Positions 1 through 64,000 of a stretch of DNA of 64,000 nucleotides are shown here, piece after piece. Numbering within the stretch: position 1 is the first letter of the stretch; every line of letters begins with the position of its first letter. Source of the DNA: Picochlorum sp. SENEW3 (lineage: Eukaryota); assembly GCA_034226945.1 (NCBI GenBank), contig CP120459.1:496001-560000 (forward strand). The letters run 5' to 3'. The notes under the pieces were generated by a model. The model saw only the letters and a program-made list of their open reading frames with translations. It searched no databases and was not told the origin of the DNA. The position numbers were made by a program, and so were the translations under genes.

Positions 1-584
1 TCCAGGTTGACGGAAAGGTCCGCACAGACAAGACCTACCCAGTCGGATTCATGGATGTGATCACCATTCCAAAGACCGATGAGCACTTCCGCTTGGTGTA
101 TGATGCCAAGGGACGTTTCACCGTTCACCGCATTTCGAAAGAGGAGGCTGCCTACAAGCTGTGCAAGGTTCGCCGTGTCCAGTTTGGCAAGGGAGGTGTG
201 CCATACATTGCCACCCACGATGGCCGCACTATTCGCTACCCTGACCCAGATATCAAGGAGAATGATACCGTCATGTTTGATATTGAGAGTGGAAAGATCA
301 GAGACTTTATCAAGTTTGACGTTGGAAACATGTGCATGGTGACTGGAGGTCATAACAATGGACGTGTAGGAATCATTGTGCACAAGGAGAAGCACAAGGG
401 AGCCTTTGATATCATCCAGATTAAGGATGCTGCTGGACACACATTTGCCACACGTGTTACAAATGTGTTTGTTATTGGAAAGGGTGACAAGCCACTCATC
501 TCCATGCCAAAGGGCAAGGGAATTAGATCCACAATCTTGGAGGAGCAGGCCAAGATTTATGGAAAGAGTATCCAGGATGCGTAA
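1..584 (+). CDS. RPS4: 40S ribosomal protein S4 (eS4), 5'-truncated by the window edge
   Basis: The frame is open from the window start ([20 protein letters not shown]). [12 protein letters not shown] and [13 protein letters not shown] are typical eS4 motifs. Confidence 0.97.
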
Positions 585-678
585 TTTACATGTATTGGTA
601 GTTTCTGTAGTATCATTCACAGTCGTATGAGCGAGTGTGTGTAACAATGAATACATAATGATAATGATAAACATGGTG

Positions 679-702
679 GTAGTAGTAGTAGTAGTAGTAG
701 TA
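679..702. repeat. (GTA)8 microsatellite
   Basis: gtagtagtagtagtagtagtagta seen directly. Confidence 0.9.
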
Positions 703-708
703 CTAGTG

Positions 709-930
709 TCTCTGGTCCCAAGCAGTATATGGTCATGTCTGGGACGCTCATGTCTTCTTTTTCATAGAGACAGAGCATGTGTGGGACACCCATGCTACCG
801 CGGGGGTTGTCCCATCAAACATGGTCTTGGACCGGAGAGGGTACCTCAATCGCCAACTACTTTCGACTACTCGAGCATTTCGACTACCCGACGATACGCC
901 CCATGTTCTTGTATGCTCCTTGGTACCCTC
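709..930. ncRNA. Candidate structured non-coding element of unknown family
   Basis: Nested stems 709-718/829-838, 746-754/769-776, 781-788/808-815, 837-845/922-930 and 873-878/913-918 in an intergenic gap. Confidence 0.4.
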
Positions 931-974
931 GACCAAAGATACAACTTTAGGATAGTAAATTATCTATAATTGGG

Positions 975-3900
975 ATGGAGATTAATATAGAAGCAGATAC
1001 GAGGGGTCGAAGGAGTCATTCCGGTAGGATCTCCCTACCTGCGACATCCGTCCCACAACCTCCTCGAGTGAAAGTTGGGAAGGGAGGGAAGGATCATTCT
1101 AGAATAGTTTCATTAAAGGTTTGTTTTGATGCCATCGATCTGTGCTACGGGTGATTGATTGTTGGAAGAGGTTGCGAAGGATCTGTGTTGTGGGTGGCAT
1201 TCTCGTGTGGGGTGTGGGGGCAAAATGGGTGGCTGTGGGTGTCTGAATTTGGCATGATGTATTTTTAGAGAGTTTTTGGTGGGTGACTTAACGGTTTTAT
1301 GGCATATTGATGTGGTTGCAGTTGGAAGCGGAAGCTCTACAGATTTCTCCTCGGAGTCCACTCGTGAGTACGACTTTGGTGGAGAATGGATGGATATGCG
1401 GTATGTATTTTATAATAATACGGGAGTGTGGCGCTGATGGATGCATCATTGAGATGAGTTTGTATGTGTAGGGGAAAATGCGCACGGGCAGTTGGGAGTG
1501 TCACAAAAGTCTCAGGTGGTTGAGCCAACGCCACTGTCGTCGCAGCGATGGCAGGCTATTAGTCTTGGAGGAAAGCATAGTGCTGGGGTTGGAGATGGAG
1601 GGGAAGTGTATACGTGGGGGATGAATGATAAGGGGCAGTTGGGAGCTCCTGGTGGACCAAAGGCTGGCATGTGGGATGTTCCTCGGAGAGTAGAGCTTTT
1701 GTATGGATGGGATGTGCAGGGTGTTGCGTGCGGAGAGAATCATACAGTTGCGATAACACCGCATGATGTGATTACGTGGGGAGCGAATGATAAGGGGCAG
1801 TGCGGGCATGGAGAGAGGGCTGAGGTGGATTGGGTAAAGCCAAGGAGCCTCAAGTTTCTGCACGGTCAGATGGTTACCCAAGTTGTGTGTGGCTCTCATC
1901 ATACGTTGTGTGTGACGGCGACGTCGTTGGTGTTTGCGTGGGGAGATAATTCGTCCGGACAATTAGGGCTTGGGGATTTGAGGAATAGAAAGTCTCCATC
2001 TCTGGTGAATGGCCTTTGGGCACTCCCTGTGCGTCAATTGGCAGCTGGAGTTGCTCATAGTGCTGCGTTGACGTCAAACGGGTTTTTGTTTACGTGGGGA
2101 GAAGCAAGTAGTGGACAGTTGGGGCTGCCGTCATCTGCAGAGGAAGCGTCTCATGCTGCAATGAGTCGTACGACCAGTGAGAGAAGGCGAAATGCTCGCA
2201 GGGTGAATCAACGATTCATTCAGAAGATGTTAGACATGGGGATTACTGAAGAACATGCGATATTGGCGCTTATGGAAACCGGAAACGTTGGTGTGGAGGT
2301 GGCAGCTGAATGGTTGTTCTCTGTGCCTCAAGATGTGTTGGAGAGTCACTTGTCTGGTGAATTTTCAGAGGCCGAGTCTCCCACCGCGAGTCTTGATGTT
2401 ACTCCGCAGAGTCTTCATCATACAGGGGTTATCAATATTCCTCGACGAGTTCCGTTGCAGAAAGTGAAGAGTATGGCGGTTGGAGCTCATCATACACTGG
2501 CATGTACGGATGATGATGTATATTCATGGGGATGCAATAGTCATGGTCAGCTCGGGAATGGTGATTACACGAACCAAAAGCATCCGTATAGGATTTCTTG
2601 TTTGTCTGGTCACGCGATCACTCAAGTTGCTGCTGGATCTCGGCATTCCGTTTTTCTCAGCACTGATGGAACTGTTTATGCATGTGGAGAGATGTGTGGA
2701 CTCTTCCCGACAGATGTGTCAGATCCAGAGGATGTCCTGGAGGAATGCGAGATTCTGAGCACCTCGTCCTCATCTTTCTATGATACCTTCAAGCATGGGC
2801 ATGAAGGCACATATTTGCATAGATTTGACAGCGCCATGACACTTGGTGATTCTTCCGTGTCATCCTCTCTTCAGCTGAATCAGAGGGAGCCCCAGCAACT
2901 GGTTGGGCTCTGTTCTATTCCTGCGTCAGTTCCTTTGAAATTTCTTGAGAGTGATAATAAAAGAATGTCTTCAGCCGTCGTAAGTCAGGTTGTATGTGGC
3001 GATGGATCCACTGTGTTTTTAACCAGGAGATGTGATGAGTTGCCTGATATGCCACCGCCCTTGTTGAGGGAGAGACTTCAGGCTGCGCTCGAGTCCGTAG
3101 TCCAGTTGGACGATGCAGAGAGACAAGAGTATTTGATGCCAATATGCAGTGCGGTTGAAAAGGTTTTTGGTTCTGCTGCAGCAATATCATCTGCCTTTGG
3201 CATTCCTGATGCTGTTGGATTGGAATCATCGTTGCTGGAGCAAATTCAGCGGAAAATTCTGAGACTTGAACCCCCTCCAGCACCAAGGTTAGGAGATCCA
3301 CAGCCAGAGCGTGATGAACTCCATAAATCGCTTCGCATTGGTTTAGAGTCTCTCATCTTGGATATTGAAAGGAACATCAAACTCATGGGAACACCAGAGA
3401 GGGCTCAGGTGCTTTTAGCAGCTATGCAAAGTCCTCTTCTGGGCGATTCACGATGCTCAAATTCACTGATACCAAGAGTATGCAACATTGTTCTGGCAGC
3501 ACCGTCGACCTGTCGGCACTTGATGATTGGATGGTGGTCTTCATATGAACCGTTGCTGTTGGAAGAACGAGTTGTGAAACCACTTCAAAAGTACCTGACC
3601 GACGAATTGTATGCCACGAAAAAGCTGACAATTAGTGTGATGAATGCAATCAAGGTCCTTGCTCTTGTGGAAGAGGCAAATCAGTTGGGCAGGTTGCTGC
3701 CTCCAGAGGCATTTTACAATGAAGCTATTAGTGAGAAATTGGATGTTCTGGACCATTATGTTGCGTGGAGACAGACCCATGACATGCCAAGGCATACACA
3801 GACTAGCGATGGACCATTCTCATTCTGTTCGTATCCATTCTTGTTGAATCCGCGTGCGAAGAGTAAGTTGTTGCACACAGAGGCCCGCATCCAGATGGAC

Positions 3901-5331
3901 CAGACAATTGCAGATGCTAGAGCAGAGGCCCAGAACGGCAAGAAGATGTCTGATGAACCCATTGTACCTGGACCAAAGCTTCCAAAGAGATCAAAAAAGA
4001 AAAATTCGAGAAGAGCGGGATCTGTGCAACGAAGAGCATCCCGTGACAGTCGTCAAGTCCACAATGGAGGACCATCAGGCTTCCAGCGGGGGCAATCCTC
4101 TCGCTGGAGACTGTTCCCAGCATCTCGCCAAGTGCACGATGACGGGCACGTATCGGATGATAATGAAGTTGAGGCATCGGAGCCTGCTCAATCTGACGGA
4201 TCCCCTCTATGGAAGCATGGCTCGCTTGGCTTGCCTAGTCCAGATGAATCTGGCTTCCCAGCAACACATCCAGAAATGTGCATTGTTAGGATACGACGAT
4301 GCCATTTATTAGAAGATGCGCTGAACGAAGTTTCCCGACAGCGCCCTCGTGATTTATTCAAACCACTTAGAGTTCACTTCATTGGTGAAGATGGTGTGGA
4401 TGCTGGTGGTGTCAAGAAGGAATTTTTCCAGTTGCTCATGACTGAACTCTTGTCACCAGATTATGGGATGCTCATTTTCCAGGAAGAAACTAGAACATAC
4501 TGGTTTGATCCAGGAACATTTGAATCAGATGATGCCTTTTTCTTGCTGGGACTGATTGTGGGGCTTGCTGTGTACAATGGAGTCCTCTTGGACCTTCCCT
4601 TGCCATTGGCTCTCTACAGGAAAATTCTGGGATTAGATGTGAAACTGAGAGATTTGAAAGATATCCAGCCAACTCTTGTGAAATCTTTGGACCAAATCCT
4701 GCAATTTTCTGGCCCAGGAAGCGTCGAAGATGTCTTCTGCCAGACGTTTAGTGTCCCAATGGTCAAGGGGGGCCAGGCGTTGGATGTGCCACTGTGCCCT
4801 GGTGGGGAGGATCGAGTAGTTACAGAAGATAATCGACGCGAGTTTGTAGATCTCTATGTCAAATGGTGGCTCATCGATTCTGTCGAAAAGCAATTCGAGG
4901 CATTCCTCAAGGGCTTGTTGACGCTGTGTGGAGGACCTGCCTTGCAGCTTTTCTCTCCCACCGAATTAGAGAGACTAGTATGTGGCACCCCATGTCTCGA
5001 TTTTGAAGGTTTACAGAAAGCTGCAAAATACGAGGGCGGGTTCAATGCACACCATCGCGTTGTCCGGTGGCTCTGGTTTGTTGTGAGATCACTCCCAGAC
5101 GACGAGAAGAAATCATTCCTCAAGTTTGTGACTGGGAGTGACAGAGCTCCTATCGGAGGGCTCTCAAATTTACGAGTTGTCATCCAAAGAGACGGCGCTG
5201 ACTCTTCAAAATTGCCAACATCTCACACCTGCTTCAACACGCTCCTGCTACCATCATATTCCTCGAGAGAAAAATTACAAGACAGACTCAAACTGGCAAT
5301 CTTAAATGCAGAAGGCTTTGGCCTCGAATAA
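975..5331 (+). CDS. HERC-like HECT E3 ubiquitin ligase with RCC1 repeats and an inserted UBA domain (3 exons)
   Basis: RCC1 repeats (WGxNxxGQLG), GEDGVDAGGVKKEFF and C-terminal LPTSHTCFN with the catalytic Cys. Manual splicing gives exons 975-1118, 1322-1400 and ~1472-5331, all in frame. Confidence 0.9.
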
Positions 5332-5374
5332 AACAGTTTTCGTATTTCGTGACTTTTTAAAAATGTAAACTGCT

Positions 5375-5853
5375 TCATTCCATTGCCCCTCCTTGGGCTT
5401 TATCCTTTGCTTGCTGAAACAATTGCTGCTGCATTTTAATAAGTTCCTCCTGGCTCATCCCATTCAAGCTCGCAGCCTTTTTATTTTTCAAATTCTTTGC
5501 CTCTTTCTTTTCCGACTTCCATTCATCCAACGCTGCACATTGCACTATGTGTCATATTCTGGCAAAACAGTGTACACAACATGTACTATATTCGTACCCT
5601 TCTCCAACACTGGAATATACGACTCAAAACCCAACTCCTTGGCAGCCTGTACCACATCCTCAGGCTGAATTGTCGCCCTCTTATTCCTCTCGCTAATCTC
5701 ATTCGCTGTCGACGATAACACGTGTATCAAGGTGGTACAGCAAGACACCACCAAGTCTGACGTCTCACCCCCTACCTTCATATCCTCAGGAACGCGTTCC
5801 TTTATCGCCTTGACAATTGTTGCCTTTGGCAACATCAAATCATCGTCAAACAT
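5375..5853 (-). CDS. DR1: NC2 beta / Dr1 histone-fold transcription cofactor (2 exons)
   Basis: DDLMLPKATIVKAIKE and STANEISE...TIQPEDV. The second exon encodes MSQEELIKMQQQLFQQAK and ends at TGA 5375-5377. Confidence 0.88.
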
Positions 5854-6112
5854 ATCTATTCGCTCTATTGACTATAAAAGAACAAAAAGGACGTCTCGAA
5901 AAATGCCGTAAAACATGACAGTGGCTGAACACTCGCCTAGGTCTCCAGTGACACCCTTTTTCTATCAAAATAACGCTTCACTTTATAGATACTTCTCTTG
6001 AAACAATGGTGCTGTTATACATCTTCTTCTCGTCACATTCGTTCTTAAGAAAGCTTTCTAAAACGTTTCAAATAAGGACCATAATGAGCTTTTTGCAGAA
6101 AAGAAACATGTC

Positions 6113-6685
6113 ATGTTCCCCTCAGTCATTCTCAATACACTGAATGAAATATCCGTTGGAAGAAAACAGTTGCCAATGTATCGGCATTCTTGGTTTCAGA
6201 GCAACGCCATTGTGGAGGTGGATATCATGGCCAAGGGGATTCCAGAGAGTCAAGTGTCCGTGGAATTCAGTCCCCATTCCCTTCATATCGTGATTTCAGA
6301 TGGATATGACACTACATTTGACTTGTATGATGAGATTAATCCCTCGGAATCGAGCTACGCTGTTCTGAAGACAAAGGTCGAGATTCGGTTGGTGAAAAAG
6401 ATGGCAGGCGTGCAGTGGCCCCGCTTGGAGCAAGTGACTAGTGAGGAAGAGCAGACGCAGAAGACGCATGATCGAAAGGATTGGGATACGATTGAACGAG
6501 AGATTCGTGGGGACGAGGAGGAGGAAAATCAGGATGATGATGTCATGGGATTTTTCAAAAAGATTTTTGCAGATGCGGATGATGATACCAGAAAAGCCAT
6601 GATGAAGAGTTATCAGGAATCTGGTGGGACTGCTCTCAGCACGAATTGGGCAGATGTGTCCTCAAAGGATTACAAGAATAAATAA
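6113..6685 (+). CDS. SGT1: SGT1-like co-chaperone (CS and SGS domains; no TPR seen)
   Basis: YRHSWFQS (CS domain); FFKKIFADADDDTRKAMMKSYQESGGTALSTNW (SGS domain). Confidence 0.85.
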   Translation: MFPSVILNTLNEISVGRKQLPMYRHSWFQSNAIVEVDIMAKGIPESQVSVEFSPHSLHIVISDGYDTTFDLYDEINPSESSYAVLKTKVEIRLVKKMAGVQWPRLEQVTSEEEQTQKTHDRKDWDTIEREIRGDEEEENQDDDVMGFFKKIFADADDDTRKAMMKSYQESGGTALSTNWADVSSKDYKNK

Positions 6686-6693
6686 TGTTAGCA

Positions 6694-7842
6694 CTACGTG
6701 GGCAGGGCAGCTTTCTGGCCTGCCTTCAACCCCGTCTTAATTTGAAGTTGGGAGAGCTGGGACCTGATATTGTCCTGAGTCTCCTGGATGGTTCCATGTA
6801 CCAACCCGGAGACATCCGTCATGACATCTCCGACATCAAACATGGCTTTAATGTTATTCATAAAGCCTGCCGGCGGACGGCATGGGTCCATATAGTCCCT
6901 GGGAGGGAATGCATAGGCATGTCCCAGTGCTGCTGCAAACATTTCCAAGCAAATCAAAAAGTTTTGGAGTCCAGCGGCGACGTCACCAGTATCATACGTC
7001 GACCACTCTGCTGGGTGTATTAAGTTCGTCTCTGCGGCTATATCAATCAACAAAGACTGCCAAAACGTTAAGAATACCACAGCTTTGATGGCAATGAACT
7101 TGGGGAGAGGCCGAATAGGTGCCAGCTCTTTATTTGTGGCTTCATACAAAAGCACCAAGCAGTACAATGCCCACATTTGGGAGCAATTATTCACAAATGT
7201 AACATACGGATACACGCAGTGAAGTTTAAATTCCCCTTCACAGTACACCCCAGCAATATTTGCAGCCACAGAGATGGCAGCCATCAATGGCCGTGCAATA
7301 ACATACGACAAGACTCCCCTCTTTGTCTCCCAAAAGAACACGTCGCCCATAGACCACGGTCGAATCCATTTATTCACCGGCCAAATGTGCTGTACCTGCT
7401 CCTTTGTTGAGAAATAACTCGCAACATCCCCATACTCATCCTCCAAATACCCAACAAGATACATGTAAAAATTATAAATAACAAAAGCTTCGTAGCACTC
7501 CCTCACAGGATCTATGTAAAAGCTCGCATCTTTAAATCGCAGGCAAAGCCAACTATCAACCGCATAGATGGGAACCATCCACAGTATACGAACCACCCGT
7601 ATCTGCAGTTTGGGGCAGTTGTAATACTCCAAGTGCATTGCTACTTCATACACAGACACAGACACGGCTAAAATCACAAAGATACCAGCCATAAACCAAG
7701 CCTGGTAATGTACACTGAAGTCAGCCTTCTTAAACTCGTACATCATCCATGGCAACGCTGATAACGTGCAAACAGCAATCAGAACCCAGACCATTCGAAT
7801 GACTCGACGGATGGGAACCCCACAGAGCGTCCTTCCCAACAT
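6694..7842 (-). CDS. TMEM184/OST-alpha (LAZ1-like) membrane protein
   Basis: RILWMVPIYA, RECYEAFVIYNF, KFIAIKAVVFLTFWQ and QNFLICLEM; multiple TM helices. Confidence 0.92.
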   Translation of the reverse strand: MLGRTLCGVPIRRVIRMVWVLIAVCTLSALPWMMYEFKKADFSVHYQAWFMAGIFVILAVSVSVYEVAMHLEYYNCPKLQIRVVRILWMVPIYAVDSWLCLRFKDASFYIDPVRECYEAFVIYNFYMYLVGYLEDEYGDVASYFSTKEQVQHIWPVNKWIRPWSMGDVFFWETKRGVLSYVIARPLMAAISVAANIAGVYCEGEFKLHCVYPYVTFVNNCSQMWALYCLVLLYEATNKELAPIRPLPKFIAIKAVVFLTFWQSLLIDIAAETNLIHPAEWSTYDTGDVAAGLQNFLICLEMFAAALGHAYAFPPRDYMDPCRPPAGFMNNIKAMFDVGDVMTDVSGLVHGTIQETQDNIRSQLSQLQIKTGLKAGQKAALPT

Positions 7843-8206
7843 CTTGAATATATTTTACTATATTCTATCTAGGAAATAGTTCTAGGTGACCAAGGTATGG
7901 GGTTTATTCGTCGGTTGAACCAACAATAACCACCTCCATGTCGCTCAAACGGTTCTGTGATGTATCAGTCCGTCCAAACAGTATTTATATTTTAAATATA
8001 CCATACTATGTATCTAGATGACACCGTTCTATGCCAATATGCGTCATCTCAAATTTCAGACATGAGAAGCACTCCGTATATAAAACATAAAGTATCCATG
8101 GAGCATCACCACAATCCATTAGTGCTGTAACCCACACTAATTAATTAATTCCATCCCTCATCGATACGATGTCGTCGCTATAGATTGATTTATCTCGTCT
8201 TTTAAA

Positions 8207-8920
8207 ATGTCTTTTACCAGTGCAATGACATCGCCATCGCAGGCCTCCTCTCGTCGGTGCTCCATGGGATATTCATCGAGTTTGCGACACCCTCCAACGC
8301 AACCGTGGGGGAATCATAGAGCATTACCATGCATTTTTGCTCATCGACGAGTCTCAGGAAGTTCTAGTGCGATGCCGAAGGATAGGGATGGCCAGGATGA
8401 TTGGGTCACGTCACGAAATAACGTGGGTGGTGCTGTGCTGTCCATGGCTGCCTTTTTGGGGAGTGTCATGCTGACAATGGAGTCGCCAGTATATGCTGTC
8501 TCAGGAGGGGGTGGCATGGGGACATCGTTGTCCTTCTCTGACTTCTCTGGACAGGATTTGAGTAGAAAGAACTTTAACAAGGCTGATTTGAGGGGGGCTA
8601 ATTTGACAGGGACTAGCCTGGAGGGAGCCCAGATGTTTGGTGCCATTTGCTCAGAAGCCAAGTTTGTTGGGGCGAATCTGAGATATGCGGATTTGGAGAG
8701 TGCCGATCTCGAAGGCGCGGATTTATCCAATGCGGTGTTGGAAGGAGCCATGTTGTCCAACACCCAATTCAGGGCCATCAAGTCAATAGAAGGGGCTGAT
8801 TTTACGGATGCGTTGATTCGAAAAGATGTGGCAAAAGCATTGTGTGGATTGGAGAGTGCCAAAGGAACCAATCCAGAGACTGGTGTGGACACGCGAGAGA
8901 GTTTGAACTGTGGTCCATGA
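8207..8920 (+). CDS. Thylakoid lumenal pentapeptide-repeat protein
   Basis: Bipartite transit-like N-terminus, A(D/N)LxG pentapeptide repeats, C-terminal GTNPETGVDTRESLNC. Confidence 0.88.
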   Translation: MSFTSAMTSPSQASSRRCSMGYSSSLRHPPTQPWGNHRALPCIFAHRRVSGSSSAMPKDRDGQDDWVTSRNNVGGAVLSMAAFLGSVMLTMESPVYAVSGGGGMGTSLSFSDFSGQDLSRKNFNKADLRGANLTGTSLEGAQMFGAICSEAKFVGANLRYADLESADLEGADLSNAVLEGAMLSNTQFRAIKSIEGADFTDALIRKDVAKALCGLESAKGTNPETGVDTRESLNCGP

Positions 8921-8969
8921 TGAACATGTCACACACATAGATGCTGTTGTTGTTCCTGTAAAAGAAAAT

Positions 8970-10634
8970 TCAGATATTATTATTATTTGCCGATACAGTG
9001 GCAGTATTGCGTGCTACAGCACGCGTGGCTTCATGTTTGAAATCAATTCTGTAAAAGACTATACCCATGACAAGACCAATCAAGGTGTTGACGATTGCCA
9101 CCCCTCCCCACAAGCCATTCATATGGTACTGAGCTTTGAATGCAAGAAACGCAGCCGTTGGTATACCTATTAACCAGTACATGATGATGTTGACAACAGC
9201 ACCCGTTACAAGTCTGCCAGAACCTCTGAGGACGCCTTGCAAGCAGCAATTCACCCCATCTCCAGGGAGAGACAGAGCAAAAAGAGGCATGGCGATGGAG
9301 ATGCAGTCAACTACATGTTCGCTATTTGAAAACAATCCCCCGACTTTATTTCGACTCAATAGTAACACCACAGCTGTGCATACTTCAAAGAGGAACCCAA
9401 ACCTGACTGCTGAGACAGCAAAGGCTCTTGCATCTCTTGCAAACCCTGCTCCAAGGGACTGCGCTATGAGCACCGACGCAGAAAAGCTAAAACCATTGAC
9501 TATTGTCCAAACAAATCCGCTGATGTTCATCATGATACCCATGGATGCCATATGAACTTTTGCATGGGGCAACAATCCAGAGAGGATTGTGATTGCTTCA
9601 AAGGCACTCCACTCGCTCAAAATCATGACACACCCCGGAACAGCAATTTTGAGAAATTCTGCGTATCCATCCAAAGAAAATACATGCGCAGCAGAAAATC
9701 CACCCCATGTACGTGGCAATGGTTTACACCACTCAATGACAATTGTCATGATCAATAACATCAGTGCCATCGTAAAACTGACGCATACGCTCACAAGTGC
9801 AGCCCCATCCACTCCCAAATCAAAATAATAGATTAGGAGATAATTGTACAAAGGACAAAGACAGCACGTGATCCCAGTACTCAATGCCATGGGCCGCACA
9901 ATCCCCTGACAACTCAGGTACCTCTTGAGTGATTCATACAGTGCATTCAACGGCAACGCTGGCGACATGAGCATAATATACCGCGACGCAGCCACAGAAA
10001 GTTCTTCATCTTGACCAAGCAGGCTAAAAATTGGTTTCGTGCATGTCCCCCATGCACCTATGATACATGCAGAAAGAATCCCATTCAATACCAATCCCTT
10101 CTGAAGAATGATGCCAACCGACTCATAGTGTCCTGCTCCAAACGCATTACCACACAGCGTTTCCAGCGCTGATGTAAACCCTTGCAACACTGCAAAACCT
10201 GTGGCGTTAAACAGCGTGGTTGCCAACACACTCGTCGCCAGAGCCATATCATTCACATGGCCAACAAAACTCATGTTAATCAGACTAATCGCAAAGTACA
10301 AGAGATTCGATGTCGCAATTGGAAGAAAAAGCGCCATCAATCTGTTCGAATACTCGGGTGCCGCATGTCCTGTACCCCTGTCATAGTTGTTCAGTTCACT
10401 TCGAATGGACACCATAATATCAATGCTTTCCCCATTCGAGGACACGTCATCATCATCATTGTCCTCGCTGTCTTCGTCACCATCATGAGCAACATTTTCC
10501 TCTGGCCTCATCCTCCAATGAAATGAATTCTGAAAAGGCGAAGGCAACAGAGACTTTCTACTCTCCCCTGACAGCAGGGGGACGCTCGTCGCATGCTCCT
10601 CCTTTCGACGCTCATCATCCCCAATATCCCCCAT
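8970..10634 (-). CDS. MATE family transporter
   Basis: GFTSALETLCGNAFGA, EWSAFE and LQGVLRGSG; about 12 TM segments. Confidence 0.93.
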   Translation of the reverse strand: MGDIGDDERRKEEHATSVPLLSGESRKSLLPSPFQNSFHWRMRPEENVAHDGDEDSEDNDDDDVSSNGESIDIMVSIRSELNNYDRGTGHAAPEYSNRLMALFLPIATSNLLYFAISLINMSFVGHVNDMALATSVLATTLFNATGFAVLQGFTSALETLCGNAFGAGHYESVGIILQKGLVLNGILSACIIGAWGTCTKPIFSLLGQDEELSVAASRYIMLMSPALPLNALYESLKRYLSCQGIVRPMALSTGITCCLCPLYNYLLIYYFDLGVDGAALVSVCVSFTMALMLLIMTIVIEWCKPLPRTWGGFSAAHVFSLDGYAEFLKIAVPGCVMILSEWSAFEAITILSGLLPHAKVHMASMGIMMNISGFVWTIVNGFSFSASVLIAQSLGAGFARDARAFAVSAVRFGFLFEVCTAVVLLLSRNKVGGLFSNSEHVVDCISIAMPLFALSLPGDGVNCCLQGVLRGSGRLVTGAVVNIIMYWLIGIPTAAFLAFKAQYHMNGLWGGVAIVNTLIGLVMGIVFYRIDFKHEATRAVARNTATVSANNNNI

Positions 10635-11199
10635 ATCTCATTCTATGTATTCTATAGTACGAACAGAAACAAAATCGATACACAATATCGGCAGTATCAC
10701 CATGAAAGACCACTCTCAGTGTTTTCTGCTCTGTCTCCAACCTCTCCACGTTTACGATGGCATTCCTTCTATCCATTCAATTTTTTAATATGAGAATATA
10801 TACCCACGAAACGCAATGCTTTATGGTGGAAGAGTACCACCGCAGCATGAGCGCAGTCTCTGTCTTAATTTCGAACGAAGCAGAGATCTCTAGAGATCTG
10901 GAGATCTCCATGGTGGGTTTATGACCCTGCCTGATGAATATATATATACATGTGGGTTGGAGAGGGATTGCTCCATACATTTAAGTTAAGACATATGATA
11001 TTTTTTTACTTGTCAAAATCGTTGCGAAAGCGAGATCTGAGGATGCATAGATGTCGTACACATACCCTGTATAAGTATCCACCTTCTTCGAGACTCTGAT
11101 AATGAAGCAGTAAAACTGTTCTCCGGTGTTTTATTGAATATAGAAAAACATCATCAGGGCAAAAATATATGAAAAGAGAGGAACTTGGGTGAGAAAAAA

Positions 11200-12192
11200 A
11201 TGGACACAGCATTGTTGCTTGCTTCCAGAAATGTTGGTCAATTACATAGAGTTAGTGCCCTGATTAGTGAAGGGGCTAATGTGAATGCTGTTGATCCTGA
11301 TGGATGGACTGCATTGATGCTTGCTTGTAGATTTGGCGATGCTGAAACAGCCCGTGCGTTGATTAGAGCTGGAGCTAATGTGAATGCTACTCGTGATACT
11401 ACTGGAGAGACTGTATTAATGCTTGCTTCCGGATCACGTGGAGGTGCTGAGAGTGTCCGCGCCTTAATACGAGCAGATGCTGACGTGCATGTCGAAAGTC
11501 ACCACGGGCAGACTGCATTGATGTTTGCTTCTGGATGCAGAGGAGGTGAGGAGAGTGTCAGAGCCTTGATTAGAGAAGGGGCTGATATACATGCTACTGA
11601 TAACAATGGATGGACTGCTTTGATGTTTGCTAGTAGATATGGTGGTGATGAAAGAGCACACAGATTGATTATGGCTGGGGCTGATGTTAATGCTGTGAGT
11701 AATCATGGTCAGACTGCATTGATGATTGCGTCTGGATCTCATGGAGGTGTTCAGAGAGTCCGTGCCTTGATCAGTGCTGGTGCTGATGTCAATGCCACAA
11801 GTCACCACGGGCAGACTGCATTGATGTTTGCGTCAGGATATGGTGGTGAGATTGAACGAGTCCGTGGATTGATTAGAGATGGGGCTAGTAGTATGGATGA
11901 TTTTCCTCATGGAAATACTGCATGGATGCATGCTTCTGGAAATGGTGATTCAGAAAGTGTCCGTGCATTGATTTACTATGGTGCTGATGTGAATGCTCGG
12001 CATAATGATGGCTCTACTGCATTGATGTATGCATGTCGATATGGTGATGTTGAGAGAGTCCTTGTATTGATTCAAGCTGGTGCTGATGTGACTGCTCAGC
12101 ATAATGATGGATCTACTGCATTGATGTATGCATCTCGATATGATGATCTTGAGAAAGTCCGTGTATTGATTGAAACTGGTGCTGATGTATGA
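11200..12192 (+). CDS. Intronless ankyrin-repeat protein; last repeat frameshifted
   Basis: About 10 repeats of GxTALMxAS...VRALIxAGADVNA. Confidence 0.9.
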   Translation: MDTALLLASRNVGQLHRVSALISEGANVNAVDPDGWTALMLACRFGDAETARALIRAGANVNATRDTTGETVLMLASGSRGGAESVRALIRADADVHVESHHGQTALMFASGCRGGEESVRALIREGADIHATDNNGWTALMFASRYGGDERAHRLIMAGADVNAVSNHGQTALMIASGSHGGVQRVRALISAGADVNATSHHGQTALMFASGYGGEIERVRGLIRDGASSMDDFPHGNTAWMHASGNGDSESVRALIYYGADVNARHNDGSTALMYACRYGDVERVLVLIQAGADVTAQHNDGSTALMYASRYDDLEKVRVLIETGADV

Positions 12193-12643
12193 ATGCGGTT
12201 GATCATGAAGGTCGGTCTGCATTGAGGACTGCGCATTCCCTTCAAATACAGGAAATTTTGGTTCTAGCTGGAGCAGAAGGTGAGCTTAAGCTTGAGCTTG
12301 CAGAAGGTGAACTGTCATAAACAGTAGTTTTGTTTTGGGGGACACTACCTGACACAATAATCATGCATGCCAACATATGGATAGATAGATTACTAAGGAA
12401 TTATAAACTACCTGTGACTACAAGTTTTCAAAGACCATCTCTCTGTGTGTTTTTTTTGGTTGATGAGGTACATCTAGATGCAAGATGACAAACGTACGAG
12501 TACGTCGGTCGACCGGTCCATCTGCTCCAGGAGTCGGACCTCCCAACTCCAGCATTTGATTCGATTCTATCAATACTTGAATTCCAATGCACATTGCTAC
12601 TGCTCCAATATAGAATCAACCACTGGAATAGAAGTTTTTCATC

Positions 12644-14353
12644 ATGGTGACGACACGACGGGGTGGCGATGCCACAAAGGCAACACATGCCTCTCCTGAC
12701 AATGTGCTAGAATTTCTATCACAGATATCCCAAGCCCTTCAAAATAGAGGATTATCTAGCGATTGGAAGGTATGTGGTATATACATAATGCATTTCGCAT
12801 ATGCGCGACGTTGGTTTCTTCCAATCTTCAATGCATGGCCAACTCTTGCTTTTTTTTCTTTCTTCATTTGTGACGATATACGTTGCAAGACTCGTCTAAT
12901 AGTAGTGCATAGCGATAATAATCATTTTCATACATTTTCATTGCAGTATGATCAAGTAGAGAGCTCGTTACAGAGGGCAGTAGAGTTATTGCCTGAGGAC
13001 TCTTCTGTGAGGGCTGCTATTCTCGAGAACGGTGGGTTGGAGACGTACTCGACTGCGTTGCTGGAACTTCTTGTTCAAGAAGACGATGGGAAGAAGCCGA
13101 CGACGAAGAAGAAAAAGAAGGATAGCAGCAGCGATACAACTATAGGAAGGAAGAAGACTAATACGAAGAAGAAGGATCTGAGTTCTGCTTCTCTTGTTCT
13201 GGATTCACATGTACTCGCAGCTTTGGATACAAGAGATGTCGGGATGCTTGCCAAGGCTGTTGTATCCCGATTTCCGAGTGTGGACAAAGGTATAGAGTCG
13301 CTGACGTCATGCTTGGTGAAGAGGCAAGAGAAGGATGGTGTTGTCGAGTATGGGCAAATCTGTTTGGACATTGCCTCGGCCGTTGCTGGGCTTTGTTCTC
13401 GAGTGGGAGATCGAGTTGCTTCATACAAAGTGTTTGCAGAATATATGAAGAATGCCGATGATGGTGTTGATACTAGATTGTTGCAGTCTGCTGTTGGGAG
13501 AATTCATGCAAGTTGTTGTTCATGCACCCGAGACAGCCAGGAAGATGGTGCTATATGGACAGCATGGGGCAGTACGAGAGAGCAAGAAAATACCCTCATC
13601 AGTGCAGGACAAGCGTCCTATGGTATTCTTCGGTTACTGATTCAAGCAAAGCTTTCCTCCTCTGTTGGAACAGGTGATGTCACTGAGCAGATGATCAAGG
13701 AAATAGCAGCCTATGCTGGATATATGATCCGTCTCATGGCACCGTATGCATCAATAGGTCTCATGGTACATCATCATGCAGGCAGAAACGTAGACACGGG
13801 CTTGGAAGATTTGATCCTGTTCATGGCATGCAGTGCGCAGGATGAAATATCTCACATGGACAGGGAGCATTTGAAAGCTGCATGCTATATATTATATATG
13901 AATGCTGGACGTCGGGCAATGCAGATTGCAGATAGTCATGATTTTTGTTCTTTGAATGCGTCACTTGATGCCTCTGTATCGTCAACCATGCCTCCCCTCA
14001 GTGTGACAGAGTGGCTCCAATCACAACCTCGCAGTGCTATGATGCATATGCTGATAGAACAGAGTGAATCTGGGTTACCATGTATCAGTAATGCCTTGAT
14101 ACATTCTATTAAAGACAAGGAATTGCATTCATTGGCATCCATGGCATATGCTGAGATTGCAGGCAAGGATACTGTGGTGGCAGATGAGGAGCCTTCAGCC
14201 GCAGATGAATTGCTCTTCTTTGAGAGTACTGAGGGAGACTTGAACATGCTTCCACAGCAACAATGGATTGATGACGATGATAATGAAGAAGAAAATAGCA
14301 ATGGAGAAGAGGAAGAGGAAGAAGAAGACGACATTGTCATTGAACTGCCCTGA
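12644..14353 (+). CDS. Unknown protein with a Lys-rich patch and acidic tail (probable intron ~12769-12945)
   Basis: Long ORF; a GTATGT...TTGCAG intron-like AT-rich segment is read through by the ORF track. No family recognised. Confidence 0.65.
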   Translation: MVTTRRGGDATKATHASPDNVLEFLSQISQALQNRGLSSDWKVCGIYIMHFAYARRWFLPIFNAWPTLAFFSFFICDDIRCKTRLIVVHSDNNHFHTFSLQYDQVESSLQRAVELLPEDSSVRAAILENGGLETYSTALLELLVQEDDGKKPTTKKKKKDSSSDTTIGRKKTNTKKKDLSSASLVLDSHVLAALDTRDVGMLAKAVVSRFPSVDKGIESLTSCLVKRQEKDGVVEYGQICLDIASAVAGLCSRVGDRVASYKVFAEYMKNADDGVDTRLLQSAVGRIHASCCSCTRDSQEDGAIWTAWGSTREQENTLISAGQASYGILRLLIQAKLSSSVGTGDVTEQMIKEIAAYAGYMIRLMAPYASIGLMVHHHAGRNVDTGLEDLILFMACSAQDEISHMDREHLKAACYILYMNAGRRAMQIADSHDFCSLNASLDASVSSTMPPLSVTEWLQSQPRSAMMHMLIEQSESGLPCISNALIHSIKDKELHSLASMAYAEIAGKDTVVADEEPSAADELLFFESTEGDLNMLPQQQWIDDDDNEEENSNGEEEEEEEDDIVIELP

Positions 14354-14597
14354 TTGCGGATTCCTACATGACGGCATCTGGTATTTATATTTATTTATAA
14401 AATAATAGAGAGATATTTATGTATCTATGTATGGATCAAAAAGAGCGTGTTGTTGAATAAGAAAGAAAAGGACAACACCATTTGATTCAAAACATTTCTA
14501 CTTTGAGTGTCACACGGTTCTCTGTCTGTCTTTGGTGCACTCTATTGGGCCAGGAATACCTTTTCTTAAACTCACTAATTAAATAAGAATAGGTATC

Positions 14598-16703
14598 ATG
14601 GCGATGAATCCCCCAAAACCTCGGAAGAGAATTGTACCGCAACTTCTCTCATCTCCCACAGGGACAAGTAAGCATAAAATCGATGCACTGAGCGGTCCAT
14701 TGCAGGTTGATAATTTAAAAGAACAGTATACGCAAGCCAAGGAGCTTCTGGGTCCTGGGAGGAAGATATATGTGAATTTGGCTCCCTATCAGACAGAACA
14801 TAAACAGGTATCCTGGAATAGGGTAGGTTGCTGCGGTGTGGCTCATGCATGTTTTTTTTGTAATTCATAATGGTAGTACTGATATGTTGCAGTTGCTTCG
14901 GGAGGAAGGATGTACTGATACTCCTGGGAAGGAGACGAAAGGGACTCTAGAGATGTACTTGGATGCAATTACCAAGCCAATGACGCTGGTATGTTGTTGC
15001 TCTGGCATGTTGGCTTTAGGATTTTGTTGTTTAGAGATGGAATCGTATGATGTATATATATAATATTTGAAAACATGTGCAGGGGACGGATGATTCGGAT
15101 TCTGATGTGAATGACAAGGTTGGTGGAGAAGAGGATGGTGCAGAGGGGAGCGCATCTGGGAGTGAGGAGCAGGAGGAAGAGGGAGATGGTGAGAAGGGAG
15201 GCAATGAGGAAGCTATTGATGGGACTGGGGCTGACACGAATAATGAAGAGGAGGGCGTTGCGGCTCCTAGAAGGAGGAAGAAATGGAAGAATTCGTATGA
15301 TTATATGGATGACTTTATTGATGACAGTGAGTTTATCCAGGTTGTCGAGTTTGCGGATAATAGGAAAGCTAAACATAAGGGTTTTGTGATATATCGTGGT
15401 AAAATTGAACGGGATGAAGCGGATGCGGATTCTGGATATGAATATGATGAGGAAACTGGTCAACGAAAGGTGTGTTGTTGTGGTATACTTGTTGTGTAGT
15501 GTGCAGGGCATGTATCACTGATATGATGAATCATCGGTTGGGTTTTTTTTGCAGAGAAAACGACAGAGGAGGACAGCACCAGATGGTGAGAAGAAGAAAA
15601 AGGAGGATGCGACTCCAAAGAGAAAGTCAGTGCCATATGTCATGTCGGATGAGATGAAGGCTGCACTAGAGACACTGAGGAAAATGGTGAAGGAGCACGT
15701 TGACGCTACCGCTGGTGCCCAGGAAGAAGAAGACGGTGGAAGTGCAAAGAAGAGAAAAATAATTCCTGTGTCGATCAGAGAGGAGTTGATCAGAAATGAG
15801 AATGTATTCAAACAAGAGACAACAAAGGGTGGGTTTTCTGCAACAAACAAGATCCTTGATGAATTACACGGAATGTTAAATCAATTTGCAAAGAGAGAGA
15901 ATCTTAGATTATATGTGAGTGGTAAGGTTGGAGGAAAATCCAAGGAAGACGTGATTTTCAACACGTCGAAACTCAAGGCAATTGTGGCCTCTCTTGACCC
16001 TGTGGAACGTGGTGGGGAGGAACAAGAGGCATCCGGGTCTGAGGATCAGACAAGCTCGTACCTCAAAAACATGCCACTAGAGCTGCAAAAGAAAGTTTCC
16101 AAACAGATCAGAGCTGGTCTCCGGGGAGAACAAATCGACACGGAAAAGGGACAGACAGTCCTGCAGGAAGTGTTTGATTGTTTCCCAAGTGGGACCATCA
16201 ACCTTGACGCACTTCGACAATTGGCCGAATCCCCAGAGTCACTCGAACAAAAGTCTGCGGCTGAAAAGGATGTGGATGACGGTAAGACGAAAGAAGAATT
16301 GAACAAGGGGATCAACAATGTGGAAGCAATGGGTGATGACATTGCTTCTCTTGATTTTGAAGGCGCGGTCCAAAAAGCAATGGAGCATGGGGCACCCGAG
16401 GCTGAGATGCGTGCATGTTTGGACGGCGTCAAAGATGATGAATTCCTTTTTCCTCTCTTCAAAATGCTGGCTGTGGCGGGTCCTTGTGGGTTGAAGATTA
16501 AATATGCAGCAATACATGGTCAAAAGACTGGTCTCTATCGAAAGACAATCGTAGTCAGGTCTGTGACATCCGCCATCACCAGGCGCATCAAGGAGAATGA
16601 TGACATTGTCCTCCTCAAGGATTCCAAAGGTTTTTACGCCCTCAAATATATGCCTGGTGTGGTGCCAGCACCACCTAAAAGTACAAAGAATCTGGAAACT
16701 TAA
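14598..16703 (+). CDS. Ubinuclein/HPC2-like histone chaperone subunit (4 exons)
   Basis: HUN motif YDYMDDFIDDSE...GFVIYRGKIE; spliced N-terminal VSWNR|LLREEG; introns ~14823-14892, ~14988-15081 and ~15470-15554. Confidence 0.8.
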
Positions 16704-17950
16704 ATTATATTTTTAAATTGAAATTTCGTCTTTAGATTCCCAGCATTCTCTGTAATCTGCTTTTCTACCGTTCCTATAAAATCGTGATCAAGCAACATCC
16801 TACTGTCTGACATGGCAACCAAGCTTCCAGAGGATGGACTCTTTACAATTCTCTGTCGAGCCATGTCAGAATGCCGCACCATGACAGATTCTGCCCATGC
16901 CACCATGATGGAGCGAGTAACATCCTCGACCTGCGAATCTGCAATCGATCGACCTGCTTGACACACCAACCCCATTGCCGTGGCAGACCTATTGTCTATA
17001 AACTGCAAATGCCCTGCATCTTCCACAATCGTCTGCCATGCTGGCCCTCTAGCTGATCTATAATACAGATCAAAACTGCTCTCAGATGGAGCACAATCTC
17101 CCCCATTACCACCACCAATAATACACACAGGAATGTTTCTACGATCATGCGATAGAGCGTCTGTTGCTGACGGAAAGTCATTGCTCAAGGGTGTATACAC
17201 AGTCACATCGACTGGATCAATCAGACATAGAGACTTGACGCGTTCATCTCGCACGGCCGCCAGCGTTGAAATCTTGGCCCCTCTTGAATGCCCAATCAAC
17301 ATGACATTATCCGTATCACAAACCATGCCCATCGGCTTGCTGGTCTTGCACCAAAGAATCAACTCTTCAAGCAAATCAACACATGCAAGATCTGTCGAAG
17401 GGTCTAATGCCTGCTGAACAGAGTCATACGCCACCACTGCATACCCCCAAGATGCCAGACGCTCTGCATAACTTGTATACTGATCTGCCGAGATTAAAAA
17501 CCCGGGAGTAATGATTGCTAATGGAAATGGCCTCTCCACTTGAATAGCCTGTGAGCCCTGCTGTGGAACCCAAGCACTAATCCTAATCCGACACCTATCC
17601 GCCGACGTATTGCATGTCGTGCATGTATGCTCTAAACGAGGCAGTTTCACAGCTTTCAATGGCCCCTGCTCCCCATAATTCGGTACCTCAAACTCCTCAG
17701 GACCTGCTCCCCTGCTCGTCGAAGGGCTGTTTGTATCCAATTCCTGCGCACGCGCATCACTCTTTTGCCCTTCTCCATGCAATGTACTCGAAATTAATGA
17801 TACAGAGAATAGAAAATCCCGTCGCGAGGCACTATGAGGCCCCGTTCCTCTCGTCGCAGCAGTGGATATTCCATGGGTCACCTGTCGACGATTTGAAGGA
17901 ATCCGATACGCAAGGATTTCCGATGATACGATTCCGTTACAGCAATACAT
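16700..17950 (-). CDS. Chlorophyllase-like alpha/beta hydrolase
   Basis: GHSRG nucleophile motif, LIDPVD, GHLQFID; transit-like N-terminus. Confidence 0.8.
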   Translation of the reverse strand: MYCCNGIVSSEILAYRIPSNRRQVTHGISTAATRGTGPHSASRRDFLFSVSLISSTLHGEGQKSDARAQELDTNSPSTSRGAGPEEFEVPNYGEQGPLKAVKLPRLEHTCTTCNTSADRCRIRISAWVPQQGSQAIQVERPFPLAIITPGFLISADQYTSYAERLASWGYAVVAYDSVQQALDPSTDLACVDLLEELILWCKTSKPMGMVCDTDNVMLIGHSRGAKISTLAAVRDERVKSLCLIDPVDVTVYTPLSNDFPSATDALSHDRRNIPVCIIGGGNGGDCAPSESSFDLYYRSARGPAWQTIVEDAGHLQFIDNRSATAMGLVCQAGRSIADSQVEDVTRSIMVAWAESVMVRHSDMARQRIVKSPSSGSLVAMSDSRMLLDHDFIGTVEKQITENAGNLKTKFQFKNII

Positions 17951-17970
17951 GTATATTATAATTTTTTATT

Positions 17971-19698
17971 TTATTCCTCCCGTTCAGGGTCGTGCTGATA
18001 TTCGGGAACAGATTCGACCACCTCGTCCATCTCCACCTGAAATCCAACCAAGGCTCTATTGGTCTTGCCACCAACAACCACACTGCTGCCCGACTGCATT
18101 CCCCACACTTGTGAATGTGACAGATAACTCAGCACTGTTGTGATACAAATACCTCCAAAACCAGCATACACCAGTGGAATACCTGGATCAGATTTCAGTT
18201 CCATACCGCTTGAGGCAACAATATTCTGAATCACAACATCCACCCCATCCACCGTAATTGGTTTCTTCGACGTTGGTCTCCTCACGCCTACAAACTTTCC
18301 CGAGCTATCGTATACGACAACAGACTCGAGATCCTTTGCCAAGAAGGATATCCCTTTCGGGGTAGAATCTGCTGTTGGTGCAGCTTCCAAGGGGAGGAAT
18401 GATCCATACAGTTTACCATCCGACCCTCCAACTCCTTTCAACGGCGCCATTGGTAACACTATATTTCCTTCTTTCGATGACTCAGGAAGACTGATGGACA
18501 ATGCAGACATGGACCAATCTGTCTGATATGCAGTTATTCCACCAAACCGAAGGGGCTGATTGACAGATATTGTCTTTGACATGAGGGTCCGCCCGGCCTC
18601 ATCTTCGACTGATACATCCGTAAAGAATTGCTGCACACTTCCATCGGGCCTATAACTGATACGAAAATCATCCACCCTGAGCAGAGAAGAACTCCCTTTT
18701 GGAGGTATTGCAACAAGTGTGGATGGCTGCAAAAGCGACGAAAAAGGAGTCGATTCTCCTTCGGTAATCATTGCTGTTCCAGAAAACCCACTTACAATTC
18801 CAAGCACAATCCCAACCATGGTAAAAATCATGCTTGCATGCACCCCAATCGGTGCCAGCTTTCCCCCGAGCCCTTTGAATGCATACAATGCCCCATCCTT
18901 GATAAATATCCGATAATTCTTCTTCATCAACAATGTCGCAACATCAGACAATCGAGCATCTTGTATTCTTCGGGCGACAGGGAGATTCTGGTACCCACTT
19001 TCAGACGCTTTAAATCTCCATCGCTGCGCCACCTTGACCATGGGCAACTGTGTGGTCGCAGTACATGCCATGAGAGACCCCCCAAGCAATGCTAAAAGTC
19101 CTAAAAAGTAATTTGCTGAATAAATATGATCAAGTTGAAGGGCAAATATAATCTTGTACGTCAAAAACCCCAACACCTTGTTCCCTTGCTCAGGAAACTG
19201 CTGCACATAAAACTCTGCTGGCTTGTTCTGCTCAATCACAGTCCCGACAGCAGATAGCGCCGAAATAGACGCTAATTCCGCAATCGCTAACCGCAAGTTT
19301 GCCAACGGCTTCAACACCCGTTTCATTCCTGCAGACAAGGGTGTATTTGACACCCTCGTCCCAACTGTGTTTTGGCCCCTGTTGTAGGCATTGGAACGCA
19401 CACTGTCATCCATCTGTGATGTTGCTGTTGCTGTATTATCTATATCATCACTAAGATTTGGAGCATCCCTATACCCATCACGCCTCGCCGTATCCTGTCT
19501 TGTCTGACTCTTCCCCTTTTTCTTCTGACTTCTTGAAGAAGAAGAAGAAGAATTGGCTCGACAACATATACGCCTACATTGTCCTCCTCCTCTCAATCGC
19601 ATCCCATGAGATTGTCTCGTAGATGTGACATACGACGACACTGTCGTCCCAGTCATACCACGAGACACGTGCTGCATGTCCAAAACCATGCCAACCAT
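17971..19698 (-). CDS. CCS1: Cytochrome c biogenesis protein CCS1 (CcsB/ResB)
   Basis: LRLAIAEL...GTVIEQ, APIGVHAS, ISVNQPLRFGGITAYQTDW and DPGIPLVYAGFG. Confidence 0.93.
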   Translation of the reverse strand: MVGMVLDMQHVSRGMTGTTVSSYVTSTRQSHGMRLRGGGQCRRICCRANSSSSSSRSQKKKGKSQTRQDTARRDGYRDAPNLSDDIDNTATATSQMDDSVRSNAYNRGQNTVGTRVSNTPLSAGMKRVLKPLANLRLAIAELASISALSAVGTVIEQNKPAEFYVQQFPEQGNKVLGFLTYKIIFALQLDHIYSANYFLGLLALLGGSLMACTATTQLPMVKVAQRWRFKASESGYQNLPVARRIQDARLSDVATLLMKKNYRIFIKDGALYAFKGLGGKLAPIGVHASMIFTMVGIVLGIVSGFSGTAMITEGESTPFSSLLQPSTLVAIPPKGSSSLLRVDDFRISYRPDGSVQQFFTDVSVEDEAGRTLMSKTISVNQPLRFGGITAYQTDWSMSALSISLPESSKEGNIVLPMAPLKGVGGSDGKLYGSFLPLEAAPTADSTPKGISFLAKDLESVVVYDSSGKFVGVRRPTSKKPITVDGVDVVIQNIVASSGMELKSDPGIPLVYAGFGGICITTVLSYLSHSQVWGMQSGSSVVVGGKTNRALVGFQVEMDEVVESVPEYQHDPEREE

Positions 19699-20055
19699 GT
19701 TGTTGTTGTTGATAACAGCCAATCAATACGGCTTAGGCATTCATTGGTAGTACACTAGTTTTTGTAATCCTTTTCCTGCTCATATCGTGCTTGCCATCAT
19801 CATATCTCCTCACATTGTGGGTACAAGAGGAGAGCCTCAGGCTATCTTTCACAGTACCATGCTCTGTGGTACTGCGATTTCCCATGTCCCTGTCGATGGA
19901 GGTTGACGGTTGGTTGGTCCCACAGGGATGCATGGCATGGCTTCAGTCTACATGGCTGCAATATACAGCATTAAAAATATATTAGTATTTTCGACAGATT
20001 TTGATTGATCTGTTGTCTCTATTACAGATCCATTCGTCGTGGGAACGCAACGACC

Positions 20056-23000
20056 ATGGCCGACCCGAGGTCAGGTTCTGAACGCCGTGTGCTTCGTTCA
20101 GAGTCAAATTCAGAGTCTCTGAAAGAAAGACTGAAAAATATGCAGATGAATAAGGTCCACGGGGGGGATGGCCGTGCTGGAAAGGAGAATGCGACGTATG
20201 GCATTGATCGATCGAGAGTGCGGTTAGAAGAGCAGATGGAAGTTCTCCAAGGGCGATTACAGACTATTCGAGAGACTCCAACGCTTCAGAGGAAGACGGT
20301 GGGAAGGGTGCAGCAGGATGATGGGTTTGGTGGATTGGCTGCCAAGTTGGAGTCTCTGAGGCAGCGGGAAAAGCCTAGTAGTAGCGTCACGAATGATGAT
20401 GGCAAGGTGTTTGATAGTCAGGGGTTGAGCCGATCTGCACAGCAATTGTTTGGGGATGCAGAGTTTGTGGGGTTGTGTGAGAAGGGGTTGAAGGCGCAGT
20501 TGACAAGGACGAGGGATGGGGCGACACAGGAGATGCGTATGAGAGAGCTTGCGGAGATTGTGAAAACGATGAGGAAGGCGTTGAAGGAGATGCAGCAGCG
20601 GACGCAAATGTTTGTGGAGGTATCTGTCAAGTATGAGAGGGATGCGAGTAGCCAGGTGGAGCGGGTCAAGTTGTCTGCAGATTCAGCAGCAATGGCTGCA
20701 TCAGCGGAGATTGCAAATCTGAGAAGGGATGCTGCGACGGAGGCTGCGAATCATAAAGCTGCTTTTGCGCAGTGGCAAGGAGAAATGGATTTGCAAAAGT
20801 CTGAGATGGCGGGGTTGAAGAGGGAGATTGAGCGTCTGCAGCATGAGTATGATTCTCTGCAGCAGGAGTTTGGGAGTCTGAAGAGCGACAAGGGTGGGGT
20901 GGAGACTGAGCTTCATGATTTGAAACGTGCTATTTCAGATAGAGAGAAGGAGCTTCAGGCTGGGAAGAATGCTGCGACACAGACAGTGTATCAGGTGAAG
21001 GAGGACTTTGAGAGACAAAAGGCAGAACTGATGGATGCGTTGCAGCAAGCACGTGAACAGGTTTCAATAGCAGAAGAAGCAAAGAGGCAGTTGAGTGCTG
21101 AATTGAAATCTGCAAAGGAGCATGGGGAGAGCATGAGTGCAGACATGAAGAAGACTCTGTCGGAACTTGAGAGCACAACAGCAGAATTGGAAACAACAAA
21201 GCAACGTCTTGCTGACGTACAGGGACAGTATGAAAAGATTATGACGGATTTGAACAGTAGCAAAAATGATTATAGCAGCACGAATAAAAAACTGGGAGAG
21301 TGGCAACAAAAGGCTGCTGATCTCCTGCAGGAATTAGAAAAGGAGCGGGAGGCTTCAGCCAAGTTGAGGCAGTCTGCTGAGACATATGCTGATACTGCTG
21401 CCACACAGGAAGAGACTTTGAAGGAAGCAAAGGCAAAGTATGAAGACGAAATCGCGGAGATGAAGCAACGTGTCAATGAGCTCGAGAAGGAGCGAGATGT
21501 GCTGAAAGAGGCCATGGAGAATGGTGCTACACAGCATGAAGAGGCAAAACAAGCCATGGAAACGTTGACCTCTGAGCTTGAGGAGACTCGCGGGGAGCTG
21601 AAAGATGCAAAAGAAGCACTTGAAAAGCTGCAAGAGGAGGGATCATCTGCATTGAAGGCTGTGGAAAAGGCAAATGAACGGGCGGATACTGCAGAAGCCA
21701 AGTTGACAGAGGTGGAAAAGGAAGCCTCAGAAAAAGCGTCAAAGCTTGCTCAATTGGAAGGAGAATTGGAGGCTCTTCAAGAGTGCACGTATGGTCTGGA
21801 AGGAGGAGACCAAAAGGAGTTGCTGTCTAGAATGGTGTCCAAAATTGCATCCCTGGAAGCTGCCGTAGTTGCAGCGGATGCCAAACGTAGAGAAGCCCAT
21901 AATCAGCTCGTTGAGTTGAAAGGAAACATCCGCGTCTTCTGTAGGCTCCGACCAAATCCTTCCAGTGTTGCCCAGGTATCCTCTGATGGCACTTCCATCA
22001 GGATATACGCAGACTCAAAACCATATGAGTTCAACTATGACAAGGTATTCAAGCCAGAAGCAACTCAGACGGATATATTCAACCAGGTATCGGATTTGGT
22101 TCAATCTGCTCTGGATGGCTATAATGTGTGCTTGTTCAGTTATGGACAGACTGGTGCTGGAAAGACGCATACTATGCAAGGCAGCAATGTACCAGGGCAA
22201 GAAGGTATCATACCAAGGTCTATTGCAAAGATTTTGAAAACAGTTGCCACCCTGAAGGAACAAGGATGGGAATACACACTTGAGGCATCATATATTGAAG
22301 TCTACAATGAACAACTCAGGGATTTGTTGGCAGAGGGAAAAGGTGCTGGAAAAATCACAGAGAACAATGCCATTCAGCATTCGCCTAATGGGGGTCCAAC
22401 TGTTGTGCATGGAGCGACACGATTGCCCATATCATCAGAATATGATGCTGAGGAGATTGTAGCACGAGCTGCTGCCTCTAGAGCTGTGGAGTCCACTGCC
22501 ATGAATTCCACCTCCTCTAGATCTCACTCTGTATTCATGCTTTATATTTCAGGATGCCATGAAGCAACAGAAACATCACTTCAAGGATCTCTGAATTTGG
22601 TAGATTTGGCTGGCAGTGAAAGGCTCAACAGGAGTCAGGTTGAGGGCCAGAGGGCCAAAGAAGCATGCTCGATCAATAAGAGTCTCAGCTCTCTTGGGGA
22701 TGTATTTGCTGCACTGTCCTCTAAGCAAGCGCACATTCCATACAGAAACTCCAAACTAACGCATTTGCTGCAGCCGTGTCTAGGTGGTTCTGGTAAGACA
22801 CTCATGTTTGTAAACATCAATCCAGAGGCCGCCTCCGCGCAGGAATCTCTCTGCTCTCTCAGGTTTGCATCAAAAGTTAATCAATGTGAAACAGCAGCCC
22901 GAGGGGGAGCAAAAAGGCACACATCTATGCTGGACAGAGGGAGACCATCCATTGCACCAACAGGTAGGGAGTCTGGTGCAGGCACACGCAGACAGTCGAT

Positions 23001-23109
23001 CGCTCCAACAGCTCGAGCAGACTCTAGAAGAGCAAGCATGATTCCTGGTAGTAAACGAAAGGCCATGGGACCGCCTCCAAATCCAACATCTAGAGCGCGA
23101 TTTGAATGA
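20056..23109 (+). CDS. Kinesin-14 (C-terminal motor with long coiled coil)
   Basis: Neck ELKGNIRVFCR, P-loop GQTGAGKT, SSRSH and VDLAGSE. Confidence 0.95.
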   Translation: MADPRSGSERRVLRSESNSESLKERLKNMQMNKVHGGDGRAGKENATYGIDRSRVRLEEQMEVLQGRLQTIRETPTLQRKTVGRVQQDDGFGGLAAKLESLRQREKPSSSVTNDDGKVFDSQGLSRSAQQLFGDAEFVGLCEKGLKAQLTRTRDGATQEMRMRELAEIVKTMRKALKEMQQRTQMFVEVSVKYERDASSQVERVKLSADSAAMAASAEIANLRRDAATEAANHKAAFAQWQGEMDLQKSEMAGLKREIERLQHEYDSLQQEFGSLKSDKGGVETELHDLKRAISDREKELQAGKNAATQTVYQVKEDFERQKAELMDALQQAREQVSIAEEAKRQLSAELKSAKEHGESMSADMKKTLSELESTTAELETTKQRLADVQGQYEKIMTDLNSSKNDYSSTNKKLGEWQQKAADLLQELEKEREASAKLRQSAETYADTAATQEETLKEAKAKYEDEIAEMKQRVNELEKERDVLKEAMENGATQHEEAKQAMETLTSELEETRGELKDAKEALEKLQEEGSSALKAVEKANERADTAEAKLTEVEKEASEKASKLAQLEGELEALQECTYGLEGGDQKELLSRMVSKIASLEAAVVAADAKRREAHNQLVELKGNIRVFCRLRPNPSSVAQVSSDGTSIRIYADSKPYEFNYDKVFKPEATQTDIFNQVSDLVQSALDGYNVCLFSYGQTGAGKTHTMQGSNVPGQEGIIPRSIAKILKTVATLKEQGWEYTLEASYIEVYNEQLRDLLAEGKGAGKITENNAIQHSPNGGPTVVHGATRLPISSEYDAEEIVARAAASRAVESTAMNSTSSRSHSVFMLYISGCHEATETSLQGSLNLVDLAGSERLNRSQVEGQRAKEACSINKSLSSLGDVFAALSSKQAHIPYRNSKLTHLLQPCLGGSGKTLMFVNINPEAASAQESLCSLRFASKVNQCETAARGGAKRHTSMLDRGRPSIAPTGRESGAGTRRQSIAPTARADSRRASMIPGSKRKAMGPPPNPTSRARFE

Positions 23110-23136
23110 TTTCATCCTCATTACATGTGAATAACA

Positions 23137-25647
23137 TTAATCATCTTTACGTGACATATTTCCCATAGGGGTTGGACTTGTATCTATATCCATATCCTCA
23201 GCAATATGATCATCCTGCTGCATATTGATTCTGCGTCGAAGTCCATTGCCATCTCGAGTGTGATGTTCATGCTTGGGCCTCTCCTGTCTTGATTCTGTTG
23301 TTGGGCCAGGTGATTCTGCCATGTCCTCATGAGGGCCCTCCATCATCTTTTTTCCAGCCTCAATAACTCTATACACTACCTTTTGAACGGTTGGAACAAA
23401 CTTCACGGATAAGGCCATCACACCAGGCAAGAGCCCGTTCTGCATCTCACCTTCCACATCCAACTCCACATACACTGTTCTAGCAAACGCAAGAAGAATG
23501 AGGAGTGTGATCAGCCACAGAGGATTTCTAAGGACTGAAACAAGTTCATTGAAACCCAAAACAAACATGGCAAGGATTGCCCACACAGGTGGAACTTTAT
23601 TCCTCGCCAATCTATTAGCTTCCTGAGTTGCAACAGCCTGCTGAACAGAAAGTGCCACATCCGATGAAAACTGCCGCCAAGAGCTTCTCACCTGTGCAGG
23701 AGTCAGCAGCACATTGTCCGAATCTATATTTTGCCACGACGGAGCTGCGTGGATGTCAAAACCAGTAACTGAGCCCTTTGGATTTGGTTCATTCAAACTG
23801 TGGATGGCCTTTTCAATAACAGATGAGGCATCTGGATCTACATTGCACCCAATCACGGTAAATTGACTCAACAGATGCGCCGCGTCTTGTTTTGCTTCTT
23901 TTGCAATCTTTGAGATGTCCAAGCTAGGGGTCCACGTTCGTGGCATTCCCTCAGCATCTTTGTGGAAGGACTCTGAAAACTTGTCCTTCATTCTGGGCAG
24001 AATGGTGTTTGCTGCTTCTTTGGACAACTTCTTAACATTCATCCGGATTGAATCATCAAGTATGGCAAACATCTCTGCCTTTTCATCATCATGAACGCCA
24101 TACCCAGCCACTTTTGTCACCAAGGATGAGCACTCTTCTTCGCGGACATTGTCAATAATGCTCTCCATTCTGGTCCAAAGTTCTCTTGGAGCATTCTCCA
24201 GGAGTGGAGCAACCATACCGCAGAGCTTTTCCTCTGCATCTTCACAACAACTTTCAAGAGAACTCTTCAAATGAGCTGCTTTCAGGCTTTCCGCATGAGC
24301 CTGCAAATCTTGCTTCAGAGCCTCTCGTGCCGCAGCCTCAGTCTTCCATGCCGTTCCAGGCACCTTGAGTGCCCCCGCCATGGCATCAAAATCTTGCATT
24401 GCTTGTTCAAACGCCTTATCCGCTCGCTCACAAAACGTCTCACCTTGAGACAATCTCTGCATACGTTGCTTGTACGCATTCAACGACTTGGCACTTGCAA
24501 GTGCCAATTGGGTCTCAAACACTGGATGAACTTTACCATGAATATCCTCCAACAACACCTCTCGCCGCTCATGACTCACTTTTGAATCAAAATAATGCGC
24601 CTCTTCATCGTATCCACTCATCACAGCATCCACCAATGTCGCAACCTTCTCCCCAAAATCTGGAATGATACCTTTGCTGTATTCATCCAACAATGCTACC
24701 CACCTCGCATCACCCTCAAACGCATCCACTTGCTGCTGAGCAATCTCTTTACACCGTATCGTCGCCACCATCACACGATGCGCCGGCAAGTTCAAATCCT
24801 TGTTCTCTTTAATCACGTCCCACACCTTGACCATGCTCAATCCCAATGCCTGTCCAGGCAATTTGTCAGTGCTCATCCGCAGCAACGATTCATCATCCGC
24901 AGCATCGTGTGTAAATCGTCTCCGCAGAATCGTAGATTCTGCCATAAACTCTTCCAATCTATCCTCATAATTTGGCAACGCAGCGTACTGCAACTCGAAG
25001 AAATCCTGAAGAGACGAATTCTCATACTCGTCTGGCTTTGCCAGACCATCCCACATGACATTCAAGTCCGCCTCCCACGTCTCCTTCAACTTATCAAGAG
25101 GCGTTTTTGTTCGATCACGAAACACAAACATCAACACTGTACGCCTCGCCCCAGGACTAGGCTGAAACAGCTTCAAATTCACCTGAAATATTGTCTTCAA
25201 CAATGGCTTGCCTGCCCCAGTCTCTCGCCCCACATCCTTGGCCCACATATTCACCATCAGTATATCCGCCGTCGCCAACGCAAACAAAGCACTCTGTCTC
25301 TCAAACGATGTGTCATCTTCCCCTCTCTCCCGACCATCAGACCCCTCCAAATCCATCACAAGCGTCTTTGGACTGGACACTTTTGGAGACTTTGCCATCC
25401 AAATCCCATGGGTCGTTTGCTGCCGTCCTGACAGCGCATCCATCTCATCAAACGTTGTACCAAATAATGAATTCATCAGAGTACTCTTCCCAGAACTCTG
25501 AGGCCCCATGATGGAAACAACAGTATAATCAATCCCGGAATCCTCCACACCGGTATCCCTCACAAACGCCTGAACATCCTCCACATGGATGCATCCACTT
25601 CCATCCACAATCTGCAATGTCTTTGCATCAGCACTATGGTCCCCCAT
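23137..25647 (-). CDS. RHD3: RHD3/SEY1 ER-fusion GTPase
   Basis: GPQSSGKSTL, DLEGSDGRERGED and DLNLPAH; C-terminal TM hairpin LGFNE. Confidence 0.95.
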   Translation of the reverse strand: MGDHSADAKTLQIVDGSGCIHVEDVQAFVRDTGVEDSGIDYTVVSIMGPQSSGKSTLMNSLFGTTFDEMDALSGRQQTTHGIWMAKSPKVSSPKTLVMDLEGSDGRERGEDDTSFERQSALFALATADILMVNMWAKDVGRETGAGKPLLKTIFQVNLKLFQPSPGARRTVLMFVFRDRTKTPLDKLKETWEADLNVMWDGLAKPDEYENSSLQDFFELQYAALPNYEDRLEEFMAESTILRRRFTHDAADDESLLRMSTDKLPGQALGLSMVKVWDVIKENKDLNLPAHRVMVATIRCKEIAQQQVDAFEGDARWVALLDEYSKGIIPDFGEKVATLVDAVMSGYDEEAHYFDSKVSHERREVLLEDIHGKVHPVFETQLALASAKSLNAYKQRMQRLSQGETFCERADKAFEQAMQDFDAMAGALKVPGTAWKTEAAAREALKQDLQAHAESLKAAHLKSSLESCCEDAEEKLCGMVAPLLENAPRELWTRMESIIDNVREEECSSLVTKVAGYGVHDDEKAEMFAILDDSIRMNVKKLSKEAANTILPRMKDKFSESFHKDAEGMPRTWTPSLDISKIAKEAKQDAAHLLSQFTVIGCNVDPDASSVIEKAIHSLNEPNPKGSVTGFDIHAAPSWQNIDSDNVLLTPAQVRSSWRQFSSDVALSVQQAVATQEANRLARNKVPPVWAILAMFVLGFNELVSVLRNPLWLITLLILLAFARTVYVELDVEGEMQNGLLPGVMALSVKFVPTVQKVVYRVIEAGKKMMEGPHEDMAESPGPTTESRQERPKHEHHTRDGNGLRRRINMQQDDHIAEDMDIDTSPTPMGNMSRKDD

Positions 25648-26189
25648 ATTGGGACGTTCGTTGTCGATCAATCAATGTAAAAAAAATGAAAACAGCCAAC
25701 AACGACTCTTCTAATGTGTGCGACCCCAGAATGATACTAGGTTGATCTGAAAAGAAGAAGAATTGTTTTCCAGAACCCAACTTTTTATACAACACAGTCA
25801 TGCGGTGCATGAGAATAACCAGCAGCATTCTGCTACAGGTGTAATTCATGTTCCTAATGTTTTTATTAGAGTGAATTCAATTGCCAATATTGGCAATTCA
25901 TTCCTCCTCCTCTAGGATAGCACACAGATCTGAACTGTGTGTTTTAGAGCGCCGACTCATGCGTCAATCACATGACAGATGAAGCAATACTGCCTCGATG
26001 AATGAGTAATCATCATGGATACATGGATACATATGCCTAAATATAGGCCATCTAGTAGATGGCCAGATCTGGCATGCATATGCCGGAATTCTGATGTCAT
26101 ATCATGATGACAGCTGCCCAGTGAGAATTTATGTATTCAATAATCGTTATTATTTATATAAATCATTGACAGATATAAATTCCGTTGTC

Positions 26190-27996
26190 ATGTTGGTGCT
26201 TCAAGAGACACCGGCGGGATTCGCCTTGTTCCAGGTGGATGATGCAACAGTAAAGGCTGCGGAGGAGAAGGTTCGTGATTCTTTATGGCATCAGAATTTT
26301 ATTATTATTTGAACTGTTGTTGTTATGCTAGTAGTAGTAGTATCCCTGCTGCTGCTGATATCCAGCAAGGAAAGACATGCATGCCGACTCGATGATGCGA
26401 CGACGTGAAAGAGCCTGACGAATGACACTACATTGCAGGATGTGTGGGAAGATTTCGAAACCCTTGATCGTGCGAAAAAGGTGGCAAAGTTGAAGGCGTT
26501 TGGTAAATTTGACAATACGACGGAAGCTCTTCAGGCTGCAGCGTCCTTGGTGGACAGTAAATTGGGCAAGGGATTGAAGAAATTCCTGAAGAAGAATGTT
26601 GATGGTGAGACAGTTGGCGTTGTTGATGCAAAGCTTGGTAGTATTGTGAAGGAAAAGATGGGCATTCCGTGCATCTATAGCTCTGGTGTGTTGGAGCTGT
26701 CCAGAGGATTGAGGAACCAGTTGGAAGGTCTGTTGAGCGGGTTTGAGTCCGATCTGAAGCCAATGTCACTGGGGTTGTCTCACTCTCTTTCTCGATATAA
26801 GCTCAAGTTTTCGCCGGATAAAGTTGATACGATGATTGTGCAAGCTATTGGGTTGCTGGATGACTTGGATAAGGAGTTGAATACATATGCAATGAGAGTG
26901 AGAGAGTGGTATGGATGGCATTTCCCAGAAATGACGAAAATTATTAATGACAATATCAAATATGCAAAGGCAGCAAAGTTGATGGGGACGAGGGAAAAGG
27001 CTGCAGAGATTGATTTCTCTGAATTCCTGGAGGAGGAGGAAGAGAGTGCCATGAAGGAGGCTGCCATTGTGTCCATGGGTACTGAAATCTCAGAAGAAGA
27101 TGTACTCAATATTGCAGCGTTGTGTGACCAAGTTGTCAGCCTGTCCGAGTACAGAGGTCAGCTGTTTGATTATCTGAGATCGCGAATGGCTGCTATAGCT
27201 CCAAATTTGACAGTCCTGGTTGGGGAACTGGTTGGTGCACGATTGATTGCGCATGTTGGGTCTCTTGTGAATTTGGCGAAAGCTCCAGCTTCTACTATCC
27301 AGATTCTGGGAGCAGAGAAGGCTCTTTTCCGTGCGTTGAAGACAAAGCATGAGACGCCAAAGTATGGGCTGATTTACCATGCGTCGTTAATCGGTCAGGC
27401 GTCCACAAAGAACAAGGGAAAGATCAGCAGAGTATTGGCTGCAAAATGTGCTCTTGGCGTGCGTGTGGATGCTCTTGGAGACACGAATGATGAAGGTGCT
27501 TTAGGATTAGAGGCTCGTGCAAGGGTACGTGTGTATTCTGTTGTTGTACTTGTGTTGCCCTTCTGTATGGCAGAACCCGGGTCTCTTTTTGTGGACCTCT
27601 GTAGGTTTTTTACAAGGGCAATATGGAGTAATATCAACTCCGGGGACGGGTAGAGACAACCATGCACTGCATCCCTCGAATTGATAGTGACATACTACTA
27701 CTGTATATGACGTACAGGTTGAGGCACGTTTGAGACAGTTGGAGGGTAAATCTGATGAAGGTGATGTCAGAACGAAAGGACTTCCGACACCAGCCAAATA
27801 TAATGCACAGGAGACACAAGATGATGCCATGCTTACGACACCAAAGACATATAATGCGGATGCTGACGCTGTTGATACTGGAAGCAAGAAGAAGAAGAAG
27901 GACAAGAAGCGCAAAGCTGAAGATACCCCAGCCTCTGACAAGAAGAGCAAGAAGGAGAAGAAAGAGAAGAAGGATAAAAAGAAGAGTAAAAAATAG
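26190..27996 (+). CDS. NOP58: Nucleolar protein 58 (3 exons; introns 26271-26438 and 27526-27717)
   Basis: MLVLQETPAGFALF, YKLKFSPDKVDTMIVQAI, ILGAEKALFRALK and a KKE/D tail. Confidence 0.95.
27551..27695 (+). ncRNA. Candidate intronic H/ACA-type snoRNA
   Basis: Two hairpins (ttgccctt/aagggcaa and tatcaa/ttgata); ACA at 27690, 14 nt from the 3' pocket; pocket strands ctccgg/tcgaa. The H box is non-canonical. Confidence 0.65.
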
Positions 27997-28197
27997 ACAG
28001 ACAATCTCGTTCTTTCGTCTCTGCGTTTCTACCATTGTACCATTTTCTCGTATTATTGTAATATCCTCGAAAATACAATCTACTTGTATTATTACATTAC
28101 TATAATATAATAATGCTAGAAGAATTGTCCAGGACAGTGCAGGTACTGCAATGTCTCCGAAACTATTCCTTATAGATAATAATCTTCATGATGGCGT

Positions 28198-28743
<546 letters not shown>

Positions 28744-29134
28744 TCACTACTGGTGCGTGAAAATACGGGGCGATAGAGGACCACGGCATAGTCGACTTTT
28801 GACTCGAAAAAACAAATCAGCCACCACCATCACCACCAGCATTGCCATCGCAACACCAACAGCGGTACCATTTATATCACTTTCTGATTAAGTATCTATA
28901 TGCGTCGCTGTTGCTCGACGACGGACGCTGCCTGGGTGCTAGTAGTGTGGCCGCCGTCGGCAGTCGACAGTCTCTCGCTCCTCAAAGCCCCAATCACCCC
29001 ATCATCTCGATGTCATGCCCATGACAACACATACCTGTATCTATTTAGTAAATTATACTGGTAACCAGGTCGTAAGAGCGAGCATTCTTCCTACTGTCGA
29101 GGGTGGGCGTAGGATCACAGAATTGTAATGATAC

Positions 29135-29161
29135 TCCTATCAAAAGGCTCTTTTGATAGGA
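29135..29161. promoter_or_regulatory. Palindrome TCCTATCAAA-N7-TTTGATAGGA
   Basis: Perfect inverted repeat between the divergent RPL40 and Q-rich genes; a near copy lies at 32426-32452. Confidence 0.55.
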
Positions 29162-29605
29162 AGGTAAATATCACCCTTCTCACGTGTGTCAGAAAATCCA
29201 CGTGAGACAAAGATTTCGGGAAACATTCTATTGTGCTCATGATGGTCTTGGAATGGCGATACATTGGCTATTTTATAATTTTATTGTGGACATGCAAGCA
29301 ACAGTTGGGGCTGCAGTGTCGAATTTGGCGTGTACGCTTTATCCCTGCTTGAACAGATTAGTTCGAGCTTCTCTGCCGTGTAACAAGCATTTGAATCCCT
29401 CTTAATGACTACAGAATATTATTATAGAGGATAGAGACGGATGAATTGTAGAGGAATGGTGCCAAAGGCTGTTTGAATTACATTTTCGTGAATTGGTGCG
29501 TTGGCTTGGAGATGTGTGACATGAAGGTTTGACTGGATAATGTACTCATTCCGCGCATGGTTCAGGTCTCTAAATATTTTTGGGTGGCTTTTGCGTGTTG
29601 TTCCG

Positions 29606-31753
29606 ATGGAAGAAGAGCAACAGCAACAGCAACAGCATGGTAATACCTTTCTGGATTCGTTCCTCCAGGATGGGCTGGACTTTGATGCAGGCCGTGGTGA
29701 TATGAATCTCCACCATGTATTGGACTTGGATATACCATATGATGCCTTGCATACTGAGCATGGCTCTGCCAAGGGGAATATTGGAGAGGAACACGCCCAG
29801 GCACCTGGTAGTACTCCGAATGGGGCTGGTGTGCGGGACATCCAGGAGAAAGATTTGTCCGGGTATAACGGTTCTGCTGGTCGCATCGATATCAAACATG
29901 TGGCTGGAGAAGCTGTTGAGGGTTCTGAAGTAAATTCTGGAAATATTGGGACGGAGACTGGTAGTTCAGGGAAGCCTGGAAGACAGGCAAAGAGGCAACG
30001 GTCCGCAGGAATAGGAGATACAAAGAAGGCGGGTCAGCAGATGAGGGGGCGGTTCAGCGGAAGATTACCAACGAAAGAAGATGAGAAGCGTTTAGCGGAC
30101 GAATGCCAGCTGTTGGCACCGTATTTGAGTGAGGATGGGTCGTTGTGTACCTTGGCAACGATAATACGAGCCATGGCAGCAGGCAGCGTCAGAACGCATT
30201 TAGAAAAAGTAGCGAAAAGGAATGATGACATGATGATGAAGTTGAATCTTATTCAGTCTCAACCAGGTGGAGTCAATGTGAATACACTTGCAGACAGCGT
30301 CGTGAGTCTTCAGAACGACTTGGCACAGGCTAGGGCTTATGTAAGGACGCTAGAAGCCAAACTAGGATATCATGAGGGGATGGAGCATGGAAGGCAGCAA
30401 GCAAGCCCATGGGTCGCAAAACATTCCTCTGGAGCTGTGCGATCTAATCCTGTCGAAGATGTACTCCGAACATTACCTCAGACTGGAGCAGAAGTCCCAA
30501 TGCCGATGCATAAATCGGCTTCTGTTGGAGTTCTCACATCACAAGGGGCTGCTCTGTTACCACAGCAAGCCACAATACAAGTGCCCCTGGTATCTTCATC
30601 TGGAGTTGTTCCTGGTGTTGCACCAGCTGTTGCAATGCAATCAAGCCATTCAATGGGGGATTTGAACAGTATCAAGGTGTATCATCCTCAGCAACAAGAG
30701 CAACCCATGCAACCTGTGATGCACGGGAGCCGATCAGCGGTTAATCTTCAAGACCAGTCTGCATTTGCTTCTCAATCGCATGGGCTAGGGGCGCAAGATC
30801 AAAGAACGAGTGTAAGTAATGAGATGACGGTAGGGTCAGTGGACGCTGCAAGTGGAGAAAAAGTGCCAAATGCGAATGATTTTGTCAGAGCTGCATCCTT
30901 ACATGGAGCAGCAAAGGCAGAAGCTGCATCACAAGCTCAACAGTTGGCAGAGGAAGCCCAGAAGCATGCAAAAGCATCAGTGAGAGCTGCACAACAGGCA
31001 GAAGAATTAAAAAGAACGTTATCAGAGCTTCCAGAGTCAGAAAAAGCAAGCGATCAGGCGCAGAATGCTTCAGCTACTGTATCCTCCCTTGAGGCAAGAG
31101 CCAAAGCTCATGCATCAATAACCACTCAAGTTATCGCAAAGGCAAGAAATTTACACGGAGTCGCGCAAAGCCATGAGAATGAAGAGATGAAGGCAATTGA
31201 CCAGGCGGCACGGCTGCAGGCCCAGGCAAGTTCCTTGCACCAAGGCTCTATTGATATCTCTGCATCGATGGGAATGGAGAGAGGGAATGACTATTCACAG
31301 CAGGTTAGATTCACAAATACAGCTGGCCCAACAGTCGCCACCCCTACTCTCTTGGGAGCAGGGCAGCAGATGCAGGCTCCCTTTGGAAAAGTTGATGTTG
31401 TTGATGACACAGTCACCAATGCTTCTGATGGGCTCCCGAACACTGCTTTACATCTCGGCAATACTGCCGCGGTTTCGTTATCAGAACAGCAACAGCAGCA
31501 TGTTGCTTTGGCACAGATAATTCTTCAACAGAAACAAGCGCAGATGCTGAATCCATCCCATATTATGTACACCAATGCACAGGATCCATCTGCAGATGCA
31601 GCAGCATTGCAGCAGCAAATCGCAGCCCTGCATGCACAGCAACCAGCATCTCTTGTCTCTGCTCCGCCAATTCAAATCCAAGATCATGAGGAGATTGATA
31701 CGAAAGATTTAAGGACACAAGGGAATGACGCCAATATGGAGAATGGCACATAA
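29606..31753 (+). CDS. Gln/Ala-rich protein of unknown function, regulator-like
   Basis: ~715-codon ORF with an acidic-hydrophobic N-terminus, a basic patch, a helical core, coiled coils and polyQ tracts. Confidence 0.75.
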   Translation: MEEEQQQQQQHGNTFLDSFLQDGLDFDAGRGDMNLHHVLDLDIPYDALHTEHGSAKGNIGEEHAQAPGSTPNGAGVRDIQEKDLSGYNGSAGRIDIKHVAGEAVEGSEVNSGNIGTETGSSGKPGRQAKRQRSAGIGDTKKAGQQMRGRFSGRLPTKEDEKRLADECQLLAPYLSEDGSLCTLATIIRAMAAGSVRTHLEKVAKRNDDMMMKLNLIQSQPGGVNVNTLADSVVSLQNDLAQARAYVRTLEAKLGYHEGMEHGRQQASPWVAKHSSGAVRSNPVEDVLRTLPQTGAEVPMPMHKSASVGVLTSQGAALLPQQATIQVPLVSSSGVVPGVAPAVAMQSSHSMGDLNSIKVYHPQQQEQPMQPVMHGSRSAVNLQDQSAFASQSHGLGAQDQRTSVSNEMTVGSVDAASGEKVPNANDFVRAASLHGAAKAEAASQAQQLAEEAQKHAKASVRAAQQAEELKRTLSELPESEKASDQAQNASATVSSLEARAKAHASITTQVIAKARNLHGVAQSHENEEMKAIDQAARLQAQASSLHQGSIDISASMGMERGNDYSQQVRFTNTAGPTVATPTLLGAGQQMQAPFGKVDVVDDTVTNASDGLPNTALHLGNTAAVSLSEQQQQHVALAQIILQQKQAQMLNPSHIMYTNAQDPSADAAALQQQIAALHAQQPASLVSAPPIQIQDHEEIDTKDLRTQGNDANMENGT

Positions 31754-31871
31754 CAAACAAAGACATTTTTTCCATTTGTTGTAGTTTTTGAGAATAGCTG
31801 AGTCGTATCGGATCTATGTAATCAAGAACAACTGTTTTGTCGTTGTGCAACGTCGCTGTTGTAAATTCACG

Positions 31872-32018
31872 GTGGTGCCTCACAAGCTTGTGCGTCTACC
31901 CGAGTGGGTTGCCATGCCAGGTGCCAGCAAGGCAATCTTTCAAGATCTCTAGCAGCCCCCACATTGAGGCGCCATGACACCTTCATTATGGAGGCCGTCC
32001 CTACAGATGCGGGTAGAT
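31872..32018 (+). ncRNA. Candidate pseudoknotted RNA element of unknown family
   Basis: Stem 31872-31882/31965-31975 crossed by 31894-31902/32010-32018; the G-U wobbles favour the + strand. Confidence 0.4.
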
Positions 32019-32335
32019 TTAACTTTGTGTAAAACATTATATGCAGCTTCTAAGGAAGCACGTAGTCTCGAATCGACCGTGTGTGTCACTGAGCCGCGAA
32101 AACTCAGAAACTGGATTGGCCAGTCGTGACGCTCTAGCTCGACCAGAACGCCGTGGTTTGTGATACAATATATATAATATCTTAATATAAGCCATAAATA
32201 TCGTTAATAGTGCTTCTCCGGGCTCAAGGGAGAAGATACGTTCATATAGTAGACTTGGACATCGTCGTCCTGTTCCTTGCCTTTGCGACAGCAGTGGGCG
32301 ATTCGTGTGAATAGGGTATCAAGGAATACTCGATA

Positions 32336-34028
32336 ATGCCGAAGCCGGAGTCCGAAAAGATTCCCGTCACCCTGGTACGTGTTTTGGCAAACACTTGGAC
32401 AGTGTCACAGATGGTTTGAAAAATTCCCCATCAAAGTACACCTTTGATGGGAGAGGATGCTATCTGCTGGCGTCCGAGCATGCTCGTTGTGGGGCTGGGA
32501 CGATTCCGTCAATCAAGAATGTTGCTGATACTATTCTTCTTTATCGACTGTGTAGGTGACGGGATTTTTGGGTAGTGGAAAGACGACCCTGTTGAATCAC
32601 ATGTTAAAAATGAGGGGAGATAAGAGAGTAGCTGTAATAGAGAATGAAGTGGGAGAGATCAACATTGATAATTCATTGGTGGTGGAGAACCTCTTGTCGA
32701 AAGAGGATCTCGTCTCCATGGATAAGGGCTGTGTGTGCTGCAGTCTTAGGAGTGATATTGTTAAAGCTTTGAAAGAGTTGCAGGGTAGAAGTGAAAAGAA
32801 GGGTTGTGCATATGATGCAATTCTTCTGGAGACGACAGGGTTGGCAGATCCTGCACCAGTAGCCTTCACTTTCTTTTCGAACCAATGGATATCAAGTAAC
32901 TTTCGATTGGATTCGATCGTTTGTCTCGTGGATGCTCAGCATGTCAATAGACACTTGGAGGATGCCTCATCTGGAGATTTGAATGAAGCAGTCAATCAGA
33001 TTGCATTTGCCGATGTGGTATTGTTGAATAAGATTGATCTCGTGACGAGAGACGAGCTGGAGAAAGCGCGTGACCTCGTACGATCAATCAACGTGACAGC
33101 TGACCTCATTGAGGTGAAGTTGGACCCTCAAGTGGCAAATGATGGATCTAATGCTGAGAATAGGCAGGAAAATGATGGTGATCCAACAGACAGAATGGAA
33201 GGAGAAGAATTGACCTGGGACAGGATAGTAGGAATCAACTCATTTTCGATTGAAAGAGCACTCAAAGTGGACCCAAGCTTCATGGACTCTGACTCGGAGG
33301 AGGAAGAGGAGGAAGGCCGTAAAACAAAGAGACACAAGTCAAAGAAGCAGCCGGCAGAGGCGGAGAAAATCAGCCCTCGTGAGCTGGTGTTGAATAGAAA
33401 TGTTCATTGTGGAAAACACAGAGGCCCATGCAGTGAGACATGTGATGATCCCGAACTAGACGCTCTATTGGCACATCAAAAAGCAGTGGAGTTGCAGGAA
33501 CAACGCGAAAGAATGCCCAAAAGACGTAGGAAGAAATTACATGATCTTTCAGGAGTAGGATCAGTCGGTATATCTGCGAGAGGACCGTTAGATCAGTACA
33601 GATTTAATGCCTTTATGCGAGATCTGCTGTCTGAGAAGGCCAGAGACATTTTCAGGTCAAAGGGGTCTCTGTGTATCAAGGGACAACCAAAGACAAAGTT
33701 TGTGTTCCAAGGTGTTCATGAAACCATTTGTTTTGGCCCCTCCACGAGTGGATGGGGTGAAGGAGAAGAGCCTATCAATCAGGTTGTCTTCATTGGAAGA
33801 AATCTGGATAGAAAGGCCCTCACAGAAGGTTTTAGATCTTGTGTGTGGGTACCCCTTCCAGAAGGTTGGGAAGAATGTTATGACAAACGTGTTGGGCGTC
33901 CCTTTTATTTCCATAGGAGTACAGGGAAGAAACAATGGGATAGACCCTCGTTTGCAAGCGCGTTGGTACGATCAACAGAAAGCAGTCATAAACAGCCGCG
34001 CTCGTTACAACCCAAAACTGTTGCTTGA
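32336..34028 (+). CDS. CobW/COG0523 metal-binding GTPase with a C-terminal WW domain (intron 32375-32555)
   Basis: KIPVTL|VTGFLGSGKT, GCVCC, ETTGLADP, NKID, CobW_C (RSKG...FQGVH), NLS-like KRRRKK and WW (LPEGWEE...FYFH...QWDRP). Confidence 0.92.
32426..32452. promoter_or_regulatory. Palindrome CCCCATCAAA-N7-TTTGATGGGA in intron 1 of the CobW-WW gene
   Basis: Same arms and same 7-nt spacing as 29135-29161. Confidence 0.55.
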
Positions 34029-34109
34029 GAGAGTTTCGTAGTCATTTGCTGCTTTCTGTATTCTTGTTTGTTATATCTTATATTCTGATGATTCTTATTC
34101 AACTTGTTT

Positions 34110-35885
34110 TTACAATACAACATGACCGAAGACAGCACGCTGTGCCTTCTCCAGATACAGCAATGCAATTGCCTGGGATGACGGATCAATGTACAGAACC
34201 ACCGATCCTCCTACCAGGCTCACAATGACAAGCCGTAGTAACCGTTTCTTTATCGAATTCTTCCCCGATCTGAGTTTATCCAGATCATCTGGTGACCACA
34301 ATGCCATCTGAATGACAGACCCAAAAACTAGAGAAATCAACGTGGCAGTAAAACACGCCACATTAAACGGCATACTTGCATCTGGAATAGGCAGGTGAAA
34401 CAAGACATTTTGTCCTGCAACGACAATCTCATGAGGCCCATCCCACATGCCACCTTGCCTGTCTGCATGTAATGTTGCAGAGTGGGGTGCCACTCGGACA
34501 ACTGGAGCAGGAATATCAATGCCCCGTGATACATCTGGCGGGTATTCAAATACTGACAAAACCGTTCGCTCAATATTGAGATGGATTTTGACGTCATCCT
34601 TGACGCCATGAAGCACCACGTCAACCAAGCCAGCATGCCGCCGTGGGGCACTAGGTATCCAGTCCACATAAACCCCCTCTGCCATCCTCTTCCCACGGAA
34701 CCATACGACATCATCACCATGCGTAATACGCAAAGATAAAGGATCATACACAACCTCCCAAGGAATCATCTGACGATATCGCACCACGGTAGTGTTTGAC
34801 ATCCCCATGGTCACCAAGGATGTCATGGTTGCCAAGAGGGGATTTCCATGCCTCCCAGCAACCCAATTTGCCACGTCAACAGTATCTCCAACTACTTCAA
34901 TACTCTTAGCATGTACTTTGGACGCACCAGTACCTTCCATCCCATACATGGGACAGTCCAAATACCTACCATCTACTGACGATGCAGCATCACACCCTTG
35001 AACAGGAATATCGAGCCCAGAGCCATGCCTGTATACATACACATTCGACCTCGACACAACTGGACACTGAAACTCCCACAAACCATCCCCTTCACCGCGC
35101 GTATCATCGACAACATATCCTAGCACAGCATTCACATCAACACCAGCATGCCGCCGCTGATGCCACCATCTATGCATTCCTACATCTCTATGCACAAGAG
35201 CACTCATCTCTATATGAAACATAATACCACCACTTCCATCATATCTGGACACCAACCTCATGGAATGATACGGCGTCTCCACCATACTCAACCCATCAAA
35301 GATACCTCCAAGCCCCCTACGTCCACGGCACGGCAGCAATTTCATCCATTGTTCGATACTCTCCACGCACGGAAAATCGGTAGTAGAAACACCTATAAAT
35401 GTACTCTCAGTACTTACAAACGACTTCCTTGGTGTCGTGATCAGAGAGGAGGCAGAGCACCCAAGCAGCCTCCCCAGCATTCTCATCACCACCTCCTCCT
35501 TGGCATCATCACCAGGCGTCATGGACGCATACTCCACCACCAAGCCAGGAGCTCTATCCACATACCACGACGGCAATCGCGTATCACCTCTATTCCCCCT
35601 CGTGTACGTCACCTCAATACGCCCCAGCCCCCCATCCTCCACCATCAATCCCTCAATCCCAGCAGGAATATACTGCCATTCCGACCCCGACAGGTACCCA
35701 CTACTCTTGAATGATCCATACACAAACCATGATGAGCCACCATCATTACCATTGTTACCGTTGTCATCGCCATGATGATGGAGAGGATACAGCACAACCT
35801 CTTCTTCCAGCAATACTTCAGCTTGAACAACCATCGCTCCTGCGAGCAGCAGCAGTAGTAAGTGTTGTCGTCCTAAGCCAAGCAT
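34110..35885 (-). CDS. PIGT: GPI transamidase subunit PIG-T/Gpi16
   Basis: Signal peptide, CVESIEQWMKLLPC, EYPPDVSRG, and PDASMPFNV before the TM segment. Confidence 0.85.
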   Translation of the reverse strand: MLGLGRQHLLLLLLAGAMVVQAEVLLEEEVVLYPLHHHGDDNGNNGNDGGSSWFVYGSFKSSGYLSGSEWQYIPAGIEGLMVEDGGLGRIEVTYTRGNRGDTRLPSWYVDRAPGLVVEYASMTPGDDAKEEVVMRMLGRLLGCSASSLITTPRKSFVSTESTFIGVSTTDFPCVESIEQWMKLLPCRGRRGLGGIFDGLSMVETPYHSMRLVSRYDGSGGIMFHIEMSALVHRDVGMHRWWHQRRHAGVDVNAVLGYVVDDTRGEGDGLWEFQCPVVSRSNVYVYRHGSGLDIPVQGCDAASSVDGRYLDCPMYGMEGTGASKVHAKSIEVVGDTVDVANWVAGRHGNPLLATMTSLVTMGMSNTTVVRYRQMIPWEVVYDPLSLRITHGDDVVWFRGKRMAEGVYVDWIPSAPRRHAGLVDVVLHGVKDDVKIHLNIERTVLSVFEYPPDVSRGIDIPAPVVRVAPHSATLHADRQGGMWDGPHEIVVAGQNVLFHLPIPDASMPFNVACFTATLISLVFGSVIQMALWSPDDLDKLRSGKNSIKKRLLRLVIVSLVGGSVVLYIDPSSQAIALLYLEKAQRAVFGHVVL

Positions 35886-36345
35886 TCTGCTCTCCTAGTT
35901 AAAAAAACTGCTGGGTATGGAAATCGTTGTAGAAAGGACCCGAGTCATGGCACGTTTCTTTGAAGCGCCACGAGCCTTCCCTCACGACCCCCCTTTTTTG
36001 TAATAACAACTCACACAAATCCAAAATACCAGAATATATATAGATCTACTGTAGTAGTAGTACCAGAGCAACAGTACTCTTGAATCCGTCTGCCATGCAA
36101 ATTCAAGTGTGGGTATTTATCTAATGTATCAAAGTACGGAGAGGACCATGTCAATGGACAATCCTATCGGTCAAAGGCATCCATGGACCGTTCTTAGCAA
36201 TCTGATGTCGTTGGATTTCCTCTCGGTCGTGGACCAAGACATGATTCGAACCGTATCAAAGAGACCCTCTCCCTCTCACACACTATGTGATTTCATTGAA
36301 TACTATAGTTGTACCTCGTAGTGATAGACGAGGTGTGGTTGAACC

Positions 36346-38108
36346 ATGACAGCGAATGTCTCTCGCGTTTTTGGAATGACAGCAATGTCATCAGCAACGT
36401 TGCTGTCACCAGCAGGACAGCGTCGTTTGCGCGTAGAACATTCATCTTCTGTAACTATTAATCATTCCTGCGGGAGAATATTGGCAAGGTAGGTTGTTGG
36501 TTGGTGGAAAAGGGTAGTACCCTATTGGTCTTGTTGTTGACTTTCTGTGGTATTGAAACTAAAGCGGATGGCATGGTGTGTGTGTGTGTGTGCAGAGGGA
36601 TGATGCACAGGACAAGAGAGATTCGAAGGGATATGGTGGCAGTACGGGCGGTGGAGGATCATCCATGTCATGTGGATGATGGTGCTGGGTGCTTCCCAGA
36701 GCAGGATGGGAGTGTGATTGTGAGGGACGATTTGGATTCGTTGTTGGAGGTCTTGCCGGTTGATATTCGCGATCCTGTCGCATGTCATCCTCAGAGGACA
36801 GAGCTGTTGGAGGTGGTGCTTGATTTGGGACGTAGGCCAGAGGCTAGGTTTTTGGGTGGGCGTGGAGGAGAGTATTTGAGGGAGGAGTTGATCACAAAGA
36901 GCGATTTGGAGCATGCTATGAGTGCGCTCGGTGATTTTGGAGGGGATAATAGGGCTGGTGTGGAGGGGACTCTTCACAGGATTAGTGCTATTAGGAATAG
37001 GCGAGGGGATGTGGTTGGGCTGACATGTCGAGTTGGGCGTGCTGTGACGGGCCATATCGATATGATTCGGGATATCGTGGATTCCCCGAATTCAATTTTG
37101 TTTTTGGGACGGCCAGGTGTAGGAAAGACGACGGTGATTCGTGAGATGGCTCGAGTGCTGTCGGATGAGATGCACAAGAGAGTTGTGATTATCGATACAT
37201 CCAATGAGATTGGAGGGGATGGTGATGTGCCACACCCTGCCATTGGCGGAGCTCGACGTATGCAAGTTCCAGACCCGTCTCAACAGCATCGTGTTATGAT
37301 TGAAGCTGTGGAGAACCATATGCCTGAGATTGTGATTGTGGATGAGATTGGGACGGAAGCAGAAGCTCTTGCATGCAGGACGATTGCTGAGCGCGGGGTG
37401 CAATTGATTGGCACGGCGCACGGTCAAGTTTTGGAAAATTTAATGAAGAATCCTACTCTGAGTGATTTGGTCGGTGGAATTTGCTCTGTGACTCTTGGTG
37501 ATGAAGAGGCCCGTGCTCGTGGGACGCAAAAGTCTGTGTTGGAGAGAAAAGCCCCACCCACCTTTCCCCTGGTCATTGAAATGCGGGAGAGAGCCATGTG
37601 GGTGGCTCACTGGGTGGAAGACTCTGTGGATTGTCTTTTGAATGGCAAGATTCCAATTGTCCAGGTTCGTCGAAGAGATGGCAAGGCCACCAAAAATGTG
37701 GTTATTGAGGAGTGTGGGTATGATCAGATGGAGGAGCGATGTAACGGTTCAAATGCTCCTCCATCTATTTCTTCCATCAAGGCAAAGAAAGAGCCAAGTA
37801 CCATGGATGGCATCAACAACTCTGTGTTCGATTCGATGTTTGGGTACAGTGAGGGAGGGTTTGGCAGCAGTTTCAGCGCAGCCCCAGTGGAATCAAACCG
37901 CCCCAGCAATGAGACGGTGTATGGTTGGGCTGCTCGCCTGAGAGACGTGTCGGAAGAAGAGGCATTGGCCGAGCTTGCATCTCTTGGATACACGGATGGC
38001 CAGTCACGAAGACGAGAGAAGTTCTCGTTTGCTCAAGGCACGGGATCCGGCAAGAAGAAGAGCAAACGAGGCTCAAGCAGTAGATCCAATGCTCGTCGCA
38101 GAAGGTGA
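36346..38108 (+). CDS. Ycf45-like AAA ATPase, plastid-targeted (intron 36489-36595)
   Basis: [34 protein letters not shown] and EAVENHMPE. Confidence 0.9.
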
Positions 38109-38347
38109 GCATTGGCAGTGTATAGCAATCTACAATGGTTGCAAACAATAAAAAGGAAAAAAAACAACGAATGATGCACCACTTGAATTCATCCGTCATT
38201 GTTTTTTGATTTCTCTTCCTTTTGTACCATGGAGACTTTTGTACCATCAATGAATCAACGAAAAGCTTGGCGTGTCCTATTCAATTTTTGTGACACCTGT
38301 ACTGAATTAATTTCGTTTCATTTGTCTGTGAATGAATCTAACTTACC

Positions 38348-38956
38348 TCAAGTAGAAACTGCCATCTCAGACGTGGCATTGCTGACTGGACAACCACAAT
38401 CAATCAACCTTCCTCCAGAATCAGTGGCAAATGCAACATATTCCCTCCTGACAGCATTAGCGGGCGTGTTTACCCCAAAATCCATCACATGTGTCAGATT
38501 CATATAGTATCCGTACACATAGTACCCCTCATTCTTGTTGTCTACTCCAGCTTGCATGATGTCATTGACAAGAACAGCATGACCATAGATGGGATTGTTC
38601 ATCTCATCGTCAGTCCGGTTTTCATGTCGTTCTCCATCTGTCGATCCAATGTCATAGTACGGGTGCATAACAACCTCTCTGACTTCCCAGTTCGGTGCAT
38701 CACTCATGTCAGTTTCTGGTATGGAGAAGCAAAAGACGTACAATGACACTGTCTCTGGAGACCCAGTCTTGTTGTATTGCTCAAGAACGGTTTGGACCAG
38801 TGCCTCCTCTCCACCTTCAATCAGTGATACTCAGGCCTCATGAAGATCCTTCAGGCATGTTTCCAATAAATCAGGTTCAATGAGGGACGCCGTGACAATG
38901 GACAGCAGGAGCAGCAGGACAAGCACTGCCAAGGGTTTGTTGCAGAGAGTGACCAT
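38348..38956 (-). pseudogene. Secreted single-Cache-like protein interrupted by an in-frame TGA (38831-38833)
   Basis: A signal-peptide ORF and the downstream ORF share one frame across a single TGA; LYVFCF...VVMHPY...GYYVYGY resembles the Cache pattern. Confidence 0.55.
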
Positions 38957-39219
38957 GGTGCACATACAAATCCAATACAATATTTGATTTGTATATCTGT
39001 ATATATACGGCAAGAGGAAGAATCCTGCCGTGAAAGCAATGGCGGCAGGTGGACAAATGCCACGCCAGCCTGAACATTCCAAGATTGGACTCAAGTCCAA
39101 TAACTCTGACTGAATGTCCTGCTCATTATTCTTCGTACACCATGTCAAACTGGTTTACAAGAAGAAAGAATGCATGAATACGCCATGAAACAAACAAAAA
39201 AAAGCTACCAGGTATTCCA

Positions 39220-40401
39220 TCAATCACCTTTCACAGGCTGACACACCTCATCCGTCGTCTCACTTCCTCCTCCACTAAACAAGGATTCTGAAAACCCCTC
39301 ATGATGCTCCAACCCCATCTTCCTTCGCTGCCGAGCTTCAACACGTCGAACCCGAATACCTTCACTAATAGCAGCTTGAATCAATCTATTGCAGAAATGC
39401 CGTGCACCGTAGTACATGGGTAGGAAAAACTTGAAGACTTGAAGCAATAATGCAGCATGCCAAGAGTAGTACGTGGGGACAAAAAACACCAAGGTCATCA
39501 TGGTAAATATCAACTGCATAAACCCAAACATGCAAATCTGTCTATTTGTAGACCCTTGAAGACATATATCCGCCAATACACTGTTCGACCTCACCGCCCG
39601 GCGAGCCAAACATTTAAACGATGTGTCCAGATTGTTTGTCTTGATGTACCTTCGATACACCACCTGAACAAAGAACCAATACGACACCTGCCAAACCATA
39701 TAAAACACCAACGGAACAGCAAACAACCAAATACACGTTGTCGATATCCAGTGCTTGGTCATGGTGACCTGAGCAGCTTCTGGAGCTTCCAATGACACAC
39801 ATGCTGTGAACTGTAATGCTGTTGCAGGAGACTTCAACAGAGGCGCACAGTATGCAATCTGAGACCAGCTCGACAACCTCGGCAGATGATGATGCGCGTA
39901 CATGGCCAGACCAGGTAATAAATGTATCAGGACGCTAATCGTATGCTCCTGTGACGACATGACCCATGCGCACTGCCAGGCAAGCAAGGCAAAACTCACT
40001 GGCCCATCAGCCAAGGCATACAATGATGCTTCAATATGCGGGTCACGATACGCCGGCGGAAGAATCAAAAACACAATGCAAGCAGTATTCACCCAATAAC
40101 AGAAATCCAACAAAAAGAATACATTCTTTCCCGACTGCGTGAACGCGAAATCATACACCCTGATGGGAAGAGCCACACAACTAAATATGAGATACACATA
40201 GGGCAGAATAAAGGGATATGCTGCAGCCAGAAATATCAGCACCGCAAACACGATATTCCCTGTCGTCATTGTATGCGGTCTCAAGGCAGGAATGCCTTGA
40301 GAATGCTGCCGTTTCGTATCCGTATCCTGCGACGTCCTCTTGCTCTTCCTTCTCTGCAGAGGGTCACACCCACCTTCTCTTGTTCCTTCAACAGCTTTCA
40401 T
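39220..40401 (-). CDS. Glycerophosphocholine acyltransferase (GPCAT/Gpc1, DUF2838)
   Basis: FLLDFCYWVN, SVLIHLLP, YMVWQVSY and TSFKCL; multi-TM. Confidence 0.82.
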   Translation of the reverse strand: MKAVEGTREGGCDPLQRRKSKRTSQDTDTKRQHSQGIPALRPHTMTTGNIVFAVLIFLAAAYPFILPYVYLIFSCVALPIRVYDFAFTQSGKNVFFLLDFCYWVNTACIVFLILPPAYRDPHIEASLYALADGPVSFALLAWQCAWVMSSQEHTISVLIHLLPGLAMYAHHHLPRLSSWSQIAYCAPLLKSPATALQFTACVSLEAPEAAQVTMTKHWISTTCIWLFAVPLVFYMVWQVSYWFFVQVVYRRYIKTNNLDTSFKCLARRAVRSNSVLADICLQGSTNRQICMFGFMQLIFTMMTLVFFVPTYYSWHAALLLQVFKFFLPMYYGARHFCNRLIQAAISEGIRVRRVEARQRRKMGLEHHEGFSESLFSGGGSETTDEVCQPVKGD

Positions 40402-40820
40402 TATATACTATCCACGTTTGCTTATAAATTCTAAATCAGGTGTTTAGAAAAAACCATTCTCATCGTTGCAAACCTTGCAGGTTTTGGATATCTATCTATC
40501 TACTGTTTAAAACCATTCATCCAGCAATAATGAATTAATTATTGATCCACGCGAGAATATCTACAACTCTTGCTATCTTGTCAATCTCTCTTTTACTATT
40601 TTTTAAAATAAATTAATACTCTGAGTATATATTGCCCATCTCTGTGACTCACAAGAGAAAAACCATGGCAACAACCCTCCTCGGTCAAGACACACACATA
40701 TACATGTGTGATGATGCATCCCTGCTCATGAGCAGGTATCTCTATATATAGCTATAGAGAGAGATGTTGGATGGGCATGTTCCATGTATATACACACACA
40801 CACATATATCTATTATATTT

Positions 40821-41416
40821 CTAATGGTCTTCATATTTGAGCAAAAACGTTGCAAAATCATTGAATGAAATCCCTTGAGGCACCTCTCCTCCTTCCTGAT
40901 CATCTGGAGAAGACAAAGGTTGGCCACCCTTCATAATCATCTGTTGGCACAGATACCGACATTCATCATCACGTATCGACACACCCATCGCCGATATAGC
41001 ATTCTTCAGCTACAATCATTCATACAAGATGAGTACACAAACAACAACAAGATTCAAACATGCATACATACTTCTTCTGGAGAGAGCCTACCAGACCCAT
41101 CCTTGTCCATCATGGTAAAAAACTGCTTCATCTCTTCTAATTCATGCTCCAATTCTGCCTCTTCAAACTCATCCGTCATCACAGTGAGAAACTCTTGGAA
41201 AGTAATCACCCCATCTCCATCCTTGTCCATGCTCTGATACAAATGATCCAACTCTGCTGGGGTTGGATGCACCCCCATCTTATTCAAGCATGCCTGTAAC
41301 TCATCCTTTGCAATGGTACCAGAACCGTCTGTGTCGAAAGCACCAAAGGCTTGTTTGAGTTCAGAGAGCTGCTGGTCGTAGACAGCCTTGGACTCTAAGT
41401 CAGACTCGGGAATCAT
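40821..41416 (-). CDS. Calmodulin-like EF-hand protein (2 exons)
   Basis: DTDGSGTIAKDE, DKDGDGVITFQE and DKDGSGRLSPEE; exon 2 gives a degenerate fourth EF hand and ends at TAG 40821. Confidence 0.85.
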
Positions 41417-42016
41417 GCGTTGTATTATGGCTTTTTATCTGGGAAAAATAATCATGCGTGAGTATGTGTATGTATATGAAAAAGAAGAATGGAGAATTTA
41501 TTTTTACTACTAGTGCAGACGAAAGGGTTTGAATCGACAGATGACTTGTTTTGCAGTACCTTGGAGGTTGTACCTTGTTGGTACTATGAAAGATTCACTT
41601 GTGAATTCATGCCATATGATTTCTTCACCTTCACATGGAATGACAATGACCATCGTTTGCTTCTTTGCATCACCAGGGTTTGGATTCTCATCTCCACATG
41701 CACCAGATATCTGCATCGATGAAGCAGATGTTTTCTTTGTTGGAAGGAGGAAAATGTAGAATATCTGGTGAAGGATGTACTAGTGGTAATATCCAAAAAC
41801 AAACAAACCCTAGGCTAGTATTAAATTATCATAATACTTTTATACGATTCGACAGATACTGTTCTATGCGAAAGCTGTAGAAGAAGAGATTGTATGCACC
41901 AAATTCAATTTGTTGACTTTGTACGAGGACAGGCAGTGAGTATCGGGTATTGTGTATTATGGGCAGAATGCACGAGATATATATAATCTAATAGCTGTAG
42001 CGAGTGATTTGACACC

Positions 42017-44019
42017 ATGGTACGTGGTACAGAGAGCGTCCTCCCGCACCTGTTGCAGTTTATTATTATAACTCTCTTTGTTTGTTTGTTTCTTTTCTGC
42101 AGAGTGGTGGAGGGGCTGGCTCGGCAGAAGAGTCTGTCTTGGAGACACCGACATACTCTATAGCTCTGATTTTGCTGGCGTTTCAGGTGGTGTCGGTTGT
42201 GTTTTCCCTCATCGTCAAGGGGATTCAGAGGGCATTGTTGAAGAGACGAAAGGTCGGAATGTTGGCTGCTGTAAATCATTCTGTGCACGAGTTGACGCTG
42301 TTGGGATTTGTGTCGTTGGTACTTATTGCGCTTCAAAATACGATAACGAATATTTGTGTCGACAAGGGGTATTTTGATACGAGTTGGACAGTGCTGAGCT
42401 CTGTGTATAGTGAGGGCTACTGCCCATGTTGTTTAGAGCATACAAATAGCGTGCAGCAATGTGTGCTCGAGTATGCAGCGTGTGGGAATAGTTTGGAGCC
42501 TTTTTGTAATTGTGATATGAAGGATCCGTCGTGTGTTGGTGAGGTTGCGGCCTATGAGGCGGTGGAGGAGGAGGAGCAGAGTATATACTGTGAAGGGCCT
42601 CGAACGATTGATGGGTTTCAGTGTTCAGAGGGAAAAGTGAAGGCTGTGTCGTATTTGACATTAGAACAAGTGCATTTACTTATATTTACGGTGTCAATCA
42701 TCCATGTCATCTCTGGTTTTGTGCTCTATGGGATTTGCAGACTCCGGGTGAAATTAGAATGGGGTTCATGGGAGAAATGCCCGACGGTGCACTCTGAAAA
42801 GGTACAAGAGGCGCTTGACGAGTATTTCAAAGGTCTTGATGTGCAAAAGGATTTGATGAGAAAGTCACAGGAAGTCGCCAAGCAGGGTGGCGCAGCCGAT
42901 GGAGGGGAGGAGATGCACAAGAGTGCATCCTGTCCTAGAATAGATGATGCTCTTGAACAGGGAGAGTCCACTCAGGATGGACCACCATTGCTGCAACGGT
43001 TATCAGCACCATTGCCAAAAGTTTTGCATTCGGATTCATTCATTGTCGCACGAGTCAAGACATTGAGGAAGACTTCCAAGAGTTTTTCTGATCTGCTTCA
43101 ATTAGAAAAAGATGTCATGAAACGATGTGTCCAGAAAGTGAAGAGTGCCTCTAAAAGGATATTTGCGTTTCTATACAAGCCTGCATCGTGTGTGATTCAG
43201 GGCATGGGGCCCTTTCTTGTCACAAAGAAGCAGTATGCTAAACTGAGAGCCTCATTCATGTACACACACAAGATGGGATCAAGCTTTGACTTTCTAAACC
43301 ATCTTTTACAAAGCATAGAGGAAGATTTCTCCCACCTTGTTGGTATCTCACCGATATTTTGGATTGGAATCATTCTGTTTTGGCTCGTCTCTGGAGCCAT
43401 GGGATATGCCGTCATGCCAGCAATGATTATCAATGCTGTCGTCATGATCATCCTGAATGCAAAACTCGTGAGCATTGTACAGAATGTGACGGATAGGGGA
43501 GGTGCAGCAGTCATGCTGGAAACCAATGTATTTTGGTTCAACAGACCAGCGTTACTCCTCCAGCCAATGAAACTCTCCCTCTTCATTTGCTCCTATTTAT
43601 TTGCTAGTTTCCTCTTCTTTGTGTGGCAGTTCTCAGCAACGTCCTGCCCATTCTCAGATGCATTTTATCCTCAATGGGTACTGCCGTGGTGGACTATTAT
43701 TCTGTTCAATTTGGTGATATTCATCCACTTGGCTGCCGTCACCTTTCCAGCCTACTCACTTGCTGTTCAAATGGGATCCGACTTGAAAGGCCATATGCTC
43801 CCGAAAAGACTCGCCAAAAAACTGTTACTAGCTGTAGAAGAAGCAAAGCGCAAGGTCCGGCAAGAAAAAGCAGCAGCCAAGGCAGCAGCGGATGCACTCC
43901 ATGCCAGGCAACTCAATTTCTTAACCCGTCGAAGCGCCTCTAGAGCAATCTCCGGAGCTGCATCCGTCTTTGTGTCTGAACCCACAGATTTATCAACCAT
44001 AGACAAAGAAATTGAATAA
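42017..44019 (+). CDS. MLO family seven-TM protein (ATG alone as the first coding exon; intron 42020-42102)
   Basis: LETPTYS, ELTLLGFVSL, FDFLNHLLQSIEEDF, FWFNRP and TFPAYSLAVQMGS. Confidence 0.9.
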
Positions 44020-44117
44020 TAATATATAAATATATTTAATAGAGAACGGGTAGTATACCTTGTGTGCCATCTTTCAAGGACAACCGACTCCCAACCGCAC
44101 ATTCAACAACATCAGCC

Positions 44118-45225
44118 ATGGCCGCTGCTCTGGAGCGACACGAGGATGTGTCGCAGCATGAGCATGAAGAGACGGAGCAACAAAATCCAAATATATCCGC
44201 ATATGCTGTGGATTGTTTACAGGTGGGTTGGTTGGAGAGTGTCATTCTTCCACGGTTCGACCTGATCCTCAAGTGTATGTTCTCTGTAGGAAATGGGCAT
44301 TGCTGCTGCGGATATTAAAAAACTAAGGGAAGGAGGATTTCACACGGTAGAGGCTGTGAGTTTTGCATCCAAGAGGGAACTTACGGAAATCAAGGGGGTC
44401 AGCGAGGCCAAGGTGGGCAAGATCAAGGAAGCGGCTGCAAAGTTTGTACCACCTGGGTTTACGACTGCTCATACTATTTTGCAGCAGCGAGGGGCCATGG
44501 TTCGGATTACGACTGGGTGTGCGTCGTTGAATGGAATATTGGGAGGGGGTCTTGAAACTGGATCCATTACGGAGATTTATGGTGAGTATCGCTGTGGTAA
44601 GACACAGCTGTGCCATACACTGGCTGTGACATGCCAGATACCGGTGAATCAGGGTGGTGGAGAAGGCAAGTGTTTGTTCATTGATACTGAGGGTACTTTC
44701 CGTCCAGACAGGTTGCTCGAAATCGCGGCACGATATGGAATGGATCAGGAGGAGGTGTTGGAGAATGTGGCATATGCGAGGGCCCATAATACAGAGCATC
44801 AACAGGAGCTGCTTGTGAATGCTGCGGCTCTGATGGCTGAGAGCAGATTCTCTCTCATTATTGTGGACTCTGCAACTGCATTGTTCAGGTCCGAGTTTAT
44901 GGGAAGGGGAGAGCTCGCATCCAGGCAAAACATGCTTGGAAGGTTTTTAAAGTCGTTGCAGCGCCTTGCAGACCAATACGGTGCTGCTGTTGTGGTTACG
45001 AATCAGGTTGTTCAGGCAAATCTGGATGGAGCATCCATGTTTGCAGGGCCCACCGTCAAGCCAATTGGTGGTAATATCATGGCACATGCCACGACAACTC
45101 GTCTTCATCTGAGAAAGGGAAGAGGAGAAACGCGCATTGCAAAACTTGTGGCGTCTCCATCAATGCCAGAGGCCGATGCAACCTTTGGCATCTCCCCTGA
45201 AGGTGTTACTGATGCTGCGGATTAA
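44118..45225 (+). CDS. RAD51: RAD51 recombinase (intron ~44223-44289)
   Basis: [23 protein letters not shown] and [16 protein letters not shown] (RAD51-type rather than DMC1-type). Confidence 0.9.
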
Positions 45226-45285
45226 ATATCCTTGCTTCTTTCTTCATGTATTTTTACACGGTACTTCATCACCATTATAGTATGG

Positions 45286-46662
<1,377 letters not shown>

Positions 46663-46897
46663 TTATTTTACATTCATCCAATGGGTTGGTGATGGTTTTT
46701 TCTGACTAGATCGATACGAATGACTGCATCCTTCCGTGAATAGAAAACAATTCCTACTTTGGAATAAAAAATAAAATGCAAAGGAAATTCCCTTTTGAGA
46801 TTGAGACCAATCCTCAAACCAAAGTACATAATGTAAGAAAACGATGATATCTGTGTATTGATTCAACCTGCTGGTCAATACCGTGGCTGTTGGTATC

Positions 46898-48733
46898 ATG
46901 TCAACAACCATTCTTCCGTTGGGAAGAAGACGGGGCTCCATGGCTCTATTCGTCACTATTCTGATTCATTCATATGTAGTGATGTGTCATGGAGCTTCCA
47001 TGGGACTGCGGCAACCGTTTGCTATTGTGGAGCCTGTGGAGGGGCAGTCGAAACTGAAACTCAACCAAGAAGGGCTGTCCGTCTTGAAGCAAATGCGCGG
47101 GCCTATTGTCCCCGTTGTCGTGATTGGTCCATATAGATCTGGGAAGTCATTTACTTTGAATCAGTTGATGGAGGTTCCCTGTGACGAAGGATTCGGGGTG
47201 GGACATTCGAGGCATACGCAGACAAAGGGAATATGGGTGTGGGGGGAACCCCTCCAGTTGAAGACGGATGATGGAGAGACGCTGAACGTTTTATTCGTTG
47301 ATACGGAGGGTTTTGAAAGTACTGGGAAGGCAGATGTATATGATGATAGGATTTTTGCGTTGTCGACATTGATTAGTGAGATACTGATATATAATTTACC
47401 AGAGAGTATACGGGAGAGTGACTTGGAAAAGCTCTCCTTTGCAGCAGAGTTGGCAAAGGCTTTTTACGGAACGAATAGGTCCAATACGGTTCAACCGACG
47501 TCCATGATATGGCTTATTCAACGGGATTTTTTGGAGGGGGATTCGCTGCAAGAGACGTTGGAGAAGGCGTTGCGGCGGGTACCGAATCCTCACATGGATT
47601 CTGGGATTGCGCAATTGAATCATATACGGGAAGGGTTGGAAAAGATTTCAAAGAGCTCGACTGCGATTGGGCTACCACAGCCTCATTTAGATCGAACAAA
47701 GTTGTGTGATTTGGATGAAAAGGAGTTTGACCCGCATTATGTGAAGCAGAGAGATAGACTGAGGAATCTGGTGCGGGAGAAGGCAAGCCCCAAAAAGGTG
47801 GGAGGCAAGGCTTTGGATGGTGAGGGATTGGTTGACTTGATATCTCAGACTGTCACGGCATTGAATGAGAGGGAAATTCCAACGGCGGGATCGTTGGTGT
47901 ATTATTTCAATAAAGATTTGGTGGCCAAGTGCAAGGATATGTATGTTGATGACATGTCTGTTCAACAGCTTCCTATGGAGGAGAGTGAGATACGCAGCAG
48001 GTCTAACAGCGTCATGGACAAAGTGCTCCAAGTCTTTGATAAAGACAGGTTTGGCACAGACGTAGACGATTTAAAGGGAGAGCTGTCCCATGAATTAGAC
48101 GAAGAGCTGCAGAGTATCATGTCGGCAAATGAGCTTGCCTCAACCAAGGTGTGTGAACATGCAGAGATGGTGTGCGAAGAGACCATGGAGAAGGAGGCGA
48201 ATCAGGCATTGCCTTCAGCAAATAGATTTCGTAAAAAATATGAAGCATGCAGAAAGAATTTCGATACTCTGTGCGTTGGGCCAGGCAAGGACCACAATGT
48301 AGAAAGGCTTGAGCATGCATGGGCAAGGGAATTGTCCAGGTTTAATAAAGAATTCAATGACAAACTCCTCAATGGAATCATTTTTATATCCATAGCCCTC
48401 GTAGTTATATTTAGATTCGTCATTCGATGGGGCCTGGGTGAAACGATTGGCTGGATCATCTTTATTTTCCTGCAGGTGTATCCTAGAACATTTATAGGAA
48501 CATCTTCTAGCATGTTTGAGACGCAGGGCTGGAAGATGGTCACAAAAGCATGGGAAGCAGTCGTTGATAACCCTATAGTAGATCTTCAAGCATATGGGTT
48601 ACCTCTTGTAGCAGTATTCCTCGTTCTCTATGTGGCTAGGGCACGGATCAGACGTCTGATGTTCATGATGAGAACAAGAATGGTTGGGAGGAGGTTGTCA
48701 AAACGGCATGGACCCAAAGATTTGGATGTATAA
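46898..48733 (+). CDS. Guanylate-binding-protein/atlastin-like GTPase with N-terminal hydrophobic segment and C-terminal TMs
   Basis: GPYRSGKSF, TQTKGIWVW, DTEGF and WLIQRDF. Confidence 0.88.
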   Translation: MSTTILPLGRRRGSMALFVTILIHSYVVMCHGASMGLRQPFAIVEPVEGQSKLKLNQEGLSVLKQMRGPIVPVVVIGPYRSGKSFTLNQLMEVPCDEGFGVGHSRHTQTKGIWVWGEPLQLKTDDGETLNVLFVDTEGFESTGKADVYDDRIFALSTLISEILIYNLPESIRESDLEKLSFAAELAKAFYGTNRSNTVQPTSMIWLIQRDFLEGDSLQETLEKALRRVPNPHMDSGIAQLNHIREGLEKISKSSTAIGLPQPHLDRTKLCDLDEKEFDPHYVKQRDRLRNLVREKASPKKVGGKALDGEGLVDLISQTVTALNEREIPTAGSLVYYFNKDLVAKCKDMYVDDMSVQQLPMEESEIRSRSNSVMDKVLQVFDKDRFGTDVDDLKGELSHELDEELQSIMSANELASTKVCEHAEMVCEETMEKEANQALPSANRFRKKYEACRKNFDTLCVGPGKDHNVERLEHAWARELSRFNKEFNDKLLNGIIFISIALVVIFRFVIRWGLGETIGWIIFIFLQVYPRTFIGTSSSMFETQGWKMVTKAWEAVVDNPIVDLQAYGLPLVAVFLVLYVARARIRRLMFMMRTRMVGRRLSKRHGPKDLDV

Positions 48734-48865
48734 CTCATCACATTGTTTTTACATGTAAAATTGAATGACTGTGTGACGTTTCAGACGGAATACAATGAAT
48801 CAGACTGCTGGAAACCCGCCAAGAGAAGGGTGGAACTGTAAAAGACACTGGTTGTAGTAGACGCA

Positions 48866-51467
48866 ATGCCGTTTCTGCAGTTCAAATCTTTGATACCCAA
48901 CATTTACAGCATATTCTCTACCCGAGAGAAGTTCTCGGTGGGTGAATTGCGGCGGTTGCACGGGATTCTTCTGAAACCTCTCAACAAATTTGATGTATCC
49001 AGTAGGACGGAGTACATTGAAGCATTGCGGAGCATTGCTGAGATCATCATATGGTATGAATGAGTTTCTAGTGTATGCCAGCGAGTGTGATGGGTGAATC
49101 TTAATGGCACACGTGTGTGTAGGGGTGACCAGCATGATCCAGAGATTGTAGAGTACTTTTTGGATCAGAATATTCTGGGGTATTTTGGGCTGATTTTGGA
49201 AGATCCAGGGAATCGAAAAGGTGATGTCGCGATCCAGATACTACAGGTATGAATGCGCTCAAGTGATATGTCTCTGGATACCCTGCAGGTGATGATGATG
49301 TCTTGTGTGTGTGTAGACTCTGAGCATTTTGATTCAAAACATAGGAGAGAAGGAGACGATATACTGCCTTTTTTCCAATAATCAGATTAATAAAATTGCA
49401 TCGATGCGCTTCAATTTCGAAGATGATGAAGTACTGGGACTGTATGTGAATTTGTTGAAGACTATTTCATTAAAGTTGGATGAACATACTGTACAATTTT
49501 TTTTGGTGCATCCTTCGTCAAAGCAAGGCAGGTTGAGGTTTCCTTTATACTCTGAAGCTCTAAAGTTTGGAACTAGTAAAGATGGAATGGTTCGGGCTGC
49601 AGTGAGGAATCTTACCTTGAATGCTTTCACAATCCCATCCATTTCTCTCCGCAGTTACTTTGGAGAAGAGGAGACACGGGATTTCTTTGATCATGTTTCG
49701 TCCGAGTTAAGGGATACATATAAACAGCTGGACCAATGTTTGCGATCTAAATCGTCGAACGGAGCCCAGGTAGAGCAGATGTTATCGTACATTGATGATG
49801 AATTCACATATTTCAATGATGTATGGTCAACAAATATACCAATGCTGCGATCTGTTGTGCTGCGATACTTTTGGAAATCGTGCATCCTTGATATTATTTT
49901 GGCGGGTTTGTTGAAAAAGAGGGGTTCATCCATGTACCATATTAGCCAACTGGCAGTGCTTTGCATCTTGGAGACGTTCTTCTCGTCAATTGAAAATCGT
50001 TCATTGCAAACACTTTTGGCATCAATTTTGCTTGGAGGAGACTCAGTCGGCATTGCAGATGAAATTATTGTTGAACTCAAGGGTGATTCGGATTTTGAAA
50101 AGGATATGCTGTCTGTCAAAGATTTGGTGGTGAGCACCAATATGGAACAAGCACAAGCAGTGCGTGACGTATTGCTTTCTTCTCTGAAACACCATGATCC
50201 TCACATCGTCAATGGAGCAGTGCGCTTAATAACAAGCATCGCTGCTAATAGTAGCATATCAGAGGAGGTCTTGTCCACGATTGGTTTGGTGTTTGTAGAG
50301 AGAGGGGAAGAAGAGGTTCCAACGAGGCAGAGCACACCATCTCCAAATCATCATTTGCAGAGGAGGACCCCATCCCCAACGATGCCAGCTGATAGAGTGG
50401 ATTCGTATCCAATGAGGCACTCGGAGATTTTTGAAAGCATTGCTTCGGCATCATTTGGTGATCGATTTGGAGAAATAGTGGAGGCTATGTTCAGTATTGT
50501 TCAGGTGCCAAACATTTGTCCTCTGACATTGATGGCAACAACATGGAGCCTGGCACACATGGCTGCGCCTGACGTGCACATTTTGAAAACATATTGTGAC
50601 TCAAATGTATTGCAAGATATGATGCATATCCACTGTGATATGTTGTTGCAACTCGTTTCAACAGGGCAGTGGGCTGATGGTATCCCAATGATGATGAAAT
50701 TCTACTGGAAGAAACATAGACAAATGTATCAGAAGAAAACCTTTGCGAGTATGAGATCTTGTGTCCTTTCATGGGAATTCTCCAATTTCTTGCAGAGATC
50801 TGGAAAGGTAGCGCAAGAGAAGAAGAGGGATTTAAAGGTTGACCTCAAAATGTGCTTACTGACAGTCATGAGCCTTGTCTCCACCATGCAGCTACGCCAA
50901 CTTGTCAACCAAGGGCATATAGACGAGGAATTCCCTTTCCATGGACCCATGGAGACGAGTTGGGTAAAACTCAAAGACAAAGAACCCAAAGAAGGCGACC
51001 TTGTGAACCCAAGTGGCACCACACCTTGCCACATGTTCAATCAGAGCAACACCATGTGTGATTTGTTGCTCAAGCTAGAAACATCATCCAACCCAGATGA
51101 TGCGTGGTATGACAAAGTAGTTGCGGTAGTTTTATTAGACGATAATTCCAATAGCCTTACAGAGCCACAGAAAGTAGTAGCAGTGGCACCAGCAGCATCT
51201 GCCCAGCCAACGAATGACAAGAAGAGTGCCACCCTCATGCATGTCGCTGTGAGGCCCCCACTCTCCACTGTTCTCAAGGCAATCACATTAGCGCCAAGCG
51301 GTGCAGATTTTTCCACATTAGATCATTGTATTTCATCCGAGAATTGGAGTGTTTCTTTTGTATCGACCGAAGATTGCTTATTGACGCACAATCTCTTGAA
51401 ACAGGTGATTGAAGATCTCCGAGAGCGCTCCACCAAGTACATTATCGATATCAAATCAACACTGTAA
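48866..51467 (+). CDS. CLEC16A/TT9 (FPL domain) protein (3 exons)
   Basis: EALRSIAEIIIW|GDQHD, QILQ|TLSILIQN, YVNLLKTISLKL, FPLY and MVRAAVRNLTLN. Confidence 0.88.
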
Positions 51468-51541
51468 CAAAGCATGCTTTTTTTCCCTCTTCTTCTTTTT
51501 CGGTTCTCACATAAACAGATACACGAAAGCAAACAATCAAA

Positions 51542-52891
51542 TCAATACTTGGTCTTGGAAGACCGTCGGAATAAATCATCCTCATCTGCATTGCCCTTTC
51601 TCTTGCCCTTCTTCTTGGAATCAGCTTCCTTCATTTGCATGGTAGCAATACGCTGCGCCTCCGACACCCTTTCAACGAACAACAACACAGAATCCTGCTC
51701 CGTCGGATACAATTCCAGTTTTAAACCAATCAAAGCCTCAATCTTCTGTATCATCTCCACATCATACTGCGTAATAATTGTGATGGCCCTCCCGCTCCTG
51801 CCTGCTCTAGCAGTTCTGCCGACCCTATGCACGTAATCCTTCGAGTTAATAGGAACATCATAATTCACCACGATATCCACAGAAGGAATATCTAATCCTC
51901 TGGAGGCGACATCCGTCGCCACCAAAAGCTGCCGATCCCCAGCCTTGAATTTATTCAGTGCTGCCAACCGCTTGGGCTGACTCATCTGGCCATGAATAGG
52001 AATAGCTCCAAACCCGAGATTCCTCAGCATCAATGAAATCCGTCGCGTTGATTCACACGTCCGTGTAAATATCATCCCGCTCGATCCAGCTAATTCGGTG
52101 AGCAAAAACGTCAAATAACAATCCTTGAATTTTGCAGGAACAAACAGGTATTGCTGCCGCAGCGTCTCCACCGTGGAATACTTGGCTGCCACCTCAACCT
52201 TGACAGGATCCTGCAAGCACGCCCTCTGCAGCTTTGCAACTTTATTCGTCATAGTTGCAGAAAACAACTGCGTCCGCCGATTCCTCGGAATAACCTTTAA
52301 AATCTGATCAATCTCTTGTTCAAAATCCATATTCAACAGCCTATCAGCCTCATCCAACACCAAATGCTTCAGCGTCTTCAGAGAAAACCCCTTTGTATTC
52401 GTCAAATGATCAACCACACGACCAGGAGTCCCCACAATCACATGTGGCCTCTTTGCCAGACTCATCGTCTGCGCCATCATATCAATACCCCCCACCAGCA
52501 CAGCACACTTGACACCAATCCCAGCACCCAAAGCTTCAAATTGCTGCGCAATCTGAATAGCCAATTCACGTGTTGGGGATAAAATTAAAGTAAACATAGC
52601 TTGAGGCTTATCCAAAAGAGCCTGTAAAATAGGAAGAGCGAATGCACCAGTCTTGCCTGAACCAGTCTGAGCCAAACCAATCACGTCCCTGTTCTGAAGC
52701 ACCAAGGGCACGGCCTGCTCCTGTATACTACTCGGACTCTTCCACCCAAGAGACACCGCTGCTTCAGCCAAATCTCTGCAAATACCTAATTTTTCAAATG
52801 CAGCTACGCTTGTCTCTTTGTCATTCCCTCCACGACCACCGCTCGCATTCTTCGTCTGACATGCATCGTCCTTTGGCACCGCAGAGGACAT
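51542..52891 (-). CDS. DDX47: DEAD-box RNA helicase DDX47/Rrp3
   Basis: [25 protein letters not shown] and [10 protein letters not shown]. Confidence 0.93.
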
Positions 52892-53002
52892 TCTCTTCTT
52901 TCGTTCTTTAACAACAGTACAATAACAAATTAATGGTTTATTTATAAATCTCTACATGTATTTGGGAATAAGTTCCATTATTCCCATGTAGTGGATGGAT
53001 GA

Positions 53003-54061
53003 TCATTCATTGGGAGGCAAACTCTCCAAACTCCTCCTATTGAATTCAGCCTCTGCTTGAATCCTATCCAACAGACCTTTACTCGACATGGTCCAAGGCA
53101 ACGATCGTAGAGCTTTCTCAACCTCATTATAGCTCGGCTGTGTATCAGTCGTCAGAATCGTCGTCATATCCTGTGGCCCACGAACAACAAAAATCTGCCA
53201 CCCATACGGATAGGTGTACATCCACCTCGTATCATCCCCATTAATTCTCAACTGTTTTACAATATAAACATCCTGGAAGCTCTTCACCAGCTCCATGGCA
53301 GGCTTTCTGACCCAAGGCAGCACGCCAAAATCACTAATCACCTGTCCTGATGTGGTCCACTGAGGATTTGCAATAATCACCAATCCATTCTTTCTTGCCT
53401 CGGCAATCTTCCTCAACTCTCCAACAGTTTCTGCTGTTGGAAACAGTACCAAACCTAACGCATCACCCGTCCAAGCACCAACAGCATCGGCATCATCGAT
53501 AATCTTGCCAGACAAGGGCCCTTCCAGACCAGGAAGATTCTTCATCTGCACCAACAAGTCTTCTACCATTGGCTGAGCAGCTTTAAACTGCTGTCTGATA
53601 CCTCCTGGCCAGTCATCCAGATCCGTTGCTCCAATTAATGGAAGAATGATCTCAATCCTTTGGCGAGAGATCCCATTCTTCCAAGCTGCCTGGCAAGCCT
53701 TGTAGGCTTGCTTGACAATCTCCGCACTACTGCGGGGAAATGTCGGCGCAGTGGTATCTGCACCATCAGTCTCACCCATAGCCCGCAGAGTGTCCAAACC
53801 CCCACTCGACTGATGTGTACACATCAAGTGTGTCAAAGACATGGATTCATGTCGTCGCTCAAGCCCATATCTGGCACTGCTGCTGATATATGATCGCCTA
53901 TTGATTCTTGCATCATGGTGATGAGCAGATGCTTGAATTCGTACTCCACCATTGGAAGACGAGTATAGACGAGGCAGGGGAGGAGTCAAACAACAACTAC
54001 TACTACTACTACTGCTTCTGCTACTGTAGGAGCAACAGCAGGTGATTTTCATTGGCATCAT
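53003..54061 (-). CDS. Plastid DUF1995-family protein
   Basis: Ser-rich transit peptide, LPLIGATDLDDWPGGIRQQF and YPYGWQ. Confidence 0.78.
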   Translation of the reverse strand: MMPMKITCCCSYSSRSSSSSSSCCLTPPLPRLYSSSNGGVRIQASAHHHDARINRRSYISSSARYGLERRHESMSLTHLMCTHQSSGGLDTLRAMGETDGADTTAPTFPRSSAEIVKQAYKACQAAWKNGISRQRIEIILPLIGATDLDDWPGGIRQQFKAAQPMVEDLLVQMKNLPGLEGPLSGKIIDDADAVGAWTGDALGLVLFPTAETVGELRKIAEARKNGLVIIANPQWTTSGQVISDFGVLPWVRKPAMELVKSFQDVYIVKQLRINGDDTRWMYTYPYGWQIFVVRGPQDMTTILTTDTQPSYNEVEKALRSLPWTMSSKGLLDRIQAEAEFNRRSLESLPPNE

Positions 54062-54276
54062 GCTGATGATTCCAACAATACTATATACTGTGTTGTTGTA
54101 CTCCTGTGTCAACAGCTATTCTCCCGTCTTTTTAGTGGCGCGATCTTTGTGTCTGATAATCTCATGAGATGAATCAATCTCGATAAGGTTTGCCAAGTTC
54201 CTGAAAATGCCCTTTTTCCATCCATCTCTTTGATGTACTACTAGAAGATATATAAATACATCTTTACAGGTAAAAA

Positions 54277-55530
54277 ATGGTTGCATCACAGGCAATGAGG
54301 GTGCTCCAGAGCAGCAACCATGTGTGCAAAGCACATGGTCGAATGGCACATGTCGCCTTGCATCATTCACGGTATACTGAATCACAGATCAGTACAGCAA
54401 AGCACAGATGCCATCAGATGAAAAGGAATACGCCCTCAATTCTGTCGCTCAACGGACCCAGAGTGGTGTGTGCTGCTTCGAATGGCCAAGACACTGCATC
54501 AGATTACAGAACCAAGGACGAATCGGACATTAGAGTGCTGGTTGTCGGGGCGACGGGATACATAGGAAAGTTTGTGGTCAGAGAATTGGTAAATAGAGGG
54601 TACCAGGTTGTTGCGTTTTGTAGAGAGAAGAGTGGGATTGGAGGGAAGCAGGGTATGGAGGATACCATCAAGGAATTCCCTGGGGCAGAGGTTGTCTTTG
54701 GGGATGTCACGGACATGGCGTCGCTTGACAGCGTGGGATTCAAAAATCCAGTTGACGTGGTTGTATCGTGTCTGGCGAGTAGGACGGGTGGCATTAAGGA
54801 CTCCAATCTGATTGATTATCAGGCCACCGCGAATGCCATGAATGCAGGAAGGAAGAATGGGGCACAGCACTTTGTTCTCCTCTCTGCTATTTGCGTGCAA
54901 AAGCCTCTGCTCGAATTCCAACGAGCGAAATTAAAGTTTGAAAAAGAATTGATGGAGGCGGGAGATATTTCATATTCCATCGTGAGACCCACGGCCTTTT
55001 TCAAGTCATTGGCAGCCCAGGTCCAACTTGTCAAGGAAGGCAAGCCCTATGTCATGTTTGGAGATGGCACCCTGGCTGCCTGCAAGCCCATCTCTGAGAG
55101 AGATCTCGCATCCTTTATTGCGGATTGTGTCAAGCAAGAAGATTTGAAGAACAAGGTTTTGCCGATTGGTGGTCCTGGAGAAGCCCTGACAGCTTTAGAT
55201 CAGGGAAATATGCTCTTTAGGATTACTGGTCGCAACCCGTGGTTCTTCCCTGTGCCCGTGGCTGTGATGGATGGTGCTATTGGGTTGTTCGATTGGCTCG
55301 CGAGTATTTTCCCTCAGTTGGAAGATTCAGCTGAATTTGCAAAGATTGGAAAGTATTATGCGGTTGAAAGTATGCTTGCACTTGATCCAAAGACTGGAGA
55401 ATACTCGGCCGACTTGACCCCGAGCTATGGCAATGACACCCTGGAAGACTTTTTCAAACAAGCTGTCGAGGAAGGTCTTAAAGGACAGGAATTGGGGGAT
55501 GCTGCTGTGTTTGGAATTAACAAGGAATAA
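54277..55530 (+). CDS. DVR: Divinyl chlorophyllide a 8-vinyl reductase
   Basis: GATGYIG, SCLASRTGG, LSAICVQKPLLEFQRAKL and RPTAFFKSL. Confidence 0.94.
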   Translation: MVASQAMRVLQSSNHVCKAHGRMAHVALHHSRYTESQISTAKHRCHQMKRNTPSILSLNGPRVVCAASNGQDTASDYRTKDESDIRVLVVGATGYIGKFVVRELVNRGYQVVAFCREKSGIGGKQGMEDTIKEFPGAEVVFGDVTDMASLDSVGFKNPVDVVVSCLASRTGGIKDSNLIDYQATANAMNAGRKNGAQHFVLLSAICVQKPLLEFQRAKLKFEKELMEAGDISYSIVRPTAFFKSLAAQVQLVKEGKPYVMFGDGTLAACKPISERDLASFIADCVKQEDLKNKVLPIGGPGEALTALDQGNMLFRITGRNPWFFPVPVAVMDGAIGLFDWLASIFPQLEDSAEFAKIGKYYAVESMLALDPKTGEYSADLTPSYGNDTLEDFFKQAVEEGLKGQELGDAAVFGINKE

Positions 55531-55570
55531 AATTAATCAATTGTAAGAGATACTATATATATACGTAGAA

Positions 55571-56134
55571 ATGATCGAGGCGAAGATCGAATTGCAAACT
55601 CCTCAACCAAAGGGAGCCTTTTTCAGACCATCCAAAGTATCTTCATTTTATGGATCACATATTGCACCACCTCAATTGAAATTGGGACGGTCGGCGTCGC
55701 ATACGGTGCTTCCTTCGTTCTCGACAGATTTGAAAATTTCAAATTCTCGGGAATCGGGAAAGCGACCTCGTCGGGACTATGAGATCTTTAGAGAGGAAGA
55801 GAGAAAGGAAATTATTGCATCTTGTCCAGAGTTGATGTCGGATTTTGACGAGGGGGTTTTCCGTGCTGCGGCAAAGGCCATGTACTCTGGACTGGACACT
55901 CAGAAGAAGATGGTATACAGGACCAAGGCTGCCCAAGAACGGGAGGCTGTGGCGAGTTTGGTGGGTTTGAAACATGATTCAAAGGCGAAGACCAAGAAGA
56001 CGACGACGAAGAAGAAGAAGACTGTGCAGAAGAGGAAGAAGGTTGGTTCTAGACGAGCGTCGAGGGTGCAGCTCAAAGAAGAGCACCCCACTCGTACCAG
56101 CCCACGGCTGGTGGCGATGAAAACAAAGAAATAA
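55571..56134 (+). CDS. Small basic protein with an HMG-box-like segment
   Basis: KRPRRDYEIFREEER...AKAMYSGLDTQKKMVYRTKAAQER followed by a Lys-rich tail. Confidence 0.55.
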   Translation: MIEAKIELQTPQPKGAFFRPSKVSSFYGSHIAPPQLKLGRSASHTVLPSFSTDLKISNSRESGKRPRRDYEIFREEERKEIIASCPELMSDFDEGVFRAAAKAMYSGLDTQKKMVYRTKAAQEREAVASLVGLKHDSKAKTKKTTTKKKKTVQKRKKVGSRRASRVQLKEEHPTRTSPRLVAMKTKK

Positions 56135-56195
56135 TGTATTACCTATTAAACATGGTTGACTATTATTATATAGGAGTATGTAGACGCGATATGAA

Positions 56196-57155
56196 TCATG
56201 CAATATAGGCAAACAAGAGAAGGAATAGTATCATCTGCATGGATTGTAAAACTCCAAGACTTGTCACCGTCTCGCCATCCATGCTCTCTCCTGTAGTATC
56301 ATCTATGAACATTGATTGTGTCATTTTATAACAAGATAGATTCGTTAAGACACTCTGAGCCCCTTCTGCTGGGTAGTCATACATTTGCCACGTGTTGCCA
56401 TTGCTATCCCTGAGCTGCACAATAATGCAGTCATTTCCAACGAGATATGCTGTTTTGGTCTCATTTGTTGTGGGTATAATTTCCTCATATACCCATCCTT
56501 TCGGCCAATATACAGATTTGAGGTTGCGCAACCAAGCCTCATAATCTCTCATGGCTGTGGCTGCACTTTGCAGTGCCCAGAGGCAACCCAATTCATCTCG
56601 TACTGTTGCCATCCACGGAGGGCCGTATTCTATATTTCTACACTCATTCAGAACAATTATAGTGACAGTTCCACGCTCTTGGGAACTCTCTACGCCCGGA
56701 CCATTCGGATACTTTCCACTGCAAATAGCGTTTCCAGACACATCCCACGTCTTGGCAAAAATGTCTTGGGTTTCAACACACCCTTGTGTGCAGCTCGCTG
56801 AAACCCCGGGAGAGCGTGAGAGGCAACTCGATTGTACACCTGGAGGACTAAATTGTGCAGCAGCTGCGTATATGTCGGATTCTGGCAAGGAAGAAGCCGA
56901 CCACGGCCCTGTATATCGAGTCATATTTGCTAGGTCTGTGAGAACCGTCTGTACATCTGTGTTTCCATCCCCCGAACAATTCAAAGCGATTGGACCACAT
57001 ACTACATCATCCTGGCGACATTCGAGAATCCCTCGGATATCAATCTGCTCGTTTGCGGTGCTCCTATCAAGGGCGTCTTGCTCGCTATGGACACGTGTGA
57101 ACAGACAGGGACAGAGGAGAAGGGACACTATGACATGTACTATTCTCGCCCTCAT
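56196..57155 (-). CDS. Secreted Cys-rich protein, possibly GPI- or membrane-anchored, unknown family
   Basis: Signal peptide, multiple Cys and a hydrophobic C-terminus. Confidence 0.7.
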   Translation of the reverse strand: MRARIVHVIVSLLLCPCLFTRVHSEQDALDRSTANEQIDIRGILECRQDDVVCGPIALNCSGDGNTDVQTVLTDLANMTRYTGPWSASSLPESDIYAAAAQFSPPGVQSSCLSRSPGVSASCTQGCVETQDIFAKTWDVSGNAICSGKYPNGPGVESSQERGTVTIIVLNECRNIEYGPPWMATVRDELGCLWALQSAATAMRDYEAWLRNLKSVYWPKGWVYEEIIPTTNETKTAYLVGNDCIIVQLRDSNGNTWQMYDYPAEGAQSVLTNLSCYKMTQSMFIDDTTGESMDGETVTSLGVLQSMQMILFLLLFAYIA

Positions 57156-57500
57156 CTTCCCCACTCTATTTTCTATTTTACGATTCAAAAGAAAGTATCG
57201 TCGTATAGTCGCTGATCTTTCTGAAAACAGAAGTTGAGGTTCAGGGAATTTTCATCGCAACACGGATTACGCTACTCTTTCGTTATGCAGCTGCATGCAG
57301 GGGGTACACGGCGCCACCCGCCAAGCATGACCTCCAGGGTCCAATCCGGATTGATCCTCCAAGATATGTACTTCGCATGGTTCACCACGCCATCATTGAT
57401 CAATCAATCAAAGACGATACTGTTCTATTACATGTACATTTACATAGAATACATCAGAAGAAGAAGCATAACAAGCAAGCATAGATCTCTTGCACTACTA

Positions 57501-58175
57501 CTAGTTTTGGTAAAAATCCCCTAGAGCCCTCTCCATCTCACCCTACACATGACGAGTAATATACAAACACATGTTGATGCACACCATCTATATATAATAT
57601 AGAAGCAGAAAGTCATAATAAAAAACGCACATCTATCGCCTCCAACATATCCTTGGTCATACAAACTGCATCCTTCATACCCTGAACAGCAGAAATCTGT
57701 GAATCCGTCTGACAATGTATTGATATTTCTTCTCTATGCACAGGATGCTTCTGAGCATACTGTGCAATCGCTACATGAGGGCTGCACATCATACATACAC
57801 ATCAGTTATCATCACTAAACTCGTGCATTCTATCATGCAAGTATAGCAGCAGCAGACCACGTACTGAGACCACAACACACTGCTTAGCATAGTCCCCAAG
57901 GTATGATCTGCAATATATAGCTCTCATACATGAGCATCACATATGATGGAACAGACACATCTTGTATCTAGTATGAAGAGAAGACACAACTCTCTTTCTT
58001 TCTTCTATAGACTGACAAGAAGAAGAACAAGAACAGGTCATACCTTCATCCTCCACTCGTAAGACTATTGAACGCGAATCTCCCTCTGCATAAATAAATA
58101 TATAAATAATTATTTTGATTTTATGGATACAGATTCAGAAACAATCGCAGATAGTCTCCAGGACTCACCTTGCAT
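57501..58175 (-). CDS. Divergent RNA polymerase RpoL/RPB11/AC19-like subunit, copy A (5 exons, ~94 aa)
   Basis: Manual GT-AG splicing gives MQEGDSRSIVLRVEDEDHTLGTMLSSVLWSHPHVAIAQYAQKHPVHREEISIHCQTDSQISAVQGMKDAVCMTKDMLEAIDGEMERALGDFYQN. Confidence 0.78.
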
Positions 58176-58371
58176 GGCTAATGTCTCAGAGTTTCACAGT
58201 CGCAGTCTTTGTTTCTATTATTCAATTCGCATGATATCACATCTAAAATATATATATTTTTACAAATAATTCATTATTGGTAATACCCGTCAACGCATGT
58301 TCGACAGAATCATGTTGCATTTTACATCAACAACAATCAGAGCCATATGCATGTTTTGAAAACAAGAAAAA

Positions 58372-59387
58372 TCATGAATCTTTTTGCCATGCTGCCATCG
58401 CCTCCTCCATTGAATCACCAACACATCCAATAATACCCTGGGTCGTCTTGAGAGAATCGACCAAGACATGCTCACTGGACTTGGTTGCTTCATCTCTCAT
58501 CTGTATTCGTAAATTCATATGTCTATACACAGGATGCTCCAAGGAATATCCAGCAAACACGACATCAGGCCTGCATGGAGGAAGAAGAATGCACACATAT
58601 TTAGATGCAATACTAATTAACATAATAATACTGCTATACACGTACTGTGTCCAAGCCACATCCCTCACCATGTTGGCAAGCGTATGCCCTTCACCATCCA
58701 CAACCACCTGTATCGATTTCGGACCTATAACAATCGGTTTCCTATGCCCAGATAATGCCATCCGCCTCTCATACGGATTCGTCGTCACTCCCTGTGCCAC
58801 TCCTGCCTTCCAAAACCTCCCATCCGGTGGAGCTGCTGTGTCTGGAATTTCATCATTCACAATTCTCTGGTACAAGGGCTGGTACCGATCATACTGCACA
58901 TGTACATAGTAGTAAAGATATATATACGATGACATCCCAATCACATTGCAATAAAAAGCCGCACCATACTCCTCGCCCGTGATTTATGCCCAGGTAGATA
59001 CTCCTGTCGATGCCCAAACACTGTCGACGACTGAGGCCCCTGCTTCTCCCCATCCAAATTCATCCTCTCAGCCCACAATGGCTTCTCCTCTCTCGCATCC
59101 ACAGGCGCCGCATGCCGATCCCCACCAACCCTATAATCCAAGTCAGCCTTGTGCCATTCCTCTTGCATCCAGAGCGGAGGCTCCTGCCCATCCCTCCCAG
59201 TCATCGCGTACCACCAACTCTTCTTATTCCGATCCCAATCAGGATCTCGTTTCAGATAATGCGTTTCACTAGACAGCACATCTCCATACTGGTGCATCCA
59301 TTCCTCCCGTGTCATGGTTGACATGTCCTTTTGAGAAATGTGTGGTACCACAAAATGTGATCCACCATCTTCAATTGAATCAGCCAT
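58372..59387 (-). CDS. RpoL/AC19-like subunit, copy B, with a long N-terminal extension (3 exons)
   Basis: GEGHTLANMVRDVAWTQ|PDVVFAGYSLEHPVYRHMNLRIQ; the upstream ORF 58941-59387 joins in frame via a GT-AG intron. Confidence 0.78.
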
Positions 59388-59835
59388 TTTCTTATTGTTT
59401 TTTTCAAAGACTACTACTACTGCTACTCAAATCGAATGTATCCATACAGTGTTACGTATACTAATAAGAACTAGTAGTCAATGATGGACACACACATGCC
59501 TTTGCATGCGACGTTGCTGAGGTTGATATGACGATGAGATACACTGCTGCTTGTGTTCTTAAATATTCACTCAATATGTCGCATTCATCCAAGTTTAATA
59601 TCTCCCAATTGAGAGTCAATTGGTTATCAATGTATCACAAGGTTCCATTGGCAATCAGGATTTTATTAAAATCTTTTATATATCTATTTACGGGAGATAT
59701 CTCTCTCTCTCTCTCTTAGAGAATTTCTCTGATCATCATCATCATCATGAGAAATACATACATACATACATAGTATTCAACAAGAAGAAAAACAAGTTGA
59801 GCATCTCCCTTGTTGTTCGCCCATCATTCACAACA

Positions 59836-60609
59836 ATGCTGGGGACGAGATCATGTGCTTTTTTGGTTCAATTACAACAACAGAAGAACACGCATTCCAG
59901 GTCGATATCTGGGTTTGCTCTGCCATGTACTACACAACAACAATCATCAGAATACAATAACAGTCCTACAACGGTGATGCAGAGAGCAGCGAGTGCTGCA
60001 TTGGCATGCCTGATGGCCACAGGGTGTCCAGGAGACTTGCCTGCCCTGGCACGTCCATCACCACCCAGTGGTGATGGAATGGATACTGCCAATAGTACAC
60101 CATACACGCGTGGTATGAATTTAGAATATGGACCTGTGAAGAACTCGGATGGGATGTATGCGATTAGGAAATGCAATGGAGCTGCACAGCCCAACTGCGT
60201 ATCAACATCTTCCACAACAAGACTGTATGCACCTCCCTTTACTGCCACGAATACAGATACAGTAGCGCAGGCCATGGAAGAATTCGATATAGCTATTAAA
60301 TCTATTGATCCTGGTGTATCCCTGGTGGACTCGGAGGACAATCTCCCTCTGGGAGGTATGTATAGGAGATACAGTGTCCCATCCCCTCTGTCTGAGATTG
60401 ACTATGTAGAAGTGCTCATCACCGCATCAGAGACAGAACCCTCCGTGTTTTATAAAAGTCAGGCGAGTAAGACGACGTACATCTGGCCAATCCAGCAGCC
60501 GATCGGTGATTTTGATGCTCAAAAGAAGAGAATGGCTCGATTGAGACAATCCTTGGGATGGAAGCTATTAGTAGGTGACTGTGATCTGATTGAATGTTAT
60601 GATTACTGA
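59836..60609 (+). CDS. Thylakoid lumen DUF1499-like protein
   Basis: Transit plus AxA signal, C...PNCVSTS, and IGDFDAQKKRM...LGW. Confidence 0.75.
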   Translation: MLGTRSCAFLVQLQQQKNTHSRSISGFALPCTTQQQSSEYNNSPTTVMQRAASAALACLMATGCPGDLPALARPSPPSGDGMDTANSTPYTRGMNLEYGPVKNSDGMYAIRKCNGAAQPNCVSTSSTTRLYAPPFTATNTDTVAQAMEEFDIAIKSIDPGVSLVDSEDNLPLGGMYRRYSVPSPLSEIDYVEVLITASETEPSVFYKSQASKTTYIWPIQQPIGDFDAQKKRMARLRQSLGWKLLVGDCDLIECYDY

Positions 60610-60626
60610 GAATTATTCATATATCG

Positions 60627-62094
60627 ATGTTTGATACAACCCATAATCTGTTTCCTCCGACACCATGGGAGCTCAACGCTGCAGCAAGCGTTGGGTTCTC
60701 CATTACCATGTTTCGCTTTGTCATTGCATTTCTAGTCAGCGTTCCCGTGTCGATTGGATTACGATATGTACCTACTGCTTTAGGACGGCATATATATGCA
60801 ATCGTGACTGGTTTTGCATTGATTTATTATCCTTTTGGTAGCGGCTGTTTTCACTCGTTGGTCACGGCGACTGTCGTCTATGCTTTCATGGTTTTGGTGC
60901 CTGATTCCTGTGGGATACTGGCATGGATGTTTGCGTTTCCGTATCTGATTGGGAATCACATTTATCAGGCGAGTGGGATGTCATGGAAGGAGGGGAATCT
61001 GGATTTTACAGGTGCCCAGATGGTGCTGACGCTCAAGTTGGTGGCGGTTGCCATGTGTCGGCAGGATGGGCGGAGGAAACGACAGCAATTGCATGCGTAT
61101 GGGGAATCTAAAAAGCTCGAGTCTCTTCCATCTGTGTTTGAGTATTACTCATACTTATTTTCTGCGGGAAGTCTTTTGTCTGGGCCGTTCTTTGAGGCCA
61201 AGGATTATTTTGACTACATGGAGAGGAGAGGGGATTGGGAGGGGAAAATTCCCAGTCCTCTGATTCCTGGATTGTATAGGTTTGGGAAGGCATTGTGTTG
61301 TGCAGCTGTGTGGATGTATTTCACAAATCGTGGACTGAATGTTGATTTTATAGAAAGCGAATATTGGCGTCATGAGTTGCCTTTGGTGTTGAGATTGGCG
61401 TCCCTATGGGCAACAGTGGTTGTGTATCGATTCAAGTATTATGCGGTGTGGACTGTCTCGGAATCATGCATGGTATTCAGTGGGTTGGGGTATAGGAAGA
61501 CGGATGAGGATGGAGGGGCGCGATGGGATAGGTATATTACGTCACATATTAGGCAGGTTGAATTGAATCCTTCTCTGGCAGATACGCCACGGCATTGGAA
61601 TATTTGTACTGGTTTGTGGCTCAGGCACTGTGCGTGTTTTTTTTTAAATGTGTACTCATTAGTATTGACTGATATAGGGTTACTGTGCAGATGTGTATGA
61701 ACGGTTGAGCAAGCCTGGAGATAAGCCATCGTTTTTCAACATGATGGTGACACAGCTTGTGAGCGGAGTGTGGCATGGAGTTTTTGCAGGGTATTGGCTC
61801 TTTTTCGCGACATCTGCGTTCATGTTTCAAGCTTCTAGGCTTTTATACAAGTACGAATTACATTGGGATTCGAAATGGAGGAATTTCTTGCCGTGGTATT
61901 GGACAAAGATTGTTATGACTGCTCTTGTGTTGGATTATGCTGGGAGTGCCTTCATGGTGCTCTCGTTCCACGAATCCTTGTTGATCTGGAGATCAACGTA
62001 TTATGTGGGGCACGTTTGGATTGCAGTCATGTTGCTTTTAGGCGTCATCATGCCTCCAAAAAAGTCAGACAACACGAAGAATAAAAAAGAGTGA
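60627..62094 (+). CDS. MBOAT lysophospholipid acyltransferase (LPCAT-like; intron ~61629-61691)
   Basis: GAQMVLTLK, GPFFE, WNICTGLWLRH|YVYERL and SGVWHG. Confidence 0.9.
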
Positions 62095-62101
62095 TGTTAC
62101 A

Positions 62102-64000
62102 TCATCTTTTGTTGAATGAAATGTAAGTAAGTGCAATGACTGCCACTGCTCTAAAAAAGACAATGTATGCAAACACAATCAGTATGCACCACCATGAAAA
62201 CCCAGGATCGTAGCCCCAGAATGATTGTACATACTCTCCAATTGTTATTGTGGATACACCTGGTTGATCCAATGGTACATCGCTATCAGCTAGCTGTGTT
62301 CCAGCTAAACCGTACAAAATCCATGTTGTTGGACTGATACGAGACATCCATTGCCATCCAGCAGGAGTCTGTGGATATGGCACTAAAAATCCATTGAATA
62401 TTGTCCACATTTGATTGGAAAATGCAGCCAATAGCTGAGCCAGTAGCTGATTTGGACATATGATGACCAGACATTGGCCCAAAAATGTGTACATGGTCAC
62501 TGATAGGAAGAACATCAGGAGAAAATAGAAGAACTTCCACGCAACAGGTTGAAATCCGACCATCCAATAGGTGAGGACCACCATGACGATTGCTTGCGCT
62601 GCCAGATAGGGAATTTCAGCCACCCCTTGTGCTAGGGCCAGAGCTCTTGCAGAATACATCGACGCTGCTTTATTGCGATAATATACTGACCTTTCGCCAA
62701 AGATAATCGGCATAACTGTCATGCAATTGAACATGCCATTGAAAATAGCTAACGAAAACATCAGACCCATGATATTTTGGACAGTGGATAGTGATGCTGG
62801 TTCCGATCCTGCTCTTACTGCCTTGCCTTCGTTCAGGTAGATGAGACCATAAATCAGGGCAATGGTAAGAGTCATAATGATTCGAATGAAGTTGTAATGT
62901 GGAGCCCTCCAGTAGAAAGCAAAGTACTTTCTCAGAAGCATTTTTGCCTGGATACCAAATGACGTTGCATACTGCTGATCTATTGTCAAAACTGTGGTGG
63001 ATTTTAATGATTCTTGTACCAAGACTTCCATGTTGGACAGATTTTGCTCCTCCAGTGTACTCTTCGAATACTCCAAAGGAAAATCAATATCTGCAGCTTT
63101 GAAAGTCGTTGCCATTGAGCCACCTGTTACTTCAAGCATCCACGTTGCTGGATTATAACCTGGCTTGATGGCAGGGACGCCAGGATAGGATTCTAGGTAC
63201 GAAATCAAAGTTTCGCTATTCTCGCCCAAGGGACCAAAGTACGTCAGACGACCACCTTTCTGTAAGAGAACTAGCATATCAAAGGCCTCAAAGATTTCCA
63301 TCGATGGTTGATGGATTGTCACAGTCACTGTTCTGTTGCTGCTGGCGACATTTCGAACTGCCCTCATCACAACAGCTGCTGCTCGTGCATCCAATCCACT
63401 GGTGGGCTCATCCATGAATAGGACGGAAGGATTTCCAACAAGTTCCACACCAATACTCAAACGTTTTCTTTGTTCGATGGACAGACCTTCTCCACCAGGA
63501 TTGCCAACGACTCGACCTCGCAATTCCTTCAACTCTATAGTAGACAAGGTTTCCTCAACTATTGCGCATACTTGAGAATCTGACACACTACTTTCTGAAA
63601 GTCGCAGTCGTGCAGCAAAGTGCAAGGTTTCACAGACAGTGATACATGGAGAGTGCAGGTCAAGCTGTTCTACATAGCCAACAACACGAGACCAAACCCC
63701 AGGTTCTATTTGGCGACCATTCGCCAAAATGTCACCCCTGATAATTCCTTGAGTTTTTCTACCGGCAACAACATCCATTAATGTGGTCTTTCCTGCACCA
63801 GAGCCTCCCATGAGAGCTGTCAGCTTACCTGGCTCTGCGTAAAAGTCAATGCCTTGCAACAATTGGAGCTTGCCTTCAATTTCTTTATCATCAGAACCTT
63901 TCACAACATCTTGGCGCGTTCCTTTCGAAGGATCGTTCACATAATACTCCAAATTTCTACAAACAAGACTGATGGGCGTGAACGGGACAGGCTCCACTTT
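62102..64000 (-). CDS. Full-size ABCG/PDR transporter, C-terminal half (continues beyond the window)
   Basis: MGGSGAGKTT, LSIEQRKRL, MDEPTSGLD, TIHQPS and YNPATWMLEV; ends FNKR. Confidence 0.95.
   Translation of the reverse strand, partial: KVEPVPFTPISLVCRNLEYYVNDPSKGTRQDVVKGSDDKEIEGKLQLLQGIDFYAEPGKLTALMGGSGAGKTTLMDVVAGRKTQGIIRGDILANGRQIEPGVWSRVVGYVEQLDLHSPCITVCETLHFAARLRLSESSVSDSQVCAIVEETLSTIELKELRGRVVGNPGGEGLSIEQRKRLSIGVELVGNPSVLFMDEPTSGLDARAAAVVMRAVRNVASSNRTVTVTIHQPSMEIFEAFDMLVLLQKGGRLTYFGPLGENSETLISYLESYPGVPAIKPGYNPATWMLEVTGGSMATTFKAADIDFPLEYSKSTLEEQNLSNMEVLVQESLKSTTVLTIDQQYATSFGIQAKMLLRKYFAFYWRAPHYNFIRIIMTLTIALIYGLIYLNEGKAVRAGSEPASLSTVQNIMGLMFSLAIFNGMFNCMTVMPIIFGERSVYYRNKAASMYSARALALAQGVAEIPYLAAQAIVMVVLTYWMVGFQPVAWKFFYFLLMFFLSVTMYTFLGQCLVIICPNQLLAQLLAAFSNQMWTIFNGFLVPYPQTPAGWQWMSRISPTTWILYGLAGTQLADSDVPLDQPGVSTITIGEYVQSFWGYDPGFSWWCILIVFAYIVFFRAVAVIALTYISFNKR

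Follow-up and report, generated by a model that had tools for sequence, protein, structure and literature searches.

Two nearly identical palindromes lie beside neighbouring genes of the green alga Picochlorum sp. SENEW3, one upstream of a gene for a Q-rich protein and one within a CobW-WW gene, raising the question of whether they join these two genes into a regulatory module, as was originally predicted, or belong to a wider system. The window analysed was a stretch of 64,000 nucleotides (contig CP120459.1, positions 496,001 to 560,000). Both palindromes were found where they had been placed (Table 1): site 1 reads TCCTATCAAA-aggctct-TTTGATAGGA and site 2 reads CCCCATCAAA-gtacacc-TTTGATGGGA. 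Shuffling the window 100 times with its dinucleotide composition kept produced no match to the palindrome. The perfect dyad extended to 12 bp at site 1 and to 10 bp at site 2, where the outermost pair is a C/A mismatch, a correction to the original prediction.

Both copies are non-coding, as had been stated: site 1 lies in the gap between the divergently oriented RPL40 (minus strand) and Q-rich (plus strand) reading frames, and site 2 begins 52 nt into the CobW-WW intron, in agreement with the earlier figure of about 50 nt. The AG/GTAAAT donor-like sequence described 3′ of site 1 was also present, as read from the sequence. Of four sets of contigs aligned here, two of them probably DNA, none delimited transcription starts or a 5′ intron of the Q-rich gene, and the RNA contigs left this donor-like sequence uncovered. 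The RPL40 locus is syntenic in the related loci L072–L075 and L077; the donor-like sequence of the inferred RPL40 5′-UTR intron recurs in L072, and L077 has the same CobW-WW junction without the intron. One approximately 97%-identical run of DNA showed, among the variants listed, small indels in both spacers, which reduced that of site 1 to 6 and left that of site 2 unchanged in length.

Table 1. Positions of the motif copies and of the neighbouring gene features within the window.
Feature	Position	Strand	Remarks
Third motif copy, degenerate	810..836	none	3 mismatches; 21.8 bits
RPL40 (ubiquitin-L40 fusion) CDS	28198..28584	-	From translation; faces site 1
RPL40 5′-UTR intron (inferred)	28595..29034	-	Splice-like ends read from sequence
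Motif copy 1 (site 1)	29135..29161	none	10-bp arms, 7-nt spacer; RPL40/Q-rich divergent gap
Q-rich protein gene	29606..31753	+	Single copy
Conserved domain of Q-rich protein	30032..30232	+	Chlorophyte-wide; ribbon-helix-helix-like by eye only
CobW-WW exon 1	32336..32374	+	Runs straight into exon 2 in L077, a relative lacking the intron
CobW-WW intron 1	32375..32555	+	GT...AG read from sequence; homology
Motif copy 2 (site 2)	32426..32452	none	Inside CobW-WW intron 1
CobW-WW exon 2	32556..34028	+	cobW, CobW_C and WW domains (PF02492, PF07683, PF00397)

Copy number and architecture of the motif

Scanning the genome, as had been proposed, gave counts far above chance: 13 exact copies (control 0), two of which are those of the window, 196 copies at up to two mismatches (control 0; 1.25 expected), and 118 matches to the core CCYATC-N13-GATRGG (control 1; 2.7 expected). 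The window palindromes belong to a set of some 200 or more copies and form no private link between two genes.

The consensus was TCCYATCAAA-N7(6)-TTTGATRGGA. The sites examined throughout were the first-listed ones, biased to contigs C1–C7, plus those of an unbiased region. Among 30 sites, the spacer measured 7 in 21, 6 in six and 5 in three, the last three being coding repeats. In the unbiased 464 kb, position weight matrix (PWM) matches numbered 19 with spacer 7 and nine with spacer 6, compared to 0–4 for the other eight spacings. Information content was at most 0.2 bits per position in the spacer and dropped to approximately zero immediately outside the arms.

The T/A versus C/G difference between the two window copies, described as compensatory, is real for that pair but is due to chance, since the arms varied independently over 51 sites (C/G 22, T/G 12, C/A 10, T/A 5, others 2; Fisher p = 1.0). 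Likewise, in 61 core sites none of the 8 positions tested showed covariation between the arms, pairing being no higher than expected from independence, and the spacers do not pair. Independent arms and unpaired spacers indicated a site in double-stranded DNA rather than an RNA hairpin. Inverted half-sites, fixed spacing, a free spacer and independently varying half-sites all characterize a dimeric double-stranded DNA operator, and the suggestion of a dimeric transcription-factor operator was to this extent supported.

Placement of the sites and the surrounding A+T wave

Of 84 sites, 71 could be classed: 59 lay in divergent gaps, 10 between same-strand genes, two in coding sequence and none in convergent gaps, against a background of 12.5, 14.4, 70 and 3.1%, respectively. 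Enrichment near promoters, which the original prediction had put forward for testing, was thereby observed, with 69 of the 71 sites non-coding (p = 1e-33) and divergent gaps over-represented both by length (p = 6e-14) and per promoter (p = 0.004). A clear site was present in only about 10–20% of divergent gaps, as estimated from the 19 spacer-7 PWM matches, some of them coding, in 464 kb with 77 such gaps; the motif is therefore not universal at divergent promoters.

With gene classes assigned by an in-house coding model and Pfam at unequal cut-offs (1e-5 vs. 1e-8), ribosomal proteins accounted for 13 of 125 site-facing segments as against 5 of the 144 from divergent gaps that served as control (p = 0.028), and photosynthesis/Calvin-cycle-type families for 9 of 125 and 0 of 144 (p = 0.0009); among the five ribosomal genes of the control, two have weak sites. 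The aside that site 1 might belong to the divergent RPL40 promoter fits this pattern. Overall, the genes facing sites were unrelated to each other and spanned diverse Pfam families, so that hundreds of sites occur at promoters of unrelated genes; further sites were located in a tRNA intron and in sub-telomeric repeats.

A+T content oscillated symmetrically about the motif, with peaks at approximately ±105, ±265 and ±410 bp and a periodogram maximum at 160 bp (74 sites). The period of about 160 bp was recovered in left and right flanks taken separately and in strong as well as weak sites, and the wave was absent in 132 promoters aligned on the start codon. The phasing score, obtained with a cosine template whose phase and period were fitted on the very sites scored, was 0.046 at sites vs. 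0.0006 ± 0.005 at random points in divergent gaps, and dropped to zero with a 40-nt offset from the motif. Three held-out spacer-6 host sites scored 0.12, 0.10 and 0.03. In the window, the flanks of site 1 were strongly phased (0.103) and those of site 2 more weakly (0.027). No second shared motif stood out at the best-fit phase centres of 69 divergent gaps.

Such A+T waves are a published sequence proxy for phased nucleosomes and coincide with nucleosome centres (PMC12146615). Nucleosomes may be phased at the motif, as judged by this strongly positive proxy. Waves of this kind are also general at chlorophyte transcription start sites (TSSs) (PMC12146615), so a fixed distance from motif to TSS could by itself produce the wave.

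We consider, with moderate confidence, that the motif is the double-stranded DNA site of a putative dimeric general regulatory, or barrier, factor, concentrated between divergent genes. The CCYATC core centres are about 19 bp apart, nearly two turns, which places both on one face of the helix, where a two-fold symmetric protein would read both. Once bound, it would hold some 60 bp around the site free of nucleosomes and set those on either side in symmetric register into the two genes, with remodellers positioning the arrays against it in the manner described for Reb1; the A+T peaks would mark the nucleosome centres (following PMC12146615). Site 1 would serve the RPL40/Q-rich promoter pair.

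Alternatively, the binder could be an ordinary dimeric condition-specific transcription factor, governing a growth, light or diel regulon, with the gaps opened and phased by something else. The bias towards ribosomal and photosynthesis genes, the restriction to a minority of promoters and the generality of TSS-linked waves in Chlorophyta (PMC12146615) all fit this possibility. However, the wave is symmetric, keeps in register with the motif within about 40 bp and vanishes on start-codon alignment, and the targets are unrelated in function and extend to a tRNA intron and to sub-telomeric repeats, so that we regard such a factor as possible but rather unlikely.

Candidate binders and other origins

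The dyad was not found, at up to three mismatches or by PWM, in 511 kb from 46 related loci, the syntenic L072–L077 among them; most of these loci have a higher GC content, are distant and sample a few species repeatedly. Conservation at orthologous loci, on which the original prediction was to be checked, did not hold up: the motif was missing from the orthologous RPL40–Q gap of the syntenic relative, and the orthologous CobW intron of L072 contained one right half-site only. The motif therefore looks lineage-restricted, which argues against the conserved Q-rich protein as its binder.

The Q-rich protein combines an NLS-like basic patch, a conserved domain roughly 60 aa long, a coiled coil and a tail rich in Q and A. 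By eye, its domain resembles a ribbon-helix-helix, with a strand-like R-F-S-G-R-L segment, a helix, a glycine turn and a second helix; the monomer model placed helices at 40–57 and 66–75 and left the strand region unstructured. The protein belongs to no Pfam or NCBIfam family, PF01402 misses the gene, and no ribbon-helix-helix family occurred among its Pfam, PHROG or PDB matches, although short divergent domains of this type often slip past profiles. Searches for the identity of the domain in Pfam, PHROGs, NCBIfam, PDB sequences and Foldseek, and with VIA-align, plasmid tblastn and the ESM Atlas, returned nothing interpretable; fold searches with the protein were dominated by the coiled coil, and the best ESM Atlas rows for the domain were weak matches to unnamed small phage proteins (0.90–0.93, low recognition score). 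A reading in which a ribbon-helix-helix protein of prokaryotic style binds the motif, possibly the neighbouring Q-rich protein with a perfect site in its own promoter, and was recruited by a single Picochlorum lineage as a chromatin barrier factor acting across the genome, appears improbable. If true, several hundred bidirectional promoters would be wired with a long bacterial-type operator.

The location of 3 of the 13 exact sites inside a repeat led us to consider a transposase-end reading. Copies were found within a MITE of hAT type whose target duplications measure 8 bp (three full copies inspected) and within another repeat, some 400 bp long, present in four places beside pogo-type DDE and TnpB-like ORFs. 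Spread by transposons, or reading by a domesticated transposase or recombinase with later retention as promoter elements, would also suit the lineage-restricted look of the motif, and arms around a 6–7 bp spacer resemble tyrosine-recombinase core sites. Nevertheless, all-against-all BLAST detected no homology among the flanks of host sites, and the transposase-end reading was rejected for these sites; information fell to about zero just beyond the arms, the MITE palindromes are internal and outside the terminal repeats, element copies are without phased A+T flanks, and no exchanged or common flanks, as a recombinase would leave, occurred among the sites compared. Only a minority of copies belongs to the two small repeat families, host flanks being unique, and this origin is quite improbable.

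The narrower prediction of an autoregulated module, in which the Q-rich protein binds the motif and controls its own gene and the metal GTPase CobW-WW, could draw on the perfect dyad in the gene's own promoter gap and on the build of the protein, whose four elements named above recall a transcription factor. It is contradicted by the 196 sites with unrelated neighbours, and by the putative recognition strand of the domain being near-invariant in chlorophytes, yet the dyad occurs in none of the 46 homologous loci. No metal regulon emerged either: CobW-WW was the sole metal gene among the 125 segments that face a site, roughly one third of them lacking a Pfam label. We consider this module very unlikely.

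A conserved pre-mRNA hairpin for splicing or stability, the other half of the original prediction, is effectively refuted: the two copies of the window do have stable folds (z −3 to −4), with one intronic and the other preceding a donor-like site, but the 61 core sites showed neither excess pairing nor compensatory change at 8 positions, many sites have mismatched arms and most lie between divergent genes. An Rfam scan of positions 26000–36000 gave nothing at gathering level (dinG, 23 bits vs. a gathering threshold of 46.9; E = 2.1). H/ACA and SECIS readings were dropped because the arms proved independent.

Known systems

The literature searched contained no description of the motif, and none of any green-algal factor that acts as a sequence-specific barrier to nucleosomes, and empirical binding-site data were described in 2024 as absent for P. 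celeri (PMC11156908). The motif is long, rich in information and placed at the symmetry centre of promoter phasing, which makes it possible to test directly what determines the chromatin of promoters in compact genomes of algae; it could also serve as a transferable part for synthetic promoters that work in both directions in an industrial alga. If it is truly absent from sister lineages, promoters would have been rewired wholesale inside one genus.

A palindromic insert of Sphingomonadaceae, GGGnnCCCATCAAAGTANTACTTTGATGGGnnCCC, found in REP-like hairpins, also agrees with the motif in the 18 bases searched for and in the spacing of 7 nt; it made up most of at least 121 prokaryotic matches and 8 of 10 viral ones. 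This insert has a self-complementary centre that hardly varies and arms that match (117 of 121 among the matches listed), and is inserted into hairpins and even ORFs, whereas the algal motif has a free spacer and independent arms, its conserved part lying on the outside. Algal spacers lack the invariant centre GTANTAC and the paired GGG/CCC flanks. The insert is probably a look-alike on this sequence comparison, and a bacterial origin through it was rejected because the conserved positions differ. The main text of PMC3733652 contains neither “sphingo” nor “caaagt”.

Among prokaryotic regulators, the ribbon-helix-helix proteins Arc, MetJ, CopG and NikR use long spaced dyad operators and autoregulation; the searches made gave no match to them for the Q-rich domain, by sequence or by structure, nor any link from the Q-rich protein to the motif. 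In yeast, Rap1 is biased to ribosomal-protein and carbon-metabolism genes and has sub-telomeric sites, and the sites of general regulatory factors are non-palindromic. Reb1, Abf1 and Rap1, as well as CTCF and fly Phaser, likewise have many sites in unrelated promoters, and barrier factors of the Reb1/Abf1/Rap1 type are surrounded by symmetric phased arrays (bioRxiv 2020.02.28.969618), which the algal A+T wave may mirror. The algal motif differs from theirs in sequence, its 27-bp inverted dyad implies a homodimer, and its host is a green alga, with the motif not found in the related algae sampled. Finally, the consecutive A/T peaks known as CAPs form A/T waves of about 150 bp, strongest in Chlorophyta and shown with Picochlorum soloecismus (PMC12146615). 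They are anchored on TSSs, and “palindrom” does not occur in the main text of that paper, whereas the wave described here is centred on a specific motif.

Distribution and form of the palindrome

The palindromes in the RPL40/Q-rich gap and the CobW-WW intron were both found as described, with zero matches in shuffles of the window. This gene-dense eukaryotic stretch belongs to a 13.85-Mb Picochlorum genome of 14 contigs, and the gene order around the palindromes is NOP58 (+), RPL40 (−), Q-rich (+), CobW-WW (+), and a GPI-transamidase-like gene (−); the first and last labels were read from the translations, NOP58 additionally having a Nop Pfam match. Site 1 lies in the divergent gap and site 2 lies 52 nt into CobW-WW intron 1, while a third copy with three mismatches is located at approximately 811. 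The inferred 5′-UTR intron of RPL40, which had no Rfam match, might host a small RNA.

The genome scan for CCYATCAAA-N7-TTTGATRGG yielded 13 exact copies (reversed control: 0) and 196 with up to two mismatches (control: 0; expected: 1.25). The conserved core CCYATC-N13-GATRGG occurred in 118 exact copies (control: 1), and in 174 when spacers of 9–17 were allowed (control: 7). An outer T/A pair was preferred (77 of 102 half-sites), with no information farther out, and changes in the inner AAA were tolerated. The spacing was 7 nt with a minor class of 6; three spacer-5 matches inside long repeated ORFs were excluded.

Sites were classed with a dicodon coding model, for which an unbiased region of 464 kb, made up of the window plus 200 kb on each side, served as training set. 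Eight loci (duplicates, spacer-5 repeats) were removed and 84 sites submitted, 13 of which had one side without a coding segment. Among the 71 classed, 59 were flanked by divergent coding segments and 10 by segments on the same strand; two lay within coding segments, and no site fell between convergent segments. This preference was significant both by length (p = 6e-14) and per promoter (p = 0.004). The nearer coding segment was at least 75 bp away (median 244), and sites tended toward mid-gap. The motif is a real, strong promoter motif, apparently undescribed: the literature searched, comprising main-text passages of openly accessible papers, held no description of it. By term search, the main text of PMC11092101 contained no "motif," "palindrom," or "promoter," and that of PMC6811619 no "motif." The supplementary binding-site tables of two papers could bear on its novelty: passages of PMC11156908 report the use of JASPAR plant matrices, P. 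celeri data being lacking, and passages of PMC12638912 give GATC, GTAC, and LHY-like motifs for Scenedesmus.

Copies also occurred in sub-telomeric repeats (L179 at the end of contig C1, and near the ends of C3, C4, and C9), in a tRNA-Lys intron with a second site ~390 bp away, and in mobile elements. A hAT-type MITE with 7 candidate places in the genome carried two internal copies and many GGCATAT sub-terminal repeats; a second repeat of ~400 bp carried one. No shared homology was found among host-site flanks, i.e., those outside such elements and repeats. The elements may have captured a host site or helped spread the motif. The Fanzor-like ORF listed below had a weak C-terminal Cas12f1-like TNB match (E = 8e-5, below cut-off), and its second block copy was in pieces.

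Coordinates of the features discussed (L-numbers denote fetched loci)
Feature	Location	Strand	Remarks
Site 1	window 29135–29161		
Site 2	window 32426–32452		
Inferred 5′-UTR intron of RPL40	window 28595–29034	minus	~440 nt; short block common to metagenome relative L072
Conserved Q-rich domain	window 30032–30232		~60 aa; uncharacterised; spans core chlorophytes
Ankyrin-repeat gene	window 11200–12230		about ten units of 99–102 nt
tRNA-Lys(TTT)	L038:1795–1900 (contig C1)	minus	33-nt intron, largely motif
Two weak sites	L155:6786 and 6845		spacers 6 and 7; upstream gap of cobalamin-independent methionine synthase gene
hAT-type MITE	L030:2513–2953, L031:2530–2970, L033:1753–2117		terminal inverted repeats; 8-bp target duplications
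Degenerate pogo-like element (DDE_1 fragment)	L022:2000–4647		656-bp internal inverted duplication; low-GC unannotated ORFs adjoin
Fanzor-like 1024-aa ORF	L020:4713–7784 (also L021; contigs C10, C12)		in duplicated ~7-kb block

Facing genes and the nature of the site

The 125 coding segments facing the sites (111 scanned with Pfam, 14 labelled beforehand) served replication, kinesin, lipid, amino-acid, RNA-binding, and many more functions. With Pfam cut-offs that differed (1e-5 vs. 1e-8), ribosomal proteins made up 13 of them vs. 5 of 144 at control divergent gaps (p = 0.028), and weak sites adjoin two of those five. Photosynthesis or Calvin-cycle-type families made up 9 of 125 vs. 0 of 144 (p = 0.0009), with FBPase, aldolase, and epimerase counted by family and no compartment assigned. 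The putative reader is most likely a dimeric general regulatory factor, a reading we favor with moderate confidence; a growth-related specific factor is the alternative, with a lower probability. The original prediction of a Q-rich/CobW-WW metal module did not hold, the motif being genome-wide, its facing genes diverse, and no metal-homeostasis set appearing among the 125 segments; CobW-WW is one target among many.

A conserved pre-mRNA hairpin was likewise dismissed. Left-arm C/T and right-arm G/A combined independently (51 sites with at most one mismatch, one duplicate locus removed), pairing at eight positions did not exceed the independence expectation, with no excess of compensatory pairs (61 distinct core sites), and Rfam had no match for the palindromes. 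Sites 1 and 2 fold stably because both happen to be perfect dyads. Judged from these arm sequences, the motif is a DNA site rather than a hairpin. The pattern also matches a Sphingomonadaceae palindromic insert, a resemblance treated as coincidence since the conserved part there, unlike in the algal motif, is the self-complementary centre. That palindrome (~35 bp; L188–L308, L118–L124, L126) is widespread in the Sphingomonadaceae, where it sits within REP-like hairpins and in-frame in a phage portal-like gene; a term search of the main text of PMC3733652 did not find it.

Conservation and the Q-rich protein

Conservation at orthologous loci was not borne out. Across 46 metagenome loci with Q-rich homologues (511 kb, where ~7 sites would be expected at the density of the Picochlorum genome), no dyad was found with up to three mismatches and spacers of 5–9, or by a PWM scan at spacer 6 or 7. 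Because many of these loci are distant, GC-rich, or redundant, the safe claim is limited to sites 1 and 2 not being conserved and the motif not being seen elsewhere. Much of the gene order around Q-rich was kept in L072–L077, and the 95-nt CobW intron of L072 held one perfect right half-site, the left arm being absent. In a ~97%-identical strain, changes among the rows listed lie in spacers.

The Q-rich gene is single-copy, and its closest named homologues are Picochlorum proteins (97–99% identity). Its domain had 197 matches at E ≤ 0.001 in Trebouxiophyceae and Chlorophyceae, with named clusters for five of the ten looked up (e.g., Myrmecia, Apatococcus, Dunaliella). A basic patch is followed by a strand-like segment (R-F-S-G-R-L, 96–100% conserved in 97 sequences), two helices, and a coiled coil, so laid out that the protein looks like a transcription factor. 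The domain pattern, which we presume to resemble ribbon-helix-helix, obtained no confirming match in searches for that identity; the domain may represent a new family of transcription factors, perhaps one related in form to ribbon-helix-helix proteins. Its wide conservation, set against the narrow range of the motif, argues that the Q-rich protein is probably not the binder.

A+T periodicity around the motif

Around 74–76 host sites, element and sub-telomeric copies being left out, A+T content had peaks at distances of ~105, 265, and 410 bp from the centre of the motif, and the periodogram was highest at 160 bp. This wave was seen in left flanks alone, right flanks alone, strong sites, and weak sites, and its amplitude (0.143) was larger than in any of 500 control draws taken within divergent gaps (maximum 0.085). 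Centred on the motif, the symmetric phasing score was 0.046; it dropped to zero when the centre was shifted by 40 nt, and random positions in the gaps gave 0.0006 ± 0.005. Of the sites outside the template fitting, three spacer-6 copies in host DNA scored positive, and element copies did not. The same A+T picture would also arise, with the motif not causing it, if the motif stood at a constant distance from two TSSs; 132 promoters aligned on the start codon showed no comparable wave.

Passages of PMC12146615 report that such A/T peaks coincide with nucleosome centres and reach their greatest strength at chlorophyte TSSs, with Picochlorum soloecismus as an illustrated case. Read in this way, the wave would place the start of the first nucleosomes ~30 bp to either side of the motif centre. 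Periodic 6mA/5mC and internal bidirectional promoters are described for Auxenochlorella in passages of PMC12633428. As proposed here from the A+T proxy, the geometry around the motif would match the one that passages of bioRxiv 2020.02.28.969618 describe for barrier factors, with nucleosome arrays arranged symmetrically about the site.
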